Assembly (NCBI GenBank): GCA_964353785.1 | Contig: CAYGWK010000002.1 | Location: 40,293 to 104,292, forward strand | Reading direction: 5' to 3' | DNA: 64,000 bases | Source of the DNA: an uncultured Gammaproteobacteria bacterium | Lineage (GTDB): Bacteria; Patescibacteriota; Microgenomatia; CAYGWK01 | Shown: piece by piece, positions 1 to 64,000 of the stretch | Layout: each line of letters starts with the position of its first letter | Position numbering within the stretch: position 1 is the stretch's first letter | Position numbers and translations under genes: made by a program | Notes under the pieces: generated by a model | The model's database searches: none | What the model saw: only the letters and a program-made list of their open reading frames with translations | What the model was told of the DNA's origin: nothing

Positions 1-7
1 GGAAGAT

Positions 8-475
8 TTATTCAATCTCAAGAACAGTGTAGATTAACTTTCCAACCGGAGCTTCAACTTCAACCTTATCCCCAACCTTTTTACCCAAAAGAGCCCGACC
101 AAGGGGTGATTCGTGAGAAATTTTTTGACTGGATGGATCTGCTTCCCACTCACCCACCAAATGAAAAATCCCTTTTCTGCCGTGAACTTCAACCGTGACT
201 CTGCATCCCAAACCTACCTGCTTGTGACCTCCTCTGTCTTCACTAATCAACTCTGCTTTTCCTAAAACCTGTTCAAGTTCAGAAATTCGGCCATCAATAT
301 AAGATAAGTCTTGTTTTGCCTGGGTATAATCGCTGTTTTCCACTAGTTCTCCGACGACCCTGGTTGCTTGAAGTCTTTCAACCGCTGTCGGTCGCTTGAC
401 GCCAGTTAGCGCCTCATGTTCTTTTTTGAGGTTTTCTAAACCCTCACGGGTTAAATATACTTTATCTTCATCCAT
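8..475 (-). CDS. greA: transcription elongation factor GreA (ORF extends to 580; likely start at MDEDKVYLT)
   Basis: Translation matches GreA N-terminal coiled-coil plus C-terminal FKBP-like domain (…VEVHGRKGIFHLVGEWEADP…GKKVGDKVEV…); internal Met at 475 gives canonical ~155 aa. Confidence 0.8.
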   Translation of the reverse strand: MDEDKVYLTREGLENLKKEHEALTGVKRPTAVERLQATRVVGELVENSDYTQAKQDLSYIDGRISELEQVLGKAELISEDRGGHKQVGLGCRVTVEVHGRKGIFHLVGEWEADPSSQKISHESPLGRALLGKKVGDKVEVEAPVGKLIYTVLEIE

Positions 476-648
476 ATGACCCTTAAACAAAAAATCACCT
501 TTTGGGTGTGTTTTTGGGCAAGAGAGGTTTTTCTCTATTTCGGCATCATACAACGAGAAGAAAATTTTGTCAAGTCCCAAGGTAAAGAGAGTGAACTACC
601 GTTTCGTTGTTTCAAACCCTGGAAGAATTGGGACTATGTTCTCAATAG

Positions 649-654
649 TATAAT
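649..654 (+). promoter_or_regulatory. TATAAT -10 box 8 nt upstream of ATG of 663..1916 ORF (near-leaderless)
   Basis: TATAAT at 649-654, TTGGGA 15 nt upstream; ATG at 663. Confidence 0.3.
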
Positions 655-662
655 ACAAACAT

Positions 663-1916
663 ATGAAACGTCCGGCTCTATTAACCCTTTTTTGCGTAAC
701 TGTTTTAGTTATTGTTTCCACTCTCCAGTTAAATTATGCCCTCAGAACCCATCTTTATTTTTCTCAGGATGATTTTATGTCAATTGCTTGTTTCTCTAAC
801 AATAGTTACCTAAGTGTTCTTTCCCAATTTATTAGGTCAGGAGATCTTATAGTTCCGAAAAGAATGATTGGTAACCTTTTGGGCTATTTGAACTTTAAAA
901 TTTTACTAGACTTATTTTCTGTCAACCCGCTGCCCTTTATCATCAATGATCACCTTTTCCACTTGGCCAATATTTTACTTATCTTTTATCTGTCATTTAA
1001 ATCAACGAAAAATAGGTGGGCTTCGTTACTGATAGCGATAATTTTTAATAAGTATTATTTGTTTTATTTTTCTAATATGCATGAATACTTGGTAACCTTT
1101 TTTTCCTTACTTACTTTTATACTATTTATAAATTTACCACGTCGTTTATATCTGTCTTTAATAACCTTTATTTTAGCCCTCCTTTCAAAACAATATGCCC
1201 TTGTTGTCCCCCTATTTCTCTTATATTACTCATTTTATTTTCGTAAAAAACTCTTAAAAAACAATTTCCCTTTTCTTATCGTGGCGCTAGTCTACTTATT
1301 ATTTCAACTGGTTTTTTATTTAAAAACCGTCCATGTTTGGGTCAACCCTACCTACGAAACAAGATTCAATTTGGCTTTAATTTTCAAAAATTTAAATTTT
1401 TATATTAGCCCCTTATTCTTATTAATATTATCCTTATTCCCTATATTTTCTCGAAAATATCACAGTTGGTGGTTGGAGTTAATTTTTATATTAAGTCTAT
1501 TTCCTGTTTTAGTTTTAGCAAACCGGCGTGACTTATATTATTTTTATTATCCGGCAATGTATCTTTTATTGTACGTTGTCGTTAATCTGCCAAAATCTAT
1601 TACGAAGCAATTACCTGTCTTTATTTTAGTCATCTTTCTTTTTGGTGGCCGACAAGCTTTCCCCATCATTGCCCGGCAGGATTACCCAAATTGGGAACTA
1701 GTTTCTATTAATAATTTACTTTTTACTATAAGAGAGGAGCTTAAGTCTAAACCACAAATTGCAACAATTGATACGAAGAAGCTAAATCTTTACCGAGATG
1801 CCCGTTCTGTCTTGGAATATAAAACCTTGCCGATTTTTTTAGGATCTCCCTTAAACCAAGAATATACTTTTAGCTACAATTCCCAAACCTCAACCATTAC
1901 CTGCGTAAAAAAATAG
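663..1916 (+). CDS. polytopic integral membrane protein, possibly GT-C-type glycosyltransferase / O-antigen-polymerase-like; strongly AT-rich gene
   Basis: 417-aa ORF, >10 predicted hydrophobic segments, F/L/Y/N/K-rich, DD motif after first TM; no recognisable soluble domain. Confidence 0.45.
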   Translation: MKRPALLTLFCVTVLVIVSTLQLNYALRTHLYFSQDDFMSIACFSNNSYLSVLSQFIRSGDLIVPKRMIGNLLGYLNFKILLDLFSVNPLPFIINDHLFHLANILLIFYLSFKSTKNRWASLLIAIIFNKYYLFYFSNMHEYLVTFFSLLTFILFINLPRRLYLSLITFILALLSKQYALVVPLFLLYYSFYFRKKLLKNNFPFLIVALVYLLFQLVFYLKTVHVWVNPTYETRFNLALIFKNLNFYISPLFLLILSLFPIFSRKYHSWWLELIFILSLFPVLVLANRRDLYYFYYPAMYLLLYVVVNLPKSITKQLPVFILVIFLFGGRQAFPIIARQDYPNWELVSINNLLFTIREELKSKPQIATIDTKKLNLYRDARSVLEYKTLPIFLGSPLNQEYTFSYNSQTSTITCVKK

Positions 1917-1921
1917 CCTCG

Positions 1922-1996
1922 GGTGACCCTGCCCGGATTCGAACCGGGGTTTGTAGGATGAGAACCTACTATCCTAAACCGCTAGATGACAGGGCC
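1922..1996 (-). tRNA. tRNA-Glu (anticodon CUC)
   Basis: Reverse complement folds as cloverleaf: acceptor GGCCCTG/CAGGGTC, D-stem ATCT/GGAT, anticodon stem GTAGG/CCTAC with loop TTCTCAT, T-arm CCCGG-TTCGAAT-CCGGG, discriminator A. Confidence 0.8.
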
Positions 1997-2042
1997 GGTT
2001 ACAGGGTGGATTTTACTCTATTTTTCCCTTGAAGACAAGATT

Positions 2043-4448
2043 TTAGGAAGGAAGATAGACTGGAGCAAAACCTTTAAGGCTTTCTCTTTTAGGAAAGATT
2101 TTCTTTTCTTTCTTAAGATAAAGAGCAACCCTCAAGGCTTCCTCAAGGCTTGAGACAAAGACAAATTTAATATCTTTTTTGACTCTGGAAGGAACGTCTT
2201 CCAAATCTTTTTTATTTTCCTTTGGTAAAACTATCACTTTAAGTCCGGCCCGATGAGCGGCAATTACTTTTTCTTTAACTCCGCCAATCTCCAAAACCCG
2301 ACCCCGAAGAGTTATTTCTCCAGTCATCCCTACTTCCCGATGGGTGGGAATTTTTGTTAAGGCGGAAACCAAGGCGGCGGCCATGGCCACTCCGGCCGAG
2401 GGTCCATCTTTTGGAACCGCTCCCTCAGGAACATGAATATGAACATCCAAATTTTTGGCAAAATTTTCTTTAAGACCCAGAGTTTTCCAGTGACTGCGAG
2501 CAAAAGAAAAAGCAGCTTGGGCTGATTCTTTCATTATATCTCCCAAGTGACCAGTCAGAATGAGTTGTCCTTTACCGGGCATTAAAGCCACTTCAATGAA
2601 AAGAACGTCTCCGCCTGCTTCGGTCCAGGCCAGACCAGTCGCCATTCCCACTTCATTTTTCTTTTCCGCCAAAGCTGAAGTGTATTTTTGTGGTCCTAAA
2701 AACTTCCGAGCCTCCAAAATTCCAACTTCTCCTTTAACTTTTTTCCCTTGGGCTTTTTTCTTAGCTACTTTTCGTAAAATCGTTGCCAACATTCTCTCAA
2801 GTTCCCGAACTCCAGCCTCTCTGGTATAGCGACGAATCACCTCGTAAAGTGCCTCATCTTGAATTTTTATTTTTTCAAGCCCGTGAGCCCTAACTTGTTT
2901 TGGCCAAAGAAATTGCCTGCCGATATGAAATTTTTCTTCCTCGGTGTATCCTGGGAAACTGATGACTTCAAACCTGTCCCGAAGCGCTGGCGGAACAGTA
3001 TCTAAAATATTCCCAGTGCAGATAAACATCACCTCTGATAAATCAAAAGGAACCTCAAGATAATGGTCCGAGAATTCTTTATTTTGTTCCGGATCTAAAG
3101 CCTCAAGAAGTGCCGCCGAAGGGTCTCCTCGAAAATCAATGCCAACTTTATCAATTTCATCAAGCATAAAAACTGGGTTTCTGGTTCCGGCGTTTCTCAC
3201 TCCTTGAATTATTCTTCCAGGCAAAGCACCAACATAAGTTCGTCTATGTCCCCGAATTTCTGCCTCATCCCGAATTCCCCCCAAAGAAATCCGAATAAAT
3301 TTTCGTCCTAACGCCCTGGCGATTGATTTTCCAATCGAAGTCTTTCCCACCCCGGGAGGTCCAATAAAACAAAGAATTGAGGGAGTCCCGACCTCTTCTT
3401 TTTTCTGTTTCTTGCTCTTTAATTTCATTACCGCCAAATACTCAACCACCCGCTCTTTCACCTTCTTTAAACCATAGTGGTCTTCCTCCAAAATTTTGGC
3501 GGCTCGGCTAATTCCGGTATTGTTGGGGGTGGCTTTGTTCCAAGGCATCAAGATAACCCAATCAAGCCAATTTTCAATGTAAGGTCGTTCTGGAGACATT
3601 GGCGGCATTTGGGCAAAACGAGAAAGTTCTTTCTCAACTTTTTTTCTTACGTCCGAAGACATTTTAGCCTGGTGGATTTTTTGCCTTAATTCTTTGACCT
3701 GCTCGTCTTCTTCACCAGTTAACTCTCCAAGTTCTTTTTCAATTGTTCTTTTTCTTTCGCGTAAAACCGCCTCTTTCATTTCTTTTTCAAACCGTTCCTG
3801 GGTTTTAGAGGTAATTGACCGTTCAAGTTCTAAAACCCTCAATTCTCGAGTCAAATATTCACCCACCTTTTTAAGTCTGTCTCCAACGACAGCCATTTCC
3901 AAAAGCGCCTGTTTTTCCTTGGCTTTTAAGTCTAGAGTTGAGGTAATTTGGTCAGTCAGCTCGGCCGAAGAAACCCCGGAGGAAAGTCTCATCAAAACCA
4001 TGATGTCAATTGGTTTTCCTAAATTGAAAGCCCGACGATATTCAGAAATCAAATGATTTGAAACTGCTTTGACTTCTTCTGTTTCTTTAATAATTTCTGG
4101 GATTTCTGAAACCTTGACTAAAAGAAAAGGGACATTTTGAACAATTTCTTCAAGCCTAATTCTAGCCAGTCCTCTGGCAATAGCAATAGTTGTTCCATCT
4201 GTCTCCAGGATATTTTCCAAGGAAACTAAGGTTCCAACCGGGTAGAGATCTTCTTTTTCTGGTTCAGCCACTCGGGGGTCTTTTTGGGTAAAAACGGCTA
4301 AAAATCGCTCAGGAGAGCCAGTAAAAGCGGCCTTAACGGCGCTGTTTGAGCGAGGACGACCGAAAGTTAAAGGAAATTCAGTGTAAGGAAAAACGACGCT
4401 GTCTCGTAAAGCCACGGCGGGGATAATTTTTGCTGATTTGTTTACCAT
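2043..4448 (-). CDS. lon: ATP-dependent Lon protease
   Basis: 801 aa; LON N-domain, AAA+ Walker A GPPGVGKTS, catalytic Ser motif PKDGPSAG, Lys motif in C-terminal protease domain. Confidence 0.95.
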   Translation of the reverse strand: MVNKSAKIIPAVALRDSVVFPYTEFPLTFGRPRSNSAVKAAFTGSPERFLAVFTQKDPRVAEPEKEDLYPVGTLVSLENILETDGTTIAIARGLARIRLEEIVQNVPFLLVKVSEIPEIIKETEEVKAVSNHLISEYRRAFNLGKPIDIMVLMRLSSGVSSAELTDQITSTLDLKAKEKQALLEMAVVGDRLKKVGEYLTRELRVLELERSITSKTQERFEKEMKEAVLRERKRTIEKELGELTGEEDEQVKELRQKIHQAKMSSDVRKKVEKELSRFAQMPPMSPERPYIENWLDWVILMPWNKATPNNTGISRAAKILEEDHYGLKKVKERVVEYLAVMKLKSKKQKKEEVGTPSILCFIGPPGVGKTSIGKSIARALGRKFIRISLGGIRDEAEIRGHRRTYVGALPGRIIQGVRNAGTRNPVFMLDEIDKVGIDFRGDPSAALLEALDPEQNKEFSDHYLEVPFDLSEVMFICTGNILDTVPPALRDRFEVISFPGYTEEEKFHIGRQFLWPKQVRAHGLEKIKIQDEALYEVIRRYTREAGVRELERMLATILRKVAKKKAQGKKVKGEVGILEARKFLGPQKYTSALAEKKNEVGMATGLAWTEAGGDVLFIEVALMPGKGQLILTGHLGDIMKESAQAAFSFARSHWKTLGLKENFAKNLDVHIHVPEGAVPKDGPSAGVAMAAALVSALTKIPTHREVGMTGEITLRGRVLEIGGVKEKVIAAHRAGLKVIVLPKENKKDLEDVPSRVKKDIKFVFVSSLEEALRVALYLKKEKKIFPKRESLKGFAPVYLPS

Positions 4449-4458
4449 GTTTTTTAGC

Positions 4459-4487
4459 AGTCTAGCACATTAAGTGCTAAATGTCAA
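4459..4487 (-). promoter_or_regulatory. sigma70-like promoter of lon (-35 TTGACA 4487-4482, -10 TAGACT 4464-4459, 17-nt spacer) containing palindrome TTAGCAC-N5-GTGCTAg
   Basis: Read on minus strand: TTGACAtttagcacttaatgtgcTAGACTgctaaaaaacATG; spacing and position relative to lon ATG (4448). Confidence 0.5.
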
Positions 4488-4523
4488 GGGGCGAAATGAA
4501 TTGCTTTGCAATTCAAACGCCCC
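4488..4523 (-). terminator. GC-clamped perfect hairpin (GGGGCG-aaa-TGAATTGC..GCAATTCA-aa-CGCCCC) abutting lon -35; possible terminator of upstream L,D-transpeptidase transcript or regulatory structure
   Basis: Inverted repeat seen directly; on minus strand followed by UUGACAUUU. Confidence 0.4.
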
Positions 4524-4526
4524 GCA

Positions 4527-4596
4527 CCCGCCGACCAATCTTGGCACGAGGCGTGTACGAATAGTACTGAAAAGCCGAGTGCGAAGATAAGGCGGG
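4527..4596. other. conserved ~70-nt structured intergenic motif, copy 1 (second copy at 27610..27678)
   Basis: Outer stem CCCGCC…GGCGGG; core gcacgaggcgtgta[c/t]gaata[g/a]tactgaaaagccgagtgc; compensatory change keeps gtac:gtac / gtat:atac hairpin. Confidence 0.5.
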
Positions 4597-4603
4597 AAGA
4601 GGG

Positions 4604-5260
4604 TTATTCGTGAATTATAATTCTTGTTCCCGGGTTATCTCCAGTTGACCTAACTGCATTTAGATTATCAACCGAGGGAGTTGTCCAGTAAAAAAGTTTT
4701 TCCGCTACTGGCGTGGGTAAATTAGTACATCCATGACTCATGGTTTGACCAAAGTTATTGTGCCAATAAGTTCCGTGAAGCCCAAAACCATTCTGATAAT
4801 ACATAATATAAGGGACGTTTGGAAGGTAATAATAGGTATGAAGAGCGCGACTTCCCCCAGACATTTTGGCATACTTAAACTTAGACCAGATTCTGTACTC
4901 GCCTGTCGGTGTCCTGGCCCATTTTCCAGTAGAAACCAAGGATTCTAAAAAAAGTCTCTCCCCTTCCCAAGCCCGAAGTTTTTGTTCAGATAAATCAACC
5001 TCAATCCATTTTTCCTCGCCAGTTGCCTCTCCCAGAACTTTTCGTTCGTTTGGGGAAAGTTCCCATCTGGCTGCCAAAGGGGCAGAAATTTCTTTTCCCT
5101 CAAAATAAGCCTGCGTCTCCCCAAACTGGAATCCTCCAGTTCCTTGACAGTGACAACCAGGTTTTTCAAGCAAAAATTTTTGGCTAGACAAAAACAAAAC
5201 CAAAATCGCCAAAAACAAAGCCGAGGAAAGAAGAATTAAGAAAAATCCTTTTTGTTTCAT
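4604..5260 (-). CDS. L,D-transpeptidase (YkuD/ErfK domain), secreted
   Basis: N-terminal signal/TM, catalytic motif HGTYWHNNFGQTMSHGCTNL (His…Ser-His-Gly-Cys). Confidence 0.8.
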   Translation of the reverse strand: MKQKGFFLILLSSALFLAILVLFLSSQKFLLEKPGCHCQGTGGFQFGETQAYFEGKEISAPLAARWELSPNERKVLGEATGEEKWIEVDLSEQKLRAWEGERLFLESLVSTGKWARTPTGEYRIWSKFKYAKMSGGSRALHTYYYLPNVPYIMYYQNGFGLHGTYWHNNFGQTMSHGCTNLPTPVAEKLFYWTTPSVDNLNAVRSTGDNPGTRIIIHE

Positions 5261-5311
5261 TCTAAATTAATAATATCACGAACTGGCAAAATATAGTATT
5301 ATTGATATTGT

Positions 5312-5593
5312 ATGGACTCTCAAACCAGCACCTACGAGAAACCATTGTCAACAACTTTTTTAAGACAACTGCTGATTTACTCTGTAAGCTTATTTTTACC
5401 CCCTCTGGGAATTTGGCCTGCTATTAAATATTTGCGTCAACAGGATGAAAAATCAAAAAAGATTGGTTTAGTAGCGCTTTTTTTAACCATAATTTCAATA
5501 GTGATAACAAGTTGGTTAACTATTAGTTTCATAAACTCATTCAACAAAGAACTTGGTAACCAGCTCAATCTTTACCAAGGTATAGAGTACTAA
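5312..5593 (+). CDS. small hypothetical membrane protein (2 TM)
   Basis: 93-aa ORF with two hydrophobic helices; no homolog recognised. Confidence 0.35.
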   Translation: MDSQTSTYEKPLSTTFLRQLLIYSVSLFLPPLGIWPAIKYLRQQDEKSKKIGLVALFLTIISIVITSWLTISFINSFNKELGNQLNLYQGIEY

Positions 5594-5620
5594 TATTAGC
5601 CTCGCAAGGGGAAATTGTCT

Positions 5621-6172
5621 TCAGGGCATACACGAGGGCCAAATATAGGTTTGACCAAGAGATAAAATAAAAGCGGCTGTCTGGACAGCCTCCTCAGCAT
5701 TGAAACGCAGGTCTGGGTTGATGTCTTCACCTAATAAATTACGGTACTTAATCCAGGTACTCGACGTGAATTGATAAAGTCCGGCGTAGCTAAGATTTGT
5801 TGCCAAGGGATTGAATCCGGACTCGCAAACAGCAATATATCTTAAGACATTCGGGTCAACGCCATATTGTCCTGCAAATCTTTCGATAAAACCATTTATC
5901 TGCTCAGAGCTAACCGATGATTGAGGAGTTGGGGTTGGCGTTGGTTTGAGGGTGGGCGTCGGCGTGGGTTTAGGCTTGGGCGTAGGAGTTGGAGTATTCG
6001 TTGGTTCTGGAGTTGGAGTTGGCGTCAAAGTTGGAAAAGGGGTCGGAGAAATAATCGCAGATCGCTGAGAAAGAATGTCTCCTTCCGAAAAGATATTTTT
6101 TTCAAAAAGGAAAATTCCCCCGCCTCCGATAAGAAGACCTACAAAAACCGACATAAAAAAAGCTTTCCACAC
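5621..6172 (-). CDS. membrane-anchored transglycosylase-like (Rpf/SLT-type) protein with Pro/Thr-repeat linker
   Basis: N-terminal TM, (PT)n linker, C-terminal motif [10 protein letters not shown]…[12 protein letters not shown] typical of Rpf-like transglycosylase domain. Confidence 0.6.
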
Positions 6173-6266
6173 CTTAACACCATATTAAAGCATTGTTTAG
6201 GAAAATTGAAAAGTGGAAAAAATTGTCTTCAGGCTCAAAATTTGCTAAAATTAATCTGCATTTTAT

Positions 6267-6337
6267 TGGAGAGTCGTCTAACGGTAGGACAGTAGCCTCT
6301 GGAGCTACGAATCTAGGTCCGAATCCTAGCTCTCCAG
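6267..6337 (+). tRNA. tRNA-Gln (anticodon CUG)
   Basis: Acceptor TGGAGAG/CTCTCCA (U1-A72 as in bacterial tRNA-Gln), U8, D-stem GTCT/GGAC, anticodon stem GTAGC/GCTAC loop CTCTGGA, T-arm CTAGG-TCCGAAT-CCTAG, discriminator G. Confidence 0.75.
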
Positions 6338-6342
6338 CAAAA

Positions 6343-6410
6343 TCTAGGTTCGCCTGCCCCGCTGAAGCCGAATGCTAAACTTTTGTGGGGAATCCTAGTC
6401 CCGCAGCAAA
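6343..6410 (+). repeat. two partial direct copies of tRNA-Gln 3' half (6343-6362 aatctaggtTCGcctgcc; 6389-6410 gaatcctagtcccgcagcaaa) immediately downstream of the tRNA
   Basis: Direct comparison with tRNA T-arm/acceptor 3' strand gaatcctagctctccagcaaaat. Confidence 0.55.
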
Positions 6411-6976
6411 TGAAAGATAAGATTCTCAGAAAAATTTCTAAAGTTGATTATCTTCGAGAGATATTATTACGTCACAGAACTGAGTATAAAAAAATACTAG
6501 AGATAATAACCAAGCGCAACCTCACGCATAAAAGGGGTATTGGATTCTGGTCACTTACCAGAATGATTTTCCCAGTTATTGAAACCGTTGCCGATGTTGT
6601 CGAAAAGGAAAAAGAAAAATTTCTTAGTGAGGAACTGGGAGTCCCTTTTGGATTTGTTGTTTGGGAAATGTATCGCAATTCACTGATGCATACTGATGAA
6701 TTAAGGTACATAGTCTATAAAAGGAAAACAATTTTTTGGTCAATTCAATTAGGAAATGAAGATATTGGCCACCTAATTACCAAGCAGACTGATTCAATGT
6801 ATGCTGCAATACATTTGAGTATTCCTAAACTATATAGAGATTTAGAAACATTTTTAATATCAGAAATTTCCAAAAACGACAAGTCGATTATAAATGTTCA
6901 AGTTGGTAGTTACTTTTCGAAAAAAAGTAAAGGAATTCTATTAAAAGAACTCAAAGAAATACATTCAAAATATTAG
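6383..6976 (+). CDS. hypothetical protein with HEPN-like R-N-x3-H motif (YRNSLMH); possible start at 6410
   Basis: 197-aa ORF; alpha-helical-looking, motif EMYRNSLMHTDE matches Rx4-6H of HEPN RNases (inference only). Confidence 0.45.
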   Translation: MWGILVPQQMKDKILRKISKVDYLREILLRHRTEYKKILEIITKRNLTHKRGIGFWSLTRMIFPVIETVADVVEKEKEKFLSEELGVPFGFVVWEMYRNSLMHTDELRYIVYKRKTIFWSIQLGNEDIGHLITKQTDSMYAAIHLSIPKLYRDLETFLISEISKNDKSIINVQVGSYFSKKSKGILLKELKEIHSKY

Positions 6977-6988
6977 CTATGAAGAAAG

Positions 6989-7030
6989 TTATAAGGATTA
7001 ATTGGGTCCTGACCGACACGCCCAGCCAAG
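6989..7030 (+). repeat. island inter-cassette repeat R2 (tataaggatTaaTTgggtcctgaccgacacgcccagccaag)
   Basis: Homologous to R3 (8306-8347) and R5 (9378-9413). Confidence 0.5.
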
Positions 7031-7070
7031 ACGGGCACCCAAGTGTAGCTGAATTCCATCAATCAATTCC

Positions 7071-7709
7071 ATGTCAATAAACGACGCGGTAACAATTCCA
7101 GAAGAGATAAAGATTCAAATGCAAATGCAGGCGTACCTCGACAGAGCGATTGATTATTATATTTTTGCACGCAAGGCAGTTATGCTTGGTGTGTTACCCG
7201 TAGGCGGTAGCTTGTTTCATATAGCGGTGGAGATGGCGCTACACTGCGGATTATCAACTAAGTATTCCCAGACTGAACTTGAGAAAAGATTCTTGCATCA
7301 CGAACTTCCTTATATGTGGTCTGAGTTTAAAACAACTTTTATAAGTACTAAACTTTCTAAGTTTGATAAATTCGTAAATCATCACCGGCAGTGGAAAGAA
7401 TTGAGATATCCGAAGAGTAAATCAAAAGGATCGATAATCTTTTTTGGTCGTACTAAACCTGATCCTGAAGTTATGAAGAGAAATATGGCGAATTTTCCTA
7501 AGAGCAACATTCAAATAGAAATAAACCTTGAAGACATGGATGAGTTTATGACCGCTTTAATTCTAGCAATTGGTATAAACCCTGACCATATTAAACTCCA
7601 CCTTCAACACAACGCTGAGTTGCAGAAACTTTATCTTGACGAGAATGTTCATCCATTGTTTAGCGCCGATACAAAGGTTAGCTCTACTACTCTCTTACAA
7701 AGGCAATGA
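7071..7709 (+). CDS. hypothetical protein, classical HEPN-domain-like N-terminal half
   Basis: SLFHIAVEMALHCGL…HHELPYM…QWKELRYP resembles PF05168-type HEPN helix pattern (FHaqQavEkaLK…RYP); inference. Confidence 0.45.
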   Translation: MSINDAVTIPEEIKIQMQMQAYLDRAIDYYIFARKAVMLGVLPVGGSLFHIAVEMALHCGLSTKYSQTELEKRFLHHELPYMWSEFKTTFISTKLSKFDKFVNHHRQWKELRYPKSKSKGSIIFFGRTKPDPEVMKRNMANFPKSNIQIEINLEDMDEFMTALILAIGINPDHIKLHLQHNAELQKLYLDENVHPLFSADTKVSSTTLLQRQ

Positions 7710-8311
7710 TGGGAAATAACATGAATAAAAAAATTAAATGTCAAGAATGTAATAGAGAATTCACAAATATGACCACGCATTTAATAAAAGCGCATGGTCT
7801 AAGTAAAAAAGACTATCTTCTGAAATATCCTGGAGCCAAAATAGTTTCAGATACCTTTCGAGAATGGCAGAGAAATAGAATGAAAAAATTATACGAAAGT
7901 GACAATGTTGGTTATAGAAAGATAGCTGGTAGTAGAACATTCGATTTTGTTAAAAATAATAAATTAAGATTATTACTCCAAAGAGACTACCAATCTGCAA
8001 AAAAATGTTTACAAAACGAATTATGGAAACCCGCAATCATTCTTTACGGTTCTCTAATTGAGGCAGTTTTAAGAGAGGCCACAGAGACAGAAGATTTCAA
8101 GTCTGCGCTAGATAAGGCGCTTAAAGAAGAAATAATTTCCGACACGGAATTTCATCAAATACATGTCGTGAAGGACTTTAGAAATTTTGTCCATTTACAT
8201 AAAGAGCTATCAGAAGGAGGGGTAAGGGTAATAAGTGACTATTGGGCAAGAACCCTTTCCGAAATATGCGAGTCGCTTATAAAAAGATTTAGAAAAGTGG
8301 GGAAACTATAA
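7706..8311 (+). CDS. Ros/MucR-type C2H2 zinc-finger protein fused to HEPN-like C-terminal domain
   Basis: KCQECNREFTNMTTHLIKAHGLSKKDY = C-x2-C-x9-H-x4-H-G-L-S-x3-Y as in Ros/MucR (PF05443); C-terminal DFRNFVHLH R-x4-6-H; start overlaps previous ORF stop by 4 nt (operon). Confidence 0.55.
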   Translation: MMGNNMNKKIKCQECNREFTNMTTHLIKAHGLSKKDYLLKYPGAKIVSDTFREWQRNRMKKLYESDNVGYRKIAGSRTFDFVKNNKLRLLLQRDYQSAKKCLQNELWKPAIILYGSLIEAVLREATETEDFKSALDKALKEEIISDTEFHQIHVVKDFRNFVHLHKELSEGGVRVISDYWARTLSEICESLIKRFRKVGKL

Positions 8312-8347
8312 GGATGAAAGGGTCCTAGACCAGCCTGCTCAGCAAAA
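8306..8347 (+). repeat. island inter-cassette repeat R3 (tataaggatgaaagGGTCCTAGACCagccTGCTCAGCAaaat)
   Basis: Contains palindromes GGTCCTAGACC and TGCTCAGCA and tRNA-Gln-3'-end-like tcctag…cagcaaaat. Confidence 0.5.
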
Positions 8348-8420
8348 TAAAAAATCCTTAAGTATCTACCTATCACACACCGGGCTATGATATAATAAGT
8401 TGCCATAAAAAAATATTTCT

Positions 8421-8996
8421 ATGCCAAACTTAGATGAACTTCTTAAAGAAAGAGCCGAAAGACAAAAAGAGTCAGATGAAAGATGGGAAGAATTAAAAAG
8501 ACAGAGAGTAGAAGAAGAGAGAAAAGATCAAGAATATTTTGATCAACAAGTTGCACCATATGAAGAGGCTTTTAGGGTAGCAGGCCTTTATATTGATTTA
8601 AAGGCCTTGTTTCATCATCTTGACACTCAAGGTGCCCCACCACGGGTTGATGAAGTTATTCACATAAGAGCACATCCGGAAAATGATTATTTTGTTTATT
8701 CCTCGATGCAACCAAAAGATAAAACACTAAGCACTGTTATGTCTGCAATGCTTCGAAGAGAACTCAGAGAATACCATAGAACTATTATCGGTTATGGATT
8801 CAGGATTGACTGGAATTATCATTCTATAGATATCCTATCGGAAATTGATCCTACGAGTGACCAACAGATATTTGTTATAAAAGAATATCAACTCGATGTG
8901 CATCATGACCGCCTCATTCCCAATCGGCCATTGCGATCCTTCAAGACTCTTGAGCCAGATGCAATTCGACAAAAACTTTTAAATATTATTACTTAA
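8421..8996 (+). CDS. hypothetical protein (charged N-terminal coiled region)
   Basis: 191-aa ORF preceded by TATAAT-like box at ~8388; no recognised domain. Confidence 0.4.
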   Translation: MPNLDELLKERAERQKESDERWEELKRQRVEEERKDQEYFDQQVAPYEEAFRVAGLYIDLKALFHHLDTQGAPPRVDEVIHIRAHPENDYFVYSSMQPKDKTLSTVMSAMLRRELREYHRTIIGYGFRIDWNYHSIDILSEIDPTSDQQIFVIKEYQLDVHHDRLIPNRPLRSFKTLEPDAIRQKLLNIIT

Positions 8997-9012
8997 ATAC
9001 ACCAGTGACTAT

Positions 9013-9038
9013 TCTAGTCTAGGCCAGTCTGCTCGGGG
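9013..9038 (+). repeat. island inter-cassette repeat R4 (tctagtctaggccagtctgctcgggg)
   Basis: Shares ctag-N-ccag-N-ctgctc-gg core with R1/R3/R5. Confidence 0.4.
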
Positions 9039-9112
9039 AATTTTTATTCCAATATTCTTAAGAATTTGAGAATAGCGAAAAAGATTACCACAATTTGAGG
9101 CAGTTTTGAAGT

Positions 9113-9141
9113 GTTGACAAACTACCATCGCGCGTTGATAC
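9113..9141 (+). promoter_or_regulatory. candidate promoter TTGACA-17-GATACT upstream of small membrane ORF
   Basis: TTGACA at 9113-9118, GATACT 17 nt downstream. Confidence 0.3.
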
Positions 9142-9195
9142 TTTTAATTTATAGTGTTATATTTTAATCATATGAAGAAAGGGAGGTGGAAAAAA

Positions 9196-9366
9196 ATGCA
9201 TGATACTGCCGGTGCGGGCGCTGTTTATGGCTTGGGTTTAGTCGGCGCAGTAGTCTATTACATCCAACATGCAAAAACATTTGGGGAAGGAGTGCTTGGT
9301 TTCCTCAAGGCCTTGGTCTGGCCTGCCATGCTAATATATAAACTTCTGGAATTTCTGAAAATGTAG
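9196..9366 (+). CDS. small hydrophobic protein (2 TM, ~56 aa); ORF track start 9154 less likely
   Basis: Strong SD GGGAGGTG 7 nt before ATG at 9196; MHDTAGAGAVYGLGLVGAVVYY… two helices. Confidence 0.45.
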   Translation: MHDTAGAGAVYGLGLVGAVVYYIQHAKTFGEGVLGFLKALVWPAMLIYKLLEFLKM

Positions 9367-9377
9367 ACACTTTTACG

Positions 9378-9413
9378 GGACTGAAAGTTTCTAGCCCGGC
9401 CTGCTCAGCACGA
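9378..9413 (+). repeat. island inter-cassette repeat R5 (ggactgaaagtttctagcccggcctgctcagcacg)
   Basis: ~80% identical to R3. Confidence 0.5.
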
Positions 9414-9429
9414 ACAAAGGAGATCAATT

Positions 9430-10005
9430 ATGGAAAGAACTACAATAAGTCAAATATCGGTTACAGAGCCGAAAGAAAAAGAAAGTAATCTTGATGAATT
9501 GTACATAAAACAGGGACTAACAAATAATCAAGTTGAGCAGTTAATCTTCTACTCGAACACGGACAAAGAAGTCCAAAGATTCACTTCTGACCCAAAACGC
9601 TTCAAAGATAAAAAAGCATTCGAAAAATGGAGACAAAAAGGTAGGATTATTTACACCATAACAGACCTTGAGGATAATTTACTTGGAATTATCTGGTTTG
9701 GCGAGGAACCCTTACCTCAAAGAGAATTTACCCAAACCTTTAACCCTCAAGAATTCGGGATTACTTTTGCTATCAGAATTTATGGAGAAGCCAGAGGTAA
9801 AGGTCTAGCAAGAAAATTTATGACCGAAACTTTTAAACACCTTATGAGCTCTAGTGTTTACGAAAAAATGGAGAATAAAGGAATCTGGCTAGAGACATCC
9901 ATAGATAATACTCCGGCTCTTAAAGCCTATGAGAAATTCGGCTTCAAGCAAATCACAAATCCAAATGAGAACCAAAAGATATTAATGATTCTTAAAGAAT
10001 TTTAA
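9430..10005 (+). CDS. GNAT-family N-acetyltransferase
   Basis: Motif A-like RGKGLARKF and C-terminal …ALKAYEKFGF; 14-nt convergent overlap with gltX. Confidence 0.7.
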   Translation: MERTTISQISVTEPKEKESNLDELYIKQGLTNNQVEQLIFYSNTDKEVQRFTSDPKRFKDKKAFEKWRQKGRIIYTITDLEDNLLGIIWFGEEPLPQREFTQTFNPQEFGITFAIRIYGEARGKGLARKFMTETFKHLMSSSVYEKMENKGIWLETSIDNTPALKAYEKFGFKQITNPNENQKILMILKEF

Positions 10006-11275
10006 TCGCCGCCTTTAGTCGTTTTAGTGTTTCTTCTTTTCCTAAAATTTCCACTGAATCCGTAATTGGGGGGGTGATTTTGGAACCGGTGATGGCGATG
10101 CGAAAATTCATAAAAAATTCTCCTGTTTTCCAACCTTTCTCTTTTACTAATTCCTGAAGTGTTTGTCCCAGATTTTTCTTATCCCAGGTTTTGAGTTTTT
10201 CTAAGACTTCAAGGGCTAAAGATAATTGTTCTTTTGCCTCTTTAGTAAATAATTTTTTGTCAACCCTGGGCTCTTTGAAAAAGAATCCAGCCAGAGCAGG
10301 ATAATCTGAAAGTTTTGTCAGTCTTTCCTTGACCAAAGGAATAGTTTGATTAATTAAATTGGGGCTGGCTCCTTTTGGAGCAAATTGTTCAATTAATTGA
10401 ACTAGTTGGCTATCAGACTTTTTTCTAATATATGCTCCATTTATCCAGTCAAGTTTTTCAAAATTAAAAATTGGAGCAGTCGTCACCACTCTTTCAAAAC
10501 TAAAAAGTTTTATAAATTCCTCTAAAGGAAAAATATCTTTTTCTTTTGGATGAGACCAGCCTAAAAGACAAAGAAAATTAACTAAGGCTTCGGGTAAATA
10601 TCCTTGGTCTTTATACCAAGATAAAGCGACCGGGTTTTTTCTTTTTGATATTTTTGACCGGTCCGGATTTCGCAAAAGTGGCATATGGGCAAAAAATGGT
10701 AGTTTTTCTCCTAGAGCTTGGTAAAGGAGAATTTGTTTTGGGGTATTTGAAATATGTTCTTCAGCCCTGATGACATGAGAAATTTTCATGGCCAAATCAT
10801 CAACCACGCAAGCAAAATTATAAGTCGGATAGCCATCAGATTTAAGCAAGACAAAGTCTTCGATATTCTCATTTTTGAAAATAATTTTTCCCCGAACTAA
10901 ATCATCCCAAGAAGTTTGGCCAGTTTTGGAAACTTTGAGACGAACCGCTCCCTCATCTTCGTAGGCTTGTTTTTTCTCCAAAAGTTTTTGACAAGTTTTT
11001 TTATAAAGAGAAAGTCGCTCCGATTGCCGATATGGTCCAAAAGGACCGCCAACATCCGGTCCTTCATCGTAGAGTAAACCAAGCCAACGAAGACCCTCAA
11101 AAATTGCTTTTTCCGCTTCGGGGACATGACGCTTAACATCAGTATCCTCAATCCGCAAAATAAATTTGCCTTTAAATGCCCGCGCAAAAGCGAAATTAAA
11201 AAGAGAAAGATAGGCGGTGCCAACATGAGCAAAACCGGTTGGCGAGGGAGCAATTCTTGTCCGAACTTTTTCCAC
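9992..11275 (-). CDS. gltX: glutamate--tRNA ligase (short form)
   Basis: HIGH-type motif PTGFAHVGT, RIEDTD, KISKR (KMSKS). Confidence 0.9.
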   Translation of the reverse strand: MEKVRTRIAPSPTGFAHVGTAYLSLFNFAFARAFKGKFILRIEDTDVKRHVPEAEKAIFEGLRWLGLLYDEGPDVGGPFGPYRQSERLSLYKKTCQKLLEKKQAYEDEGAVRLKVSKTGQTSWDDLVRGKIIFKNENIEDFVLLKSDGYPTYNFACVVDDLAMKISHVIRAEEHISNTPKQILLYQALGEKLPFFAHMPLLRNPDRSKISKRKNPVALSWYKDQGYLPEALVNFLCLLGWSHPKEKDIFPLEEFIKLFSFERVVTTAPIFNFEKLDWINGAYIRKKSDSQLVQLIEQFAPKGASPNLINQTIPLVKERLTKLSDYPALAGFFFKEPRVDKKLFTKEAKEQLSLALEVLEKLKTWDKKNLGQTLQELVKEKGWKTGEFFMNFRIAITGSKITPPITDSVEILGKEETLKRLKAAIKIL

Positions 11276-11325
11276 TTCACCTTGATTTTAACACAAGCGA
11301 AAGTTATACTCAAAATATACCTGCC

Positions 11326-12378
11326 ATGGCCACTTTAACCGTCACTGCCTACTACACCCGCAAAGGAATAAAATACGGAGCAATTTTTTTTGTTGGGTTT
11401 TTGATTTTTCGCTTTATTTGGGGAGTAACCACGGCTTATCTTCGCAAAATTCATCCTCCTCCCCCGCCTCCACCAACGGTTTCTTTTGGTAAATTGCCAA
11501 AGATTGATTTTCCTAAAAGGGAGGGGTTTCCAACTCTTTCTTTCAAACTTGAAACAATCCAAGGAACAATCCCCACCCTTTCCTCAATTGGTAAAGTTTA
11601 TTTTTCGGTTAAGCCCGGAGCCACTCTTCTTTCTTTAGACCGAGCCAAAGAGACCGCCAGAAAAATGGGTTTTAGCTCCGCGCCCCAAGCTTTGTCCTCG
11701 CGAGTCTATCGTTTCTCCACCCAGACGGCGCCGCCAACAACCTTAGATATAGACATCGTTACTGGAAATTTTAGGCTCCATTACGATTTTTCAAGCGACC
11801 AATCTATCTTTGTTGAAAAAAAGCTACCTTCAAATGACCAGGCAATTTCGGAAAGCAAAAGTTTTCTCCAAGGAGCCGGACTTCTAGTTGAAGACCTGGC
11901 GTCCGGAAAAGCCGAGGTTTCTTATCTTAAATATCAAGCACCAAATTTGCTTTCTGCCATCTCTTTATCCGAAGCAGACCTTGTTAAAGTCGGGCTTTTC
12001 CGCCAAGACCTAGATAGCTTGCCAGTTTTGCCAGAAAATCCAAAAGAAGGTTTAATTTATTTTATTTTCTCCGGAGCAAGGGAGCGAGGAAAAAGAATTG
12101 TTGAGGCAAGTTATAACTACAACAAGGTTGAAAAAGAGAATTTTTCCACCTATCCTTTAAAATCGACGACAGTGGCCTGGCAAGAACTTCAGGGAGAAGG
12201 GGGATTTATTTCAAACTTAGGAGAAAACACTGATGGCAAAATTACTATTAGAAAAATTTATCTTGCCTATTTTGATTCGCCCCAAGCACAAAATTTTCTT
12301 CAGCCAGTCTTTGTCTTTGAAGGAGACGACAACTTTGTTGCCTACGTCTCGGCGGTTGATTCTAAGTGGGTGGAATAG
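11326..12378 (+). CDS. hypothetical membrane-anchored protein with poly-Pro segment (ORF track start 11239 overlaps gltX; Met at 11326 preferred)
   Basis: One N-terminal TM then PPPPPPPT; no recognised domain. Confidence 0.45.
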   Translation: MATLTVTAYYTRKGIKYGAIFFVGFLIFRFIWGVTTAYLRKIHPPPPPPPTVSFGKLPKIDFPKREGFPTLSFKLETIQGTIPTLSSIGKVYFSVKPGATLLSLDRAKETARKMGFSSAPQALSSRVYRFSTQTAPPTTLDIDIVTGNFRLHYDFSSDQSIFVEKKLPSNDQAISESKSFLQGAGLLVEDLASGKAEVSYLKYQAPNLLSAISLSEADLVKVGLFRQDLDSLPVLPENPKEGLIYFIFSGARERGKRIVEASYNYNKVEKENFSTYPLKSTTVAWQELQGEGGFISNLGENTDGKITIRKIYLAYFDSPQAQNFLQPVFVFEGDDNFVAYVSAVDSKWVE

Positions 12379-13345
12379 ACCAACTAAAATTTCCAAAAAC
12401 CCAATCTAGCAATTTTTCTGTTTCCCCAAATCTGTCCTGACTTCCCAAGACAACAGTAATAATTTGTTTTCCGTTTTGCTCATCAAAACCAACCAAACAT
12501 TCTCCAGCGGAAATCGTCCAGCCAGTTTTAATCCCCTTAAGACCAGGGACACTTCCCAGAAGAACATTGATATTTGAGATTGGATGGACAAATTTCTTAT
12601 CATAAGAGTAAACAACAACTTTTTTGGTAGCGACAATTTTGGCAAAAACAGGATTTTGAATGGCAATTTTAGCCAGCCTGGCTAAATCAGAGGCGGTGGT
12701 AAACTGTCCCTCTTCGTCTATTCCGGTCGGGTTTGTAAAATGGGTATTTAAAAGACTTAACTTTTTGGCTTTTTGGTTCATCTGGCTAATAAAATTTTCT
12801 CTCCCTCCAGGATAATTTTGGGCTAGGGTTTCGGCCGCATCATTGGCTGAGGCCACCAAGAGAGCGTAAAGGAGATTTTCAGCTGTCAGTCTTTCTCCTT
12901 TTTGAAGTTTAATATCTTGACCTTCAGAAAAAACCTCTAAAACTTCCAAAACTTGGTTTAGTTGATAGAAATCTAAAGCGACTAAAGCAGTCATTATTTT
13001 TGTGGTTGAAGCTGGTAAAAGTTCTAAATCTTTATTTTTTTCATAGATTATTACCCCAGAAAAAACATCAGAAACCAAAGCCGATTTTGCTGAAAGAGAA
13101 GGCGCTGGAATGCCAGTTTTGTTTTTGGGGAGAGGTACCGGCGGGGAAATAACAAAATGAGAAGCGAAGACTTTTGGTCTCTGCCAAGAGAGTCTTAAAT
13201 TATCATAATAAGTTTGCCCAGGAAGAAAGAAAATAATTAAGAAAGTTAAAAGAAAATCAAATCCCAGTATTTTTCTTTTCCACAAAAATTTGAAGAATTT
13301 TTTGAGATTTCTTAACTCCCTTGAAATCTTTTTTACGGGGCTCAT
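12362..13345 (-). CDS. dacA: D-alanyl-D-alanine carboxypeptidase (S11, PBP5-like)
   Basis: SxxK ASTTKIMTA, SxN ASANDAA, KTG KTGWT; N-terminal TM. Confidence 0.85.
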   Translation of the reverse strand: MSPVKKISRELRNLKKFFKFLWKRKILGFDFLLTFLIIFFLPGQTYYDNLRLSWQRPKVFASHFVISPPVPLPKNKTGIPAPSLSAKSALVSDVFSGVIIYEKNKDLELLPASTTKIMTALVALDFYQLNQVLEVLEVFSEGQDIKLQKGERLTAENLLYALLVASANDAAETLAQNYPGGRENFISQMNQKAKKLSLLNTHFTNPTGIDEEGQFTTASDLARLAKIAIQNPVFAKIVATKKVVVYSYDKKFVHPISNINVLLGSVPGLKGIKTGWTISAGECLVGFDEQNGKQIITVVLGSQDRFGETEKLLDWVFGNFSWSIPPT

Positions 13346-14667
13346 TTCTTCTTCGTTGAAAGCCTGATGTCAACTCTTTCCATGTCTCTGGGGAACGGTG
13401 TCGCCTCGCGAATATTTTTAAGCCCTAAAATCTTCATCACTACCCTTTCCGCTCCTATGGCAAACCCGCCTTCTTGGGGCATTCCGTATTTGAAAACCTC
13501 AGGATAAATACCAAAGTTTTTTGGGTCATTTCCCCACTTTTTAATATTTTCAATCAACTTGCCGTATTCATTGATTCTTTGACCACCGGTAATCCACTCC
13601 AGTCCCCGGCCAAGCATATCAAAACTTAAAGTATGTTCTTTATCTTTAGGGTCAGGATGGGTATAGAATGGACGCTTTTTAACTGGATAATGGGTAACAA
13701 AAACCAACTCTGTCCCTTTTTCTTCCTTGGCCCACTGACAAATTTCTTCCTCGTCAGCTGGTTCAAGATCTGGTTGTCCCCGATTATCTCTTTTGGTTCT
13801 TTTGTAAATAATTTCCTGCGCCTCCCTAAGTTTAAGCCGAGGGATTTTCTTCCCAACCAAAGGAACAGTTGCTTTATACATCTTTAATTGTTCCTGACAA
13901 TCTTTTTTAACTACCTTGAGAATTTCTTTAATAACATATTCAGCCGTGTCCATTAAATCTTCCCAGGAATCAATAAAAGCCATCTCTGCATCAAGACTGG
14001 TGTATTCTGTTAGATGGCGAGTGGTCACGCTTGGTTCAGCCCGAAAAGCATGGGTGACGGTAAAAACCCGCTCAAAAGCACCAAGCATCATCTGTTTATA
14101 AAATTGAGGGCTTTGACCAAGATAGGCATTGTAATCAAAATACTTTACCTGAAAAACTTCGGCCCCACCCTCGGCAGTTGCTGGAACAATTATCGGCGAT
14201 TCATACTCGGTAAAACCAATTTTCTTTAAACTTTTTCGGAAAGTATCAACCACCGCCTCCGAAACCTCAAAAATCGCCCTGGCTGATTTATGTCTTATGG
14301 TTAAAGCCCGGTGATCAAGAAGGGTTGGTAATTCCACATCAAGCCATTCTTTCCCCATATCTATCGGCAGGGTCGCGGACTTAGAAAGAATTTTTATTTT
14401 CTCTACCGCAATTTCAACTTCTCCTGTAGGAATCTTGGGGTTAGTCATCTCTTTCGGTCGTTTTCTAACAGAACCTGTAACCTCAATTGCATCTTCCGGT
14501 CTTAAATCGCTCATTTCGTCCCCCCCGACCACCTGGACAATCCCAGACCTATCCCGCAAATCAATAAAAACTAATTTCCCATGGTCTCGGCGAGTTTGCA
14601 CCCAACCACGAAGCAGAACTTTTTCACCAACTTTTTTAACCGTTTCTGAAGTGAGCGTTCTTTCCAT
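13342..14667 (-). CDS. aspS: aspartate--tRNA ligase (archaeal/short type)
   Basis: Class II aaRS motifs; QSPQFYKQ flipping-loop signature of AspRS; GGFAIGAERVVM motif 3. Confidence 0.8.
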   Translation of the reverse strand: MERTLTSETVKKVGEKVLLRGWVQTRRDHGKLVFIDLRDRSGIVQVVGGDEMSDLRPEDAIEVTGSVRKRPKEMTNPKIPTGEVEIAVEKIKILSKSATLPIDMGKEWLDVELPTLLDHRALTIRHKSARAIFEVSEAVVDTFRKSLKKIGFTEYESPIIVPATAEGGAEVFQVKYFDYNAYLGQSPQFYKQMMLGAFERVFTVTHAFRAEPSVTTRHLTEYTSLDAEMAFIDSWEDLMDTAEYVIKEILKVVKKDCQEQLKMYKATVPLVGKKIPRLKLREAQEIIYKRTKRDNRGQPDLEPADEEEICQWAKEEKGTELVFVTHYPVKKRPFYTHPDPKDKEHTLSFDMLGRGLEWITGGQRINEYGKLIENIKKWGNDPKNFGIYPEVFKYGMPQEGGFAIGAERVVMKILGLKNIREATPFPRDMERVDIRLSTKKK

Positions 14668-14675
14668 ACTCCCAA

Positions 14676-16175
14676 TTATACTTTATAACCAGCCTCTTTG
14701 CTAGAGCGAAAATGTTTCAAGATTTCTTTTTTGGCAACTTGAGTAACCACAAAAGAGAGCCAGTCGCGCGAGGGACCTTTCTTTTTTTCTGAAGTCAAAA
14801 TCTCAACCATATCTCCACTTTTAAGTCTTGAGTCTAAGGAAACCATTTTTCCATTAACTTTTGCTCCGACCGCCTTATCTCCCAACTCCGTGTGAACTGC
14901 ATAAGCAAAGTCAATTGGGGTCGCTCCAGCAGGCAAATCAAAAACATCACCTTTTGGGGAAAAAACAAAAATCCGGTGTTTCAAAGCATCAAATTTTAAG
15001 GCTTGGAGAAATTCTTGGGAACCAACAATTTCTTTTTGCCATAAAACAAGTTGCTTAACCCAGGAAAGTTTCTCATTGGGAGCAAAAACTCCGTCTTCAA
15101 GCTTTTTGTCCGAGACGCCAGCTGTTTTTAGATGTCCATAATACCAGTGAGCGGCAATTCCATTTTCTGCCTCTTCGTGCATCTGGTAAGTTCTTATTTG
15201 AACCTCAATAATTTTTCCTTTTGGACCAAAAACCGTGGTGTGGATTGAGCGATAGCCATTTGGTTTAGGTTGGGCAATAAAATCACTTACTCCCCTGAAC
15301 GGAACCGGTTTCCAAGTTTTGTGAACTACTCCTAAGGTAGCGTAGCAATCTCGAACCGAGGAGACTAAAATCCGCAAAGCGACTAAATCATAAATTTTTG
15401 AAATATCTTTCTCAATTTCCGGACGCAAAAGTTTTTGCCATAAAGAATATAAATGCTTGGCTCGACCCGAAACCTCTCCTTTAATTTTTTCTTTTTTAAG
15501 TTCTTCCAAGATTTCTTCTTTTGCTTTTTCAATTATTTCCTCTGCTTGATGATAAAAAGGCGTTGAGAAACTTTTAACCCAAACATAATCTTGGGGGTAA
15601 ATGTAAGGAAAAGCCAAATCTTCAAGTTTGCCAGCCATCTCCTCAATCCCCAGCCTTTCGGCTAAAGGGGCATAAACCTCCAAGGTTTCCTTAGTAATTC
15701 TTTTTTGTTTTTCTAATGGTAAAAAGGCAAGGGTTTGCATATTGTGATAACGGTCAGCCAGTTTTATTAAAACAACCCGTAAATCGTGGGCCATTGTCAC
15801 CAACATTTTTCTTAAATTCTCGACAAATTCTTCTTCTTCCGAACCCCGAAGTTTTAGTTCACCAATTTTCGTCACTCCGCTAACAAGCTCGCCAACTTCT
15901 TCTCCAAATTCTTTTTCTACAAACTCGGGAGAAACACCACCATCTTCAACACTGTCATGTAAGAACCCTGCCTCAATCGAGGTTGAATCAAGTTTCCAGT
16001 CAGCTAAAACCAAAACAACCGAAAGTAAATGTCTTAAAACTGGCTCACCAGAAAGACGAACCTGTCCAGAATGAACTCCAGAAGCAAAGTCAAAGGCTTT
16101 TTTTATTTTTTCAAAATCTGCTTGCGGATTATAATGTTTAATTTTCTCAATTAATTTTTTAAATTCTTTCTCCAT
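14676..16175 (-). CDS. relA: bifunctional (p)ppGpp synthetase/hydrolase Rel/SpoT (short, lacks full C-terminal regulatory region)
   Basis: HD hydrolase HLLSVVLVL…FLHDSVED and synthetase GRAKHLYSLWQKL…YRSIHTTV…EVQIRT. Confidence 0.85.
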   Translation of the reverse strand: MEKEFKKLIEKIKHYNPQADFEKIKKAFDFASGVHSGQVRLSGEPVLRHLLSVVLVLADWKLDSTSIEAGFLHDSVEDGGVSPEFVEKEFGEEVGELVSGVTKIGELKLRGSEEEEFVENLRKMLVTMAHDLRVVLIKLADRYHNMQTLAFLPLEKQKRITKETLEVYAPLAERLGIEEMAGKLEDLAFPYIYPQDYVWVKSFSTPFYHQAEEIIEKAKEEILEELKKEKIKGEVSGRAKHLYSLWQKLLRPEIEKDISKIYDLVALRILVSSVRDCYATLGVVHKTWKPVPFRGVSDFIAQPKPNGYRSIHTTVFGPKGKIIEVQIRTYQMHEEAENGIAAHWYYGHLKTAGVSDKKLEDGVFAPNEKLSWVKQLVLWQKEIVGSQEFLQALKFDALKHRIFVFSPKGDVFDLPAGATPIDFAYAVHTELGDKAVGAKVNGKMVSLDSRLKSGDMVEILTSEKKKGPSRDWLSFVVTQVAKKEILKHFRSSKEAGYKV

Positions 16176-17802
16176 CGCTTGCTCTTAAATCTTTAATTTT
16201 AAGTTGTAATCTTTTTTCTTGGTTCCATTGGTCACAAATTAGGTTGTAGACCAAATCAACCTCTTCATTCGGTGAAAGCTCTTGAAAAATGTTTCCCATT
16301 CTAAAACCAATGGCGTCAAAGGTGACAGGTGACAAGGGACAAGCAACACGTAATTTGAGATGCTGATTTCCATTGCCAACAGTTTTGGCATCTGAAACAA
16401 TCAAATTTCGGCTTAAGAAAACTGGTTCGGGGTTACCAAAACCAAATGGTTCAAGTTTTTTTAAATTTTCCCAAAGGTCAAAATTTATACTCTTAAGGTC
16501 TAATTCTAAATCAATTTTTACAACTGGAGTTAGTTTTTCTTCATCAAGCTCTCTTTCAGCAATTTTCTCAAGTCTTTCTCTTAACTCTTCAAGTTTTATT
16601 GTTTCAACTGAAAACCCAGCTGCCATCGGGTGTCCTCCATGAGGACCTAAGATATCGCTACAGGCCCTTATCGCTTCAACCACATTAAAACCATTAATTG
16701 ACCGGGCTGAAGCCCGAGAATATTTTTCACCTTTAGCAACAATAATCGCCGGCCGATAAAACTCTTCCGCCAATTTCCCTGCTACCAACCCAACAATTCC
16801 TTCCTCGTAAGACTGGTGAGAAACAAAAATTAATTTTCCCTTTCCCCCTTGAGTAAGCCACAAATCCCGAGCATGAAGAGTCGTCTCTTCTGTTAAAAGT
16901 TGGCGCTGTCGATTGTGTTGGTCTATTTTTTTAGCCAATAAAACTGCTCTTTCTTGATTAGGAGTTAAAACTAGTCGCAGCGACTCTATCGGGTCCTCCA
17001 TTCGGCCGGCGGCATTTAAACGGGGTCCAATGATAAAACCGATTTCATAGGTGCCAATATTCTCTGGTAATATTCCAACCACTCTGTAAAGTTCCCGAAG
17101 CCCGGCTCTTTTTGTCTTCTGGACCTCCGGCAGCCCATGATAGACAATAGAGCGGTTTACCCCGATTAGGGGCATCACATCCGAAACTGTACCAATGGTC
17201 ACTAAGTCAAGACCCGGTTCTCTCAAATTTTTTGCCAAAAACCAGGAGACTCCCGAGCCAGAGAGTTTGGTCGTATGAACAGTCGAGAAGGCTTTTGGTT
17301 TTTCTTTTCCAGGTATGTGATGGTCGGTGACAATAACATCAACACCGAGTTTTTTGGCATGTTCAACTTGTTTTACGGCAACAATCCCCTGGTCAACGGT
17401 AATTATCAAACTTACTCCACTTTTCCCAAACTCCTCAATTCTTTCGACTTTTAGTCCATAGCCTTCTTCTCGGGTCGGGATAAAGGGCATAACTTTGGCT
17501 CCAAGTTTATTTAATGTTTCCCATAAAATAGCGGTGGCACAAACTCCGTCGGTATCATAATCACCATAGACGATTATTTTTTCTTTTTTTTTAATTGCCT
17601 TTTTAATCCGCCCGACAGCTTTGGAAAGTTGTTTTGGATTGATGCCTAAATCTTTAGCAGTTATTTTATAAGGATCAGGAGGGTTTAAAAATTCTTTTAT
17701 TTCTTTTTTTGTTTTTATCCCCCGATTTTTAAGAAGGATCTCGATAATCCTGTTTTCTTGTTTCTTGTCTCTTGTTGCTGATAATACCATCCATTTTTTC
17801 AT
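16159..17802 (-). CDS. recJ: single-stranded-DNA-specific exonuclease RecJ
   Basis: DHH motifs VYGDYDTDGV, IVTDHHIPG; DHHA1 GGHPMAAG. Confidence 0.85.
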   Translation of the reverse strand: MKKWMVLSATRDKKQENRIIEILLKNRGIKTKKEIKEFLNPPDPYKITAKDLGINPKQLSKAVGRIKKAIKKKEKIIVYGDYDTDGVCATAILWETLNKLGAKVMPFIPTREEGYGLKVERIEEFGKSGVSLIITVDQGIVAVKQVEHAKKLGVDVIVTDHHIPGKEKPKAFSTVHTTKLSGSGVSWFLAKNLREPGLDLVTIGTVSDVMPLIGVNRSIVYHGLPEVQKTKRAGLRELYRVVGILPENIGTYEIGFIIGPRLNAAGRMEDPIESLRLVLTPNQERAVLLAKKIDQHNRQRQLLTEETTLHARDLWLTQGGKGKLIFVSHQSYEEGIVGLVAGKLAEEFYRPAIIVAKGEKYSRASARSINGFNVVEAIRACSDILGPHGGHPMAAGFSVETIKLEELRERLEKIAERELDEEKLTPVVKIDLELDLKSINFDLWENLKKLEPFGFGNPEPVFLSRNLIVSDAKTVGNGNQHLKLRVACPLSPVTFDAIGFRMGNIFQELSPNEEVDLVYNLICDQWNQEKRLQLKIKDLRASDGERI

Positions 17803-17824
17803 AGCGTGATATAATCATATCAGG

Positions 17825-19183
17825 ATGAATCTTGAACTTCCAGAGTTTGTTCGCCAAATTTTTGAAAAATTCCAAAAAAAAGGTTTTGAGATCTATTTGA
17901 TTGGAGCCGGTAGTCGCAATCTCCTGACTGGTAAAGAAATTGTTAATCCTGATTTTACCACCAACGCCACGCCAAACGAAATTCAAAAGCTCTTTCCCAA
18001 GAGTTTTTATGACAACAAATTTGGAACGGTTGGGATGAAGATTGACGATCAACTTTATGAGATTACCACCTATCGCTTAGAATGGGGTTATTCAGATCGG
18101 AGGCATCCGGATAAAATTCTGTTTGGAAAAAAACTGGAAGAAGATTTAGCCAGAAGAGAATTTACCATTAGTGCGATTGCTATTGGATCAACAAGGACTA
18201 AGAAAGGTTTTGAAATTATCGATCTTTTTGGCGGACAAGAAGACTTAAAAAATAAAGTCGTCAGGGCGGTTGGCGATCCAAATAAAAGATTTTCCGAGGA
18301 TGCTCTGCGAATGATGCGAGCAATTCGTCTTGCAACAGAGCTTGGTTTTACCATTGAACCAAAAACCTTCCAGGCAATTCAGAATAACGCCACTTTAACT
18401 GGCCAAATCGCCAAAGAACGGGTAAGAGATGAACTCTTTAAAATTTTAAAAAGTGATTTTCCCGCTGATGGCGTAATGCTTTTGCGAAATAGCGGGCTTC
18501 TAGAGCAGATTATTCCCGAATTAGTTAAGGCTTTTGATATTCCCCAACAATCTCCAAAAAGGCATCATATTTATGACGTCGGCACCCACAGTATTTTATC
18601 TTTGAAACATTGCCCTTCGCCTGACCCATTAGTCCGCTTGGCGGCTCTTATCCATGATTTAGGAAAAGTGGCCACCTTCAAAAAACAAAAAGATGGAACG
18701 ATTACTTTTTACAATCATGAATTGATTAGCACCTCAATCGCTGAAAATTTAGCCGGTAAATTAAGGCTTTCTAAAAAAGAGAAACAAAAACTGGTTACCT
18801 TAGTTCGTTGGCATCAATTTACCTGCGATGAACGTCAAACCGATTCGGCAATCCGTAGATTTATCAGAAATGTTGGTAAAGAAAATTTAAAAGATATGTT
18901 AGACCTCCGGGTTGGCGACCGACTTGGGGGTGGAGCCAGAGAAACATCTTGGAGACTTGAAAAATTCAAAAAAAGACTGGTTGAAGTTCAAAAACAACCA
19001 TTTTCTGTGACCGATTTAAAAGTTGATGGCAATGATGTAATGAAAATCTTAAAAATTGGTTCAGGACCAACGGTTGGAAAAATTTTAGAAACTCTTTTTG
19101 CGGAAGTGGTTGAGGACAAAACAAAAAACAAAAGAGAATTTCTTCTCAAACGAATAGGAGAACTTGGCAAATCTCTAGGTTAA
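17825..19183 (+). CDS. cca: CCA-adding tRNA nucleotidyltransferase with HD domain
   Basis: Pol-beta NTase head IGAGSRNLL…, RRHPDKI, DALRMMRAIRLA, HD motif LIHDLGK. Confidence 0.8.
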   Translation: MNLELPEFVRQIFEKFQKKGFEIYLIGAGSRNLLTGKEIVNPDFTTNATPNEIQKLFPKSFYDNKFGTVGMKIDDQLYEITTYRLEWGYSDRRHPDKILFGKKLEEDLARREFTISAIAIGSTRTKKGFEIIDLFGGQEDLKNKVVRAVGDPNKRFSEDALRMMRAIRLATELGFTIEPKTFQAIQNNATLTGQIAKERVRDELFKILKSDFPADGVMLLRNSGLLEQIIPELVKAFDIPQQSPKRHHIYDVGTHSILSLKHCPSPDPLVRLAALIHDLGKVATFKKQKDGTITFYNHELISTSIAENLAGKLRLSKKEKQKLVTLVRWHQFTCDERQTDSAIRRFIRNVGKENLKDMLDLRVGDRLGGGARETSWRLEKFKKRLVEVQKQPFSVTDLKVDGNDVMKILKIGSGPTVGKILETLFAEVVEDKTKNKREFLLKRIGELGKSLG

Positions 19184-19455
19184 ACTGGTTTTTGGTAGGC
19201 TTCAAAAGACGCGGCTACGGTTGGATTAGCGCTTCGTAAAAGTTCAAGAACTTTGGTCCTAATATCGGCAGTTTTTACGATGTTATTCACCGCTGTTGTC
19301 TGCGCCCAGGTTTCGGCCTGACTGGTAATACTTTCTGCTTCCGCCTCTGAAGCCCCTGACTTAATAAGCCCATTTTTTATTTTATTTCGGTCAAAAGGTT
19401 CAAGACTACCGTCTTTTTTTTGAGCTTGAAGATTCATTTTCTCACCTCCTTTCAA
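19180..19455 (-). CDS. stand-alone ATP-cone domain protein (likely start MNLQ at 19437)
   Basis: KKDGSLEPFDRNKIKNGLIKSG…ESI pattern of ATP-cone (as in NrdR/NrdA N-termini). Confidence 0.5.
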   Translation of the reverse strand: MKGGEKMNLQAQKKDGSLEPFDRNKIKNGLIKSGASEAEAESITSQAETWAQTTAVNNIVKTADIRTKVLELLRSANPTVAASFEAYQKPV

Positions 19456-19477
19456 TAATTCTTATTTTATCAGATTT

Positions 19478-20710
19478 TTAGAAAATAAAAATGAGAGCAG
19501 AAGAAGGACGAAGAACAATTGGAACAATTGGGAAATAGGAAAAAGGTTTTTCAAAAAGTTTTTCACCAGTTGGTGTCCAAATTTGATGACAGCCCGGTTT
19601 TGGGGGAACTACAATTTTCTCCTTTCCTTCATTCCAAACAAAACAAGCTGAAGGTCGTCCTTGATTAGAAACATTGACTTCAACTAAGCCCAACGGTTTT
19701 TTAACCAAGTCTATTTCGCCTACAAGTAATCGCTGGCATAACAAAAAAGCAAAAAGTCCTGGTTTGGACTTAAATTCTTTGAGAGTTGAGAAAGATAAAG
19801 CATTTTCATTATTAGGTCCGGCATAGGCACAATACCAAGCAGATAACTCAATTTTCCCCTGTTTTTCCAAATAAGCGGCAGTGGCTAAATTTTGAATCAC
19901 CAGGCGAGCCTGTTGGTCTTGGGTAAGATGAGCACCAATTGGTTTGCCTAATTCAGAAATCACTACCGGTAGGCGGGAAAGACCATATTGATTAAGAATT
20001 TGCTGATAAAGACTAACTCTCTCTTCGATTTTTTCACTGGTATCATAAAGGTTAAAAGCCAAGCCATCAATTTTGCCTTTCATTTCTTCTTTGCTTAAAA
20101 ATTCTTGCAAAGCCTCCCCTTTACCATAATAAGCCTCCTGCCAAGGAAAAACTAAACTTTGGGAGCTGGTGGTTTTAATTTTCTCATAAGCAACAAGATA
20201 AAGTTCTTTATATTGGTCCAAAGAATTTCTCCAAGGTGAATAGGGAGTATTAATCTCATTACCGATGATAAAAGTCCTGGCTCCTTGAAAATATTCGGCG
20301 ATTTTTTCCATACCTTGTGTCCAAGATTGAGAATCATACTCATCGGGCTTATATGGGATTTCGACCACCAAAACTACCTTTTGTCCCCGTTTTATCGCCT
20401 CTTTAAGACCAGATGCATAGCCGTAAATATCCAACTCTCCCTTTTGAATGTCTCGATAAGGAACCGTCATCACCAAAGATTCTTGGGGATGATGAAAACC
20501 AATGCTTTGACCCACAAATCTATCGGGAATGCAAGAGAGATTGACGGCCGTTATTTTAGGGTTGATTTGAGGATAGCATCCAAGAATCTCTTCAAAAGGA
20601 AGGGTTTTTGGTTGAGATTCTTCGGGAAAGAAGGATTCTACAGGTGGCACAAAAAATGTCGCCGCTAAAGCGCTTAATTTTAAAAATTCTCTTCTGTTAA
20701 TTTCTTTCAT
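19478..20710 (-). CDS. Tat-secreted glycoside hydrolase (clan GH-A TIM-barrel-like)
   Basis: RREFLKLSALAA twin-arginine signal; IIGNEIN (acid/base Glu) and VISELG (nucleophile Glu) motifs. Confidence 0.5.
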   Translation of the reverse strand: MKEINRREFLKLSALAATFFVPPVESFFPEESQPKTLPFEEILGCYPQINPKITAVNLSCIPDRFVGQSIGFHHPQESLVMTVPYRDIQKGELDIYGYASGLKEAIKRGQKVVLVVEIPYKPDEYDSQSWTQGMEKIAEYFQGARTFIIGNEINTPYSPWRNSLDQYKELYLVAYEKIKTTSSQSLVFPWQEAYYGKGEALQEFLSKEEMKGKIDGLAFNLYDTSEKIEERVSLYQQILNQYGLSRLPVVISELGKPIGAHLTQDQQARLVIQNLATAAYLEKQGKIELSAWYCAYAGPNNENALSFSTLKEFKSKPGLFAFLLCQRLLVGEIDLVKKPLGLVEVNVSNQGRPSACFVWNEGKEKIVVPPKPGCHQIWTPTGEKLFEKPFSYFPIVPIVLRPSSALIFIF

Positions 20711-20759
20711 AGCTGGCGGGCAGATGGAACATATTTTATCATATTATAGGGACTGGGGC

Positions 20760-20787
20760 TTGACATTGGTGAAAAAGGGGATATAAT
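20760..20787 (+). promoter_or_regulatory. sigma70 promoter TTGACA-16-TATAAT giving near-leaderless transcript for 20796 ORF
   Basis: TTGACA 20760-20765, TATAAT 20782-20787, ATG 20796. Confidence 0.55.
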
Positions 20788-20795
20788 TTCTTTTA

Positions 20796-21233
20796 ATGAA
20801 GAAAATTGGAATCGGATTGGTAATTGCAATCTTGCTGATTTTCATAAATCCAGTTCGAGCAAATGCTCTCGACCTCAGTCCATATCTTAAATTCAAAATT
20901 CCTGCTGGTCTTTTAACAACAACTCCCACCCCAACACCGACACCGACTCCTACTCCAACTGTTGGACCAACTCTGACGCCAACACTTAGCCCAACTCCGA
21001 CCGTGGCAGAAGAAGAGACAACTGAAGAAGAGGTGACGGCTGAAGAGGAGGCAGTTGAAGAGGAAATTACTCCAACTCCTACTCCCGCCCCAGTCGTTTC
21101 TCAAAATATTTGGCAATTGGCGACGATTGGTTTGGCCGCTGCCATTATCGGTGGAATAATCGTTTTTCTCCTGGCAGGTAAGAAAAAAGAAAAGAAAGAA
21201 GAAAAAGAAGAAAAACCTGAAGAGGAAGAATAA
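20796..21233 (+). CDS. secreted/anchored Pro-Thr-repeat acidic protein with C-terminal TM
   Basis: Signal peptide, (TP)n, acidic E-rich block, C-terminal TM plus KKKEKKEE tail. Confidence 0.5.
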   Translation: MKKIGIGLVIAILLIFINPVRANALDLSPYLKFKIPAGLLTTTPTPTPTPTPTPTVGPTLTPTLSPTPTVAEEETTEEEVTAEEEAVEEEITPTPTPAPVVSQNIWQLATIGLAAAIIGGIIVFLLAGKKKEKKEEKEEKPEEEE

Positions 21234-21234
21234 A

Positions 21235-22122
21235 TTACTTCTTCCTTCTCTCCTCAATCTGGCTCCAGAGAACTAACAAAGGTGCGGCGGTAAAGGTAGA
21301 AGAATAAGTTCCGGAAATGGTGCCAATTAAAAGGGCGGCCACAAACCATTTGATTGTCGTTCCTCCCAAAAGCAAAAGGGCAATTAACATAAAAATAATG
21401 GTTAAAGAATTATTCAAAGACCGCGAGAGGGTCTCTGTCACCGCTTTATTGACTAAATCCGAGAAAAGTGTTTGAGGAAATCTTTTTTGCGACTCCCGAA
21501 TTCGGTCATAAACAACGACCGTATCGTGAACCGAGAAAGAAAGAATCGTCAGCATGGCGGTCACAAATAAAGTATCAATCTCAACGCCCAAAAAATGTCC
21601 TAAAAGAGAAAAACTTCCCAATAAAACAAGAGAGTCATGGAACATAGCCAAAATGGCACAAATTCCAAATTTGGCATTTTTAAAAGCCCAGGCAACATAA
21701 CCTAAAATAAATCCGGCCGCCAAGACAATGGCCACTGCCGTTTTTATTAAAAGTTCTCGACCCAAAATCGGACCAACAGTTTCAAATCGAAGTTCTTCTG
21801 GCATCTCGGCAAATTTTTCTGCTAAAGCGGCTTTAATGGTTGAAGCATCATCTTTGGTAATAGGGGCTAAGCGAAAAAGAAAAGTATTTTCACCGGAAGA
21901 TTGAACAGAGCTAACCTGAAAATTAGATTGTTCAACAGTCTCTTTCAATGATTGATGATTAATGGTTGATGATTGATGGCTGAATTTCAGTTCGAGCAGA
22001 GACCCGCCGGTAAAATCAATTGAAGGTCTAAGTCCGAAGAAAACTAAAGAAATTATTCCTGGCACCAAAACTAGGGCGGAGAGCAAAAAATATAACCATT
22101 TAAATTTCATAAAGTTAATCAT
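21235..22122 (-). CDS. secF: protein translocase subunit SecF
   Basis: SecF N-terminal motif IDFTGGSLLEL and 6-TM SecDF fold. Confidence 0.85.
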   Translation of the reverse strand: MINFMKFKWLYFLLSALVLVPGIISLVFFGLRPSIDFTGGSLLELKFSHQSSTINHQSLKETVEQSNFQVSSVQSSGENTFLFRLAPITKDDASTIKAALAEKFAEMPEELRFETVGPILGRELLIKTAVAIVLAAGFILGYVAWAFKNAKFGICAILAMFHDSLVLLGSFSLLGHFLGVEIDTLFVTAMLTILSFSVHDTVVVYDRIRESQKRFPQTLFSDLVNKAVTETLSRSLNNSLTIIFMLIALLLLGGTTIKWFVAALLIGTISGTYSSTFTAAPLLVLWSQIEERRKK

Positions 22123-23381
22123 GTTGCTATCTCCTTCCCTCGGTAAAACACCCTAAGTAATGTTCTGGTGACAACGATTCCGGTAAAAAGAGAAATAAAT
22201 ATTCCCAAGCCTAAAGTTAGGGCAAAACCCCGAACCATACCCGAGACATTTAAGAAACTAAAATTAAAAGGATTAAACAAAATAAAACAAGTAATTAAAG
22301 TACAAGTATTGGCATCCCGAATTGAATCCCAAGCCCGACCAAATCCAAGTTCCATGGAAACACCCAAGGGCTTGCCACTTCTGATTTCCTCTTTCATTCT
22401 CTCAAAAATCAAAATATTTGCATCAACCGCCATCCCAACTGAAAGAATAAATCCAGCAATACCAGGAAGAGTAAGAGTAACAGGTATGAGTTTATACAAA
22501 GCCAGAGTAATTAACCCATAAATTATCAAAGCTAAATCCGCCAAAATTCCCAACCTCCCATAATAAGCTCCCATAAAAAAGACTACCATTAAAAGTCCAA
22601 CCAAGCCGGCTTTAAGACTTTTTTGAACTGACTCCTGACCCAAAGTGGCGCCAATATTTCGCTGTTCAATAATTTTAATGGGGACAGGGAGGGCTCCGGC
22701 ATTAAGTTTAATTGACAAATCTTTGGCCTCATCAATGGTAAAATCTCCCCTGATGATGGCATCTCCTGAAGTAATCGGCTCTTCAACCACCGGCGAGGAA
22801 ACCATTCTCTGGTCTAGGAAAATCGCTACCAGTTTACCCACATTTCTTGAAGTGATATCAGCAAATTTTTTTCCGCCTTCAGGAGAAAACTCAAGACTAA
22901 CCACTGGCTGTCCAGTATTTTGGTCAAACTGAACCTGAGAACGCTTTAAATCTTTACCAGTTAAGTCAGTTGGGATAAAACCGGCTGAGGGAGTTGCTTC
23001 TTTCTGCTCCCAAAATTCAAGTTGGGCGGTTGAACCAATTAAATCAATGGCTCGGTCGATTTCTTTTATTCCTGGCAACTCGACAATTAAACGATAATCT
23101 TCACCAGTTTTTGAGGTTTGAATTACTGGTTCAGAAACTCCAAAGAAATTAACCCTTCTCTCAATATTATTTTTGGCGGCCTCAATGGCTGACTGGCGGT
23201 CTTCGGCAGGGATACCTTTAACCTCTGCCTGAAAAACCAAATGCGTTCCCCCAGCCAAATCAAGCCCTTGTTTGATGACCAGTTCTCGTTTTAAAAGAGT
23301 TGGTCCAGGAGGAATATCAATAAAAATTGAAGCAATTGTCAAAAAAATAATAAGTAAAAGGAGCAGTCTTTTTTGTTTCAT
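22119..23381 (-). CDS. secD: protein translocase subunit SecD
   Basis: KQGLDLAGGTHLVFQAEV periplasmic domain motif; C-terminal TM bundle. Confidence 0.85.
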   Translation of the reverse strand: MKQKRLLLLLIIFLTIASIFIDIPPGPTLLKRELVIKQGLDLAGGTHLVFQAEVKGIPAEDRQSAIEAAKNNIERRVNFFGVSEPVIQTSKTGEDYRLIVELPGIKEIDRAIDLIGSTAQLEFWEQKEATPSAGFIPTDLTGKDLKRSQVQFDQNTGQPVVSLEFSPEGGKKFADITSRNVGKLVAIFLDQRMVSSPVVEEPITSGDAIIRGDFTIDEAKDLSIKLNAGALPVPIKIIEQRNIGATLGQESVQKSLKAGLVGLLMVVFFMGAYYGRLGILADLALIIYGLITLALYKLIPVTLTLPGIAGFILSVGMAVDANILIFERMKEEIRSGKPLGVSMELGFGRAWDSIRDANTCTLITCFILFNPFNFSFLNVSGMVRGFALTLGLGIFISLFTGIVVTRTLLRVFYRGKEIAT

Positions 23382-23575
23382 TTTTTCTGGCGGTGGAGAA
23401 AGTTTTCTGAAAGAGGAAGCTGTTTGGCGCCTTTAAAAATATAAATTATTTTTCCTTTATCTTTCTCAAAGACAGTTTTGACTGGATCGCCAATTCTTAT
23501 CCCTAAATCCTTAACAAATTCTGAAGGAATCGTTAAGGCAGCCGAATTTCCAGTTTTAATTACTTTTTGCGCCAT
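23378..23575 (-). CDS. AbrB/MazE/SpoVT-type swapped-hairpin DNA-binding protein (antitoxin-like)
   Basis: VIKTGNSAALTIPSEFVKDLGIRIGDPV matches SpoVT_AbrB fold signature; 4-nt overlap with secD start. Confidence 0.5.
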   Translation of the reverse strand: MAQKVIKTGNSAALTIPSEFVKDLGIRIGDPVKTVFEKDKGKIIYIFKGAKQLPLSENFLHRQKK

Positions 23576-23578
23576 ATG

Positions 23579-24157
23579 TTAAGAAACAAGGTCTTGCTCC
23601 TCACCAATAATCATTATTTTTGAGGAAGATAAAATTCCAAGTAAAAATGGATCTCTTCTCTCCCGTCGAAAAGAAAATTCTTCGTTGGTCATCACTGTAT
23701 AATTTATTTCCTGGTCTCTTTTTTGCTCTTCGGCTTTAATTAAAGCCGCCAGCTCCGGTAAGACTATTTGGCCAACAACTAGAATATCAACCTCATTTTT
23801 CTCCCTGGGAATTCTTTTAACAAATTTCCCGGAAAAAGAAACAAAAGAAACTTTGCCAATTTTTTCTTTATTTTTTAAAATCTCTCGGCCAAGACCGGTA
23901 GTTTTTGAAATAATGGCTAAAAGCTCATTGTAGAAAAGATAATCTTTTCTAAACCAATAATAGAGTCTGTTTCCTCTTGGTTCTTTTTTGACCATGCCTG
24001 AGGCTTCCATATGAGAAAGCTCACGCCTGACGGCGTTTATTTCCTCGCCTGTTCGGCGGACCAATTCTCGAACATGATACATCTCTCTTGGGTCAGAGAG
24101 AAATGTTTCCAGCAGCTTTACCCTAACCTTCGAAATTAAAAGATCGCGAAGTTCCAT
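23579..24157 (-). CDS. putative winged-helix transcriptional regulator with C-terminal uncharacterised domain
   Basis: N-terminal HTH-like MYHVRELVRRTGEEINAVRRELSHMEASGMV; remainder unassigned. Confidence 0.4.
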   Translation of the reverse strand: MELRDLLISKVRVKLLETFLSDPREMYHVRELVRRTGEEINAVRRELSHMEASGMVKKEPRGNRLYYWFRKDYLFYNELLAIISKTTGLGREILKNKEKIGKVSFVSFSGKFVKRIPREKNEVDILVVGQIVLPELAALIKAEEQKRDQEINYTVMTNEEFSFRRERRDPFLLGILSSSKIMIIGEEQDLVS

Positions 24158-24175
24158 AAATTTTTTGGGGCAGGA

Positions 24176-25381
24176 TTAGTAACTAACTTCTTGTCCGGTG
24201 GGCAAAACTTCAATCCAAATTTGTCCTCGATTAAGTTTTATTTCTTTCCCTTTTTGGTCTTTAAAAACCATTCTCCCTTCTCGGTCTTTCTTATTCCAGG
24301 TTCCCTCTAAAACTTGACCATCTTGAAAAATAAGTGTCTTCCCCGAACCTTTGGTGCCGTACAGAAGATGAAGGTTTCCTTCATAGCCATCATTGGCTCG
24401 CGATTCTTTCATAAAAGCAATAACAATTACTTTTCCCCGAATTTCCGTCTCATCATTTCTATCTTTCTGAAGTGTTCCTCCATTTATCCTTTTATAATCG
24501 TTGGTGGCCGGATCATATTCCCATTTAACATCATAATCCGAATAGCCTTTCCAAAAAGAAAATGATGGGCTTTTTGTTCCTCTTTCGCCTTCCTTAACAT
24601 CATCCTTAAATTGCCATTTGACAAAATTTTTATCCCAAGAAACTTTATCTTCGTCAACACTGGTTAAATTTCTTTTCTCAGCCATCTCGTATAGTTTGTC
24701 AGTGGTTGAATACATCGTATGCTCGGTAGCTACCGAGTGTCCGAGTCGCTCATAATCACGCCAAAAAGTGGGAAAACCGATTGAAAATTGATTTAAATCA
24801 TTTCCTTTCCTAAGCCATCCATAATCGCCAATTTGGCCCAAAGCATTGGCTTTCCCTGGAGTATTGGCCCCGCCAACATGGACATATAAAGGAAAATCTC
24901 CATATTCTGAAGCAAAGTCAAGAAAATAAGTTCTGGCTGAGCGAATCGGTCCAATTTGGATATCCAAAGCTGAGGCGCCGCAGTAAAAAATGGCTAAAAA
25001 TCGAGTGATTCCTCCTTCGGCCACTGCCTCGTAAACTACATCCGCTCGAGAAATTCCTGATTCTGGGCGGCATTCTTGGTGATTTTCAATCATTACAGTT
25101 AAAGGTCGGCGCTTGCTCCAGATGTCTTTTTCTGCCTTAGTAAACATCTGTCCATTTAAAGGACATTCCTCGGTTTTGGGAGCCGATAAATCAACCCTGA
25201 ATTTACTTTCTCCAGAGGGGAGTGGCGAAACAATCGAGGTAGTAGGGACCTTTAAATAAGAAAAAGTGGCATAAGAAATCCCAGTTGACAGAAGATAAAG
25301 ACCAACTCCGGCTAGTGTCAAAAGTATTATTTTTTTCTTTTCTCCAACTTTTTCCATATCAGTGTTTTTGGGCTTTTCCAA
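24176..25381 (-). CDS. DUF3048 (YerB-like) membrane-anchored extracytoplasmic protein
   Basis: N-terminal TM; RADVVYEAVAEGGITRF…GPIRSARTYF pattern recalled from DUF3048 family. Confidence 0.5.
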   Translation of the reverse strand: MEKPKNTDMEKVGEKKKIILLTLAGVGLYLLSTGISYATFSYLKVPTTSIVSPLPSGESKFRVDLSAPKTEECPLNGQMFTKAEKDIWSKRRPLTVMIENHQECRPESGISRADVVYEAVAEGGITRFLAIFYCGASALDIQIGPIRSARTYFLDFASEYGDFPLYVHVGGANTPGKANALGQIGDYGWLRKGNDLNQFSIGFPTFWRDYERLGHSVATEHTMYSTTDKLYEMAEKRNLTSVDEDKVSWDKNFVKWQFKDDVKEGERGTKSPSFSFWKGYSDYDVKWEYDPATNDYKRINGGTLQKDRNDETEIRGKVIVIAFMKESRANDGYEGNLHLLYGTKGSGKTLIFQDGQVLEGTWNKKDREGRMVFKDQKGKEIKLNRGQIWIEVLPTGQEVSY

Positions 25382-25826
25382 TTGCCTCTTTCTCTTCTTT
25401 AGAAAATTCGTAACTCACCGGCTTCCCGCTTTTTACTGGTTTGCTATAAATTCTTGTCTGGTCCCGACTATGCAAACTTGAGATAACAATTCCGTCGTCC
25501 CGACCATCCAAAAGGGCTAAAGCAAAACTGTGACTGCCACCGGTATCAGAAAACGGATTAAATCTTACCAAACCTGTCTTCTGAACATGAAATGTCCCAT
25601 CTTTCTCCAGTCCCTCAATTCTTTTTAAAAGTTTATCAATTCTATCAGTACTTTCTTCTTCCTCTTTTAAAATCTTCTCCAAAATCGAACCCAAGTCTCC
25701 TTTAGTCACTCCAGTGGTCAGTTTTCGATAATGGGAAACTGCCCGAAAAAGAAAAAAAGACAAGGCTCCAAGCCAGATAAAAAGTGCTCCAAACAAAACT
25801 AAGAGAATTTCTTGATTGAGTAACAT
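25359..25826 (-). CDS. DUF4446-like membrane protein
   Basis: N-terminal TM, VRFNPFSDTGGSHSFALALLD…SSLHSRD core. Confidence 0.45.
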   Translation of the reverse strand: MLLNQEILLVLFGALFIWLGALSFFLFRAVSHYRKLTTGVTKGDLGSILEKILKEEEESTDRIDKLLKRIEGLEKDGTFHVQKTGLVRFNPFSDTGGSHSFALALLDGRDDGIVISSLHSRDQTRIYSKPVKSGKPVSYEFSKEEKEAIGKAQKH

Positions 25827-25868
25827 TTTACCACATTATTTTATCCCTCTTGCCTGCCTTGTGTCAAT

Positions 25869-26159
25869 ATGTTAATATGCGAATACATTCGAATGTCTAA
25901 AAAAACTCGCCAGGAAAAAATAATTGCCGACCTGCGGAGGAAACTTCAAACGCAAATGACGCAGGTGAGCAAACCCTCGATAGAACTTCCAGAACCAGAG
26001 AGAAAATTAACTGAACATGTAAAAGTGGAAGGCGCTCAAGTCCCAGAAATTCAGGTCTCTTTAATTAAAAAAGACTTGACAAAAACCCTAATCTTGACAA
26101 TACTTGCAATTAGCCTTGAGCTTGTGCTATACTTCTTAACCAGGGTAGGCAGATTCTAA
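25869..26159 (+). CDS. hypothetical protein with C-terminal TM (start possibly MSKKTRQ at 25893)
   Basis: ORF only; co-directional with following zinc-ribbon ORF. Confidence 0.3.
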   Translation: MLICEYIRMSKKTRQEKIIADLRRKLQTQMTQVSKPSIELPEPERKLTEHVKVEGAQVPEIQVSLIKKDLTKTLILTILAISLELVLYFLTRVGRF

Positions 26160-26215
26160 AAACTACCCAAAACTTTAAAAATTTTCTGCCCAAAGAGAGG
26201 AGGTGACAAAAATTT

Positions 26216-26359
26216 ATGGCAACCATGTACTGTGTTAAGTGCCGCGCCAAGAAAGACGTCGCCAATCCACAGAAGGTGACGATGAAAAATGGCAAGCCGG
26301 CAATGAAAGCCTCTTGTCCAACTTGCGGCACAACCATGTTCAGGATTGGTGCTGCGTAA
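26216..26359 (+). CDS. small zinc-ribbon protein (DUF5679-like), 47 aa; not in ORF track
   Basis: Strong SD GAGAGGAGGTGA 8 nt upstream; MATMYCVKCRAKKDVANPQKVTMKNGKPAMKASCPTCGTTMFRIGAA with CxxC…CxxC. Confidence 0.65.
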   Translation: MATMYCVKCRAKKDVANPQKVTMKNGKPAMKASCPTCGTTMFRIGAA

Positions 26360-26401
26360 ACTGCCTAAAAACACCAACTCTCTTTGGTATCAAAGAGAAC
26401 T

Positions 26402-26436
26402 AAAAACCCCGCTCCATCTAAGGACGGGGTTTTTGT
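26402..26436. terminator. bidirectional intrinsic terminator (AAAAACCCCG-loop-CGGGGTTTTT)
   Basis: GC stem CCCCG/CGGGG with 13-nt loop flanked by A5 and T5; lies between convergent ORFs. Confidence 0.65.
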
Positions 26437-26446
26437 GAACAAGGAA

Positions 26447-27196
26447 TCAATCTAGAAATTTTAAGCCGAGCATTATGCCGATTCCCAAAAGCAAACCGAG
26501 GAGTTGGACCAGAGATTTTTTGAGATTTACTTCTTTATGAAGTTCGGGAATAAGGTCTGAACCGGCAATATAAATAAAGCCGCCGGCGGTAAAAGGAACT
26601 AGATTTTCCGACAATCCAGAAATTCTTGAGCCAAAAATCAAAACAAAGACTGCTCCCAAAATTGCCACCAAACTTGAGCAAAAATTAAAAAGCAAGGCTT
26701 TTTCTTTTGAAAATCCTCCATGAACCAAAACTCCAAAATCACCAATCTCTTGAGGAATCTCATGAGCAATCACCGCCAGCGAAGTTGCCATCCCTAAAGG
26801 AAAACTTATCAAAAAACTTCCGGCGACAATGGCTCCATCAATAAAGTTATGAAGACCATCGCCTACCAAATTCATAAAAACAACTGGATGAGGATGGTCT
26901 TTTGAGGTTGGTACATGGCAGTGTCGCCAGGCGATAAATTTTTCCAAAACAAAAAATAACAAGACTCCAGTTAAAACTACCAAACCCGCTCCAAGACCAA
27001 ACCCTTGATTTTTGGAAACCTCCGGCAAAAGATGGATAAAAGTATCTCCCAAAAGTCCGCCGCAAGCAAAAGAAACTAAAACCAAAAGGGCTTTTTCTGT
27101 CTTTTCCTTTCCCAAAGCAAGGGTTAAAACACCAACAAAAGAGGCAAGACTGATAATTGCCACCGAGGCAATTGAGTAGAACCAGACTGCAATCAT
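26447..27196 (-). CDS. zupT: ZIP-family zinc transporter ZupT
   Basis: HEIPQEIGDFGVL and HNFIDG metal-binding motifs, 8 TM. Confidence 0.8.
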   Translation of the reverse strand: MIAVWFYSIASVAIISLASFVGVLTLALGKEKTEKALLVLVSFACGGLLGDTFIHLLPEVSKNQGFGLGAGLVVLTGVLLFFVLEKFIAWRHCHVPTSKDHPHPVVFMNLVGDGLHNFIDGAIVAGSFLISFPLGMATSLAVIAHEIPQEIGDFGVLVHGGFSKEKALLFNFCSSLVAILGAVFVLIFGSRISGLSENLVPFTAGGFIYIAGSDLIPELHKEVNLKKSLVQLLGLLLGIGIMLGLKFLD

Positions 27197-27199
27197 TTT

Positions 27200-27589
27200 T
27201 TAAACTTGTTCTTCTTCTGTAGGCGGCGTGGTCGTACCTCCAGGTATAGGTGTTTCCGCCGGTGGCGTCTCAGCTGCTGACGTTTCAGTTGGTGCTGTTC
27301 CAGTTGGTCCGGCTCCAGTTGTTGGTGGTGTCGGTGCTGCCGGCTCTGAGACTGGCGCTTGCCAGACAGGCATTGTGCTCATGTGTTGGTCAACTTCTAC
27401 TGCTACTTCCTCGCGAGTTTTTCCCGGAGACTGCTGCATCTGGAAATTAATCATTCCTTCTCTAACTTCCTCTTTTGTTTTTAGATTTCCACTCTCGTCA
27501 GTACAATATTTGCAATAAGGATTATCCGGCTTTCCTCCGCCATGATCGGCATCGGTGGCCATCGGTATTCCGCATGATTGGCAGTTCAT
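27200..27589 (-). CDS. zinc-ribbon (Zn_ribbon_2-like) protein with Pro/Thr-rich acidic tail
   Basis: MNCQSCGIPMATDADHGGGKPDNPYCKYCTD CxxC…CxxC; strong SD AAGGGGGTGA. Confidence 0.55.
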   Translation of the reverse strand: MNCQSCGIPMATDADHGGGKPDNPYCKYCTDESGNLKTKEEVREGMINFQMQQSPGKTREEVAVEVDQHMSTMPVWQAPVSEPAAPTPPTTGAGPTGTAPTETSAAETPPAETPIPGGTTTPPTEEEQV

Positions 27590-27609
27590 AATTTTTCACC
27601 CCCTTCTTG

Positions 27610-27678
27610 CCCGCCTAAAATCGCTGCACGAGGCGTGTATGAATAATACTGAAAAGCCGAGTGCTAAGATTAGGCGGG
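27610..27678. other. conserved ~70-nt structured intergenic motif, copy 2
   Basis: See 4527..4596; ends 20 nt upstream of start codon of 27589 gene and 27 nt after yifB stop. Confidence 0.5.
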
Positions 27679-27704
27679 TCTTATTCCTTCCAGTATAACA
27701 TTTT

Positions 27705-29246
27705 TCAACTTTCCTGTCTTGGTCGATATTGTAAAGCTTCGGCGATATGGCTAGGAGAAGTCTCTTTTTCACCTGCCAAATCAGCAATAGTTCGGGCAAT
27801 TTTAATTATTTTAAAATAACTCCTGGCAGTTAAATTCATCTGAATTGTTGCCTGACGAAGAAGATTTTGACACTCAAGCGAAAGCTTACAGAAGCGTTTA
27901 ACGTCCCGAGTGGTCATTTCTCCATTTGAGACAATTTTTGTTCCCTTAAATCTTTTGGTCTGAACATCTCTGGCTTTCTGAACCCGCTTTTTAATTGTTT
28001 TTGAATTCTCTGTGTCCTCCGTTTCTTTCTGTGTTCTCTGTATTACAAGTTTATCCACCTTCACCGCTGGCACATCCAAATGCAAATCTATGCGGTCAAT
28101 AATTGGTCCGGAAACTCTTTTTTGATATCGTTGAACTTGACCGGGAAGACAGGTGCAGGGTTTTACCGGGTCTCCTAAATATCCACAAGGACAGGGATTT
28201 GAAGCAGCCACCAAAATAAATTTTGCCGGAAAAGTCAAAGTTCCAGCCGCCCGGGAAACAGTCACAATCCCATCCTCCATCGGTTGCCGCAAAGCCTCGA
28301 GAACACTGCGGGGAAATTCGGGAAACTCGTCCAGGAAGAGAACGCCTCGATGGGCTAAAGAAATTTCTCCAGGGGTAGGATGGCTTCCGCCGCCAATCAG
28401 TCCTATCCGGGAAGTGGTGTGATGGGGTGAACGAAAAGGGCGATATTTTATGACCGATTCACCTGGGGGCAGGTTTCCCGTCACTGAATAAATTTTGGTT
28501 ACCTCAAATGCCTCCCTTTCGGTCAAGTCAGGCAAAATCCCAGGGAGGGCTCGGGCCAACATGGTTTTCCCCGCTCCCGGAGGACCCTTCATAAAAACAT
28601 TATGACCACCTGAGGCAGCAATTTCCAAAGCCCGCTTAACATGCTCTTGTCCCCGAACATCAACCATATCAAATTCAACTATAACCTGGGAGGTAATTTT
28701 GGAAAAAGGAGTATGGGGGACAGGTTTTATTTCCTCTCCGCCTTGCAAATGATAAAAAAGTTGCAAAAGAGAAGAAACTGGATAAATTTTAAGACCTTTG
28801 ATAACCGAGGCTTCTTTGCTATTTACTTTTGGTAGAAAAATTCTCTTAAACTTTTTCTCTTTTGCCAAAAGAGCCATGGCCAAAACGCCGTTGGTATGCC
28901 GAAGCGAACCATCTAAAGACAATTCGCCTAAAACTAAAGCGTCTTTTAAGTCTGCTTTAAGTTGTCCAGAAGCGACCAAAATCCCTAAAGCAATGGGCAA
29001 ATCATAAGAAGGACCCATTTTGGGTAAATCTGCCGGCGCCAGGTTAACGGTAATTCTTCTTGGAGGAAAGTCAGCACCAGAATTTTTTAAAGCCGACCTC
29101 ACTCTTTCTTTGGCTTCCTCAACTGCTTTATCCGGAAGACCAACAATAGTGAAGGATGGAAGTCCGGCAGAAGCAATATCAACCTCAACCTCAATAGGAA
29201 CCGACTCCAAACCAACCGTCGCTCCAGAAAAAACCCGGGCAAGCAT
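27705..29246 (-). CDS. comM: Mg-chelatase-like AAA+ ATPase YifB/ComM
   Basis: N-terminal Lon-like domain, Walker A GPPGAGKT, Walker B LFLDEF, C-terminal ChlI fold. Confidence 0.85.
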   Translation of the reverse strand: MLARVFSGATVGLESVPIEVEVDIASAGLPSFTIVGLPDKAVEEAKERVRSALKNSGADFPPRRITVNLAPADLPKMGPSYDLPIALGILVASGQLKADLKDALVLGELSLDGSLRHTNGVLAMALLAKEKKFKRIFLPKVNSKEASVIKGLKIYPVSSLLQLFYHLQGGEEIKPVPHTPFSKITSQVIVEFDMVDVRGQEHVKRALEIAASGGHNVFMKGPPGAGKTMLARALPGILPDLTEREAFEVTKIYSVTGNLPPGESVIKYRPFRSPHHTTSRIGLIGGGSHPTPGEISLAHRGVLFLDEFPEFPRSVLEALRQPMEDGIVTVSRAAGTLTFPAKFILVAASNPCPCGYLGDPVKPCTCLPGQVQRYQKRVSGPIIDRIDLHLDVPAVKVDKLVIQRTQKETEDTENSKTIKKRVQKARDVQTKRFKGTKIVSNGEMTTRDVKRFCKLSLECQNLLRQATIQMNLTARSYFKIIKIARTIADLAGEKETSPSHIAEALQYRPRQES

Positions 29247-29293
29247 TAGAATCCATTATTCCAGACCTTCCCCGAAATCTCAAGAACTTTATC

Positions 29294-29626
29294 TTAGGTA
29301 ACGACAAAAAAGAGGAGGAAAAGAAGAGTAAAGAAAGCTAACCACAAAGTGGTGTAAATAACCAGTTTTAAGGCCTCAAGCGTCTTTTTCTTTTCCCAGA
29401 ATAAAATGAAAGGATAGCCTAAAACTAAAAGAGCAGAAATTATAGCCGAAACAACAAAAAGGACCAAGACCATTGCTGGTCCCAAAGGAGTAAATACTGG
29501 CCCAAACCACTCTTCTCCCCGCCAGAAAAAGAATCCAATTAAAATACAATAAACCACTAAACCTAAGGCTTGTAAAAAGGCAATAAAAGGCAAAGAAAAT
29601 TTTTTCTCTTTAAAGAAATTCTTCAT
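29294..29626 (-). CDS. hypothetical membrane protein (3-4 TM)
   Basis: Hydrophobic 110-aa ORF, 4-nt overlap with upstream gene. Confidence 0.4.
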   Translation of the reverse strand: MKNFFKEKKFSLPFIAFLQALGLVVYCILIGFFFWRGEEWFGPVFTPLGPAMVLVLFVVSAIISALLVLGYPFILFWEKKKTLEALKLVIYTTLWLAFFTLLFLLFFVVT

Positions 29627-30081
29627 CGCGTGATTAATTTACTGGTGGTCTCGTCCCAACATTCGGGTACCATATCGGTTGGGAAATCATAAGGTTCAAT
29701 TGTCGAACAAGGGATTGTTCCCTGACCATCAAAAACGATTATCCACTTCCCTTTATCATTATATCCCAACCACATCGCTCCACCGATTTCTCCAGCAAAT
29801 TTGACTCCTCCTGAAGCATGGGTACCGGTGTTTTTGCTAATCGTTACCTCAACTTCAGCCAGAGGTTTGCTGTATTTTTGGGCAAAAGCCTCTTTGATTT
29901 GCTCAAGAGCGGATTTTGTTTCTTTTGGTGTTGGAGTAGGCGTTGGTCTTAAGGAAACGGTTGGTGTGGGCATCGGTCCAACCGAAGGCACTTTTGATTT
30001 ATTGGTCCACCAAAAAATCCCACCGACGAAAACCAAAACCGCCAAAATTATGCCAATCAAAAAAACGCTTGTCTTATCCAT
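29623..30081 (-). CDS. membrane-anchored hypothetical protein with PT-linker and Cys-containing C-terminal domain
   Basis: N-terminal TM, PTPTPTP linker. Confidence 0.45.
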   Translation of the reverse strand: MDKTSVFLIGIILAVLVFVGGIFWWTNKSKVPSVGPMPTPTVSLRPTPTPTPKETKSALEQIKEAFAQKYSKPLAEVEVTISKNTGTHASGGVKFAGEIGGAMWLGYNDKGKWIIVFDGQGTIPCSTIEPYDFPTDMVPECWDETTSKLITR

Positions 30082-30109
30082 ATCTTTAGATTATAACATA
30101 ATAACATTT

Positions 30110-31015
30110 TTAATTTTTCTTTGCTGCTCTTAGTTTTGCGCTGTCGGCGCGAGGATTTTGAGAAATTTCTTCTGGGGTTGCCATGACTAGTTTTTTGGTT
30201 AAAATTTCTACTAAACCAGATTTCTGCCACTCCAAAAACTGATGCTTAACAATCCTGTCTTCAAGCGAATGAAAAGAAATGACGACTAACCTACCTCCAG
30301 GTTTCAGCGACTCCAGCGCTTGGGGCAGGGTTTCTTCTAGGGTAGGCAGTTCTTGATTTACTTCCATCCGCAAAGCCCGAAAAATTTTTGAAGCCCAATG
30401 GCCTTTTCTTGAAAAACGATAATCTGGCGGAGTAGCCCGACGAATTAAATCCAAAAGTTCTCCACAAGTTTTAATTTTTTTCTTGTCTCTCTGCTTTATA
30501 ATTTCTCTGGCAATTTTTCCTCCAAATGGTTCCTCGCCTAATTTAAAAAATAATTCTCTTAATTTTTTCTCCGGATAAAAATTGACAACATCATAAGCCT
30601 TAAACTGTTGCGCCGGGTTCATGCGCATATCTAAAGGAGCATCCTGACCTTTTTCTCTTAAAGAAAATCCTCTCTCTGGAGCATCAAGTTGGTGCCAGGA
30701 AACTCCTAAATCAAAAAGAATTCCATCTATGCCAGAGATCCCAAGATTTTGCAGAATATTTTTTAAATTTACAAAATTATCATTAACCAAAATCATCTGA
30801 TCTTTAAATTTTGCCAGCTTATTTTTACTTTCCTTAATCGCCTCTGGGTCGCAATCGATGCCAACAAGTTTTCCGCTGGGACCAATTCTCTCAAGGATTT
30901 TTTCCGCATGTCCTCCACCGCCCAAAGTGCAATCCACAAAAATTTCTCCAGGCGAGGGATTTAAAAATTCAATTGTTTCTTTAGGCAAAACCGGAATATG
31001 GAAGAGAGTATTCAT
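30110..31015 (-). CDS. rsmH: 16S rRNA (cytosine1402-N4)-methyltransferase RsmH
   Basis: HIPVLPKE…DCTLGGGGHA SAM-binding signature. Confidence 0.9.
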   Translation of the reverse strand: MNTLFHIPVLPKETIEFLNPSPGEIFVDCTLGGGGHAEKILERIGPSGKLVGIDCDPEAIKESKNKLAKFKDQMILVNDNFVNLKNILQNLGISGIDGILFDLGVSWHQLDAPERGFSLREKGQDAPLDMRMNPAQQFKAYDVVNFYPEKKLRELFFKLGEEPFGGKIAREIIKQRDKKKIKTCGELLDLIRRATPPDYRFSRKGHWASKIFRALRMEVNQELPTLEETLPQALESLKPGGRLVVISFHSLEDRIVKHQFLEWQKSGLVEILTKKLVMATPEEISQNPRADSAKLRAAKKN

Positions 31016-31057
31016 AAAAACTAACCAGATTATATTTTATATGATAAACTAAAAATA

Positions 31058-32209
31058 GTGAAAAGGTTAAACTTTTTAAAGATAAAAAAATCCTTTTCTG
31101 TCCCTGTCGCCTTCGGTCTCCTATCAGCCGTTGCCGTATTCCTTATTTTCGGCTTAAAAACTGAAAAAATTAGTCTTGAACAAAGACTAACCTTAATTTC
31201 TGAAGAATTAAATGTTTTAAAAAACCAGGACCAGTATTTGGAAAATAAAAAACTCGAAGAAGAGATAAAAAATATCCAAAAAACCTACAATCAAGCTGTC
31301 CAAACTTATGAAAAATTATTAGACCTTAAAGGGACTGGCCAGAAAACAGAGAAATTAGATGAATTGTTTGCTGGCGCCTTAAATCTTCTCTCTCAGAAAA
31401 ACTACGCCTCAGCCGAAGCCAAACTTACTGACCTTACCAACCAGATCGAAAAGGAAAGAGAAAGAATTGCTACCTCTTTTAAAATCCCTACCAATGTAAC
31501 CGAAACAAATACTCCTCCTCAGGGAGGATATCAGCGTCAAAAAGTCAAAACCGAGATAGGCGATTTCATGGTTGATATTATTTCGGCTGACCTTAACCTG
31601 ACCCGAGTTATTGTTGATACCGCCTCGGATTCGGACTGTGCTAACGATTGCCCGGTTTTGCCTTTGGCTGACTATGTTTCAAGAAACGGTGCCTTTGCCG
31701 GAGTTAATGGTTCTTATTTTTGTCCAGCGACTTATCCTTCCTGCAACGATAAAAAGAATGCTTTTGATACTCTTTTGATGAACAAAAACAAAAAATATAT
31801 TAATTCTGGCAACAATGTCTACAGCACTGTTCCGGCGGTTATTTTTTATGGTAATACCGCTCGCTTTGTCAGCCAATCTTTAGAATGGGGCAGGGATACA
31901 GGCGTTGATGCTGTTATCGCCAATCACCCTCTTCTTCTCTTAAACAGCCAAATAAAATTCACTGGTGACGGCGAACCAAAGCAAGGCAATAAAGGAAACA
32001 GAAGTTTTATCGGCACAAGAGGAAGCACAGTTTATATCGGCGTAGTTCACAATGCAACCGTGGCCGAATCTGCACGCGCCCTTCAGGCTCTTGGTCTTGA
32101 TAATGCCTTAAATCTTGACGATGGTGGCTCAACCGCTCTTTGGTTTGGGGGCTACAAAGTTGGTCCAGGTCGCAATATCCCCAACGCTGTCTTACTTGTC
32201 AGAAAGTAA
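31058..32209 (+). CDS. phosphodiester glycosidase family (DUF2233/NAGPA-like) secreted protein
   Basis: N-terminal TM/signal, coiled segment, C-terminal ALNLDDGGSTALW motif. Confidence 0.55.
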   Translation: MKRLNFLKIKKSFSVPVAFGLLSAVAVFLIFGLKTEKISLEQRLTLISEELNVLKNQDQYLENKKLEEEIKNIQKTYNQAVQTYEKLLDLKGTGQKTEKLDELFAGALNLLSQKNYASAEAKLTDLTNQIEKERERIATSFKIPTNVTETNTPPQGGYQRQKVKTEIGDFMVDIISADLNLTRVIVDTASDSDCANDCPVLPLADYVSRNGAFAGVNGSYFCPATYPSCNDKKNAFDTLLMNKNKKYINSGNNVYSTVPAVIFYGNTARFVSQSLEWGRDTGVDAVIANHPLLLLNSQIKFTGDGEPKQGNKGNRSFIGTRGSTVYIGVVHNATVAESARALQALGLDNALNLDDGGSTALWFGGYKVGPGRNIPNAVLLVRK

Positions 32210-32956
32210 TTAAACTAGAAGAATAATTATTCCTAAAACTAAACAATATATTCCAAACCAGAAAAATTTGGCAGACTTAAGAATTTTTTCTAAAAGTTTC
32301 AAAGAATAAAATCCGACAATGCCAGCAATGACCATTCCCCAAAGTCCCTGGATTAGTTCGGTTTGAGAATAAACCAGAAGATCGCCTGATTTTAAAACCA
32401 AGGCTCCTAAAATTGCCGGAATAGCCAGATAAAAAGAAAAAACAAAAGCAGTTTCTCTTTCCACCCCCCGCCAAAGACCAGAAACGATAGTTGAACCAGA
32501 ACGAGAAATTCCTGGAAGAATCGCTACTGCCTGGAATATACCTACAAATAGAGCATCCAGCCACTTTAATTGATTAAAGTGCCTATTTGGCTTTTTTACC
32601 CATCTTGCCGAAAATAGTAACCCAGCCGTAAAAAGAAACGCCAGTCCGACTGCTTTAAAAGAGTCAAAAGCCAGTTCTATCTGTTTCTCAAAGAAAAAAC
32701 CGACCAGTCCGGCTGGAATGGTGCCCAAGAACACCAACCACAGAATTTTGGTTGATAAAATCTGCGCTAATCCTTTACGAAAATAAAAAATGATTGCTCC
32801 TAAAGTCCCCATATGAAGAAGAATATCAAATAAAACTGGGGCTTGAGAAAAACCAAAAATTTTCTGTAAAACCACCAGATGACCACTTGAAGAAACTGGC
32901 AGAAATTCGGTTAATCCCTGAACTACCGCCAAAATTATCACCCTTTTAGCATCCAT
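32210..32956 (-). CDS. uppP: undecaprenyl-diphosphatase UppP/BacA
   Basis: VQGLTEFLPVSSSGHL and PGISRSGSTI motifs. Confidence 0.9.
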   Translation of the reverse strand: MDAKRVIILAVVQGLTEFLPVSSSGHLVVLQKIFGFSQAPVLFDILLHMGTLGAIIFYFRKGLAQILSTKILWLVFLGTIPAGLVGFFFEKQIELAFDSFKAVGLAFLFTAGLLFSARWVKKPNRHFNQLKWLDALFVGIFQAVAILPGISRSGSTIVSGLWRGVERETAFVFSFYLAIPAILGALVLKSGDLLVYSQTELIQGLWGMVIAGIVGFYSLKLLEKILKSAKFFWFGIYCLVLGIIILLV

Positions 32957-32966
32957 TCCTCAATCC

Positions 32967-33650
32967 TCACTTCTTCAATTTATCGTACCAATCGCCAAGA
33001 ATTTTAGCAATAATATCTTTTGCTCCAAGCCCAATTGCCAAACCTATCGCCAAAACGATTGTCCAGGTCAAGCCAGTAAAAAAGGTTTCCACCAGTCCCT
33101 GGGCAATTTTAAGTTCGGAAATGGCCGCAAAAAAGGCAACTATCAAAACAACCCAACGGGAAAGTTTGCCTAATGGCTTGGCTGCCTCGTGGTCAACTGT
33201 GGCCAAGGCTCCTTTAACCAGTCCCTCAACTAAATTGGCGACAAAAAATCCAACAGCCAAAATCAAGGTTGCCGAAACAATATTGGGAATATAGCCAAGA
33301 AATCCGCTCAAGACTACAGAAACAGTGGTTAAGCCCAAAATGTCAACTGCAGCAATAAAGAAAACCAAAACTATAAACCACTTTACAAAAGCGCCAATGA
33401 GTTCAATCGTCGTTAGTTTTATCTCCGCCTTTTTCCAAAAAGCCTCGACTCCTATCTTTCTGACTGCTTCTTGAAAACGAATAAGCGTAAGAACTCTCTC
33501 AACAATTTTTCTGGCCCAATGAGCAACTAAAAGACCAACAATAAAAACAATAAGGGCTCCAAAAAACTTTGGCAAAAAACCAATAAAAGAGGACCAGATT
33601 GGTTGCCAGGCTTCAAGAAGAGCCTGCTGCCAGGTTAGCCAAAAGTTCAT
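32967..33650 (-). CDS. membrane protein of the Conserved-TM-helix family (putative mechanosensitive-channel-associated)
   Basis: Repeated amphipathic TM helices; family assignment tentative. Confidence 0.45.
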   Translation of the reverse strand: MNFWLTWQQALLEAWQPIWSSFIGFLPKFFGALIVFIVGLLVAHWARKIVERVLTLIRFQEAVRKIGVEAFWKKAEIKLTTIELIGAFVKWFIVLVFFIAAVDILGLTTVSVVLSGFLGYIPNIVSATLILAVGFFVANLVEGLVKGALATVDHEAAKPLGKLSRWVVLIVAFFAAISELKIAQGLVETFFTGLTWTIVLAIGLAIGLGAKDIIAKILGDWYDKLKK

Positions 33651-33723
33651 TTTTTCACCTCCTTTCTCTCTAAAGATTACTATTTAATTGTGGAAAATTT
33701 TTCCGTGTTTGTCAAATTTCTCC

Positions 33724-33752
33724 ATAAAAATTGTCCCCCAAAAAGGGACAAT
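33724..33752 (-). terminator. intrinsic terminator of rnpB (TTGTCCCC-loop-GGGGGACAA + U-tract)
   Basis: Read on minus: AUUGUCCCuuuuuGGGGGACAAUUUUUAU directly after RNase P RNA 3' end. Confidence 0.6.
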
Positions 33753-33761
33753 TTTGTGCTT

Positions 33762-34068
33762 TTGGGAAACCCGTAAGCCAGATTTTGTTTTAGGTAATCA
33801 TCAATCTAGCGCTCTCAAACCTCGACCCTTGGGAAAGCATCCTTTTACCCCGTCAAACGGGGCAAGCGGGTCTTTCGGAGATTGCAGCGGGGAGGGTTGC
33901 CTCGTTTCACTCCCGCCAGAGGCGGGACTCGTCTCTGTGGCCCTATCTTGGTCCCGCCTTTAGGGCGAGACATCCTGGTATTAGTCAGGACACCCTGCTT
34001 TCTGCTGTCTGGACTTTCCTCACTAAAAAATTGAATAATTTTTCAGTGCGATTACCCAGTCTCCCAAA
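33762..34068 (-). ncRNA. rnpB: RNase P RNA (bacterial type A-like, compact ~307 nt)
   Basis: Minus strand contains P4 signature GAGGAAAGUCCAGAC near 5' end, ACAGAGACGAG, GGUAAAAGG, and 3' CUGGCUUACGGG; P1 pairing UUGGGAGAC/GUUUCCCAA; P3 hairpin ACUGAAAAA…UUUUUUAGU. Confidence 0.75.
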
Positions 34069-34075
34069 AGCAAGA

Positions 34076-34086
34076 GAATTATAGCA
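34076..34086 (-). promoter_or_regulatory. extended -10 promoter (TGcTATAAT) for rnpB
   Basis: Minus strand ctgcTATAATtctcttgcTTGGGAG; TATAAT at 34083-34078, ~8 nt before predicted P1 5' end. Confidence 0.45.
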
Positions 34087-34100
34087 GATTTAAGCAAAAA

Positions 34101-35087
34101 TTACAAGTTTTGGAGGCGTTTTGAAGTAAAAATTTCTGAGGCGGCGACCTGAATAACCAAAACAATAGGAACCGCCAAAATTGCTCCTGTTACACCAGCT
34201 AGTTTAAATCCGATCGCCAAAGATAAAATCGTTACCAACGGATTAAGACCAACAACTTTCTGCATCACTCGGGGAACAATGAGGCTGTTTTCAATTTGTT
34301 GAATTAAAAAATATAAGGCGACAATGGCCACGCCCATAAGAGGGGAAATCGCCAGCCCCGTTAAGACTGCAGGAATAGCAGAGACAACTGGTCCAATATT
34401 GGGAATAATCTCTAAAAGTCCAGCCAAAATTGCCAAAGGCAAGGCAAATTCAATACCCAAAAGCCGAAGTCCAACAAAAGACAAAACTCCCACAATTGTC
34501 ATTAAACTAAGTTCTCCCCTCACCCAACCACCAAGTCTTTTTTCAATCTTATTGATAAACAATTCTGCTTCTTTTTCTTTACCCTCGCCAAAAATAACTA
34601 AAAGATACTGGTTGAGGTTTTTCCGCTCAAGCAAAAGATAAAAAGTAATCACTGCCAAAGCCAAAAGAGCAATTAGATTTGAAAAAAAGCTAATAGTCAA
34701 TTTTAAGATATTGGCTGGAAGAGCCGAAAGATTGGTAAATTGAGTGGCAATTATATTTGGGTCAATTCCAAATCCGCCAAATTGTTTTAAGAAAACGGCT
34801 GTTTTACTGATAAATTCGGCAGTTTGATTAACCAAGGGAGTAATTATGGCGGTCAGTAAAGTCCCAACAGAACCAAAGAAAATTAAATAAATCAAAAGAA
34901 TGGCTAACCAGCGGGGAAGGTGCCACTTTCCAAGTTTATCGACCGCCGGATTTAAGGCAGACATAAAAATTAGAGAAACAAAAAGGGCAACAATAATCTG
35001 GCGGATTTCGAACAAAAGCCAAAGACCGATTAAGAAAAAAACGGTAAAAATTATCGTTCGGTGAGAAATTTCAACTTTTCTCGGCAT
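34101..35087 (-). CDS. AI-2E family transporter (PerM/YhhT-like)
   Basis: 8-TM topology and N-terminal pattern typical of AI-2E/UPF0118. Confidence 0.75.
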   Translation of the reverse strand: MPRKVEISHRTIIFTVFFLIGLWLLFEIRQIIVALFVSLIFMSALNPAVDKLGKWHLPRWLAILLIYLIFFGSVGTLLTAIITPLVNQTAEFISKTAVFLKQFGGFGIDPNIIATQFTNLSALPANILKLTISFFSNLIALLALAVITFYLLLERKNLNQYLLVIFGEGKEKEAELFINKIEKRLGGWVRGELSLMTIVGVLSFVGLRLLGIEFALPLAILAGLLEIIPNIGPVVSAIPAVLTGLAISPLMGVAIVALYFLIQQIENSLIVPRVMQKVVGLNPLVTILSLAIGFKLAGVTGAILAVPIVLVIQVAASEIFTSKRLQNL

Positions 35088-36105
35088 CTGAATAGGAATT
35101 ATACCATGCTTTAATTAACTGCTCAACTTTTTTTTGCCAGCCCCGCCGCGTAATATCAAACCGGTGAATTTTTGGGTCTCTACGAAACCAAGTCATTTGC
35201 CTGCGGGCATAAGCATGTTCATCAAACTTCCATTTCTGGACAACTTCAGCCAAAGATTTCTTGTCTTCAAAATACTCTCTCCAAACCCCATATCCCATGG
35301 CCGTCATTGCTGGCAGGTCCCAAGCACACCCTTGTTTTAGGAGTTTTCTCACTTCTTTTTCTGCTCCCATTTTTATCTGCTCGTTTATTCTTTTATCAAT
35401 CCGTTGGTAAAGAGTTTTATATGGCGCCTTTAAACCAATAAATATAGGGTTTAGGGTATAGCGTCTAGGGACTAGGGCTCGTTTTGGAGTTTTACTAGCC
35501 AGTTCTATTGCTCGAATAAGTCGTCTTGGGTTTTTTCGGTCTGAAGCATTCATTGAGGCTGCTTTTTCTGGATCAATTCTGGCCAACATTTCGAAAAGTT
35601 TTTGGACAGACAAATCCTGGAGTTTTTGCCGAAGTTCCCAATCTGGAGGAACGCCTAAAGTCTCAATCCCATCAACTAATCCTTTGATATAAAATCCTGT
35701 TCCGCCCACAATAATCGGCAATTTTTTTCTTTTCCAGATATCAGAAATTACTTTCCAAGCCAAATTTACATAATCTGCCACCGAAAACTCCTGGGCAGGA
35801 GTCACTACATCCAGAAGCCAGGTTCTTATGCCAGCAAACAAATAATAACCAATTTGAAATTTGAAATTTGAAATTTGAAATTGTTTAGGATTTAGGATTT
35901 TGAACTTAGAATTTGCTGGCAGGTCTTTCCCAGTCCCGATATCCATTCCTTTATAAACCTGTCTTGAATCCGCGGAAACTATTTCTCCATTAAATTTCTT
36001 TGCCAAACGAAGTGCTAACGACGTTTTCCCAACGCCTGTTGGTCCGCAGATAACTAAAAGTTTGTTCATGATTTTTTGTTTATTAATTCCTCCAAAATCC
36101 TCCAT
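35071..36105 (-). CDS. miaA: tRNA dimethylallyltransferase MiaA (carries 31-codon in-frame insertion)
   Basis: P-loop GPTGVGKTS, SADSRQVYKGMDIGTGK; insertion between GTGK and LLDV relative to E. coli MiaA. Confidence 0.85.
   Translation of the reverse strand: MEDFGGINKQKIMNKLLVICGPTGVGKTSLALRLAKKFNGEIVSADSRQVYKGMDIGTGKDLPANSKFKILNPKQFQISNFKFQIGYYLFAGIRTWLLDVVTPAQEFSVADYVNLAWKVISDIWKRKKLPIIVGGTGFYIKGLVDGIETLGVPPDWELRQKLQDLSVQKLFEMLARIDPEKAASMNASDRKNPRRLIRAIELASKTPKRALVPRRYTLNPIFIGLKAPYKTLYQRIDKRINEQIKMGAEKEVRKLLKQGCAWDLPAMTAMGYGVWREYFEDKKSLAEVVQKWKFDEHAYARRQMTWFRRDPKIHRFDITRRGWQKKVEQLIKAWYNSYSDAEKS
35829..35921. mobile_element. 93-nt AT-rich palindromic mini-element inserted in frame in miaA; 10-bp terminal inverted repeats TGCCAGCAAA/TTTGCTGGCA; internal (aatttgaa)x4 and (ttaggatt)x2
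   Basis: Seen in sequence; homologous core aaattgtttaggatttag…cttagaattt shared with 63561..63653. Confidence 0.5.
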
Positions 36106-37100
36106 CTTCGTTTTTTCTCCTCTGGAGAAACATCATCTTTTAATTTAAAGGCAACGGTGCCGGGGCGGGGCGAATAGCGGGCAATATAGGCTTTAACAAA
36201 GCCAACTTTTTGACAAAGTTTGACTGTATTTTCAAACTGTTTTTTTGTTTCTCCAGGAAATCCAACAATAATATCGGTTCCAATTTTAATATCGGGAATT
36301 TGTTTTCTAATTTTGGCAGTTAAACTAAGATATTGTTTGGCTGTATAGGGTCGGTTCATCTTTTTTAAGACTTTGTCATCTCCTGACTGAACTGGTAAAT
36401 GAAGATATTTTTCTATTTTAGGCAGTTTAATTGATTGAATTATGTCGTCAGTTAGATCCCAAGGATTGGAAGTTAAAAAAGAAATTTTCTCAAGCCCAGG
36501 AACTTCGTGCAACCTGCCCAAAAGTTTGGCAAACGATGGCTTGTAGGAATTAACATTTTGCCCAATTAAAGTAATTTCTTTGTATCCCTGCTTAACCAAT
36601 TTTTCTACTTCACAGATAATCTCCTCAAAAGGTCTTGATTTTTCCCGACCCCGAGCATAAGGAACAACGCAATAAGAACAAAATTGATTACAACCTTCCA
36701 TTATCGGCACCAAGGCAGTCTTTTTTTCTCCTCTCACCGAAGGTAAATCAAAAGAATAATCTTCCATTCTTAAAAACTCATCAACTCCAGGCAATTTTTT
36801 TCTGAGAGTAGTAATCCCATACCGCAGCATACAACCAGCCAAAACGACCTTTGGTCGTTTAGCGCATAGCGCATAGCGCATAGTAATATTTTTAATTAAG
36901 CCGAACACTCTATTCTCGGCGGATTCGCGAACAGAACAAGTGTTGATTATCACTACATCTGCTTTATCAAGGCTCTGGGCAGGCTGGAAACCTTTTTTCT
37001 GATAAAACCGAGCAATTCTCTCCGAATCCGCCTCATTGGCTTGGCAGCCGAAAGTTTTAATAAACAAAGTTTGTTGCTTCGCAATAAAATATTTCTTCAT
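36066..37100 (-). CDS. miaB: radical-SAM methylthiotransferase MiaB-like (short, no obvious TRAM domain)
   Basis: MTTase N-domain FGCQANEADSE, radical SAM CSYCVVPYARG; adjacent to miaA. Confidence 0.75.
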   Translation of the reverse strand: MKKYFIAKQQTLFIKTFGCQANEADSERIARFYQKKGFQPAQSLDKADVVIINTCSVRESAENRVFGLIKNITMRYALCAKRPKVVLAGCMLRYGITTLRKKLPGVDEFLRMEDYSFDLPSVRGEKKTALVPIMEGCNQFCSYCVVPYARGREKSRPFEEIICEVEKLVKQGYKEITLIGQNVNSYKPSFAKLLGRLHEVPGLEKISFLTSNPWDLTDDIIQSIKLPKIEKYLHLPVQSGDDKVLKKMNRPYTAKQYLSLTAKIRKQIPDIKIGTDIIVGFPGETKKQFENTVKLCQKVGFVKAYIARYSPRPGTVAFKLKDDVSPEEKKRRWRILEELINKKS

Positions 37101-37127
37101 TGCGGATAATTATATCACGGTTTGAGG

Positions 37128-37940
37128 CTAACTGGAAGCCGAAGAATAGCGGGTAAGGGCAAATTTCCAGAATTTTAAAGAGGCAAAAAGAAAAATACCA
37201 GCAATTAGAAACGAAAAAACCACCCATGGCCAAGATAAAAGTCCCATTAAGGCTTTGGCGGGAAAAGTCACCAAAACCGCCACTGGAATAACGACTGTTA
37301 AAACTGTTCGCAAGGGTTCCCGATAAATATCAATTGGTATTCTTCCCATTCCCGCTAAATCTCGGTAAATCCAAAGTATATTATCAACTTCAGTTGTTAA
37401 AACCCCAATTGCTAAAACGGCAATATGGAAAGCCAAGCCAAGAATAAATGAGGAGATTGTCAGCAATAGATAAAGAATCGCTCCTCCTAGGGTTACAGTA
37501 ACATACCCCTTTACCAGAAAAATTATTATATAAATTATTAAAGCAACCAGAGTTAAAAAATCATAAATATCTGTTCTTTCTGAAAGACTCCGAAATAATG
37601 GATTAATCGGCTTAACCAAAACTAAATCGAAACTTCCAGTTACAATTTGCCCTCGGAAATTATAAACTCCTCGAAGGAAAAACTGGAGCGAAATATCAAT
37701 TAAATTAAAGGTTAAAAAGAAAAAGACTGCCTGATAAAGACTATAACCTGCTAAAGTTTTGGTTTTACTAACTAACAAAAATAAAAATCCTAAAAAGAAC
37801 AAAAATCTTAAAACTTTACCGGTAATAGCAAAAACAGTTGTAAACCGATTAGAAAGGTCAATATTAAAGGAATAAGCCGTAAGTTTAAGCCAAACTTTTA
37901 AATATTTTTTAAAATTCATTTTATCTTCCCCAAGCCGCAT
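37128..37940 (-). CDS. ABC-2 type transporter permease
   Basis: 6-TM hydrophobic ORF downstream of ABC ATPase. Confidence 0.6.
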   Translation of the reverse strand: MRLGEDKMNFKKYLKVWLKLTAYSFNIDLSNRFTTVFAITGKVLRFLFFLGFLFLLVSKTKTLAGYSLYQAVFFFLTFNLIDISLQFFLRGVYNFRGQIVTGSFDLVLVKPINPLFRSLSERTDIYDFLTLVALIIYIIIFLVKGYVTVTLGGAILYLLLTISSFILGLAFHIAVLAIGVLTTEVDNILWIYRDLAGMGRIPIDIYREPLRTVLTVVIPVAVLVTFPAKALMGLLSWPWVVFSFLIAGIFLFASLKFWKFALTRYSSASS

Positions 37941-38727
37941 AATTTTTAACTCCGAGACGGAACATTAGTTTGACTGACTGATAAAAGACAAAAATCCAGA
38001 AAACAGAAACTGCCAAACCAGATAAAATTTCCCAAGTAGTTACTTTTCCTAAATAGACGTTTAAAGGAAAAAATAAAAGATAGGAAAAAGGCAAGATTCG
38101 TAAAACATTAAAAATACCAACTGGTAAAATGTCCAAAGGAAAAAGACTACCGGCAAAAAATTCAATAATAATAGTGGCTAAAAACCTTGGTGGCCAGACA
38201 TTTTCTGGAGTCCAAAAGGTAAGTGTCGAAAGTAAAAAGGAGAGATAAAAATACAAAATTATTCCTAAAATTATCGCTATCAAAGTAAACATTAAAATCG
38301 TTGGGTCTCTCTGAATGATAACCGGTGGCCGAAGCAAAATAAAAATTAAAGAAACCTCAATCGTTGAGAAAAACAGATTTAAAATTTTATCGGAAACATC
38401 TATGGTAAACCAGCATTTTAAATAGCTTATTGGCCTTAAAAGAGAATTGGAGATATCGCCAGAGGCAATCTCACCAGCCACATCAATACTCCTTGAGGAA
38501 AGAATAAAAGAGCGGATAATTGAAGTTCCTAAAATATAAGTTAAAATTTTTGCTTGGTCGTAACCAAAAACTGTTGTTCCTTGAGGAACAACGGCAAACC
38601 ATAAAAAATATAAAACTAAAAGTTGAATAAAAGCCCGAAATCGCCAAAGCAAAAAATTCAATCGATAGACAAAATATCCCTCAAAAGTAATTTTTAAAAC
38701 TTGAAGATATTTTCTCCAGCTTTTCAT
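37921..38727 (-). CDS. ABC-2 type transporter permease
   Basis: 6-TM hydrophobic ORF, overlaps neighbours. Confidence 0.6.
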   Translation of the reverse strand: MKSWRKYLQVLKITFEGYFVYRLNFLLWRFRAFIQLLVLYFLWFAVVPQGTTVFGYDQAKILTYILGTSIIRSFILSSRSIDVAGEIASGDISNSLLRPISYLKCWFTIDVSDKILNLFFSTIEVSLIFILLRPPVIIQRDPTILMFTLIAIILGIILYFYLSFLLSTLTFWTPENVWPPRFLATIIIEFFAGSLFPLDILPVGIFNVLRILPFSYLLFFPLNVYLGKVTTWEILSGLAVSVFWIFVFYQSVKLMFRLGVKNYAAWGR

Positions 38728-39710
38728 TATTCTTTCTTGCCGGTAAAAATCTGGCGGATAATGTCTTCTATGGGAATTTCTTCAATATTTAAGTCAGCCA
38801 CGGGGAAATGGTGAAGAAGTTCGGCCGCAGCCGAATTTGAAGCTTCTCTTGAAACCAGAATTCGGGCTTTGGGAAAATCAAGTTCTTTAACTTCCCCGAT
38901 TTCATCAAGTTTTTTAAGGTCAAATTCTTTGGAAAAGACAACTGACAAAACTTTTTGGGGAGCGAATTTCTCGACAATCTCGGATAACTTCCCATCAAAA
39001 ATAATTTTTCCTTTATCAATAATAATAACTCTTTGACAAAGTTCTTTAACATCACCCATATAATGAGAGGTCAAAAGAATAGTTGATTTTTTCTGGCGAT
39101 TATATTCTTTGATAAAATCGCGCATTTTTTTCTGCATCACCACATCAAGGCCAATGGTCGGCTCGTCTAAAAATAAAACTTTGGGAGAGTGTAAAAGAGC
39201 AGCAATCAGTTCGCATTTCATCCGCTGTCCTAAAGAAAGTTTTCTTACCTGAACTTTCAAAATATCTTCAACCTCAAGTAATTTCACTAGCTCGTCTAAA
39301 GTTTTTTTAAATTGCCCCTCTGGAATTTCATAGATTTCTTTATTTAATATAAAAGTTTCCATCGGGGGTAAATCCCACCAAAGTTGGTTTTTTTGACCCA
39401 TCACAAGAGCAATTTGTTTTAAAAACTCTGCCTTTCTATCCCAGGGAGTAAAACCTAAAACAGAAATTTCTCCCAGAGTTGGATAAAGAAGGCCAGAAAG
39501 ACATTTCAAGGTCGTCGTTTTCCCGGCTCCGTTTGGACCAATAAATCCAACCAGTTCTCCTTCCTCTATCTCAAAAGAAATTCCGTCAACCGCCTTGACA
39601 TCCTTATATTTTCTTTTGAATAAAGATTTAATTGAACCAAAAACTCCCGGTTCTTTTTCGTGGACCTGATAATATTTCTTGAGGCGAGAGACCGAAATTG
39701 TGGACATCAA
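38727..39710 (-). CDS. ABC transporter ATP-binding protein
   Basis: Walker A GPNGAGKTT, signature LSLGQRMK, Walker B VLFLDEPT. Confidence 0.85.
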   Translation of the reverse strand: MMSTISVSRLKKYYQVHEKEPGVFGSIKSLFKRKYKDVKAVDGISFEIEEGELVGFIGPNGAGKTTTLKCLSGLLYPTLGEISVLGFTPWDRKAEFLKQIALVMGQKNQLWWDLPPMETFILNKEIYEIPEGQFKKTLDELVKLLEVEDILKVQVRKLSLGQRMKCELIAALLHSPKVLFLDEPTIGLDVVMQKKMRDFIKEYNRQKKSTILLTSHYMGDVKELCQRVIIIDKGKIIFDGKLSEIVEKFAPQKVLSVVFSKEFDLKKLDEIGEVKELDFPKARILVSREASNSAAAELLHHFPVADLNIEEIPIEDIIRQIFTGKKE

Positions 39711-39721
39711 GAAAAATTATA

Positions 39722-40003
39722 TCACCCTTTGATAATTTTGCGAAGGGAGCGGCCTGGAGAAAAACGAGGAGCTCGATGAGATTTAACGATTTTTTTCTCA
39801 CCCGTTTTGGGAACAATAACCGCTTTATCTTTAACTGTCACTACTCTAAATGTTCCAAATCCAGACAAAATTACCTTTTCTCCTTTAATTAGGGCTTTTT
39901 CAATCTCCGACAAAAAATTCTCAATCGCCTCCAAAGAGGCTTTTTTGGTTAAGTGGGCTTTGCGGGCAACAATCTCCACTAATTCGCTTTTTCGCATGGC
40001 CAT
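39722..40003 (-). CDS. hup: DNA-binding protein HU
   Basis: 93 aa, GFGTFRV…R-x-PRFSPG arm motif. Confidence 0.85.
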   Translation of the reverse strand: MAMRKSELVEIVARKAHLTKKASLEAIENFLSEIEKALIKGEKVILSGFGTFRVVTVKDKAVIVPKTGEKKIVKSHRAPRFSPGRSLRKIIKG

Positions 40004-40046
40004 ACTATTTAAATATAAAAATTAAAATTTGTCAAGATGCTTCCAA

Positions 40047-41288
40047 TCATTTAGCTGTTTCTGTCGCTCTCGTTTCCCTAATTGCCACCACTTTAATTTG
40101 ACCGATTGCCCTAGCTTCTTCTTCAAGTTTCTCGGCAATTTTTTTGGTTAAGGCTGGAAGTTCGCTATCAAGAACCTCTTCTGGCTTAACTATAACCCGA
40201 ATCTCTCCTCCTCCCTGGTAGGCGGCTACATCCGAAACTTGAGGAAAGCTTTTTACCAACTCCTCAATATGGGTCATTCTTTTAAGATATTCTTCAATTG
40301 GCTCATAACGAGCACCCGGACGGCTACCTGAGGCGCTATCGGCAATCCAAACAATGGCCGACTCAATCGAGGAAAAAGGCTTGTCCTCATGATGTTCGGC
40401 AACAGCCGCAATCACCTTCTCGGAAATCCGGTATTTCTTTAAAAACTCAACCCCAAGTTCAACATGGGTACCCTCTTCTTCAGTTATAACTTTGCCAATA
40501 TCATGAAGAAGGCAACCCAAACGGACAGTATTTATATCTGCTTTAAGTTCCAAAGCAATGGCTACCCCAATTTTTGTTTCCTCAATTGTGTGCTGGGCCA
40601 GATTTTGACCAAAGGAGAATCGGTATTTATACTTACCAATTGTTTTTATTAAATCTAGGTGAAGGTTATAGACTCCGACAGAATGGCAAATTTTTCTTCC
40701 TTCCTCAAAAAGAATGTGCTCCATTTGTTTTTTGGTTTGGGAAACGAGTTCTTCTATTCTCCCAGGTTGGATTCGGCCGTCACGAATAAGTTTTTCCAAA
40801 GAAATTTTGGCAATTTCTCTCCTTATTGAGTCAAATGAAGAAATCCGAAGATCTAAGGTCTCGTCAAGTTCAATTTCAACCCCGGTCGCCTGTTCAAAAG
40901 CGCGAATATTTCTTCCTTCTCGGCCAATAATTCTCCCTTTTATTTCCTCATCCGCCAGCCTTATGGTTGAAACAGTATATTCAGAAACCCAATCAGTTAC
41001 CCCATGCCTCATTGCCTCAACCAAAACCTCTTTGGCAATCTCTGCGGCAGTGGCTTTAATTTCATCCTCTGCTTCCTTAATTTTCCGGGAAATCTCGGCG
41101 GCTAACTTTTTCTCTGTTTCCTCAAGAACAAGTTTCCTTGCTTCATCCTTTGAAAGGCCTGAAGTTTTCTCCTTTTCTTTCTCAAGTTCTTCTTCTTTCT
41201 TTCGCAGTTCTTCTTCTTTTTTTACCAAATAAGAAGCCAGCTCAAGCTCGCTTGTTTTTTTCTTTGTTTGTCCACCAAAAATAGGCAT
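40047..41288 (-). CDS. rny: ribonuclease Y (KH + HD domains)
   Basis: KH GRIIGREGRNIRAFE, HD LLHDIGK, coiled N-terminus. Confidence 0.8.
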   Translation of the reverse strand: MPIFGGQTKKKTSELELASYLVKKEEELRKKEEELEKEKEKTSGLSKDEARKLVLEETEKKLAAEISRKIKEAEDEIKATAAEIAKEVLVEAMRHGVTDWVSEYTVSTIRLADEEIKGRIIGREGRNIRAFEQATGVEIELDETLDLRISSFDSIRREIAKISLEKLIRDGRIQPGRIEELVSQTKKQMEHILFEEGRKICHSVGVYNLHLDLIKTIGKYKYRFSFGQNLAQHTIEETKIGVAIALELKADINTVRLGCLLHDIGKVITEEEGTHVELGVEFLKKYRISEKVIAAVAEHHEDKPFSSIESAIVWIADSASGSRPGARYEPIEEYLKRMTHIEELVKSFPQVSDVAAYQGGGEIRVIVKPEEVLDSELPALTKKIAEKLEEEARAIGQIKVVAIRETRATETAK

Positions 41289-41427
41289 AAGTTTTCGACG
41301 AGAGAAAGGGGACGATGAAGAAAACGCTTTTTAAGCGCTTAAGTCAGGAAGAATTTTTGAGAATCTGAAATTCATGATTGTTTCTTTCATCATCCTGAAT
41401 TCTACTTTCGTCTTGAAAGAGATTATA

Positions 41428-42075
41428 CTACTTTTCCAATTTTTCGTCAATGATTTCTTTTACCGTCTCCCAAGAAAAGCCTCTTCTGGCTAAAGCGGAA
41501 GCCAGTTTCTGTTTCTGTTCAAGGTGAGAATAATGTTTTAGTGATTTCAATTTTTTTTCAGCCACCTTTTTGGCTAAGTCGTGCTCACTAAATGGCTTAA
41601 TGGCTAAATTGCTTAATTGCTGGTCAATAATTTCTCGCGTGACCCCTTTTTGCCGCAACTCTAGGGCTAATAATCTGGTTCCAGAAGGTCTAAAGGTAGT
41701 TCTTTGCTCAATCCACCATTTAGCAAATTCTTCATCATTAAGATATCCTAAGTGTTTTAATTTCTGGTATATTAATTTTTGAGTTTCTTCGCCGACTTGT
41801 TTTTTCTTAAACCAGTCTTTGAGTTCTTTTTCTGAACGGGGACGGTAGGAGAAAAATTTTAAAACTCGGTCATAAACTTTGACAAATTCATTTTCCTTAA
41901 CTAATTTTTCTATTTCTTCCTGGGAAATTTCTTGGTTAATCTTCAAACCTGATTTAACCAAAGTATCAGCATCCAGCCCAAAAGAGAATCTTCCATCAAC
42001 ATAAATATTAAATCTCTGTTTTCTTCTTTGGGGTTTAATATCAGTTATCTGTGGCACTTTATTGCAAAGCAACAA
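41428..42075 (-). CDS. recX: regulatory protein RecX
   Basis: RecX helical-repeat pattern; immediately downstream of recA. Confidence 0.7.
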   Translation of the reverse strand: MLLCNKVPQITDIKPQRRKQRFNIYVDGRFSFGLDADTLVKSGLKINQEISQEEIEKLVKENEFVKVYDRVLKFFSYRPRSEKELKDWFKKKQVGEETQKLIYQKLKHLGYLNDEEFAKWWIEQRTTFRPSGTRLLALELRQKGVTREIIDQQLSNLAIKPFSEHDLAKKVAEKKLKSLKHYSHLEQKQKLASALARRGFSWETVKEIIDEKLEK

Positions 42076-42082
42076 GCTCTGC

Positions 42083-43129
42083 TTATTCTTCCGAAGTCTC
42101 TTCGCCGATTTCTTTAGGAACTACTTTTTTGCCGGACTTGACCGTTTCCCAAATTTTCTTAGTGATCTCTCCGGAAAGCTTTGGATTTTCCTCTAAATAT
42201 AACTTGGCTGCTTCTCGTCCTTGACCTAAAAGTTTCTCACCATATTTTAAGAACGCCCCCGATTTGCCAATTATTCCCATTTCTATCCCTACATCCAAAA
42301 TTCCTCCGCTTTTTGAAATTCCCCCAATATTCATGATGTCAAATTCGGCGGCTCTAAAAGGTGGAGCAACTTTATTTTTGACTACCCTGGCTCGGTGGCG
42401 AGAACCAACCACCACTCCTTGCTGGTCTTTAATAGTATCAATTTTCCGGGTATCAATTCTCACCGAGGCGTAAAATTTCAAAGCCATTCCCCCTGTAGTT
42501 ACCTCGGGATTGCCAAACATCACCCCAATTTTATGGCGAAGTTGATTGGTAAAAATAACCACGGTTTTTGATTTGGAAATTGCTCCAGTAAGCTTGCGAA
42601 GCGCCTGACTCATCAATCTTGCCTGAACTCCAATCATGGCGTCTCCCATTTCTCCTTCAATTTCGGCCCTGGGAACCAAAGCGGCAACCGAATCAATGGC
42701 AATAACATCAATTGCACCAGAGCGAACCAGGGTTTCGACTATTTCCAAAGCCTGCTCACCAGTATCTGGTTGAGAAATCAACAAATCATCAAGTTTAACT
42801 CCAATTGATTCTGCCCGGAGAGGGTCTAAACCATGTTCGGCATCAACAAAGGCGGCCGTTCCCCCCATTTTTTGGGCTTCGGCAATAATGTGAAGAGCTA
42901 AGGTGGTTTTTCCTGAAGCCTCTGGTCCGTAGATTTCGCTAATTCTCCCTCGAGGAACTCCACCAACTCCCAAAGCCAAATCTAAAGCAATTGAGCCAGT
43001 GGGAATAACTTCAGTCATCATTCGACCAGCCGGCTGCTCACCCAACTTCATAATCGAACCCTTACCATACTGCTTTTCAATTTGCTCCATGGCAATTTTT
43101 ATTGCTTCAAGTTTTTGATTGGTAGCCAT
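42083..43129 (-). CDS. recA: recombinase RecA
   Basis: Walker [11 protein letters not shown]1/L2 loops, near-identical core to RecA family. Confidence 0.95.
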
Positions 43130-43179
43130 GGCGTTTTCTTTTTATCACAATTTTTGCTAAAATACAAGCAAGAGTTTTT

Positions 43180-43256
43180 CGGAGAGTGGCGCAATTGGTT
43201 AGCGCACCAGGCTGGGGGTCTGGGGGTTGGGGGTTCGAGTCCCCCCTCTCCGACCA
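43180..43256 (+). tRNA. tRNA-Pro (anticodon GGG), CCA encoded
   Basis: Acceptor CGGAGAG/CTCTCCG, D-stem GCGC/GCGC, anticodon stem CCAGG/TCTGG loop CTGGGGG, T-arm GGGGG-TTCGAGT-CCCCC, ACCA 3' end. Confidence 0.8.
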
Positions 43257-43261
43257 AAAGA

Positions 43262-43681
43262 TTATCTCTTCGGGCTCTGTTTCTTCCTTCTCGCCTTCCC
43301 GCCCATACCCACCTTGCGGCGTTCACGGGTCCGAGAATCACGAGTAAGAAGTTTGGCTTTTTTAAGTACTGGTCTAAAATTTTCTTTGTCAAGTGAGGCC
43401 AACGCCCGAGAAAGACCGTGAACCACCGCCCCAAGTTGGCCATTTTTTCCTCCACCAGAGACCTTAATCGTCGCATAATATTTACCGGCTGTATCAGTCA
43501 ATTCAAAAGGACTCGTGTGTGCAACTCTGGAAACCTCACTCGGAAAATACTCTCCGATGGGCAGGTTATTAACTAAAGTTTCTCCTTTACCTTTATATAA
43601 TCTTATCCGAGCAATAGATTCTTTTCTCCGGCCAACGGCATGGATAATTTCTGGTTTTTCTACTTTTTTTGTTCTTGGCAT
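43262..43681 (-). CDS. rpsI: 30S ribosomal protein S9
   Basis: Translation matches S9 C-terminal GGGKNGQ…RRKVG…KR. Confidence 0.9.
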   Translation of the reverse strand: MPRTKKVEKPEIIHAVGRRKESIARIRLYKGKGETLVNNLPIGEYFPSEVSRVAHTSPFELTDTAGKYYATIKVSGGGKNGQLGAVVHGLSRALASLDKENFRPVLKKAKLLTRDSRTRERRKVGMGGKARRKKQSPKR

Positions 43682-43683
43682 AT

Positions 43684-44100
43684 TTACTCTTTGAATTTAT
43701 CTTTATAAGGATGCTCTTCTGCCGCAAAGACAAATAATCTTTTAAGCATTCTATCCCTTAATTTATTTTGGGGTAGCATTCCGGAAACGGCGTGGATAAT
43801 GATTTTTTCCGGCTGTTTCGACCGAAGTTCTCCAAGAGAAACTGCTTTAAGTCCTCCTGGATATCCAGAGTGGCGAAAGTATGTTTTTTGTTTTTCTTTC
43901 TTGCCAGTCACCGCCACATGTGCCGCATTTATCACCACCACAAAGTCTCCACAATCCAAATAAGAGACAAAATAAGGCTTTTTCTTGCCAATTAAAAGTT
44001 CGGCAATTTCAGTAGACACTCTTCCTAAAATTTTCTCTTTGGCGTCAACTAAATGCCATGCTCGTTTGATATCTTTAATGCTTGGTGAATAAGTTCTCAT
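43684..44100 (-). CDS. rplM: 50S ribosomal protein L13
   Basis: L13 family translation; operon partner of rpsI. Confidence 0.9.
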   Translation of the reverse strand: MRTYSPSIKDIKRAWHLVDAKEKILGRVSTEIAELLIGKKKPYFVSYLDCGDFVVVINAAHVAVTGKKEKQKTYFRHSGYPGGLKAVSLGELRSKQPEKIIIHAVSGMLPQNKLRDRMLKRLFVFAAEEHPYKDKFKE

Positions 44101-44504
44101 CGTGTTGCAGGTTTTTCCTTCGGTTTCTTAACTTCAGGCTTTTCTTCGACTCCTTCCATAAACTCTATTTTAACCATCATCGCCTGGTCTCCCTCTCTTT
44201 TTCCCAAACGCAAGATCCTGGTAAAACCACTTTGGCGCTCCTTAAATTTTGGGGCAATTTCATCAACTAGCCTTGAAACTACTTTTTTATCTTGTAAAAA
44301 GGCAATTAAAAGCCGCCGGGCTGACAGAGTCTGCTGTTTTGCTCGAGTAACTAATTTATCAACTAATTTTTTAATCGCCTTAGCCTTTGCTTCGGTAGTT
44401 TTAATCTCGCCATGAAGGATAAGGGAAGAAGTTAAATTTTTAAAAAGGGCTTTTCTCTCGTTCCGATTGCGCCCCAATTTTTTCCCAGAAACCCGATGCC
44501 TCAT
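44097..44504 (-). CDS. rplQ: 50S ribosomal protein L17
   Basis: MRHRVSGKKLGR… L17 signature. Confidence 0.9.
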   Translation of the reverse strand: MRHRVSGKKLGRNRNERKALFKNLTSSLILHGEIKTTEAKAKAIKKLVDKLVTRAKQQTLSARRLLIAFLQDKKVVSRLVDEIAPKFKERQSGFTRILRLGKREGDQAMMVKIEFMEGVEEKPEVKKPKEKPATR

Positions 44505-45415
44505 TGTGGAAACTCAACCCCTTTTTCCGAAAGAGCGGCTTCAATAATTTTAATTGATTTAGTACCTAAATTTTTAACCTTGGAGATATCCTTCTTTGAA
44601 ACAGAAACAAGATCCTCGATAGTCTTATAACCGGCTTTCTCCAAAGCGTTAACAATTCTTGTTGGCAGCGCCAATTCCTCAACCATAAGCTTTAAAACCT
44701 CTGGGGAAATTTGGACTTTTTCTTCTTCTTTAACTTTTGGTTTCTTCGGCTCAACAATCTGCTCAAAATAAGGAATGATAGTTTTTGCCGCTTGTTTGAC
44801 CGCTGCCAAAGGAGAAATTGTTCCATCGGTTGATACTTCTAATATAAGTTTGTCAAAATTAGTCATTCTGCCAACCCGAGTTGCCTCAACCCTAGAATTT
44901 ACTCGGACCACTGGAGAAAAGAGAGCATCTATTGGGACTGTTCCCAAGGTCTCGGATTTTCTCTCCTCAAAAGGAGAATAGCCGTATCCTTTCTCAACCG
45001 TCATTTCAAGTGAGACTTTTGACTTTTTATCAGCCAAGGTCCCCAAAACTAAATCTTTATTAACAACCTGAACACTTGCCGGAGTTTTGATTTCTGAAGC
45101 CTTAATTTCTCCCGGGCCTGAAGCCTCAAGTTTAATTTTGACTTCTTTGTCTCCACCATAACGGATTCTTAATTTTTTAATATTTAAAATAAACTCAACT
45201 ACATCTTCCTTAAGACCAGGGATGGTGGTAAATTGATGGCGAACTCCAGCAATCTTAACAAAAGTAACCGCCGCCCCAGGGAGAGAAGTTAAAAGAACCC
45301 TCCGTAAGGCATTCCCAACCGTTAATCCATAACCCTGTTCTAGGGGTTCAAGAATAAAAACTCCTTCTGTTGGAGTTTCTTTTTCGGTTTTAATTTGAAA
45401 AATAGGTTGAGTCAT
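44501..45415 (-). CDS. rpoA: DNA-directed RNA polymerase alpha subunit
   Basis: NTD dimerisation motifs GYGLTVGNALRRVLLTS; alpha-operon position. Confidence 0.9.
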   Translation of the reverse strand: MTQPIFQIKTEKETPTEGVFILEPLEQGYGLTVGNALRRVLLTSLPGAAVTFVKIAGVRHQFTTIPGLKEDVVEFILNIKKLRIRYGGDKEVKIKLEASGPGEIKASEIKTPASVQVVNKDLVLGTLADKKSKVSLEMTVEKGYGYSPFEERKSETLGTVPIDALFSPVVRVNSRVEATRVGRMTNFDKLILEVSTDGTISPLAAVKQAAKTIIPYFEQIVEPKKPKVKEEEKVQISPEVLKLMVEELALPTRIVNALEKAGYKTIEDLVSVSKKDISKVKNLGTKSIKIIEAALSEKGVEFPQ

Positions 45416-45417
45416 AA

Positions 45418-46041
45418 TTACCGTGAGTAATATTCTACTATCAATTGCTCTAAAATTTCACCTTCTCCCTCTTCTCTTTTAGGAAGCCGCTTTACCCTGC
45501 CAACCGCTCCCTTTCTCTCAAACCACTCAGGTATTATAACATTTTTTTGAGCTAAAATCTCTTTGATTTCAGGAATTTCAAAAGCCTTAAGTGAGAGGGT
45601 TATTATCTCGCCCACCTTAACTTGATAAGAAGGAATGCTTACTTTTTTATCATTAACCAAAACGTGGCCATGAGAAACAAGTTGTCGGGCAATTGAACGT
45701 GATGGGCTAAATCCCAACCGAAAAATCGCATTATCAAGCCGTCGTTCAAGCATCCCAAGTAAGGCTTCACCAGTTACTCCTTTGAATTTTCTCGCCTTTT
45801 CAAAATATTTTTTAAACTGCCGCTCTCCTACCCCATAGATTCTTTTTGCCTTTTGTTTCTCCCGAAGTTGAAGTCCATATTCTGAAGGCCTTCTTTTTCT
45901 CTTACTTCCCACCATTCCTGGAGGAACTGCTCCTTTTCTCTCAATTGGGCATTTTGGGCTAAAACATCTTTTCCCTTTTAGAAAAAGTTTTACTCCTTCT
46001 CGGCGACAAAGCCGGCATTTTGCGTCAAGATATCTTGCCAT
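45418..46041 (-). CDS. rpsD: 30S ribosomal protein S4
   Basis: MARYLDAKCRLCRREG zinc-finger-like N-term and S4 domain. Confidence 0.9.
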   Translation of the reverse strand: MARYLDAKCRLCRREGVKLFLKGKRCFSPKCPIERKGAVPPGMVGSKRKRRPSEYGLQLREKQKAKRIYGVGERQFKKYFEKARKFKGVTGEALLGMLERRLDNAIFRLGFSPSRSIARQLVSHGHVLVNDKKVSIPSYQVKVGEIITLSLKAFEIPEIKEILAQKNVIIPEWFERKGAVGRVKRLPKREEGEGEILEQLIVEYYSR

Positions 46042-46418
46042 TAGACTCTCCTTTTTTTCTTTGCTCTTGTTCCATTATGAGGAATGGGGGTGATATCGGC
46101 AATTAAATTCATCTTAATCCCAGAGGCGCGAATTGCCCGAAGAGTAGCGTCTCTACCTGGACCTGGTCCTTTAATATAAACTTCAACTTCACGCACACCA
46201 AGCTCCAAGATTTTTTTGGTAAGTTTCTCCACTGTGGTCGTGGCCGCAAAGGGAGTAGCTTTCTTGGTTCCCCGAAATCCGGCGCTTCCGCAAGATTGCC
46301 AAGCAATGGTATTTCCCAAAAGATCGCAAGCGGTCACTAAAGTATTATTGAAGGTGGCGGTCACATAAATTTTTGCTTGCTCAGTTAATTTTTTCTTTTT
46401 CGTTTTTACTTTTTTCAT
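46041..46418 (-). CDS. rpsK: 30S ribosomal protein S11
   Basis: S11 family translation. Confidence 0.9.
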   Translation of the reverse strand: MKKVKTKKKKLTEQAKIYVTATFNNTLVTACDLLGNTIAWQSCGSAGFRGTKKATPFAATTTVEKLTKKILELGVREVEVYIKGPGPGRDATLRAIRASGIKMNLIADITPIPHNGTRAKKKRRV

Positions 46419-46855
46419 ACCTTAGTAGCCTCCTCGGTTGGCTTTGGCGACGGTGGGGTTGGGGCGGTCACTTCTCCTGTCCTGGTCAAAATTTCTTTTT
46501 TCATGGCGCCAATAGTCACCCTTTTGCCTCTTTTGGTTCGGGCATTAGTTCTGGTCCGCTGTCCCCGAACCGGAAGGTTTCTGGCATGCCTTACCCCCCG
46601 GTAACTTCCGATTTCCTTAAGCCGTTTGATATCTTCGCTCACTTCTCTACGGAGTTCACCCTCAATTTTAAGGGTTTCTAGGACTTTTGAGATTTTGGCA
46701 ATCTCCTCACCAGTTAGGTCTTTTGCTTTCTTTGTCCCGTCTACGCCAGCCTTTTTAAGGATTAAATCCACGTTTTTTCTCCCTACTCCATAAAGGTAGG
46801 TTAAAGAAATCCAAGTTGGTTTTTCCTCGGGTATATCAACTCCAGCGATTCTTGG
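46415..46855 (-). CDS. rpsM: 30S ribosomal protein S13 (true start MPRIAGVDIP; ORF track extends to 46942)
   Basis: S13 N-terminus MPRIAGVDIP. Confidence 0.9.
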   Translation of the reverse strand, partial: PRIAGVDIPEEKPTWISLTYLYGVGRKNVDLILKKAGVDGTKKAKDLTGEEIAKISKVLETLKIEGELRREVSEDIKRLKEIGSYRGVRHARNLPVRGQRTRTNARTKRGKRVTIGAMKKEILTRTGEVTAPTPPSPKPTEEATKV

Positions 46856-46866
46856 CATAAATAATC

Positions 46867-46980
46867 TTATCCTTGCCTTTGTTTGTGCCGGGGATTTGAA
46901 CAGATAACAAAAAGCATCCCCCGCCGCCTGACAATTTTGCAATTTTTACACCTTTTTTTGACTGATGCTTGAACTTTCAT
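46867..46980 (-). CDS. rpmJ: 50S ribosomal protein L36 (37 aa; not in ORF track)
   Basis: Minus-strand translation [37 protein letters not shown] matches L36 zinc-ribbon. Confidence 0.85.
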
Positions 46981-46981
46981 A

Positions 46982-47200
46982 CTATTTATATCGAAAAACA
47001 ATCCTTCCTTTCGTCTCATCATATAGGGTGACTTCTACCTTAACTTTGTCTCCAGGCAAAATCCGAATATGGTTCATCCTCATTTTTCCAGAAAGATGAC
47101 AAAGCAAAATTCTTCCATCGAGAATTTTTACCCGAAAAAGGGTATTGGGCAAGGCTTCAACTACCTCGCCATCATGTTCAACTGTTCCCTGGTGTATCAT
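46982..47200 (-). CDS. infA: translation initiation factor IF-1
   Basis: S1-like OB fold sequence [19 protein letters not shown]. Confidence 0.9.
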
Positions 47201-47952
47201 CTGGTTAAAACCAAAGGACCGCCAGCGGTAACCGCTACGGTCTCTTCAAAAAGCCCGGCTATTTTACCATCTTTTGTTTTAATTGTCCAGCCATCAGAGG
47301 TTAAAACCACTTCTGGCAAGCCAAGATTATAGATAATCTCAATTGCCAACGTCATCCCTTTTTTAAGTTTTGGTGTTTTTTCTACTTCTCCTTCAAAAAA
47401 ACAAGGAATTTGGGGTTCCTCATGAAGTTTCCTGCCAACCCCGTGCCCTGTCAAAGCCCGCACCGGAGAAAATCCCGCCTTTTTAATTTCCTCCTCAATC
47501 ACCTTGCTTATCTGCCCCAAATAATTCCCGGGTCTTACCATTTCAATCGCCTTCTCCAGGGCTCTTTTTCCCGCCTCCAAAAATTCTTCGCTTTTCACTA
47601 GCCACTTGCCACTACCCACTACTATCGTTGTCGCTTTATCGGTGTGGAATCTCTGATAAAAAATTCCTGCATCAAGACTCAAAAGATCGCCCTCTTTTAG
47701 TCGGTAACCGCCAGGAATTCCATGAACCACTCCTTGATTGATATTAATACAGGTGCTCCAGTGGTATCCTGGAACCATTTTAAACGATGGTTTCCCTTTT
47801 TCTTTTTTAATGAGCGCTTCGGCTTGCTCATCAAGCCTTTTAGTTTTAAGTCCTGGTTTTGCCTCTTTTAAAACCTGGTCAAAAACTCGGGCCAGCCTTC
47901 TCCCTCCCTCTCTCATAATTTCTATTTCTTCTTCGGTTTTTAGCGGAATCAT
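47197..47952 (-). CDS. map: methionine aminopeptidase type I
   Basis: Pita-bread fold metal ligands (D…D…H…E…E) pattern. Confidence 0.9.
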
Positions 47953-48479
47953 TTCTTAAGTCTTCCTAAAATGTCTTGGTGAATTTCTTCAATTGGCCGT
48001 TCCCCCCAAACCGCCAACAAAATCCCCTTTTGCCGATAAAATTCTAAAACTGGTTCGGTTTGATGATGATAAATTTCTAACCGCTTTTTAATTAATTCCG
48101 GAGTGTCGTCTTTTCTTTCCCTCTTAAGTAAACGTTTCATATTCTCCTCGTCGGAGACATCAACGTAAATCACCATATCTTGAGGAAATTGAAAATCCCG
48201 AGCCTGAGAAAGCGATCTCGGAAATCCGTCAATCACCACTCCATTTTTATAACTTGGAGATTTTAGTTGTTCGCTTATGATATCAACCGTCAGTCTCCCC
48301 TCAACCAAACTTCCAGTTTCCATTGCCTCCTTAATCTTTCGTCCTCTTTCTGAGTTTTCTTGGGAAAGATAATAAAGTAAGTCACCTGCCTCAAGACAAG
48401 GAACGCTAAGAAACTCCGCTAAAAGTTTTGCCTGGGTTGATTTACCAGAACCAGGTGGTCCCATGATTATAATATTCAT
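47949..48479 (-). CDS. adk: adenylate kinase (short-LID form)
   Basis: P-loop GPPGSGKST, 176 aa. Confidence 0.9.
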   Translation of the reverse strand: MNIIIMGPPGSGKSTQAKLLAEFLSVPCLEAGDLLYYLSQENSERGRKIKEAMETGSLVEGRLTVDIISEQLKSPSYKNGVVIDGFPRSLSQARDFQFPQDMVIYVDVSDEENMKRLLKRERKDDTPELIKKRLEIYHHQTEPVLEFYRQKGILLAVWGERPIEEIHQDILGRLKK

Positions 48480-49772
48480 TTAATATCCCTCCAAAAACTT
48501 TTCGTAACCTCGCATTTGAATCATGTTTTCAATTACTTTAACTGTCTCCAAAACCACCGAGACGACAATTAATATTCCCGTTCCGCCAATGGTTAAAGTC
48601 GCCACCCCAGTCATTCCTTGGGCAATCGAGGGCAAAACGGCGATAAGTCCCAAAAAGATGGCCCCGGCCAAAGTAATTCTAGTTAAAATCCAATTTAAAA
48701 AGTCTGCCGTTGGCGGTCCAGGACGAATTCCCGGAATAAACCCTCCATATTTTTTAATCTCGTCAGCAATTTTTGTCGGATTAAAAATAACCGCAGTGTA
48801 AAAATAGGTAAAACCAACTACCAGGAAAAAGTAGGTAAGATTGTAGATAAAACTTCCGGGGTTAAAAAGAGTAGCCAGCGAGCGAGCAATTGTGGAGATG
48901 GTTGGGTTTGGAACTTGCTCTAAAAATCTGCCAAACATTGAGGGGAGCAAAACTAAAGAGATGGCAAAAATAATAGGAATCACCCCGGCTTGGTTAACCC
49001 GTAAAGGTAAATAGGTGCTTTGACCGCCATACATTCGGCCACCCCTTATTCTTTTAGCATATTCAACCCGAATTTGGCGCGAAGCCTCATTAACAATAGT
49101 AATTGCCCCAATGACCAAAACCGCCATTACCAGAAAAACCAAAAGATTAAAAAAGTTTTGGGCTTCAAAAGTGGCCAAGGTCTGACCTAAAGCCACCGGA
49201 AATCGACCAACAATTCCGGCAAAAATAAGAAGAGAAATCCCATTGCCAATCCCCTCTTCTGAAATAAGTTCTCCAAGCCACATTAGAAAAATCGTTCCAC
49301 AAGTCATCGTCGTCACCATTGAAAGAATTTGTAAAGGAGAAAGACTCCCCATTATTCCTTGATTTTTCAAAAGGGCATACATTCCCAAAGCCTGAAGAGC
49401 GGCCAGAGGAACAGTCAAAATTCTGGTGTATTGATTAATCTTTTCCCGACCATATTCTCCTTCTTTTGAAAGCTCCTCAAGGCGAGGAAAAACCATCGTT
49501 AAAAGTTGAAAAATAATCGAGGCGTTAATATAAGGATTAAGCCCTAAAGCCATAACCGAGAAATTTGCCAGAGTGCCGCCAGAGAAGATATCTAAAAGTC
49601 CTAAAAACTGACTTCTTTGAAAAAGAGCTCGCAAAGAGGCAAGATCAACTCCAGGAACAGGAATGTGGGCCGCCAGCCTGAAAATGACAAAAATTCCGGC
49701 AGTAAAAAGAAGTTTCTTTCGAAGATCTGGAATTTTAAAAGCGGTGGTCAAGATTTCAATAATCTTATTCAT
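48480..49772 (-). CDS. secY: preprotein translocase SecY
   Basis: 10-TM SecY family, conserved plug/hinge motifs. Confidence 0.95.
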
Positions 49773-50233
49773 TTCTTTTTCTGGGAAAGTTCCACCTTTC
49801 CCCCTGCTTCCTCTATTTTTTTCTTTGCCCCTTTTGAGCAGGGAAGTAAAACTTTTAGAGGAATATTAAGTTTTCCCTCACCTAAAATTTTAACACCTAA
49901 TGCTTTCCCATCTTCAAGTTTTATTATTCCTTTCTCGCTCAAGGTCTTAACCGTTACTTCTTCTTTTGGAGAAAAAAGATTTAAATATTTAAGGTTAACC
50001 ACAACTGATTTCTTTGAAACCGGTTTAAATTTGCCTTTACCCCTAAGCAAGGGCAGTCTTTTAAGAAGAGACTTTTTAATCTTTGTTCCTTCAAAAAGAA
50101 GAGGCACTTTTCCTCGAGCCTTCTGGCCTTTGGCACCCCGACCGACGGTGTGACCACCCTTACCAGAACCGATTCCTCGGCCAATTCGTTTCTTCTTTTT
50201 CGTTTTAATTTTAGGGAGTTTTTCTAGTTTCAT
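49769..50233 (-). CDS. rplO: 50S ribosomal protein L15 (directly follows S5; no L30 gene)
   Basis: L15 family; overlaps rpsE by 23 nt leaving no room for rpmD. Confidence 0.9.
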
Positions 50234-50699
50234 GGCTTTGTAACCTCTTCAGGGCTTCAAAAGTGGCATAAACATTTGAAGCCTGATTTCGAGTTCCTAA
50301 AATCTTAGAAACTATATCTTTAATTCCGGCCGCCTCAACAACGGAACGGACCGCCCCGCCGGCAATCACCCCTGAACCTTTTGGGGCAGGCTTAAGCAAA
50401 ACTTTGGCTGCTCCTAGTTTAACAAAAATTTGGTGGGGAATAGTTGTATCTTTGAGGGAAACAGAGATTAAATGTTTTTTAGCGTAATTTGTTCCTTTTA
50501 AAACTGCCGAGGAGACATCAGTCGCCCTACCTAAACCAACGCCAACCTTTCCCTTTTTGTCCCCAACCACCACCAAAACCGAAAAGGCAATTCTATTTCC
50601 TCCTTTTGTTTTTTTAGAAACCCTATTTACCTGAACTACTTTCTCCTCAAACTCTTCTTCGGTTTTTACTTCTTGGGAAATTTTTGGTTTTTGAAACAT
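50211..50699 (-). CDS. rpsE: 30S ribosomal protein S5
   Basis: S5 dsRBD plus C-terminal domain sequence. Confidence 0.9.
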   Translation of the reverse strand: MFQKPKISQEVKTEEEFEEKVVQVNRVSKKTKGGNRIAFSVLVVVGDKKGKVGVGLGRATDVSSAVLKGTNYAKKHLISVSLKDTTIPHQIFVKLGAAKVLLKPAPKGSGVIAGGAVRSVVEAAGIKDIVSKILGTRNQASNVYATFEALKRLQSHETRKTP

Positions 50700-50701
50700 C
50701 G

Positions 50702-51016
50702 TCAGAATTCTAAACCTCCTTCTTTAGCACCTTCGGCTAAGGCCTTAACTCGACCATGATATTTAAATTTTCCTCGGTCAAAATGGACCTTCTTAATTCC
50801 AATCTTTAAGGCTTTCTCGGCTAAAAGTTTTCCCACAAGTCTGGCTTTCTCCATTTTAAATTTCTCTGTGTTTCTTGTTTTCTTTTGTGTTTCCTGTGTT
50901 GCAAGTTTCTGATCGCTTGCCGAAACCAGAGTCTTGCCCTTTTCATCATCAATGACTTGAGCATAAATATATTTATTTGAACGAAAAACTGAGAGTCTTG
51001 TAAGTTTTCTTTTCAC
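50702..51016 (-). CDS. rplR: 50S ribosomal protein L18
   Basis: L18 family. Confidence 0.85.
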
Positions 51017-51591
51017 TGGTTTTCTCCTTTCGTTGGAACGCCAATTCCCGCAATTCCAACCTTAACTTGCTTTCCAGGTTTAAGTTTTACTGTTTCTCCT
51101 TCGTAGCGAATTCCTTTTCCTTTATAGGAATCTGGGGGTTTAATCCCCCTAATCCTGGCGGCCACCCGTCCAACCAAAGCTTTATCTGCTCCTAAAACTT
51201 GGATTTTTTTCTCCGAGACAGAAAAAGAAATTCCCGGAGGTGGAACAACCTCAATTGGATGAGAAAAACCCAAAGACAAGGAAAGTCTTTCTCCAGAAAG
51301 AGCAGCCCTAAAACCTGTTCCTTCAACCTCTAAGGTTTTTGACCAACCTTCTTTTACTCCTTTAATCATGTTAGCAAGAAGATTGCGAATTGTTCCTTGA
51401 AGGGTTTTGGCCGCTCTTGACTTGGTTTTTTGAGAAACCAAAATTTGATTTCCTCTAATCTCAACTTTTATCTCCGAGGGCAACTTTTGGGAGAGTGAAC
51501 CTTTTGGTCCGCTCGCCTGAACTTCTCCGTCTCTCGCCTCAACGGTTACTTCTTGGAGAATTTCTATTGGTTTTTTTCCGATTTTTGACAC
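51013..51591 (-). CDS. rplF: 50S ribosomal protein L6
   Basis: L6 two-domain sequence. Confidence 0.9.
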
Positions 51592-51601
51592 AATTTTTCC
51601 T

Positions 51602-51997
51602 TTACCAAACTTTGCAAATAACTTCTCCGCCTAAATTTTTCTTTCTTGCCTCCTTGTCAGTCACGAGTCCCAAGGAGGTAGAGATAATACTTATCCCAAG
51701 TCCCCTCGATAATTCTTTTAACTTTTTGGCTTTAAAATAAACCCTAATCCCGGGCTTTGAAATAATTTTCACTCCCGCCATAGCAGGCTTTTTATTTTTA
51801 TAAGCCAGCTCTATATTTAAGATTTTAAATTTTTTCTCTTTCGGTTTTTCAACTTCTACTTTTGCTAAAAAACCTTCCCGAGCCAAAATTTTTGCCAATT
51901 TTTCTCCTAAACTAAAATAGGGAAGTTCAATAGTCTTTCGTCTTGCCAAATAGGCATTTTTTATTCTTATTAACATATCAGAAACTCTATCGGTCAT
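51602..51997 (-). CDS. rpsH: 30S ribosomal protein S8
   Basis: S8 family. Confidence 0.9.
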   Translation of the reverse strand: MTDRVSDMLIRIKNAYLARRKTIELPYFSLGEKLAKILAREGFLAKVEVEKPKEKKFKILNIELAYKNKKPAMAGVKIISKPGIRVYFKAKKLKELSRGLGISIISTSLGLVTDKEARKKNLGGEVICKVW

Positions 51998-52003
51998 AGT
52001 TTT

Positions 52004-52195
52004 TTACCAGGAGGCCTTTTTTACCCCTGGCAATTCTCCTTTATGGGCAAGTTCTCTAAAACAAAGTCGACAGAGTCCAAAAAGCCGTAAATAGCCCCTT
52101 GGTCTGCCACAGAGAGCACAGCGGTTTCGAAATCGAATTTCGTATTTTAATTTTTTTAAATTTTTTTGTTTGATTACTTTGGATTTTTTGGCCAT
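52004..52195 (-). CDS. rpsZ: 30S ribosomal protein S14 type Z (zinc-binding)
   Basis: 61-aa form with CxxC…CxxC. Confidence 0.9.
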
Positions 52196-52714
52196 TTACT
52201 CCCCCTTTCTAAATGGTGCACCTAAAGATTCAAGTAAAACTTTCCCCTCTTCATCTGCTTTAGCGTTTGTGACAATTGTTACTTCAAGACCAAATATTTT
52301 TTCAGTTTTTGAAAATTCTGCTTCGGGAAAAACCGAATGCTCCTTTATTCCAATTGTATAATTTCCCCCTCCATCAAAACCTCTTTCAGAAAGCCCGCGA
52401 AAATCTCGAACCCTCGGCAAAACGATAGAAAAAAGTTTTTTTAGAAAATCTGCCATTTTCTTTCCTCGTAAAGTCACCATCAAACCAATTGGTGCCCCTT
52501 TTACAAGTTTAAAACCGGCAATTGATTTTTTGGCCCGACAAACTTTTGGTCGCTGCCCGGTTATTTTTGCCAATTCCTCTGAAACCTTGGTAAGTATCGC
52601 TTCATCGCGAGGGGCCTCTTTTATCCCCACGTTAACAACTACTTTTAAAACTCTAGGCTTTGTCAAAATATTTTCTTTCTCCATTTTTAAATCACCTCTT
52701 GGCATTTTTTGCAA
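52196..52714 (-). CDS. rplE: 50S ribosomal protein L5
   Basis: L5 family. Confidence 0.9.
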   Translation of the reverse strand: MQKMPRGDLKMEKENILTKPRVLKVVVNVGIKEAPRDEAILTKVSEELAKITGQRPKVCRAKKSIAGFKLVKGAPIGLMVTLRGKKMADFLKKLFSIVLPRVRDFRGLSERGFDGGGNYTIGIKEHSVFPEAEFSKTEKIFGLEVTIVTNAKADEEGKVLLESLGAPFRKGE

Positions 52715-52992
52715 ATCCTTACCTTTCCGTCTTTTAAAATCTTAAATCCAACTTTAGCTGGTTTTCCACATTTTGGGCAAATTAAAACTACCGATGAAGA
52801 GGATATTGGAACAACAATATCGACTATTCCTCCAGCCTGACCTCCTTTTTGAGCCCGGGCGTGCTTTTTATAAATATTTATCCCAGAAACCAAAATTTTT
52901 CCTTTTTTGAGAAAAATCTTTTCAATAGTTCCCTGCCTATCTTTATCTTTTCCTGTAGTAATTTTTACCTTATCGCCTTTTTTCAATCTCAT
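52687..52992 (-). CDS. rplX: 50S ribosomal protein L24 with C-terminal CxxC…CxxC zinc-ribbon
   Basis: KOW motif GDKVKITTGKDKDRQG; C-term CPKCGKPAKVGF…CKKCQ. Confidence 0.9.
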   Translation of the reverse strand: MRLKKGDKVKITTGKDKDRQGTIEKIFLKKGKILVSGINIYKKHARAQKGGQAGGIVDIVVPISSSSVVLICPKCGKPAKVGFKILKDGKVRICKKCQEVI

Positions 52993-53345
52993 ACCAACTC
53001 CTCTGCCAAAGAGGCAATTTTTGAAAATCCTTTTTCTTTGACTTCCCTGGCTACTGGTCCAAAAATTCTTGAACCCAGCGGATTTCTATCTTTATCAACT
53101 AAAACCGCGGCGTTATCATCAAAACGGACATAGGAACCATCTAATCTTTTGAATTCTTTTTTGGTTCTGACAATTAGGGCTTTGACAATTTGTGAGTCGG
53201 AAACTACTCCACTTGGGTTAGACTCGTCAACCACGCAAGTGACCACATCGCCAATTTTGGCAAATCGCCTTTTAGTCTGAATTACCCGAAATCTTTTTGC
53301 TCCGGTGTTATCGGCAGGAACTAAAATTGAGTGTAATTGAATCAT
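52989..53345 (-). CDS. rplN: 50S ribosomal protein L14
   Basis: L14 family. Confidence 0.9.
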   Translation of the reverse strand: MIQLHSILVPADNTGAKRFRVIQTKRRFAKIGDVVTCVVDESNPSGVVSDSQIVKALIVRTKKEFKRLDGSYVRFDDNAAVLVDKDRNPLGSRIFGPVAREVKEKGFSKIASLAEELV

Positions 53346-53572
53346 TTTTTAATCACCTCTACTGTCCTCCACCTCTTAGTTTTTGAGAAAGGCCTGCTTT
53401 CCACAAATTTAACCTCATCCCCCACTTTTACCCCCAATAGATCTTCAACATGGTATTTTTTGGCAAATTTTACTCTTTTTCTGTAAAGAGGATGAATTTT
53501 TTGCCTTAAAACCAAAACAGTGGCTGTTTTTGCCATTTTGGCGGAAACAACTTTACCTTTGAATTCTTTCAT
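53342..53572 (-). CDS. rpsQ: 30S ribosomal protein S17
   Basis: S17 OB fold. Confidence 0.9.
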   Translation of the reverse strand: MKEFKGKVVSAKMAKTATVLVLRQKIHPLYRKRVKFAKKYHVEDLLGVKVGDEVKFVESRPFSKTKRWRTVEVIKK

Positions 53573-53819
53573 TTTTTTTACCCGCTGTAGCTTTAGCGAT
53601 GGCGGGCTCTCCTTTTAAAATTTCTTTTTCTTTAATTATGGTTAAAATTTGGGCTATCTCATCTCTTTTTCGGGCCAGAGCTTTAACATTTTTAGTTTTT
53701 CCGCTCGCCAAGTCTGTTCTTAACTTGACTAAAGAGAGCCTTTCCTCCCCAAGTATTTTTTCTAACTCCTCTTTGGTCTTCTCGTGTAATGCTTTTATCT
53801 CTTTTCTTTTCATAATCAT
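53553..53819 (-). CDS. rpmC: 50S ribosomal protein L29 (with C-terminal extension)
   Basis: L29 helical hairpin N-terminal 60 aa. Confidence 0.8.
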   Translation of the reverse strand: MIMKRKEIKALHEKTKEELEKILGEERLSLVKLRTDLASGKTKNVKALARKRDEIAQILTIIKEKEILKGEPAIAKATAGKKNERIQR

Positions 53820-54229
53820 AGATTTTTGCTGACAAAACGAGTTTTCAGAGGAAGTTTGTCAGCCGCTCTACCTAGGGCTCTTTTTGCTTCCCCAAAGGGA
53901 ATACCGGAAACTTCAAAAATTATCCTTCCGGCCGAAACTGGAATGACAAAGCCGACAACCTCCCCTTTGCCTGAACCCATCCCCATTCCGGCGGGCTTTT
54001 TGGTAATTGGCTTGTCGGGAAAAACTCGAATCCAAATCTTTCCCCCTTTGCGAGTGAAAAAAGAAATGGCCCGGCGGGATGCCTCAATCTGCTTCTCGCT
54101 AAGTATTCCTCTTGAAACCGCCTTTAGACCAAATTCACCAAAGGCAATTTCCGAGCCTTTTTGGGCTAAGGATAAAAGTTTCCTTCTTCGAAATTGTTTT
54201 TTATATTTTTGTTTTTTTGGTTGAAGCAT
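53816..54229 (-). CDS. rplP: 50S ribosomal protein L16
   Basis: L16/L10e family. Confidence 0.9.
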   Translation of the reverse strand: MLQPKKQKYKKQFRRRKLLSLAQKGSEIAFGEFGLKAVSRGILSEKQIEASRRAISFFTRKGGKIWIRVFPDKPITKKPAGMGMGSGKGEVVGFVIPVSAGRIIFEVSGIPFGEAKRALGRAADKLPLKTRFVSKNL

Positions 54230-54864
54230 TACTCTCCTTTATATATCCAAACCTTAACCCCAATATATCCAGACCGGGTCAAGGCGGCGGTTTTGGCAAA
54301 ATCAATATCTGCCCTAATCGTTGATAAAGGAAGTTTTCCCTTAACGAATCTTTCTCGGCGGGAAATCTCTGCTCCAGCTATTCGGCCAGAAAGAACAATT
54401 TTTATCCCTTTTGCCCCAGCACTCATCACTCTTTCGATTGTCTTCCTAATCACCCTTCGGTGGGGAAAACGTCTTTCAAGTTCGCTGGCAATCCGGGTGG
54501 CAACCAAAATAGCGGAAAGTTCAGGGTCAGAAACCTCAACTACTTCAATCTGAACATTTTTTTCAGGTTCAGGTAAAGAAACGAGGGGGATTATCATTTT
54601 TTTCAACTCCTCAAGCCCCGAACCTCCCCGACCAATAACTACCCCGGGCCTTGAAACATGAATGGTAATTTTCATTTTATGGATTAACCGATCAATGTTC
54701 ACCCCGACTATTCCGGCTAATTTTAACTTTTCAAATAAAAACTTCCGGATATGCAAGTCCTCAAGCAAATTTTTAGGATACTCTCTTTTGCCGGCAAACC
54801 AAGTTGACTGCCAGGATTTTTTTGTTCCGAGCCTGAAACCAATTGGATTAACCTTTTGCCCCAT
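54229..54864 (-). CDS. rpsC: 30S ribosomal protein S3 (start MGQKVNPIGFRLG; ORF track extends to 54906)
   Basis: KH domain N-terminus of S3. Confidence 0.9.
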   Translation of the reverse strand: MGQKVNPIGFRLGTKKSWQSTWFAGKREYPKNLLEDLHIRKFLFEKLKLAGIVGVNIDRLIHKMKITIHVSRPGVVIGRGGSGLEELKKMIIPLVSLPEPEKNVQIEVVEVSDPELSAILVATRIASELERRFPHRRVIRKTIERVMSAGAKGIKIVLSGRIAGAEISRRERFVKGKLPLSTIRADIDFAKTAALTRSGYIGVKVWIYKGE

Positions 54865-55216
54865 TTTTTTTACCTTTCTCCACTTTTTCCGGTGCTTCCA
54901 AAACAATCATAATATGACTGGTTCTTTTTTTAATTGGGTGAGCCTGGCCCCTTGAGACTGGTTGCCATCTTTTATATATCGACCCTTCGTTAATTTGGAT
55001 TTCTTTAATTTTTAAATCCTCCTCGGCAAGATTAAAATTGTTTTTGGCGTTTGATATTGCCTGTTTTAAAGTCTCCTTAAGAACTTTCCCTTTTTTCCCT
55101 GCTTGAGAAAGAAAAATAAGGGCCAATTTTGCTTTTTGGCCACAAATTTTTTCTGCGACGAGGCGCAGTTTTTGCGGGCTTGCTCTAACAAAACTTGAGC
55201 GAGCGATAATTTCCAT
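54848..55216 (-). CDS. rplV: 50S ribosomal protein L22
   Basis: L22 family. Confidence 0.9.
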   Translation of the reverse strand: MEIIARSSFVRASPQKLRLVAEKICGQKAKLALIFLSQAGKKGKVLKETLKQAISNAKNNFNLAEEDLKIKEIQINEGSIYKRWQPVSRGQAHPIKKRTSHIMIVLEAPEKVEKGKKNGAKG

Positions 55217-55501
55217 TTAAGTTTTCTCCAAAATTCTCTTAACAACTTGACCGTGGCCTCGAAAAGTTCGGGTTGGAGCAAATTCACCAAGTCTGTGTCC
55301 AACCATCGCTTCGGTCACAAAAATTTCTTTAAAATCTCGACCGGTATGAACCAAAAATTTCTGGCCAACAAACTCGGGTGGAATTTGGCTCGCCCTTGCC
55401 CAGGTTTTAATTGGCTCTCTCAAATCTTTGGTTTTTTGAGCCTGAACTTTTTTTAGTAATTTAGGGTCTACGTATGGACCTTTTTTAGATGAACGAGACA
55501 T
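55217..55501 (-). CDS. rpsS: 30S ribosomal protein S19
   Basis: S19 family [13 protein letters not shown]. Confidence 0.9.
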
Positions 55502-55508
55502 ATTATGC

Positions 55509-56270
55509 TTATTTCCTCCGATTAATAATCAATTTATCGCTATATTTTTTCTTCTTTCTAGTTCTCTTTCCCAGGGTTGGTTTTCCCCAGGGAGATTTAG
55601 GGCCAGGCATACCAATTCCAGACCGACCTTCTCCGCCTCCATGAGGATGGGAGTGCGGATTTTGAGCTGTTCCTCGAACTGTTGGTTTTATTCCCATATG
55701 TCTTTTTCTGCCGGCTTTGCCAAGTTTTCTGATCTTCCAGGAAAGACCGCTAACCTGACCAATGGTGGCGAAACATAAGAGGGGAATTTTTCTTGTCTCT
55801 CCAGAAGGAAGTTTAACCACGGCAAATTCTTCCTCTTTAGCCAAGATGGTGGCGAAGCTGCCCGCAGACCTTATAATCTGCCCACCTTTCCCCGGAGTAA
55901 GCTCAAAATTGTGAATTGGAGTTCCAATAGGAATTTTTGCCAAAGGCAGGTGATTACCAATTTTTACTTCAACCTCGCTACCTGAGACTACCTCATCCCC
56001 AACTTTTAGTCCTTCGGGAGCCAGAATGTAGCGTTTTTCTCCATCTTGATAGTTTAAAAGAGCCAAATTAGCGCTTCTATTTGGGTCATATTCAAAGGCC
56101 AAAACCTGGGCTGGCACTCCAATTTTTTCTCTCTTAAAGTCCACCTCACGCATGTATCTTTTTTCCCTGCCGGCTTGATGACGAACTGCTAGCTTTCCAG
56201 CTGAAGCCCTGCCGGCCTTCTTTTTAAGAATTCTAATTAAAGATTTTTCAGGTTCAGTTTTAGTTATCAT
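55509..56270 (-). CDS. rplB: 50S ribosomal protein L2
   Basis: L2 family, conserved His-containing C-terminal region. Confidence 0.95.
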
Positions 56271-56575
56271 TTCTTTTCTTCCTTCTTGCCGGTTTCAAAA
56301 ATATCAATTTTTTGCCCTTCAGCGACTCTGACAATGGCTTTTTTAAAATCAGCCAACCGATATCTTTTCCTGGTTCGCATAGCGCGCCTGGTTTTTCCTT
56401 TAACAATTGCTGTTCTGACTTTTTCTACCTTAACCCCAAAAACTTCTTCAACTACCTTGGCAATTTCTCTCTTCCTGGCTTTTTTATCTACCATAAAGGT
56501 GTATTCCCGAAAACCCGAAGCTTCAAGTGACTTTTCCGAGATTATTGGTTTTTTTAAAATTAATCCTTGGTCCAT
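56267..56575 (-). CDS. rplW: 50S ribosomal protein L23
   Basis: L23 family. Confidence 0.9.
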
Positions 56576-57195
56576 TTTTCCTCCAAAGCTTTAAGTGTCT
56601 CTCTCGATATTAAAATTTTTCTGGCTTTTAAGACCTCATAAGTGTTTAAAGATTGCGCTTGAATCATCTTCAAAAAAGAAATATTTCTAATCGCTTGGTT
56701 TACATTTTCAGTTTTTTCAGAGAGAACAAGTAAAATATTCTTTTTTTTATCAGGAACAATTTTCTCAAGCATTGAAACCACCTCTTTTGTTTTTTTTGCT
56801 TTCTCCAGTCCTTCAACCACAATTATTTCTTTATCGTGCGCTTTGGCGGATAAAGCAGACAAAAGAGCAGTTCGACGCATTTTCTCAGGCATTACCTTTT
56901 TATAATTCTCTCTTCCAGTTGGCCCATGAGCCCGGCCACCGCCAACAAAAATTGGAGCAGACCGCGCCCCATGGCGAGCCCGACCCGTTCCTTTTTGGCG
57001 GTACCACTTGGCTTTGGTTCGCTTGACCTCGCTTCTGGTTTTAGTTTTTGCTCGGGCTTCTCTTTGATTTGAAAGAAAAACTCGCACCGCTTGGGCCATA
57101 AGAGCCGGGTTTGGTTTTGCCCCAAAAATCTTTGCGGGCAGGGAAATTTTTGGTTTTTTTGTTCCTGATAAACTGATTACCTCTGCATAAATCAT
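56560..57195 (-). CDS. rplD: 50S ribosomal protein L4
   Basis: L4 family. Confidence 0.9.
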
Positions 57196-57824
57196 GTTTG
57201 TTCGCCAACCTTTTTAATAATTAGAAGTCCCTTTTTTGCTCCAGGGACTAAACCTTTAACTAAAAGTAAATTCTTCTCCGGGTCAATTTCAAATACGCTC
57301 AAGTTTTTAATTGTCACTCTCTCTTGTCCCATTCTTCCCGCCATTTTCTTCCCTTTTAAAACCCTTCCTGGGGTGGTGGTTGAACCAATTGAACCTGGGG
57401 CTCTTTCTCTGTCTGATTGACCATGAGTTCGCGGCCCGCCAGCAAAACCCCATCTTTTAACCACGCCAGCAAAACCTTTTCCTTTTGAGATTCCAGTGAC
57501 GTCAACAGTGTCTCCAGGTTTTAAAACATCCCCAACCTTTATTTCGTCTCCAACTTTCAGATTAGCATTGATTTCTTCCTGATTAGCGGAGACTTCTCGT
57601 AAAAAGCGGGGAATAACTTTTAACCCCGCTTTTTTGATATGTCCCAAAATTGGTTTTAAGGTTTTCTTTTCTTTTCTTTCGCCAAATCCAAGCTGAACCG
57701 CCCCAGGTTTAACCTCAACCACGAAACAGGGACCAGCCTGAATTTCCGTTACCGGAATCCGCTGGCCGTCGCTTAAAAATTTTTGCGTCTGTCCTAATTT
57801 TATTCCTAAAATTGAATTAATCAT
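57192..57824 (-). CDS. rplC: 50S ribosomal protein L3
   Basis: L3 family. Confidence 0.9.
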   Translation of the reverse strand: MINSILGIKLGQTQKFLSDGQRIPVTEIQAGPCFVVEVKPGAVQLGFGERKEKKTLKPILGHIKKAGLKVIPRFLREVSANQEEINANLKVGDEIKVGDVLKPGDTVDVTGISKGKGFAGVVKRWGFAGGPRTHGQSDRERAPGSIGSTTTPGRVLKGKKMAGRMGQERVTIKNLSVFEIDPEKNLLLVKGLVPGAKKGLLIIKKVGEQT

Positions 57825-57977
57825 TTCTCTGTTTCAGGCACCAAAAAAGGTGCCGCTGGCACCCTCTCAAAAACTTGTGCCAAGCCGAAAAATTACTCTT
57901 TAATCGGGTGAAATCACCTCCATTTCGATTTGGAAATATTATACAAAAAGAAGCAATAAAATGCAAATCAGGCTGAT

Positions 57978-58286
57978 TTACATCTTAATTTCAATATCAA
58001 CCCCGGCTGGAAGATCTAAATGTTGAAGGGAGTCAATGGTTTTTTCCGTGGGCTCTAAAATATCAATTAAGCGCTTGTGGGTTAGAATTTCAAAATGTTC
58101 TCGGGCGTCTTTGTCAGTATGAGGTGAGGTAGTAACAGCAATTAATTTTCTATCAGTAGGAAGGGGAATTGGGCCGGAGATTTTTGCGCCGGAGGAAAGG
58201 GCCGCCTCCAAAATTTTGGTAGCAGCCTCATCTATAACCCTGTGGTCGTAAGATTTTAAACGTACCCTAATGCGCCCCTTTGGCAT
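57978..58286 (-). CDS. rpsJ: 30S ribosomal protein S10
   Basis: S10 family. Confidence 0.9.
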
Positions 58287-58288
58287 TT

Positions 58289-59488
58289 TTAAGCTACAAT
58301 CTTTGAGATTACTCCAGCTCCAACCGTGTGTCCGCCTTCTCGGATGGCAAACCGTAGACCTTCTTCCATGGCTACTGGCTGAATAAGTTTAATTTTCATC
58401 TTGGCATTGTCTCCAGGCATAACCATTTCAACTCCTGAGGGCAGAGTGGTCTCTCCAGTCACATCGGTGGTTCTGATATAAAACTGGGGTCGGTACCCTG
58501 TGAAAAAAGGTGTATGTCTTCCCCCTTCCTCTTTGGTTAAAATGTAAACTTCGGCTTCAAATTCGGTATGGGGAGTGATTGTCCCCGGTTTTGCCAAAAC
58601 CTGACCCCGTTCAACATCCTCTTTTTCAATTCCCCGGAGAAGTATCCCAATATTGTCTCCAGCCTGACCCTCATCCAAAGATTTTCTAAACATCTCTATT
58701 CCGGTAACAACTGTTTTCTTTGTCGGTTTTATTCCCACAATCTCAATTTCATCATTTAACTTTACTTTTCCTCTCTCAACCCTTCCGGTCACGACCGTCC
58801 CCCGGCCTTTAATTGAAAAAACATCCTCAATCGGCATCAAAAATGGTTTATCCAAATCACGAGTTGGCGTTGGAATATTTTCATCAACTGCCTTCATCAA
58901 TTCCAAAATGGCTTTTTCTGCTTCGGGGTCTTTCTCGAGGGCTTTTAAGGCTGAACCTCGAATAATGGGAACTTTGTCGCCTGGAAATTGATATTTAGTC
59001 AAAAGTTCGCGAATTTCCATCTCAACTAAATCCAAAAGTTCTGGATCATCAACCATATCAACCTTATTTAAGAAAACCACAATCGCCGGAACGTTCACCT
59101 GGCGAGCCAAGAGAATGTGTTCTCGGGTTTGGGGCATTGGTCCGTCAGGAGCAGAAACCACCAAAATGGCTCCATCCATCTGGGCCGCTCCGGTAATCAT
59201 GTTTTTGACAAAATCTGCGTGCCCTGGACAGTCGATGTGGGCATAATGGCGCTTATCTGTTTCATATTCGGAGTGGTGGATATTGATAGTTACCCCTCGC
59301 TCTTTTTCTTCTGGAGCATTATCAATATCGTAGAAATCCAGGGCTTTGGTTTTGTTTCCGGACTGCTTTGCCAGAACATGGGTGATAGCCGCAGTTAGGG
59401 TTGTTTTTCCGTGGTCGACGTGACCAATTGTCCCGATGTTTAGATGGGGCTTGGTTCTTTCAAATTTTTGTTTTTTTTCTTCTGGCAT
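58289..59488 (-). CDS. tuf: elongation factor Tu
   Basis: [20 protein letters not shown]-motifs. Confidence 0.97.
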
Positions 59489-59532
59489 ATTTTTGACTTA
59501 AAAAAGAGGTCTAAACCTCAATTCTTTTTTGT

Positions 59533-59561
59533 ATTTTACAGATTTATTTTACTCCTGTCAA
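59533..59561 (-). promoter_or_regulatory. sigma70 promoter for tuf (-35 TTGACA 59561-59556, 17-nt spacer, -10 TAAAAT 59538-59533) overlapping fusA stop
   Basis: Minus strand cTTGACAggagtaaaataaatctgTAAAATac; flanked by 9-bp inverted repeat AAGAGGTCT/AGACCTCTT. Confidence 0.5.
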
Positions 59562-61666
59562 GACCTCTTGGCAAGTAGCTGTTCTTGAATATTTTTGGGG
59601 ACTTCTTCGTAATGAGATGGTTCCATGTAATAGGAGGCTCGGCCTTGAGTTAAGGAACGCAAAGTGGTGGCATAACCAGGAATTTCCGCTAAAGGAACCA
59701 AGGCGGTAATCACTCTGGCCGTCCCTCTTGTCTCTGAACCCAAAATTTGGGCCCGACGAGAAGATAGGTCCCCGATAACTGTTCCCATAAATTCATCAGG
59801 AGTGGTCACCTCAAGCTTCATAATGGGCTCAAGTAAAGTCAAATCAGCTTGCTTTACCGCCGACTGTAAAGCCATGCTACCGGCGATTTTAAAGGCAATC
59901 TCTGATGAGTCGACTTCATGAAATGTTCCATCATACACAATCACCTTCATATCAACTAGCGGGTGACCAGACAGAACTCCATTTTCCATTGCCTCTCGGG
60001 CTCCTTTTTCAATTGCCGGAATAAATTCTGAAGGGATGGCTCCACCTTTAATTTCTGATTTAAATTCATAGCCCTCGCCTCTTCCTTTTGGCTCAACTCG
60101 CAAAAAACAGTGTCCATATTGTCCCCGACCTCCGGTTTGCCGGATATACTTTCCTTCAGCTTGAGCTACTTTTTTAATTGTTTCCTTATAAGCAACCTGG
60201 GGAGCGCCGGTTTCTGCTCCGACACCAAATTCCCGCTTCATCCGGTCAACCAAAATCTCCAAATGAAGTTCTCCCATCCCAGAAATTATAGTTTGGCCAG
60301 TTTCAAGGTCAGATTTAATCTTAAATGTTGGGTCTTCTTCGGAAAGCCTACCTAAAGCATAACCTAACTTTTCCTGGTCGGCTCGGGTTTTTGGTTCAAT
60401 CGCCAAAGAGATAACTGGCTCAGGAAATTTGATTGATTCCAAAAGAATAGGATGAGCGGGACCAGCTAAAGTGTCGCCAGTGGTGGTTTTAACCAAGCCT
60501 ATGGCGGCCACAATTTCTCCGGCAAAAACTTCGGAGATCTCCTCACGTTTATTGGCATGCATTAAAAGCAGCCGGCCAACCCTCTCCGGTTCATTTCGGG
60601 TCACGTTTAGGACATTTGAGCCTGATTTTAAGGTCCCTGAATAAATCCGAAGATAAGTCAGTTTTCCAACATGGGGGTCGGTTTGGATTTTAAAAGCCAA
60701 AGCTGAGAAAGGCGCCTCATTTTTAGGCTCGCGGGTCTCTTCCTCATTGGTCTTCGGATTTATTCCCCGGACTGGCGGAACATCCAAGGGAGAAGGAAGA
60801 AAATCAACCACTCCATCCAAAACTGGCTGAACCCCCTTATTACGAAGGGCTGAACCACAAAAAATAGGCACAAGTCTTCCGGAAATAGTTGCTTTCCGCA
60901 AGGCCATCTTTAAATCCGAAAGTGGCGGCTCTTCACCTTTAAGAAATTTCTCAATTAAAACCTCATCTTCAGAGCAGATTTCCTCAACAAGCTTTGCCCG
61001 AGCCTCGTTTACTTCTTTTTCCATCTCTTGGGAAATTTCTATCTCCTCAAACTTGGCTCCAGTTTCATCACTTTGCCAAACTAAGGCTTTCCTTTCTAAA
61101 AGTAGAACTACTCCTAGAAAATCTTGTTCTTTGCCGATAGGTAAGGTTAAAACTGCTGGTTTTGCTCCAAGGCGATCTTTAATCATCTCAATCGTTCGAG
61201 AAAAATTTGCTCCAAGTTTGTCCATCTTGTTAACAAAAACAATCCTGGGAACATTATATCTTGAGGCTTGATGCCAAACAGTCTCTGATTGAGACTGAAC
61301 CCCCTCTTCGGCATCAAAGACAACCACCCCGCCATCTAAAACCCGAAGTGAGCGTTCAACTTCAGCCGTAAAATCAACGTGACCGGGGGTGTCAATAATA
61401 TTTATTCGGGTATCTTTCCAAAAAGCGGTTACTGCTGCGGAAACAATGGTAATCCCTCGCTCCCTTTCTTGAGCCATCCAATCAGTTACCGTTGTTCCCT
61501 CATCAACGGTCCCAAGTTTATAGGTTCTTCCGGTATAAAAAAGAATCCGCTCGGTAGTGGTGGTTTTCCCAGCATCAATATGGGCAATGATGCCAATATT
61601 ACGGACTTTCTCAAGCGGAACAACTCTTTCTTTGGTAATTTCAATTTTTGGTTGTTGTTGAGCCAT
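59558..61666 (-). CDS. fusA: elongation factor G
   Basis: [21 protein letters not shown] plus domains III-V. Confidence 0.97.
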
Positions 61667-61694
61667 AAAGTTATTTTACCATTTTTAAGCGTAC

Positions 61695-61720
61695 AAAAAA
61701 CTGCTCCATTTCGAAGCAGT
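61695..61720 (-). terminator. intrinsic terminator after SIMPL-domain gene (ACUGCU-loop-AGCAGU + U6)
   Basis: Minus strand ACTGCTtcgaaatggAGCAGTTTTTTG. Confidence 0.45.
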
Positions 61721-61770
61721 TTCGCTTCAGAGAATAGTTTAACAGAATTTTGCTCTCTTTTCAAGAAGAC

Positions 61771-62514
61771 TTATTTTAACTCGAAGACAACGGTAACAAC
61801 TTTACTAACTGTTTCCGTTCCAGGTTCGACAGGCGAACCTCCACCTCCACCTTCTAAGGCCATTCGAAGGACAGTTGGCTGCTGATAACCCTCGGAAACA
61901 GATAGTATCTTTCCTAATTTTCCTCCACTTGAGGTAGCAATCGTTTCAGCTTTTTTCCGGGCATCTTCAATTGCTTCCTTAAGAAGTTCTTCTTCTTTTT
62001 GTTGACCCTCCTCCAGAGAAAAATTAGGTCCAGAAACATTGGTCGCCCCACTTTTCACCAGTAAATCAGCTAAAGCCGAAGCTCGATCAACCTCTCGCAG
62101 GGTGATAGTTATCGAATTATTTACCCGCCATTGCCCTGGCCGGCTTTTCTGTCTTCCTTCCTCATAATAAGTCTCCTCCTGTTGATAAACGCTTAGGTTT
62201 TGAGTTTTTATATCTTCGCTTTTGATACCAAATTCCTTAACCGTTTTAATAATTGCCTCTATTTTTTTGTTAACTTCCTCAATAGCCACATCTTTATTGT
62301 CATTAACAGCACTTACCCCAGCGCTAAAAGTAGCAATCTGGCTTTTTTGTTGCGTTTGGGCTTCTCCAAGAACAGTTATCGTCTTCCCAGGAATAATGGA
62401 AATTTTTCCCCAATTAATTTGGTCCCAGGGAATGAAATAAACACTGGCGAGAAGAATTCCACTTAAAATTAATACCCCGAAGAAAAGCTTAAAACCACCA
62501 AATTTATTATTCAT
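61771..62514 (-). CDS. SIMPL-domain (DUF541) membrane-anchored protein
   Basis: N-terminal TM, SIMPL-like core …QNLSVYQ…ITITLREVD…; inserted between rpsG and fusA. Confidence 0.6.
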   Translation of the reverse strand: MNNKFGGFKLFFGVLILSGILLASVYFIPWDQINWGKISIIPGKTITVLGEAQTQQKSQIATFSAGVSAVNDNKDVAIEEVNKKIEAIIKTVKEFGIKSEDIKTQNLSVYQQEETYYEEGRQKSRPGQWRVNNSITITLREVDRASALADLLVKSGATNVSGPNFSLEEGQQKEEELLKEAIEDARKKAETIATSSGGKLGKILSVSEGYQQPTVLRMALEGGGGGSPVEPGTETVSKVVTVVFELK

Positions 62515-62576
62515 GAGTAAAAATTAACTAATGTTATCTTAGCGAGCACCAGGGGAAGTTGTCAACCACCAGGAGT

Positions 62577-63059
62577 TTACCATCTAAAGTGGGCGAAGGC
62601 TTTATTCGCTTCGGCCATGCGGTGAACATTTTCTTTTTTCTTCACCGCTCCGCCAGTGCCGGCGGCGGCATCTTCAATCTCCGCTGCCAGTTTTTCGGCA
62701 AAAGTATGAAATTCTTTATTGGAACGAGCTAGGGCAGACTGAATTAACCAGCGAATAGCCAGGGCTTCCTGTCTTTCTCCTCGAACCGGCGCTGGCACCT
62801 GATAAGCCGCTCCCCCGATCCGTCTTGGGCGGACCTCCATTTGCGGCTTAATATTCTCTATTGCCAAATTAAAAACCGAAATAGGTTCCTTTTTAGTTTT
62901 CTCCTTAAGTAAATCAAAAGCCTGAAAAATTTCCCTTTGGGCAACTGTCTTTTTACCTGACCTCATTGTCCGGTTTATCAACTTCGTCACCAAGACTGAC
63001 CCAAAAAGTGGGTCTGGGGAAATTTTTCTTTTTTTAATCCTCTTTTTGCCCCTCGGCAT
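62577..63059 (-). CDS. rpsG: 30S ribosomal protein S7 (start MPRGKK; ORF track extends to 63131)
   Basis: S7 family. Confidence 0.9.
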
Positions 63060-63552
63060 TTTCTCCTCCTTCTGCTTTTGGCTCTTCTGTTTTTGGTTCT
63101 TCAGCAGCCTGAACTCCGACAGTTGCCCCAACCGGAGTTACCGCTCCGGAAATTTTAGTTCCGTAGCGAGAACGACCTTTCTTTCGGCCAACTACTCCAG
63201 TGGTATCGTATTTACCTCGAACAACGTGGTATTTAACTCCAGGCAAATCTTTAACCCTTCCTCCTCTGACTAAAACGATTGAATGCTCGGCTAACTCATG
63301 GCCAATTCCTGGGATATAGGCAGTAATTTCTTGTTTGTTGGAAAGTCTAACCCGAGCCACTTTGCGCAGGGCCGAGTTTGGTTTTTTAGGAGTCATGGTT
63401 TTGACCAACAAAACCACACCCTTTTTAAAGGGACTTTTTACCTCCTTCATCCGTCTTTGTCTAGCATTAAAATATTTTCGCAGGGCGACAACCCGAAGTT
63501 TCTTTTTAATTTTTTTCCTGCCTTTTCGAACCAGTTGATGAATAGTTGGCAT
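63034..63552 (-). CDS. rpsL: 30S ribosomal protein S12 with ~40-aa acidic C-terminal extension overlapping rpsG start by 26 nt (start MPTIHQLV)
   Basis: S12 core [11 protein letters not shown]…[10 protein letters not shown]…; extension …[22 protein letters not shown]. Confidence 0.85.
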
Positions 63553-63560
63553 AATTACGA

Positions 63561-63653
63561 AAATTTCCAAATCCTAATTTCTAAGTTCTAAATAAATCCA
63601 AATGACCAAAATTCAAAATTGTTTAGGATTTAGATATTAGTGCTTAGAATTTT
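63561..63653. mobile_element. second copy (~93 nt) of AT-rich palindromic mini-element in rpsL-rpoC spacer
   Basis: Core aaattgtttaggatttagatattagtgcttagaattt vs miaA copy; left arm aaatcctaatttctaagttctaaa is near reverse complement of right arm. Confidence 0.45.
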
Positions 63654-63667
63654 ACCACAATTTAGGT

Positions 63668-64000
63668 TCACTTTTCAATCTTTGCTCTCTCTGGAAGAAC
63701 AGGGATAAGTCTTCCAATAATCACATTTTCTTTAAGTCCCAAAAGTTTATCTTCTCTCCCCTGAACCGCCACATCTGCTAAAACATTAGTTGTCTCCTGA
63801 AAAGAGGCGGCCGAAAGCCAAGACTCGGTATTTATAGCTGTTCTAATTAGCCCCAGAATAACGGTTTGGCCAGTCGCTGGTTGTCCACCACCTTTTTTAA
63901 TTTGAGAATTTTCTTCTTCAAAACGAACTTTATCCACCAGATCCCCAGGCAAAAGAGTCGTCTCTCCCGAAGAAGCAATTCTTACCTTCTCGCTCATTTT
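63668..64000 (-). CDS. rpoC: DNA-directed RNA polymerase beta' subunit, C-terminal end (gene continues beyond window)
   Basis: …LKENVIIGRLIP… conserved beta' C-terminus; no start within window. Confidence 0.8.
   Translation of the reverse strand, partial: KMSEKVRIASSGETTLLPGDLVDKVRFEEENSQIKKGGGQPATGQTVILGLIRTAINTESWLSAASFQETTNVLADVAVQGREDKLLGLKENVIIGRLIPVLPERAKIEK

What the first reader, a model, noticed from the sequence alone, without database searches (positions are those of the whole stretch)
7706..8311. Ros/MucR-type zinc finger fused to a HEPN-like domain
The N-terminus carries C-x2-C-x9-H-x4-H followed by GLSKKDY, which matches the Ros/MucR DNA-binding finger (CLECG…HL…H-G-M/L-T/S-PEEY). 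The C-terminal helical region carries DFRNFVHLH, an R-x4-6-H motif as in HEPN RNases. A DNA-binding finger fused to a putative RNase domain is unusual and could be an autoregulated toxin or defence effector. It is translationally coupled to the upstream HEPN-like ORF by a 4-nt overlap.
Basis: partly seen in the sequence, partly recalled or inferred. Interest (0 to 1): 0.6.

Follow-up and report, generated by a model that had tools for sequence, protein, structure and literature searches.

The report
Ros-type zinc finger fused to HEPN RNase
This gene from a candidate-phyla-radiation (CPR) bacterium really does fuse a Ros/MucR-type zinc finger to a HEPN RNase-like domain, and it is a stand-alone accessory gene sitting just downstream of a tRNA gene, most likely a latent RNA-cutting defence or toxin protein similar in layout to the recently described RAZR system.

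Summary
ORF 7706..8311 carries C12-x2-C15-x9-H25-x4-H30 and DFRNFVHLH (157-165).

**Finger:** the family profile hits the solved Ros finger (2jsp, E 1.3e-5). The AF2 model superposes on it at 1.8 Å.

**Not a gene pair:** the upstream ORF212 also has a HEPN fold, but it never accompanies the gene in about 40 other loci. The real start is probably Met6 (7721).

**Distribution and context:** the family is CPR-restricted and sporadic. It usually lies directly downstream of a tRNA gene, mostly tRNA-Gln, in arrays of co-oriented cassettes. Each cassette ends in a conserved ~40-nt element.

**Domain swapping:** sister proteins replace the finger with a NUMOD3 motif.

**Best reading:** a single-gene, latent HEPN RNase effector whose variable finger senses or targets something. 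It parallels RAZR (zinc ribbon + DUF4145) in layout but is not an ortholog. Function is inferred, not shown. I rate it a new variant of a known kind, of moderate interest.

The parts
7721..8311 (+). Zinc-finger/HEPN gene. The most probable CDS is 196 aa. The longest ORF starts at 7706 (201 aa). Residue numbers in this report follow the 201-aa ORF.
   Evidence: ORF list. 141 homologs, nearly all ~195 aa and full length. Homolog N-termini align to Met6.
7730..7849 (+). Ros/MucR-type C2H2 zinc finger (residues ~9-48). The zinc ligands are C12, C15, H25 and H30.
   Evidence: Spacing is identical to Ros (C-x2-C-x9-H-x4-H). The family profile hits PDB 2jsp at E 1.3e-5. Foldseek to 2jsp gives rmsd 1.8 Å and probability 0.97. 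Pfam ROS_MUCR scores 19.9 bits for this protein (below the 25.4 cutoff). 38 of 61 members hit it, best E 4.5e-9.
7850..7933 (+). Basic helix and linker (residues 49-76), the most variable part of the protein.
   Evidence: AF2 places a helix at 49-64. Mean majority frequency is 0.46, against 0.72 for the HEPN domain.
7934..8299 (+). HEPN domain of the DUF4145 clade (residues ~77-198). Helices: H1 85-103, H2 107-126, insert helix 131-140, H3 146-160, H4 178-198.
8171..8206 (+). Putative catalytic motif K156-D-F-R159-N160-F-V-H163-L-H165-K-E167, at the end of H3 and the start of the following loop. E119 (8060-8062) in H2 is its acidic partner.
   Evidence: [R/K]156, R159, N160, H163, E167 and E119 are conserved in 35-36 of 36 HEPN-module relatives with different architectures. 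The position matches the published location of the HEPN motif (PMC3710099).
8306..8346 (+). Conserved ~40-nt element that overlaps the stop codon and follows the gene. Consensus: GTTATAAGGAC-TGAAAGG-GTCC(T)AGACCGGCACGCTCAGCAA.
   Evidence: The same element follows orthologs in L010, L011, L012, L015, L043, L047, L048 and L053. There is no conserved RNA fold and no Rfam match.
6267..6338 (+). tRNA-Gln(CTG), which heads the co-oriented cassette array. A promoter-like site lies at 6223-6251.
   Evidence: ARAGORN, Rfam 56.7 bits, promoter scan. A same-strand tRNA lies upstream of the gene in 13 of 22 genome loci and about 12 of 21 metagenome loci.
7071..7709 (+). ORF212, an independent HEPN-fold gene in the same cassette. 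It is not a conserved partner.
6989..7029 (+). Copy of the ~40-nt element after ORF197. It marks the upstream boundary of the ORF212 + ZnF-HEPN cassette.
   Evidence: nhmmer E 1.5e-8.

Best explanation
The gene encodes a ~196-aa, two-domain, single-gene effector.

**Domains (shown).** The N-terminus is a Ros/MucR-type C2H2 zinc finger followed by a variable basic helix. The C-terminus is a DUF4145-clade HEPN domain.

**Preserved active site (shown).** The HEPN domain keeps what looks like a complete active-site constellation: E119 in helix 2, and [R/K]156-x2-R159-N160-x2-H163-x3-E167 at the end of helix 3.

**Gene context (shown).** It is an accessory gene with no conserved protein partner. 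It is placed, co-oriented, just 3' of a tRNA gene (mostly tRNA-Gln) inside an array of small cassettes.

**Inferred mechanism.**
1. It is transcribed from the tRNA promoter.
2. The HEPN domains dimerise to form a composite, metal-independent RNase site.
3. The enzyme stays latent until the variable finger/linker module binds a trigger or target. That could be foreign or AT-rich nucleic acid, as for Ros-type fingers, or an invader protein, as for the RAZR zinc-finger domain.
4. RNA cleavage then arrests translation, as in abortive infection or addiction.

At the domain level the annotation is about 0.9 confident. The functional model is about 0.5.
For: - **Fold and profiles:**
- **Active-site conservation:** the catalytic-type residues are conserved in 35-36 of 36 relatives spanning at least five architectures. 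They sit exactly where the HEPN motif is described: the end of H3, a polar N after the R, and an acidic residue in H2 (PMC3710099).
- **Modular N-terminus:** the same HEPN module with the same linker is fused instead to NUMOD3 (P0127, E 4.8e-8), to helical N-domains, or stands alone. That pattern fits a conserved effector with exchangeable targeting or sensing modules.
- **Variable finger:** the finger and linker are more variable than the HEPN core (0.57 and 0.46 against 0.72), as reported for the RAZR sensor domain (PMC13017515).
- **Experimental precedent:** RAZR is a single ~200-aa zinc-finger + DUF4145 protein and an abortive-infection RNase.
- **Accessory and mobile context:**
  - Only 21 loci were found among 185,579 species genomes, all CPR-like.
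  - No neighbour gene is conserved.
  - tRNA adjacency is as tight as 6-33 nt.
  - The array has lower GC than its flanks.
  - The array neighbour ORF212 is found elsewhere next to R-M and OLD-type systems.
  - One ortholog is truncated where a transposase-like ORF ends.
Against: - No biochemical evidence exists for this family.
- The invariant R159-H163 spacing is x3, outside the canonical R-x4-6-H. This protein also has K, not R, at position 156.
- Both Pfam scores for this protein are just below the curated cutoffs.
- No PADLOC defence model matches convincingly. There is no PD-T7-4 hit, and the best matches are weak ones to MTase_I and PD-Lambda-5_A at E ~2e-4.
- Neighbourhoods are only partly defence-like, and many neighbours are housekeeping or unannotated.
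- The family was not found on viral contigs.
- How a solo RNase is kept off is unknown.
- Dimerisation and ligand could not be modelled here.
Confidence: 0.5

Rival explanations
1. It is a MucR-like DNA-binding regulator or silencer. The finger binds DNA, and the HEPN domain serves only as a dimerisation or ligand-sensing module, in the way MucR uses its N-terminal oligomerisation domain or MtlR uses a non-catalytic HEPN fold.
Against: The R/N/H/E constellation is invariant across relatives that have entirely different, or no, N-terminal domains. That is hard to explain for a mere dimerisation scaffold. The MucR oligomerisation domain is absent, since the match covers only profile positions 62-113. 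Distribution is sporadic.
Confidence: 0.15
2. It is a selfish, homing-endonuclease-like gene, or the nuclease that mobilises or maintains the tRNA-proximal cassettes. A modular DNA-binding unit (Ros finger or NUMOD3) guides a nuclease to a site such as the ~40-nt element or the tRNA 3' region.
For: NUMOD3 is a homing-endonuclease DNA-binding motif, and it replaces the finger in sister proteins. The same finger module precedes what looks by eye like an HNH motif in P0143. The gene is tied to tRNA 3' flanks of several tRNA species and to a conserved terminal element, which also follows NUMOD3-HEPN genes. No recombinase recurs in the arrays.
Against: Characterised HEPN domains are RNases, not DNases (PMC3710099). 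Other cassettes carry the element without a HEPN-module gene of this type, for example ORF191 and ORF70 in the window. All loci were fetched through the HEPN gene, so the association with the element is biased. No target-site duplication or empty site was examined.
Confidence: 0.12
3. It forms a two-gene toxin-antitoxin or HEPN-HEPN module with the overlapping upstream ORF212.
For: The two lie in the same cassette, with a 4-nt ATGA overlap if the 7706 start is used. ORF212 has a HEPN fold.
Against: ORF212 is absent within ±5-6 kb of the gene in all other loci. ORF212 homologs never have a ZnF-HEPN neighbour. The conserved start is probably 7721. There is no profile similarity between the two (hhalign probability 0.2%).
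Confidence: 0.03
4. It is a tRNA-linked housekeeping RNA-processing or quality-control enzyme for tRNA-Gln.
For: It is tightly adjacent to, and probably co-transcribed with, tRNA-Gln in many loci. Some HEPN enzymes act on tRNA (own knowledge: PrrC, RloC).
Against: The phyletic distribution is sporadic. Several different tRNA species (Gln, Glu, Ser) lie adjacent. About 40% of loci have no tRNA nearby. The gene is separated from the tRNA by other cassettes in this window. An IS-disrupted copy exists.
Confidence: 0.07

Closest known systems
RAZR / PD-T7-4 (ring-activated zinc-finger RNase; Zhang et al., Nature 2026, PMC13017515)
   Same: It is a single ~200-aa protein. It has an N-terminal zinc-binding domain, a linker, and a C-terminal DUF4145-type divergent HEPN with the catalytic R/H near residues 146-160. 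The zinc domain is the most variable part. It is a stand-alone gene with no partner.
   Different: The RAZR finger is a Cys4 zinc ribbon, whereas here it is a Ros-type C2H2 fold. RAZR's catalytic pair is R146/H154 (x7), whereas here it is [R/K]156-x2-R159-N-x2-H163. No PADLOC PD-T7-4 hit appears for any of 61 members. There is no detectable sequence similarity to any solved chain in the HEPN half. The hosts are CPR bacteria, not enterobacteria. The trigger and any oligomeric ring are unknown.
Ros/MucR zinc-finger regulators (PF05443; Ros87 structure 2jsp)
   Same: It has the same C-x2-C-x9-H-x4-H ligand spacing, the conserved F/L/Y/P core residues, a βββαα-type fold, and a basic region after the finger.
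   Different: It lacks the MucR N-terminal oligomerisation domain. The finger is N-terminal and fused to a HEPN domain. It scores below the Pfam cutoff for this protein. It is not alphaproteobacterial.
DUF4145 (PF13643) HEPN family of R-M and defence contexts (Anantharaman et al. 2013, PMC3710099)
   Same: It has the HEPN four-helix core with an insert between H2 and H3. It has a conserved R-N...H at the end of H3 and an acidic residue in H2. Fusions of DUF4145 to DNA-binding or zinc modules (zinc ribbon, sigma-HTH) are already listed for the family.
   Different: The score is marginally sub-threshold (22.4 against 23.1 bits). The N-to-H spacing looks shorter than in RAZR. The Ros-finger fusion is not listed in that survey. 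The context is tRNA-proximal cassettes rather than R-M operons.
Unnamed NUMOD3-HEPN small proteins (P0127, P0128, P0130, P0134, P0136, P0137)
   Same: They are the closest relatives of the HEPN half (30-38% identity to this protein's HEPN module). They share the linker (G[KR]K..F.[FW]), the motif, the size, the tRNA-adjacent position and the 3' element.
   Different: The N-terminal module is a NUMOD3 motif instead of a zinc finger.
Integron cassettes (attC) and tRNA-targeting island builders such as tycheposons (own knowledge, not checked here)
   Same: The array consists of co-oriented, mostly single-gene, apparently promoter-less cassettes. Each ends in a repeated site and lies downstream of one fixed anchor with a promoter. 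The cargo is enriched in toxin- or defence-like genes.
   Different: No integrase was found in the window or recurrently in the arrays. The element is conserved in sequence rather than structure and lacks the GTTRRRY core. The anchor is a tRNA gene. Mobility is not demonstrated.

Membership tests
Ros/MucR zinc-finger domain (PF05443) | C-x2-C-x9-H-x3/4-H zinc-ligand spacing | tested here: met
   C12, C15, H25 and H30 read from the sequence. They are conserved in at least 90-100% of 61 homologs.
Ros/MucR zinc-finger domain (PF05443) | Profile match above the curated Pfam cutoff | tested here: not met
   This protein scores 19.9 bits against a 25.4 cutoff, E 8e-4. However, 38 of 61 family members match at E<=1e-3 (best 4.5e-9). 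The family profile also hits Ros 2jsp at E 1.3e-5.
Ros/MucR zinc-finger domain (PF05443) | Ros87-type fold (short β-strands plus two helices around the zinc site) | tested here: met
   AF2 pLDDT is about 93 over residues 11-50, with β 9-10, β 17-18, and helices 23-30 and 34-40. Foldseek to 2jsp gives rmsd 1.8 Å over 46 columns, probability 0.97, although the E-value is only 1.6.
MucR-family regulator (full-length) | N-terminal oligomerisation domain preceding the finger | tested here: not met
   The Pfam match covers profile positions 62-113 of 123 only. The finger starts at residue ~7.
HEPN superfamily | Four-helix up-down bundle with an insert between helices 2 and 3 | tested here: met
   [not shown]
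HEPN superfamily | R-x4-6-H motif at the end of helix 3, with a polar residue after the R | tested here: inconclusive
   The motif is in the right place, and N160 follows R159. The invariant pair R159/H163 is x3. [R/K]156-x6-H163 fits, but this protein has K156. R159-x5-H165 fits, but H165 is conserved only in the narrow family.
HEPN superfamily | Conserved acidic residue in helix 2 (often E-x3-[KR]) | tested here: met
   E119 is conserved in 35 of 36 diverse relatives. This protein has E119-x3-R123.
HEPN superfamily | Metal-independent RNase activity through a dimeric composite site | not testable with these tools
   No biochemical assay or multimer modelling was available.
DUF4145 (PF13643) | Profile match above the curated Pfam cutoff | tested here: not met
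   This protein scores 22.4 bits against a 23.1 cutoff, E 1.3e-4. 41 of 61 members match at E<=1e-3, best 1.6e-7.
RAZR / PD-T7-4 | Match to the PADLOC PD-T7-4 model (orthology) | tested here: not met
   No PD-T7-4 hit for this protein at E<=10, or for any of 61 members at E<=0.01. I assume the model is in PADLOC-DB 2.0.0, because the sibling PD-Lambda-5 models are.
RAZR / PD-T7-4 | N-terminal Cys4 zinc-ribbon sensor domain | tested here: not met
   The finger here is the C2H2 Ros type. RAZR's is a Cys4 ribbon (PMC13017515).
RAZR / PD-T7-4 | Activation by assembly around phage ring proteins; abortive infection | not testable with these tools
   This needs phage and host experiments. No cultured host exists.
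HEPN-MNT type II toxin-antitoxin | Adjacent minimal nucleotidyltransferase (or other conserved) partner gene | tested here: not met
   There is no conserved neighbour in 22 genome loci. The window's neighbours are absent from the other loci.
Integron gene cassette | IntI integrase with attI, and attC sites with R''/R' (GTTRRRY) cores | tested here: not met
   No integrase ORF lies in window 1-13 kb. No recurrent recombinase was found among 102 neighbour ORFs. The element consensus lacks GTTRRRY.

The most novel reading that the evidence does not exclude
The gene is a recurrent cargo, or even the dedicated nuclease, of a previously undescribed cassette system in CPR bacteria that apparently lacks an integrase. 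In this reading, single-gene cassettes stack co-directionally 3' of a tRNA gene (mainly tRNA-Gln). They are expressed from the tRNA promoter, and each is delimited by a conserved ~40-nt sequence element. The finger-HEPN and NUMOD3-HEPN proteins would recognise that element, as DNA or in the array transcript, to mobilise, process or police the cassettes.
Probability: 0.15. Interest if true: 0.8.

Novelty: new variant of a known kind. Interest (0 to 1): 0.5.

Why it matters
- **A second zinc-finger + DUF4145 lineage.** RAZR has just shown that a zinc finger joined to a DUF4145 HEPN RNase can work as a complete one-protein immune sensor and effector. This family is a structurally distinct version of that design, with a Ros-type finger in place of the zinc ribbon.
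- **CPR immunity is poorly known.** The family is confined to CPR/Patescibacteria, whose immune repertoire is largely uncharacterised and which cannot be studied by classical genetics.
- **Swappable N-terminal modules.** The finger, NUMOD3, or no N-terminal domain at all sit on an invariant HEPN core. That gives a natural series of domain swaps for asking how HEPN RNases are targeted or triggered.
- **The genomic setting may be the more original lead.** tRNA-anchored arrays of cassettes bounded by a conserved 40-nt element may show how ultra-small genomes acquire and express accessory genes.

Tried and rejected
- **ORF212 as partner or antitoxin:** rejected. It does not co-occur with the gene in any other locus.
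- **Downstream ~190-aa gene as conserved partner:** rejected. The downstream genes in L001, L004 and L007 share only 17-21% identity with the window's.
- **The 3' element as a structured RNA or known RNA family:**
  - RNAalifold gives -0.19 kcal/mol, with only a weak 5-bp hairpin.
  - Rfam finds nothing but the tRNA.
  - The element is not a terminator, since no T-run follows it and the scan found none.
- **The element as a genome-wide repeat:** rejected. It occurs only in the array within the 64-kb window.
- **The element or gene on viral contigs:** none found.
- **Direct sequence link of the HEPN half to any solved structure, including RAZR:** none, even with a HEPN-only profile.
- **RAZR sequence from the paper's supplements:** not held.
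- **Profile-profile links among the three consecutive array genes:** none.
- **ORF197:** its first search used a wrong frame. Redone, it is still absent from the other loci.
- **Organism identity through the exact-protein look-up:** this returned only a 1.5-kb Logan contig.
- **Literature search for MucR + HEPN:** no relevant paper.
Full report
**1. Observation**

The window contains ORF 7706..8311 (+, 201 aa) exactly as described. Reading the sequence gives these positions:
- C12 (7739-7741), C15, H25 and H30, with the spacing C-x2-C-x9-H-x4-H.
- GLSKKDY at residues 31-37.
- DFRNFVHLH at residues 157-165.
- The ATGA overlap (7706-7709) with the stop codon of ORF 7071..7709 is also there.

A database search found 141 homologs, nearly all about 195 aa and full length, from CPR/Patescibacteria sources. 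In a 61-sequence alignment, H25, H163 and E167 are invariant, and C12, C15, H30, R159, N160 and H165 are at least 90% conserved. The motifs are therefore not chance.

The closest homologs begin MEKTIEC, MNKKIKC or MDNKIDC, which aligns to Met6 here. The real start is probably ATG 7721, giving 196 aa and an 11-nt gap after the upstream stop.

**2. N-terminal domain**

- Pfam ROS_MUCR matches residues 7-58 at 19.9 bits, below the 25.4 cutoff.
- 38 of 61 family members match at E<=1e-3, with a best E of 4.5e-9.
- The family profile finds the solved Ros finger 2jsp at E 1.3e-5, across the finger and the following helix.
- The AF2 model (mean pLDDT 84.9, about 93 over the finger) superposes on 2jsp at 1.8 Å over 46 columns with Foldseek probability 0.97.
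- Only profile positions 62-113 are matched, so the MucR oligomerisation domain is absent.

This is a Ros-type finger domain, not a MucR-family regulator.

The same module occurs in tandem arrays elsewhere:
- P0129 has 4 copies, with ROS_MUCR at E 6.5e-29.
- P0143 carries several copies in front of what looks by eye like an HNH motif.
- P0132 has up to 16 copies.
- The phage family phrog_22215 also carries it (E 7.9e-8).

**3. C-terminal domain**

- Pfam DUF4145 scores 22.4 bits against a 23.1 cutoff. 41 of 61 members match.

The HEPN survey (PMC3710099) lists the defining features: a four-helix core with an H2-H3 insert, the R-x4-6-H motif at the end of H3, a polar residue after the R, and an acidic residue in H2. 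The model has H1 85-103, H2 107-126, an insert helix 131-140, H3 146-160 and H4 178-198. R159-N160 end H3, H163 and H165 lie in the following loop, and E119-x3-R123 is in H2.

In 36 relatives of the HEPN module with at least five architectures, these residues are conserved in 35-36 sequences: R93, D94, K108, E119, [R/K]156, R159, N160, H163 and E167. H165 is not conserved outside the narrow family.

The invariant pair R159/H163 is therefore R-x3-H. The canonical spacing is met only by [R/K]156-x6-H163. This looks like a maintained active site of a divergent DUF4145-type HEPN, but the spacing criterion is only ambiguously met.

**4. Relatives and modularity**

A full HMMER scan of 1.84 billion representatives gave 3456 hits. 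Only about four clusters have the full architecture.

The nearest relatives of the HEPN half are 147-175-aa proteins in which the finger is replaced by a NUMOD3 motif (P0127, E 4.8e-8). They keep the same linker and motif. Others carry helical N-domains, a long C-terminal extension, or no N-domain at all (L057, L062).

Within the family, the finger (mean majority frequency 0.57) and the linker (0.46) are more variable than the HEPN core (0.72 overall, 0.81-0.84 around the catalytic helices).

**5. Genomic context**

- **No conserved neighbour.** None of the window's neighbours recurs within ±5-6 kb of 21 genome loci. All-against-all comparison of 161 neighbour ORFs shows no conserved partner.
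- **tRNA adjacency.**
  - 10 of 22 genome loci have a same-strand tRNA-Gln upstream, and three more have tRNA-Glu or tRNA-Ser.
  - Gaps are as small as 6 nt (L015), 27-28 nt (L029, L012) and 47 nt (L024).
  - In metagenome loci, about 12 of 21 have such a tRNA, 10 of them tRNA-Gln, at 31-33 nt in L063 and L048.
  - NUMOD3-HEPN genes are tRNA-adjacent too.
  - Gaps this short leave no room for a separate promoter, so co-transcription with the tRNA is inferred.
- **Transcription signals in the window.** A promoter-like site precedes the tRNA-Gln at 6223-6251.
- **Composition.** The array has 34-39% GC, against 42-45% in the flanks.
- **Distribution.** The family is sporadic: 21 loci among 185,579 species genomes. 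It was not found on viral contigs. One ortholog (L078/L042) loses its finger half where a transposase-like ORF ends. That identification is by eye only.

**6. The cassette array (side finding)**

After tRNA-Gln (6267..6338), six co-oriented ORFs follow, up to the convergent GluRS gene. Four of the five cassette boundaries carry a ~40-nt element: 6989-7029, 8306-8346, 9002-9040 and 9372-9410. Degenerate copies lie right after the tRNA.

The same element follows orthologs and neighbouring cassettes in L010, L011, L012, L014, L015, L043, L047, L048 and L053. It also follows NUMOD3-HEPN genes in L071, L074, L075 and L080.

It has no conserved fold, no Rfam match, no other copy in the 64 kb and no viral match. 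No recombinase recurs among 102 neighbour ORFs. The only recurrent family is a small GIY-YIG protein just upstream of tRNA-Gln. The element ends in ..CTCAGCAA, which loosely resembles the tRNA-Gln 3' end. I read it as an att-like cassette boundary, unproven.

**7. Mechanism**

- *Shown:* the domain identities, a preserved catalytic-type constellation, a modular N-terminus, solo-gene status, a tRNA-proximal accessory location, and a variable finger.
- *Inferred:* the protein is a latent HEPN RNase. Its dimeric active site would be switched on when the finger/linker module engages a trigger or target, giving abortive-infection or addiction-type growth arrest.

The precedent is RAZR/PD-T7-4 (PMC13017515). 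RAZR is a single protein with a zinc-ribbon sensor domain, a linker and a DUF4145 HEPN (R146/H154). Phage ring proteins activate it to cleave ssRNA.

The family here is not a RAZR ortholog. It has a different finger fold, no PADLOC PD-T7-4 hit and no sequence link.

Rivals are scored in the report sections: a non-catalytic regulator, a homing or mobility nuclease, a pair with ORF212, and a tRNA housekeeping enzyme.

**8. Verdict**

The motif spacing needs nuance, and the proposed coupling to the upstream ORF is not supported.

The protein is a new variant of a known kind: a zinc-finger + DUF4145-HEPN single-protein effector. It has no experimental data and no literature in the library searched.

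Interest is moderate at 0.5. The tRNA-anchored cassette array with its conserved boundary element is the least explained and potentially the most original aspect.

Noticed in passing
window 6267-10005: tRNA-Gln(CTG) is followed by an array of six co-oriented ORFs forming five cassettes. Four of the five boundaries carry a conserved ~40-nt element (6989-7029, 8306-8346, 9002-9040, 9372-9410), with degenerate copies at ~6343-6370 and 6385-6409. There is no integrase, no conserved RNA fold, no Rfam hit, and no copy elsewhere in the window. The same element bounds cassettes next to tRNAs in other CPR genomes.
   Followed up: partly
window 6410-6976 (+): ORF197, the first cassette after the tRNA, belongs to a rare CPR-only family (8 proteins). 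It has an invariant, canonical-looking R89-[NH]-S-L-M-H94 (R-x4-H) motif. It has no Pfam, PDB or profile relatives, so it may be another undetected HEPN-like RNase.
   Followed up: partly
[not shown]
   Followed up: partly
L007 3402-3647; L011 3565-3861; L014 4899-5210; L016 4924-5385; L022 5629-5919: A small (80-150 aa) GIY-YIG-domain protein lies immediately upstream of the tRNA in four of these five loci: tRNA-Gln in L007, L011 and L014, and tRNA-Ser in L022. The called L016 ORF starts inside its tRNA-Gln, so its position there is unclear. This is the only recurrent protein family in these neighbourhoods (6 of 102 ORFs).
   Followed up: no
L078 ~4670-5411 (same as L042): An ortholog lacks its zinc-finger half. 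The sequence directly upstream translates to what looks like the C-terminal end of a DDE-type transposase, which suggests insertional truncation. This was identified by eye only.
   Followed up: no
P0132, P0139, P0129, P0143: The Ros-like finger module occurs as tandem repeats: up to 16 copies in the 1352-aa, eukaryote-looking P0132, and 4 copies in P0129. In P0143 it precedes what looks by eye like an HNH motif. This suggests it is a general modular nucleic-acid-binding unit.
   Followed up: partly
L057 935-1342; L062 4936-5340: There are genuine HEPN-only versions (134-135 aa) of the same module. They have just a short basic N-terminus (M..K.KSNKKFGRRTFDF...) and stop codons upstream in all frames.
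   Followed up: no
window 6300-10200: The cassette array has 34-39% GC, against 42-45% in the flanking Lon, transpeptidase and downstream core genes. This is a mild compositional dip, consistent with acquired DNA.
   Followed up: no
window 9430-10005 (+): The last array ORF is a GNAT acetyltransferase (PF13302, E 1.7e-8). It overlaps the 3' end of the convergent GluRS gene (9992..11275) by 14 nt.
   Followed up: no

Follow-up and report, generated by a model that had tools for sequence, protein, structure and literature searches.

The stretch of DNA analysed here, 64,000 nucleotides long and called the window in what follows, carries a miaA gene on its minus strand. The product was assigned as the tRNA dimethylallyltransferase MiaA from the names of its homologues and from Pfam family PF01715. 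It matched the solved MiaA structures 2qgn (E 1e-50) and 3d3q (E 1e-44), and the gene overlaps the 3' terminus of a TRAM-less miaB. Alignment to 2qgn revealed an enlarged loop, located downstream of the GTGK motif and ahead of the WLLDV strand, where 31 residues (49-79) stand in for 7 residues of the B. halodurans enzyme. The reading frame is unbroken across 35833-35925 and homologues align on either side. The initial annotation had placed an AT-rich segment (35829-35921) in frame within miaA, between GTGK and LLDV, and this placement was confirmed by both the open reading frame and the 2qgn alignment. The features of the locus, together with a related site elsewhere in the window, are as follows.

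35071-36069, minus strand: miaA coding sequence, from the open reading frame list; 332 amino acids from MNKLL, stop codon included.
35833-35925, minus strand: codons 49-79 (DLPANSKFKILNPKQFQISNFKFQIGYYLFA), which form the enlarged loop that follows GTGK, from the alignment to 2qgn.
35881-35914, minus strand: outer-arm module of 34 nt, AAATTCT AAGTTCA AAATCCT AAATCCT AAACAA, encoding NSKFKILNPKQ; checked on the sequence.
35851-35882, minus strand: perfect tandem array, (AATTTGA)x4.6 when read on the plus strand; TRF, 100% matches.
35443-35480, minus strand: second heptamer-like array of miaA, with TATAGGG, TTTAGGG and CTAGGGA units, encoding ALVPRRYTLNP; TRF, periods 7 and 14.
35829-35838, no strand: left arm of a 10-bp inverted repeat, TGCCAGCAAA, coding-strand codons FAG; exact complement of 35912-35921.
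35912-35921, no strand: right arm of the same repeat, TTTGCTGGCA, coding-strand codons LPAN; exact complement of 35829-35838.
63565-63653, no strand: full but shortened copy of a palindromic element, found with the family profile on both strands, in a 115-nt spacer.

Read along the coding strand, the insert runs AAATTCT AAGTTCA AAATCCT AAATCCT AAACAAT and continues as (TTCAAAT)n, with NSKFKILNPKQFQISNFKFQI as its product. The (AATTTGA)x4.6 array corresponds to (AATTTCA)n on this strand and encodes FQISNFKFQI, and a second tandem array, (TTTAGGA)x2.4, lies beside it at 35884-35900. Both arrays had been described as made of 8-nt units; TRF analysis gave a period of 7 in each case. The array at 35443-35480 falls in a second hypervariable loop of the protein, around residues 190-205. 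The unit A AAT TTC has the look of a slippery site, but frameshifting by -1 was rejected, no supporting feature having been found.

Comparison with shuffled sequences showed that the period of 7 is not a chance outcome and that the inverted repeat is not exceptional. Two perfect period-7 arrays with 2.7 units or more were present in the window and none in 30 shuffles, and periods 6 and 8-12 had nothing to match them. Imperfect arrays gave the same picture, with 7 at period 7 against 0-2 for each other lag between 4 and 14. A further candidate, TGGGGGT x3 at 43213-43235, was discarded as it corresponds to tRNA-Pro(GGG). Perfect 10-bp inverted repeats no more than 120 nt apart numbered 30 in the window, against a mean of 24 and a maximum of 38 in dinucleotide shuffles. 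The repeat flanking the insert therefore carries no weight as evidence, because its frequency is at chance level. Where its arms lie, the closest relatives read LPKN or LPIS on one side and FDG, FEG or FDQ on the other; judging from these protein sequences, they would be unable to encode the same complementary arms. The arms described in the initial annotation are thus exact complements, as claimed, but they occur at chance level, appear not to be encodable in the closest relatives and are not the termini of an element.

The nearest proteins were MiaA sequences of Shapirobacteria and Microgenomates-group MAGs, which belong to the candidate phyla radiation (CPR). The insert site is hypervariable in an alignment of 42 MiaA sequences. 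Most relatives display DLPxNSK, a variable core and then GYYxFxGIPVW, one group reads GKWIMDNGK..GHWEVEG at the loop, and four (P0060, P0022, P0040 and P0052) lack the insert. Every relative with 60-73% identity has a long loop, bordered by the conserved DLPxNSK and GYYxFxGI, and the insert is therefore not recent. Across 76 metagenome relatives, loop length ranged from 5 to 38 amino acids, 11 being the standard bacterial form; filled and empty sites were both present in this set, in which no filled/empty pair exceeded 90% identity. The alignments show that loop enlargement is common to a large clade of MiaA proteins of Microgenomates-like type.

The long loops are built from heptamers, and the unit changes from one relative to another. 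Lag-7 identity was 0.51-0.62 in nine long loops with at least five different units (AAATTCC, AAATTCT, AAATTTC, AAAATCA and AAAATTC), and such loops were found in both MiaA subtypes, the W-type to which the window's clade belongs and the ordinary GIPHHLLD-type. The loop of P0064 (55% identity, locus L001) is LPANSKFKILNSKQ, encoded by (AAATTCT)x4, and those of L120 (60% identity) and L121 (54%) use (AAATTCC)x4. Units differ even between close relatives, and the arrays in relatives are often imperfect. The second loop is a hotspot too and varies greatly in length, with arrays at the position equivalent to 35443-35480 in five other loci (L124, L137, L187, L129 and L127). Because the long forms use different heptamer arrays in two subtypes, the MiaA loop appears to be a recurrent hotspot for such arrays, probably with rapid turnover, rather than the site of one recent insertion. 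The initial annotation had set a mobile insertion against an ancient insert common to all orthologues, and the comparison lent something to each: the core is hypervariable and related copies exist elsewhere, but orthologues do carry the segment, with conserved flanks.

An AlphaFold model of MiaA (mean pLDDT 85) was examined around the insert. Average confidence was 77 for residues 51-60 and dropped to 57 for residues 61-70, and GYYLF (74-78) was modelled as a strand paired with residues 81-84. The second array region (residues 196-201) had pLDDT values below 50. The C-terminal part of the loop, IGYYLF, is predicted to form a conserved beta strand against the enzyme core, and the model would fit a heptamer-coded insert tolerated as a MiaA surface loop on a fixed structural base.

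The related site lies in the spacer between rpoC and rpsL (63553-63667), bounded by the rpsL start at 63552 and by the rpoC stop codon (63668-63670), which ends the C-terminus of the RNA polymerase beta-prime subunit. In the spacer, 18 + 10 bases are identical to the miaA stretch and aligned in the same register, namely AAATTCTAAG, nine bases and then CTAAATCCTAAACAATTT, and both of its arms are phased heptamer arrays. A search pattern with 23 fixed and 2 degenerate positions was generalised from the miaA copy, the spacer copy and L001, and a collection of species-representative genomes was scanned with it. This returned at least 122 matches in at least 118 loci. On the miaA coding strand, the 34-nt module at 35881-35914 carries the signature common to this dispersed family, AAATTCTAAG..CTAAATCCTAAACAA.

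Among the matches listed, the signature usually forms the outer arm in an imperfect palindrome some 130 nt long. The opposite arm was recognisable in 76 of the 122, and the median length of the palindrome is 132 nt. The architecture consists of four CT-type heptamers, AAACAA, three or four CAAA-type heptamers, a loop and the complement of the foregoing, so that the ends read AAATTCT...AGAATTT; the proposed 10-bp repeats of miaA match no terminus of the family. The right-arm core TTGTTTAG is nearly invariant, although it lies outside the search pattern. Canonical copies carry TAA or TAG stops in all frames. Most copies listed stand between tandem genes (68), others between convergent (13) or divergent (9) genes, and one lies in the middle of an open reading frame. 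As many as 4 copies were found within 8 kb in genomes other than the source of the window.

The sources of the matches listed, given here by depositors' labels in which binning errors are possible, include many classes of Patescibacteria as well as Omnitrophota, Planctomycetota, Nitrospirota, Deltaproteobacteria, Chloroflexota, WOR-3, Elusimicrobia, Bacteroidota, Gammaproteobacteria, ANME-1/Methanophagales, Thermoplasmata and Nanoarchaeota. Archaeal origin is certain for one ANME-1 locus, whose copy adjoins a coenzyme F430 synthase gene scoring above the curated cut-off. The same conserved left flank was found in three more loci, two labelled Methanophagales and one labelled Nitrosotalea; the other flanks of family copies are mutually unrelated. 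Five IMG/VR viral contigs carried the signature, one of them with four copies. Collections of cultured phages and plasmids, searched by blastn with a full element, gave no match, a result to which the low-complexity filter may have contributed.

A family profile built exclusively from copies in other genomes was then applied to the window. It recognised the spacer at 63565-63653 over model positions 7-139, the copy lacking the inner part (36.7 bits, E 1.5e-10), and the miaA stretch at 35915-35837 over model positions 3-76, that is one half of the model. The miaA match scored 45.1 bits, a value that is partly circular over the first 34 positions because the search pattern came from this window. 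The best full-profile score in 1.92 Mb of shuffled window was 10.1 bits. The window contains two copies and one weak match at 23492-23525 (E 0.01), which was rejected as chance after its sequence was read. The same profile also matched the equivalent miaA site in L120 and L121.

We conclude that the spacer copy is a genuine and ordinary intergenic member of the family. It lies upstream of rpsL and would form at most a weak hairpin (-20.3 kcal/mol, z -1.87). The initial annotation was thus correct in pointing to a second copy, but the equal length of 93 nt was a coincidence of where the ends had been drawn, and the profile moved the limits to 35837-35915 in miaA and 63565-63653 in the spacer. 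The miaA copy had also been called palindromic, which is not the case, since it matches one half of the family model only. Its (AATTTCA)n array sits where the family has its inner arm. A profile restricted to the inner arm scored 10.1 bits on miaA (E 0.049, not significant) and shuffles reached 13.4 bits; because this score lies within the shuffle range, it lends no separate support to descent of the miaA copy from a full element. A point free of circularity is that the signature derived from miaA picks out, in unrelated genomes, a palindromic family that is coherent and of which the spacer copy is a complete member. In its layout the miaA stretch corresponds to one half-element, and common descent with the family is likely but short of proof; a heptamer array that grew independently in miaA and converged on the same units could also account for the match.

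How the family spreads was addressed through its flanks, its neighbours and its arms. None of 66 full copies showed a target-site duplication, and the distribution of flank matches was that of shuffled flank pairs. All-against-all clustering of the 974 open reading frames in the 118 loci listed revealed no transposase near the copies, an approach that leaves room for trans-acting enzymes elsewhere in the genomes. The recurring neighbour families were housekeeping only (ABC ATPase, RF1, L11, L1 and NusG), with several ribosomal-protein operons. Copies within a locus were more similar to each other than copies from different loci (0.51 vs 0.40, p 0.002), and L049 contained two identical copies of 188 nt and a pair of highly similar copies of 127 nt. 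Such near-identical copies in single genomes show that the family can proliferate.

Several known classes of element were considered for the family. A structured RNA or selected hairpin was rejected, because the arms were as complementary between copies (0.725) as within a copy (0.72) and RNAalifold detected compensatory change in 0 of 12 consensus pairs. An Rfam search gave nothing at gathering score and returned only microRNA noise (E 0.05-0.65). Integron attC sites were rejected by inspection, the CCTAAAC / GTTTAGG core being a misfit to the RYYYAAC / GTTRRRY boxes; copies also stand singly among housekeeping genes, unlike attC arrays, which follow cassettes and accompany an integrase. A REP/RAYT reading was dropped on inspection, as no RAYT was present among the neighbours. 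Literature searches by sequence string and by keyword, with incomplete coverage, found no description of the family.

An enrichment specific to period 7 was also seen in other CPR DNA. A set of 814 kb, chosen because it encodes MiaA and not for its repeats, contained 38 period-7 arrays, compared with 0-5 for other lags and 19 at lag 14. When this set and the window were combined, 34 of 40 arrays fell in stop-free frames of at least 150 codons, compared with 83% of random windows. Period-7 arrays therefore fall within genes at the frequency that placement by chance would give. Further arrays of the window lie in miaB and in the genes for SecF, methionine aminopeptidase and RecJ. In-frame segments of this kind exist in other housekeeping genes of similar organisms: a LeuRS gene (L092) holds at least four, for example QNSKSETLNSKQIQNPKSKIQN.

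We therefore favour the hypothesis, which we consider somewhat probable, that the miaA stretch is a translated heptanucleotide-repeat insert that entered a surface loop of MiaA at an early date and has been turned over since. A heptamer array, or half of an element, would have entered the permissive loop long ago. The differences between species suggest subsequent turnover of the array, whether through slippage or through copying from arrays elsewhere in the genome. Selection would retain versions that preserve the frame and are free of TAA and TAG stops, and the insert would be a passenger loop that the protein tolerates. Along the coding strand, the stretch comprises the 34-nt outer module AAATTCT..CTAAATCCTAAACAA followed by CAAA-type heptamers, here (AATTTCA)x4.6; the flanking 10-bp inverted repeat would be incidental.

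The initial annotation had put forward a recent transposition comparable to that of RPEs or MITEs, in which a 93-nt mobile element with 10-bp terminal inverted repeats landed in frame. The exact inverted repeat, the existence of a related spacer copy, the predicted RNA folding of the flagged miaA region (z -2.9) and the near-identical copies in single genomes elsewhere are all in keeping with it. It is nonetheless largely refuted, and we regard it as extremely unlikely: inverted repeats of this size arise at chance frequency, the arms fall in loop-flanking residues of dozens of relatives and would be unable to pair there, and no other family copy has these termini. The long loop is moreover already present in all relatives of 60-73% identity, target-site duplications are missing and the miaA copy is half of a palindrome only. 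What stands of the RPE-like reading is translation in frame and a dispersed palindromic family; the termini, the palindromy and the recency do not. At the other extreme, the stretch could be an ancient, lineage-specific structural loop whose K/N/F/Q/I-rich sequence reflects AT bias and whose resemblance to the spacer and to elements elsewhere is coincidental or convergent. We consider this unlikely. AT bias gives no specific period of 7, other lags are not enriched, and a perfect x4.6 array is incompatible with an old, slowly drifting sequence. Close relatives have different units, and all 25 specified positions of the signature, among them the AAACAA junction and the order of heptamer types, match elements in unrelated phyla. 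Such a loop would agree with the conserved protein flanks DLPxNSK and GYYxFxGI, with the structured GYYLF of the AlphaFold model and with the non-significant score of the inner-arm profile. Heptameric simple repeats are also over-represented in bacteria, possibly through polymerase slippage (PMC4692102).

Two functional proposals start from the insert as it stands today. The enlarged, hairpin-like loop might be an adaptive extension of MiaA that contacts tRNA or a partner protein in reduced genomes, as many relatives keep a loop of 30-38 amino acids with conserved aromatics (GYY, W) and part of it is modelled confidently. This appears quite improbable, given that the heptamer-coded core is hypervariable and of low confidence in the model, and that the loop is missing altogether in P0060, P0022, P0040 and P0052. 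Non-triplet repeats within genes are the classical substrate of phase variation, and heptanucleotide examples exist. A change of one 7-nt unit in (AATTTCA)n, in either direction, shifts the frame and cuts MiaA short at residue 112 or 79, so that a switch turning MiaA off could modulate translational fidelity in a subpopulation; arrays are present in many housekeeping genes as well. Against this, 4.6 units are few for frequent slippage, and the arrays of relatives are often imperfect, which suppresses it. Switching also fails to explain the general phenomenon, because loss of LeuRS or SecF would be lethal. A switching role for the miaA array is conceivable but unsupported, and we judge it very unlikely.

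The translated heptamer insert was compared with repeat systems described in other bacteria. Rickettsia palindromic elements (RPEs) are small, non-autonomous and dispersed palindromes found between genes and in frame in unrelated housekeeping genes, and the peptide that an RPE adds to its host protein is tolerated by the fold (PMC10969869). The miaA insert resembles them in being translated as an extra peptide inside an essential-type gene. RPEs are about 150 bp long with a family-specific conserved peptide, and RPE-1 is confined to Rickettsia. Here, by contrast, the units are 7-nt tandem arrays and the in-gene copy is a hypervariable half element rather than a palindrome of 100-150 nt, its sole long-range pairing being the chance-level 10-bp repeat. 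The signature, among the matches listed, also extends to many phyla and to archaea.

Cyanobacterial STRRs, with published units CCCCAGT, TTGGTCA and CAACAGT, also occur inside a functional gene, that of RNase P RNA. Head-to-tail 7-nt units in miaA and the over-representation of period 7 in the window and in CPR loci recall these repeats. STRR-type repeats are G-rich and reported mainly between genes, whereas the units found here are AT-rich (AAATYCT, AATTTCA), belong to a Microgenomates-like CPR host and occur within protein-coding genes as frequently as the coding density would predict. The conserved higher-order palindrome with its invariant CTAAATYCTAAACAA / TTGTTTAG core is a further difference. 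Among heptameric simple repeats, which are over-represented relative to other unit sizes, Xanthomonas GGGAATC and Nostoc GGGGAYT are examples; they sometimes form inverted arrays able to adopt stem-loops, including in Xanthomonas, and even close relatives differ in the length and the sequence of these repeats (PMC4692102). MITEs and REP/REPIN elements (Correia, ERIC, BOX, REPIN-RAYT) share with the family a length of about 100-150 nt, inverted arms, many copies per genome, a mostly intergenic position near gene ends and near-identical copies within one genome. Unlike them, the family has no target-site duplication and no neighbouring transposase or RAYT; its arms are no better matched within a copy, its pairs show no compensatory change and its interior is heptamer-phased.

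The broader pattern, a heptamer palindrome found across domains together with in-frame arrays in CPR housekeeping genes, is of more interest than an RPE-like reading of one locus. In-frame insertion of repeats into essential genes is best documented in Rickettsia, and repeats whose unit is not a multiple of three would ordinarily be expected to disappear from coding sequence. The same outcome is now seen in candidate-phyla bacteria, where the material it draws on is 7-nt tandem arrays. Because arrays occur in CPR genes at the rate of random placement, they are a plausible and testable source of lineage-specific protein inserts. A wider proposal, which we hold only tentatively and which is more doubtful than the account given for miaA, is that one undescribed family with the core CTAAATYCTAAACAA ... 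TTGTTTAGRATTTAG extends across bacteria, archaea and viral contigs, supplies loops to essential CPR proteins (MiaA, LeuRS, SecF, methionine aminopeptidase and RecJ) and has been spread or generated without transposase or target duplication. Distant bacterial phyla and methane-oxidising archaea have a nearly identical core in this intergenic palindrome, which measures about 130 nt. If the family is truly undescribed, the question becomes by what process one small DNA is copied or built in different domains and yet lacks the usual marks of transposition.

Several of the copies listed lie at a contig end or within about 50 nt of it, for example those of L008, L028, L075, L078 and L079. This position fits a family that fragments metagenome assemblies, and its copies can give rise to spurious open reading frames of low complexity.

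The immediate flanks of the element, the dispersed heptamer-phased palindrome, often contained heptamer arrays built from unrelated units. At five loci from other genomes or contigs (L045, L032, L099, L110 and L119), the adjoining units were GTCNATA, AACAGAG, TAAGTCA, AGGAATAC-like and TAGATAT; this favours a general process behind heptamer arrays over a single sequence family. At four other loci (L027, L051, L023 and L088), elements were nested directly in or beside short G+C-rich hairpins, e.g. CCTTGTGC..GCACAAGG; an outer GC stem thus clamps the AT-rich palindrome, much like the 10-bp repeat enclosing the miaA stretch of the window.

Arrays were also found in frame within a leucyl-tRNA synthetase gene (locus L092, JAGGTU010000005.1), which carries at least four heptamer-array segments; three of these are matched by the family profile, built only from element copies outside the window's genome. 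The segments lie at:
831-911
~1290-1340
1535-1618
2231-2290

Within the window, a perfect array was present in miaB:
36066-37100, minus strand: miaB, 344 aa
36860-36883: perfect (TAGCGCA)x3.4 heptamer array, inside miaB and in frame

The array encodes the peptide MRYALCAK, within a linker whose alignment to a solved MiaB is loose. The 344-residue window protein could be aligned to the solved enzyme (457 aa) up to residue 380 only, so that it appears, as judged from this alignment, to lack the C-terminal TRAM domain. Imperfect short arrays were located in four further genes:
16315-16348: unit GGTGACA, inside RecJ
17748-17775: unit TTTCTTG, inside RecJ and shared with a small ORF (17729-18052)
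21948-21978: unit ATGATTG, inside SecF
41588-41621: period 8/16, inside RecX
47595-47623: unit CACTAGC, inside methionine aminopeptidase

The following RNA genes were identified in the window:
1924-1996, minus strand: tRNA gene
6267-6337, plus strand: tRNA gene
33758-34067, minus strand: bacterial RNase P RNA class A (121 bits)
43180-43253, plus strand: tRNA-Pro(GGG) gene

A TGGGGGT repeat look-alike was discarded, as it corresponds to the T arm of this tRNA-Pro(GGG), which mimics a repeat.

Two MiaA relatives, P0003 and P0017, shared a 14-residue insert (SRPKVEDPRRKASG / SRLKVEDPRRRASG) directly N-terminal of LPIIVGGTG (columns ~161-174 of the MiaA alignment A1), yet they are not each other's closest relatives. 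The insert was absent from every other MiaA in this alignment and looks, at the sequence level, like a second small insert family, distinct from the miaA heptamer loop.

Repeated and split copies of the element were also detected. Locus L049 (CAZUWK010000014.1) contained two identical 188-nt copies in inverted orientation (209-396 and 7143-7330), ~6.7 kb apart and enclosing two highly similar 127-nt copies (4312-4438 and 6225-6352); the four copies may together form a composite structure or stem from a recent duplication. At L017, the left and right halves (6181-6265 and 6531-6649) were separated by ~270 nt, as if something had been inserted in the loop of a full copy. Half-copies located between genes were found in the IMG/VR viral contigs (L200-L205), with up to four within 7.4 kb.

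Follow-up and report, generated by a model that had tools for sequence, protein, structure and literature searches.

The palindrome in the rpoC–rpsL spacer of a Microgenomates bacterium is one copy of a widespread and apparently undescribed family of heptamer-built repeats

Introduction

MITE and REPIN families are normally lineage-specific. REPIN sequences have a conserved 5′ tetranucleotide, are specific to a species or genus and are co-inherited with a single RAYT gene, encoding a Y1 transposase. Intercistronic hairpins of another kind are known from phage T7, whose R sites are RNase III processing hairpins of polycistronic mRNAs. Sites of this type are long imperfect hairpins with internal loops, found immediately ahead of the ribosome-binding sites of highly expressed genes; to our knowledge they do not form dispersed repeat families common to unrelated genomes.

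Rickettsia palindromic elements (RPEs) are about 100–150 nt long and lie between genes or in frame in unrelated housekeeping genes, to which they add a peptide segment (PMC10969869). Some Correia elements and MITEs carry promoter-like boxes, and some are cut by RNase III at paired repeats (PMC10969869). In Beggiatoaceae, cyanobacteria and Bacteroidetes, direct repeats of the heptamer TAACTGA stand a few nucleotides ahead of start codons, and S1, Csp or Csr proteins have been suggested as their binders (PMC4679880). TTTTGAA heptamers are found near start codons in Nostoc (bioRxiv 10.1101/2022.06.06.494920). TIGR arrays consist of tandem units of ~36 nt with edge and loop repeats and box C/D motifs, and are neighboured by a Nop-domain tas gene (PMC12045711).

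Here we analyse a palindrome between rpoC and rpsL in a 64,000-nt stretch of DNA (the window) from a Patescibacteria/Microgenomates bacterium. The palindrome is one copy of a widespread, heptamer-built repeat family that apparently has not been described so far.

Results

The rpoC–rpsL spacer contains a palindrome built of heptamers

The spacer precedes rpsL, the first gene of a str cluster with the order rpsL-rpsG-fusA-tuf (Table 1). An independent Logan contig (L001), in which full-length rpoC was called as 1128 aa, carries the identical spacer. An earlier reading made without database searches (the sequence-only reading) had described an imperfect palindrome of about 93 nt filling the whole spacer. 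An imperfect palindrome is indeed present, but its core occupies only about 85 of the 115 nt, starting 14 nt after the rpoC stop codon and ending 16 nt before the rpsL ATG. The left arm had been seen as close to the reverse complement of the right arm, in agreement with a repeat search that gave arms of 25 nt each (63569–63593 and 63628–63652) with 76% complementarity. Local alignment of the spacer with its own reverse complement produced a score of 17, compared with 9.6±1.45 for dinucleotide shuffles, only 1 of 300 of which reached 17. No other 115-nt stretch of the 64 kb scored higher as an inverted repeat, and the copy in miaA described below was joint second with a score of 15.

Both arms are arrays of 7-nt units. 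In the gene-strand arm CTAA recurs every 7 nt, and the variant units GCAC and TATC of the family are included. Positions 63622–63652 (minus strand) match AAATYCKAANNNCKAANNNCKAANNNCKAAA exactly, and an arm HMM built without the window sequence detected this arm with E = 6.2e-8. The second arm has two mismatches to the family pattern at 63562–63592 (plus strand) and E = 1.1e-4 with the leave-window-out HMM; read on the gene strand, ...TTAGAACTTAGAAATTAGGATTT, it forms the T-rich 3′ arm. The inner module, forms of which (CAAATGACCAAAA and AAATTCAAAA) also occur in family members from other phyla, is present on one side only, and the window element is therefore a short member of the family. Its arms stand in '+-' order (A-rich 5′, T-rich 3′) within a total of 85 nt, which is the architecture of the family; arm match, convergent arms, inner module and placement in a short spacer, a little behind a stop codon and roughly 5–25 nt ahead of the following start codon, all agree with membership.

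Table 1. Features of the rpoC–rpsL spacer and of the miaA copy, in positions of the window
Feature	Position	Strand	Details
rpoC 3′ end	63668..64000	(-)	translation ends PVLPERAKIEK*; stop TGA 63670-63668
rpoC–rpsL spacer	63553..63667	(-)	115 nt, about 24-25% G+C
rpsL	63034..63552	(-)	172 aa, PF00164; ATG at 63552
Palindromic element core, heptamer-built	63569..63653		two arms and one-sided inner module, 85 nt; arm-HMM matches on both strands
Gene-strand arm, 5′ in rpsL mRNA sense	63611..63653	(-)	AAATTCTAA GCACTAA TATCTAA ATCCTAA ACAATTT
Second arm	63569..63604	(+)	AAATCCTAA TTTCTAA GTTCTAA ATAAATCC
Inner module	63594..63618	(+)	AAATCCAAATGACCAAAATTCAAAA; one side only; sequence read against L121, L084, L153, L099, L308
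Segment of 87 nt, absent in closest relative L322	63557..63643	(-)	alignment A3, columns 118-204
Promoter-like site	63649..63678	(-)	TTGAAA (63678-63673), 18 nt, extended −10 TGgTAAAAT (63657-63649); 10/12 consensus matches and TG
First copy, one family arm in frame within miaA	35872..35916	(-)	E = 2.9e-6; one pattern mismatch
Perfect tandem heptamers (AATTTGA) x4.6, adjoining the miaA arm	35851..35882		TRF score 64, 100% matches
miaA block	35829..35921		93 nt = 31 codons; flanked by perfect 10-nt inverted repeat TGCCAGCAAA / TTTGCTGGCA

A related arm is translated within miaA

The spacer palindrome had been regarded as the second copy of an element in the window. Positions 35871–35914 and 63609–63652 are 82% identical over 44 nt. 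Pairwise similarity was rejected as proof of kinship, since 16 of the 40 third-order Markov simulations produced a match as good as its blastn score of 20. Because this match was not significant as a window-wide best match, we used a family pattern, AAATYCKAA-N3-CKAA-N3-CKAA-N3-CKAAA, derived mostly from other genomes, together with the HMM. With up to two mismatches the pattern found exactly three arms in the window, where 0.01 were expected, and the leave-window-out HMM gave E-values of 6e-8, 3e-6 and 1e-4, followed by a next match at 0.12. The relation of the two copies, in the spacer and in miaA, is upheld by these results and not by pairwise similarity alone. In the comparison with chance that had been named as a possible refutation, the inverted repeat stood out from shuffled sequence; the match between the two copies fell within the simulated range. 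A third fragment, noted at about 6190 (6192), is an 11-mer of which about 16 are expected by chance; it gave no HMM match and was discarded.

The miaA arm reads GCA AAT TCT AAG TTC AAA ATC CTA AAT CCT AAA CAA and encodes the peptide ANSKFKILNPKQ; the tandem heptamers that adjoin it encode FQISNFKFQI. The block containing both folded with z-scores of −3.0 and −3.8. In an alignment of MiaA proteins this block lies at the position of a variable insert, and four homologs are without the insert. Another contig, L323, carries the same arm at the same place in miaA, with 33 of 37 nt identical although the MiaA proteins are only 55% identical.

The closest relative has an empty site

The closest relative, L322, encodes an RpsL 96% identical to that of the window, and its spacer of 27 nt has flanks nearly identical to those found here. 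In relatives with 79–80% identical RpsL the rpoC–rpsL spacers are 1–4 nt long or have unrelated content, and orthologous spacers in other relatives are mostly 1–50 nt. Judged from these outgroups only, the 87-nt segment was probably inserted here rather than deleted in L322. Alignment of the filled and empty sites allowed several placements of the junctions, none with a clean duplication; TA...TA is possible at the cost of a 2-nt indel.

The −10 box of a promoter-like site, TGgTAAAAT, overlaps the outer end of the palindromic element. The 87-nt segment lies between this box and the rpsL ATG. If the site functions as a promoter, as its consensus matches suggest, rpsL transcripts would carry the segment as their leader. 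The equivalent promoter-like site in L322 is TTGCAC-17-TGaTACAAT. As the empty site has an equally good −10 box, the promoter-like box predates the 87-nt segment or is independent of it. The sequence-only reading had missed this box upstream of the element, as well as the 7-nt periodicity of the arms and the family beyond this genome.

Members of the family share a 7-nt grammar across phyla and phages

Family statistics were obtained from loci chosen by an exact four-heptamer pattern, with crude ORF calls. The family arm is an array of about four AAATYCK(AA) heptamers, and a conserved inner module, ACAAATYC...CAAATGACCAAAA, lies 3′ of the arm, towards the loop. Elements are 60–200 nt long (across 83 elements), with the termini TAAATYCG...CGRATTTA. 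On every strand the A-rich arm is 5′ and its T-rich complement 3′, and adjacent arm pairs were in '+-' order 93 times and in '-+' order twice. The two arms are non-identical, with GCAC-type and TATC-type units at fixed positions. Opposite units in the two arms are anti-correlated, that is, systematically different and not complementary, and arm-to-arm agreement at the G/T position was genome-wide and not index-specific (permutation p = 0.55). Covariation therefore gave no support for a strictly paired helix. The five members folded were predicted to form single long hairpins, with z = −3.6 to −5.6 in four of them. Sense folds of members were better than antisense folds in 14 cases and worse in 21 (p = 0.14, no difference); since both strands fold equally well, no RNA-strand signal is visible.

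An exact-pattern scan returned at least 120 matches in genome contigs and at least 120 in viral contigs. The matches listed span CPR, Planctomycetota, Verrucomicrobiota, Acidobacteriota, Desulfobacterota, Bacteroidota and phages, as assigned by record title; neighbouring genes were uninformative for the 'archaeal' and giant-virus labels. The 64 kb of the window contain two copies, and up to three copies occur in 4 kb of some phage or MAG stretches (L308, L254, L177, L129). Positions outside the search pattern are conserved too and inner modules are common to several phyla, which speaks for homology and against a convergence of simple repeats. The elements of the window and of L058 have rare unit arrangements in common although the RpsL proteins are 64% identical. 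The spacer had no match in Rfam 15 at the gathering score, and five well-formed members searched at E ≤ 1 gave only two chance matches to miRNA models (E = 0.4-0.8). No match to a canonical member was found by blastn among cultured phages and plasmids, to which low-complexity masking may contribute, and a full-text literature search with arm sequences found no paper.

Autonomous versions and associated enzymes were also sought. Of the '+-' arm pairs in 2.7 Mb of loci, a single one had its arms more than 400 nt apart, as would be expected of a long autonomous version, and clustering of neighbouring ORFs yielded phage structural (head) genes and no transposase or recombinase. One weak PF01797 match near a miaA homolog in another contig was the only hint of a Y1 transposase.

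Family members occupy short spacers between co-directional genes

The gene pairs flanking family members were co-directional in 36 cases, convergent in 4 and divergent in 1. The median element starts ~5 nt past the upstream stop codon and ends ~11 nt before the downstream start codon. Several spacers of CPR str operons contain an element, between rpoC and rpsL (L058), rpsL and rpsG (L042, L074) or rpsG and fusA (L031, L055), and a homologous element lies in the rplV–rpsC spacer of L018. Members within operons are found directly upstream of the essential genes rpsG, fusA, rpsC, rplK and rplP. Among 30 unselected cases the downstream genes include rplK, rpsG, rpmA, rplP and groEL; most genes of this sample encode ordinary enzymes without a common theme. 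In a group of 39 phage loci the downstream gene encodes the major capsid protein; in related phages this scaffold–capsid junction is empty, has this element or has other repeats, and different heptamer arrays are found at the same junction. Besides the miaA copy, in-frame copies occur in an MltG-like ORF (L012) and in a C-terminal extension of L22 (L018). In the member from L112 the loop contains a G+C-rich hairpin with TTTTTT behind it.

Discussion

The reading that we favour, though without great confidence, is that the palindrome is a non-autonomous repeat of the REPIN, RPE or Correia kind that spreads by copying. The dispersed family, the presence or absence of 87 nt between this bacterium and its closest relative, and the mostly 1–50-nt orthologous spacers broadly support the suggestion of a parasitic element, which had been offered as an alternative to a terminator. 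In this lineage about 87 nt, which the closest relative does without, lie between the −10 box and the rpsL ATG. The element would then be the 5′ leader of rpsL, and also a 3′ trailer of rpoC in read-through transcripts. The leader RNA is predicted to fold into one long AU-rich hairpin with interruptions, its end ~16 nt short of the AUG and the start region outside the fold. Copies would survive where insertion is tolerated. Such sites would be short intercistronic spacers, just behind one stop codon and just ahead of the following ribosome-binding site, and more rarely the surface loops of MiaA and similar proteins, where a copy is read in frame. The element would probably modulate the translation of the downstream cistron or the processing or stability of the mRNA, with no termination of transcription. 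Counting against a mobile repeat are the failure to define a target-site duplication at the one filled/empty pair, the failure to find an autonomous partner or transposase among the loci examined, and the near-identical arms across phyla and viruses, which are unusual for MITE or REPIN families.

The sequence-only reading had preferred a role in separating rpoC from the str operon, as a transcription terminator or insulator. The two units are separately transcribed in many bacteria, a hairpin with a U-rich 3′ arm is possible, convergent genes flank a few members of the family, and the L112 member has its G+C-rich hairpin with a T-run. We nevertheless consider this role very improbable. A terminator scan found no G+C-rich stem with a T-run on either strand of 63553–63667, and the sense fold is weak (−20.4 kcal/mol, z = −1.8, matched by 9 of 200 shuffles), with few G-C pairs in the stem. 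Many CPR relatives have rpoC and rpsL 1–11 nt apart and no terminator, the canonical terminator at the rpoC–rpsL junction of L002 looks quite different, and members of the family are found inside ORFs, in frame, as well as within operons directly ahead of essential genes. Slightly less credible again is a mobile promoter, in which the TAAAT(T/C) terminus would supply or reinforce a −10 box so that copies drive the downstream gene, in the manner of some Correia elements. The extended −10 box overlaps the outer heptamer, the canonical termini are TAAATYC, and sigma-70-like promoters occur in Correia elements and other MITEs (PMC10969869), but the empty L322 site already has an equally good TGaTACAAT in the same place, and members are depleted from divergent spacers and lie mostly inside operons. 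Chance similarity of AT-rich, low-complexity sequence would account for the third fragment and for a pairwise match of the two window copies that is not significant alone. As an explanation of the palindrome it is refuted by the inverted-repeat score against shuffles and its top rank in the window, by three pattern matches against 0.01 expected and leave-out HMM values down to 6e-8, and by hundreds of homologous copies elsewhere with modules in common outside the search pattern; we give it practically no credence.

A more serious competitor, which we hold possible but doubtful, is a conserved cis-regulatory module whose heptamers are candidate binding sites for an abundant and widespread nucleic-acid-binding protein, about one per 7 nt, and whose spread is secondary. 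Candidate binders would be cold-shock-domain proteins or ribosomal protein S1 on RNA, or heptad binders of the ribbon-helix-helix type on DNA. From its place just ahead of the ribosome-binding site, such a module would increase or buffer downstream expression or uncouple it, here that of rpsL from rpoC. Heptamer identity is kept more strongly than arm-to-arm complementarity, placement relative to start codons is stereotyped, and divergent, promoter-containing spacers are depleted (1/41). Downstream genes include rplK, rpsG, rpmA, rplP, groEL and the phage major capsid gene, and related phages carry different heptamer arrays at the same scaffold–capsid junction. Published TAACTGA (PMC4679880) and TTTTGAA (bioRxiv 10.1101/2022.06.06.494920) heptamers provide an analogy. 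The miaA arm, kept at the nucleotide level between 55%-identical orthologs, together with the rare unit arrangements found in L058, suggests nucleotide-level constraint and favours a functional reading. On the other side, the closest relative has no element between rpoC and rpsL and most relatives have spacers of 1–50 nt there, so the element is dispensable for rpsL expression. Most unselected downstream genes are ordinary enzymes with no common theme, the share of ribosomal-protein genes could be explained by the abundance of short co-directional spacers in their operons, and sense and antisense RNA fold alike. A bolder form of this idea, which we think rather unlikely, is that of pan-bacterial, phage-borne 'heptad palindromes': a horizontally spreading cis-module read by a near-universal nucleic-acid-binding protein, about one per heptamer, placed right before ribosome-binding sites, and under nucleotide-level selection even within miaA. 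If true, the palindromes would be a portable means, common to several phyla, of controlling translation or mRNA stability, would set the expression of ribosomal proteins, chaperonin and phage capsid, and would provide a mechanistic link to the unexplained TAACTGA and cyanobacterial heptamer repeats.

Some described structures were considered and rejected. Integron attC sites came into question because of their placement between cassettes; by eye no RYYYAAC or GTTRRRY boxes were found, and the contexts are ribosomal-protein operons. The CIRCE/HrcA operator, in which TTAGCAC resembles TAAGCAC, differs in spacing and half-sites, and family members can do without the GCAC unit. TIGR-Tas arrays are likewise associated with CPR bacteria and phages; the period here is 7 nt, in a single 85-nt palindrome.

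REP, RPE and Correia repeats are usually lineage-specific; the present repeat, absent from Rfam, keeps its 7-nt grammar and inner module across phyla and phages. Its placement behind a stop codon and ahead of the following ribosome-binding site is precise almost to the nucleotide, and the positions include ribosomal-protein operons of genome-reduced CPR bacteria and the fronts of phage capsid genes. If selfish, it would be an unusually promiscuous non-autonomous element; if functional, it would be a portable module for expression control and could help to explain the heptamer repeats ahead of start codons, a long-standing puzzle. In practical terms, spurious ORFs arise from it, proteins such as MiaA acquire lineage-specific inserts, and the hypervariable spacers that it produces would be useful for strain typing.

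Comparison with known systems

The family can be set alongside RPEs by description: an arm is translated within MiaA (ANSKFKILNPKQ...) in at least two genomes, and arms are in frame in L012 and L018. This resemblance is functional and not one of sequence membership. RPEs are confined to Rickettsia, whereas the present family spans many phyla and phages, and RPEs are neither composed of 7-nt units nor stereotypically placed before start codons. REPINs are likewise extragenic, formed by two inverted units that give one long hairpin of ~100 nt, and enriched between co-directional or convergent genes while rare in divergent spacers, as the 36:4:1 distribution is here. The GTAG-type REP signature is absent, and the recurrence of the same sequence across phyla would argue against a classical REPIN.

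Correia, MITE and ERIC elements are similarly small, have terminal inverted repeats, often lie immediately upstream of genes, and are co-transcribed and hairpin-forming. The window element has terminal inverted repeats with 76% complementary arms, and the family termini, TA AAT...ATT TA, would be compatible with a TA target. At the single filled/empty pair, with L322, no target-site duplication could be defined, and no related transposase or autonomous element was found among the loci examined. The family differs from Correia, MITE and ERIC elements in its cross-phylum distribution and in arms that are internally repetitive heptamer arrays, not unique inverted repeats. To the T7 R sites the likeness is one of placement and shape only; many phage contigs have the present element ahead of their major capsid gene.

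The direct heptamer repeats resemble the family in having 7-nt units in arrays of 2–6 or more, a few nucleotides before start codons, with indels in 7-nt steps. They also precede varied genes including those of ribosomal proteins, and have a patchy cross-phylum distribution with no known transfer mechanism (PMC4679880; bioRxiv 10.1101/2022.06.06.494920). Repeats of the TAACTGA type are direct repeats of another heptamer and not palindromes, whereas the present family consists of two inverted, non-identical arrays and an inner module, together forming one hairpin.

The rpoC–rpsL spacer

The source genome belongs to a Microgenomates-like member of the Patescibacteria (CPR); the best matches of RpsL and MiaA in protein comparisons were to Shapirobacteria, Gottesmanbacteria and Microgenomates MAGs. 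The spacer between rpoC and rpsL is no assembly accident, since the independent Logan contig L001 carries an identical one (L numbers denote contigs or loci fetched for comparison). A repeat search found arms of 25 nt at 63569–63593 and 63628–63652, 76% complementary, together with several alternative registers, which arise because each arm is 7-nt periodic (attCTAAgcaCTAAtatCTAAatcCTAAaca ... tTTAGaacTTAGaaaTTAGgat on the gene strand). Local alignment of the spacer with its own reverse complement scored 17, against 9.6±1.45 for dinucleotide shuffles (1 of 300 reached 17). No other 115-nt window in the 64 kb scored as high, the miaA locus (~35.8 kb) being joint second at 15; the palindrome described in the sequence-only reading is therefore genuine. 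The predicted sense RNA fold is modest (−20.4 kcal/mol, z = −1.8), and that of the antisense RNA, which gains from G·U pairs, is better (−21.2 kcal/mol, z = −3.4).

Features of the rpoC–rpsL locus and related sites in the window
Feature	Position	Strand	Remarks
rpoC 3′ end	63670–63668	−	stop TGA
rpoC–rpsL spacer	63667–63553	−	115 nt, ~25% G+C
rpsL	ATG at 63552	−	172 aa; then rpsG, fusA, tuf
Promoter-like TTGAAA	63678–63673	−	sequence match
Promoter-like TGgTAAAAT (−10 box)	63657–63649	−	sequence match
Spacer arm	63653–63611	−	arm HMM, E = 6.2e-8
Second spacer arm	63569–63604	+	arm HMM, E = 1.1e-4
miaA arm	35916–35872	−	arm HMM, E = 2.9e-6
RpsL C-terminal tail	63034–63140	−	acidic, low-complexity; overlaps rpsG start
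15-nt tandem repeat in tail	63069–63102		encodes part of the tail
RNase P RNA class A	33758–34067	−	121 bits; ordinary

In L322, the closest relative among those compared (RpsL 96% identical), the spacer is only 27 nt long. When the two sequences are aligned, the flanks are nearly identical and L322 is short of 87 nt, window positions 63643–63557. Relatives with 79–80% identical RpsL had spacers of 1–4 nt, of unrelated content, or with a canonical terminator (L002; cggaaacg...cgtttccgTTTTTTTT). These comparisons favour gain of the 87 nt in the window lineage, with loss in L322 as the alternative. No clean target duplication could be defined from this filled and empty pair. A promoter-like TTGnnn-17/18-TGnTAnAAT is kept in both sequences, and the 87-nt segment sits between its −10 box and the rpsL ATG; if this putative promoter is real, the element would form the rpsL leader. 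In the predicted sense fold the last ~14 nt before the AUG are unpaired.

The same spacer varies among other CPR relatives. In L066, L057, L012, L008 and L048 it holds other 7-nt-periodic AT-rich palindromes or tandem heptamers, such as (AAAAGTC)n...(GACTTTT)n in L066 and (AAATTTA)n in L008. In L004, L005, L016, L023, L036, L037 and others only 1–11 nt separate the rpoC stop from the rpsL ATG. This spacing implies that the genes for RNA polymerase β′ and S12 are transcribed together and that their translation may be coupled. The acidic tail of RpsL (~35–40 extra residues, partly from the tandem repeat) also varies among homologs.

Copies within the window

The spacer had been taken as the second copy of a palindromic element, with a weak third fragment (attgtttagga) near 6192. 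The match between 35871–35914, within miaA, and 63609–63652 (82% identity over 44 nt) was the window's top AT-rich direct repeat, but in 16 of 40 sequences simulated with a third-order Markov model the highest-scoring self-match reached its blastn score of 20, so pairwise similarity alone does not establish relatedness. Models of the family do. An arm signature derived from elements in RpsL-relative loci, AAATYCKAA-N3-CKAA-N3-CKAA-N3-CKAAA, has just three matches in the window when up to two mismatches are allowed (0.01 expected): one in each spacer arm and one in the miaA copy. An arm HMM trained without any window sequence recovered the same three arms (Table), its next-best match in the window having E = 0.12. 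Chance similarity is thus effectively excluded. The third fragment was discarded: chance alone should produce ~16 matches of this sort to an 11-mer, and the family HMM did not hit it.

Distribution and anatomy of the family

We searched 80 metagenomic loci encoding RpsL relatives with the spacer using nhmmer and inspected the matches by reading. A clearly homologous element occupied the same spacer in L058, where RpsL is only 64% identical; others lay in the rpsL–rpsG spacers of L042 and L074, the rpsG–fusA spacers of L031 and L055, the rplV–rpsC spacer of L018, and elsewhere in L026. Loci in larger collections were chosen by a strict four-heptamer pattern. The exact pattern had at least 120 matches in GTDB species-representative genomes and at least 120 in IMG/VR viral contigs, and counts from these collections are lower bounds. 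By record title, the genome matches listed included Planctomycetota (~24), Patescibacteria of many classes (~23), Desulfobacterota or 'delta' lineages (~18), Acidobacteriota (~11), Verrucomicrobiota (~10) and Bacteroidota (~10, including the isolate Mucilaginibacter sp. SG564), as well as Nitrospirota, Chloroflexota, a cyanobacterium, Omnitrophota, Binatia, Fibrobacterota and proteobacteria. Two listed MAGs are labelled Thermoplasmata; archaeal and giant-virus assignments are labels only, which neighbouring genes did not confirm. The elements are AT-rich islands even within contigs of 60–65% G+C. Conservation beyond the search-pattern positions (...CAAATYC..AA), together with an inner module (CAAATGACCAAAA, AAATTCAAAA) and special units (AAGCAC, AATATC) common to members from different phyla, indicates that the copies are homologous rather than independently arisen simple repeats. 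Rfam gave no family match, blastn against cultured phages and plasmids no match, and a full-text literature search for the arm sequences no paper.

The arm HMM found 412 arms over 322 sequences (2.69 Mb). Neighbouring arms were ordered A-rich then T-rich 93 times and the reverse twice, in elements of 60–200 nt (mode 120–160) with usual termini TAAATYCG...CGRATTTA. Only one such pair was more widely spaced, and thus no long autonomous version was seen in the 2.69 Mb. Four of five members tested were predicted to form a single long interrupted hairpin (z = −3.6 to −5.6). The arms are not mirror images, and the type of unit depends on its position: ATC faces ATT at units 1 and 4 and faces GCA at unit 2, and TAT is found at unit 3. 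Agreement was rarer between same-index than between different-index units, and preference at the G/T position ran at the level of the genome, with no covariation specific to unit index (p = 0.55). Each heptamer is therefore conserved by itself, and so are the mismatches. Across the family, folding did not differ between sense and antisense RNA (p = 0.14); the GCAC-type arm came 5′ on the sense strand 15 times as opposed to 6, an excess that is no more than suggestive. At 85 nt the window copy is one of the short members, with the inner module on one side only, and its GCAC and TATC units share one arm, a rare arrangement found also in L058. In L254 (11903–12226) the element loop holds a nested unrelated repeat (units GTCATCCTGAGC...); small repeats therefore insert into one another.

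Placement in genomes and phages

With ORFs called by a simple longest-ORF rule, the flanking genes of 41 elements with both neighbours called were co-directional in 36, convergent in 4 and divergent in 1. Elements start a median of ~5 nt past the upstream stop, the TAA often overlapping the terminus, and end a median of ~11 nt ahead of the downstream start. Downstream genes in 30 unselected genome cases included rplK, rpsG, rpmA, rplP and groEL, with assorted enzymes besides. In 39 phage loci with a common major head protein (phrog_212) the element lay between scaffold-like and capsid genes, directly before AAGGAGG-ATG. In related phages this junction was empty (TAATG overlap), held this element, or held other heptamer arrays such as (AACATTG)6 and (GAACGTW)7, and appears to be a hot spot for several kinds of heptamer array. 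L280, L281, L243, L254, L261 and L271/L277 carry wholly different 7-nt arrays or other palindromes upstream of the major capsid gene, in all cases with the ribosome-binding segment AAAGGAGGAAC duplicated on both sides.

Translated copies

On the coding strand the miaA arm reads GCA AAT TCT AAG TTC AAA ATC CTA AAT CCT AAA CAA, giving ANSKFKILNPKQ, and is followed by (TCAAATT)n, encoding FQISNFKFQI. A perfect 10-nt inverted repeat flanks a 93-nt block in the gene. MiaA homologs have a variable insert at the arm site, absent in four. L323 (MiaA 55% identical) carries the same in-frame arm (HMM E = 1.5e-4; 33 of 37 nt identical by direct reading), and L324 has inner-type units in its place. Conservation of the nucleotides here hints at a constraint that acts on more than the protein. 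Elsewhere, an arm lies in frame within an MltG/YceG-like ORF of L012 (2377–2407; …VSNAKCQILNAKCN…), and in L018 (20036–20271) a 236-nt element with a lysine-rich interior lengthens the ORF that precedes rpsC and is presumably rplV. On the JGI contig of MiaA homolog P0132, the gene two places upstream of miaA has a weak PF01797 (Y1/IS200-like transposase) match. This was the only indication, close to a family member, of a transposase that recognises hairpins.

Other window features

A ~70-nt motif occurs at 4525–4600 and 27607–27682 (−), 88–92% identical, directly upstream of two ORFs, 2043..4448(−) of 801 aa and 27200..27589(−) of 129 aa. It folds into a single hairpin-like structure of 17 pairs that has CCCGCC/GGCGGG at its base and includes one C-G to U-A change that is compensatory; it had no Rfam match at E ≤ 1 and may be a shared leader or small RNA. 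Upstream of the 801-aa ORF, 4449–4500 (−) holds a G+C hairpin (GGGGCG...CGCCCC) and then TTGACA-17-TAGACT, whose hexamers enclose a CIRCE-like inverted repeat (TTAGCAC-TTAAT-GTGCTAG). From its sequence this looks like a repressor-controlled promoter. The three tRNAs (Glu-CTC, Gln-CTG, Pro-GGG) are ordinary.

Discussion

A role as terminator or insulator between rpoC and the str genes, raised in the sequence-only reading, is improbable, the spacer being devoid of terminator-defining features. A mobile promoter is more doubtful still, as the −10 box is already present at the empty site in L322. The main rival, which we consider possible though distinctly less probable than a repeat, would make the element a conserved array of cis-regulatory heptads that an abundant protein recognises. 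Several findings speak for it: it is the heptamer that is conserved and not the pairing, placement is stereotyped, many of the genes concerned are highly expressed, and one phage junction carries different heptamer arrays. Against it, the nearest relative, L322, does without the element. Its models are the TAACTGA repeats, for which protein-read heptamer arrays have been proposed (PMC4679880), and the Nostoc heptamers (bioRxiv 10.1101/2022.06.06.494920).

The reading that we rank highest, at somewhat better than even, is that of a palindromic repeat, non-autonomous and of the same kind as REPIN, RPE or Correia elements. Spacers between cistrons and loops in proteins would tolerate such a repeat; transcribed together with its neighbours, it would probably affect the processing, stability or translation of the mRNA. 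In having an in-frame translated copy, here in miaA, the family resembles the Rickettsia palindromic elements.
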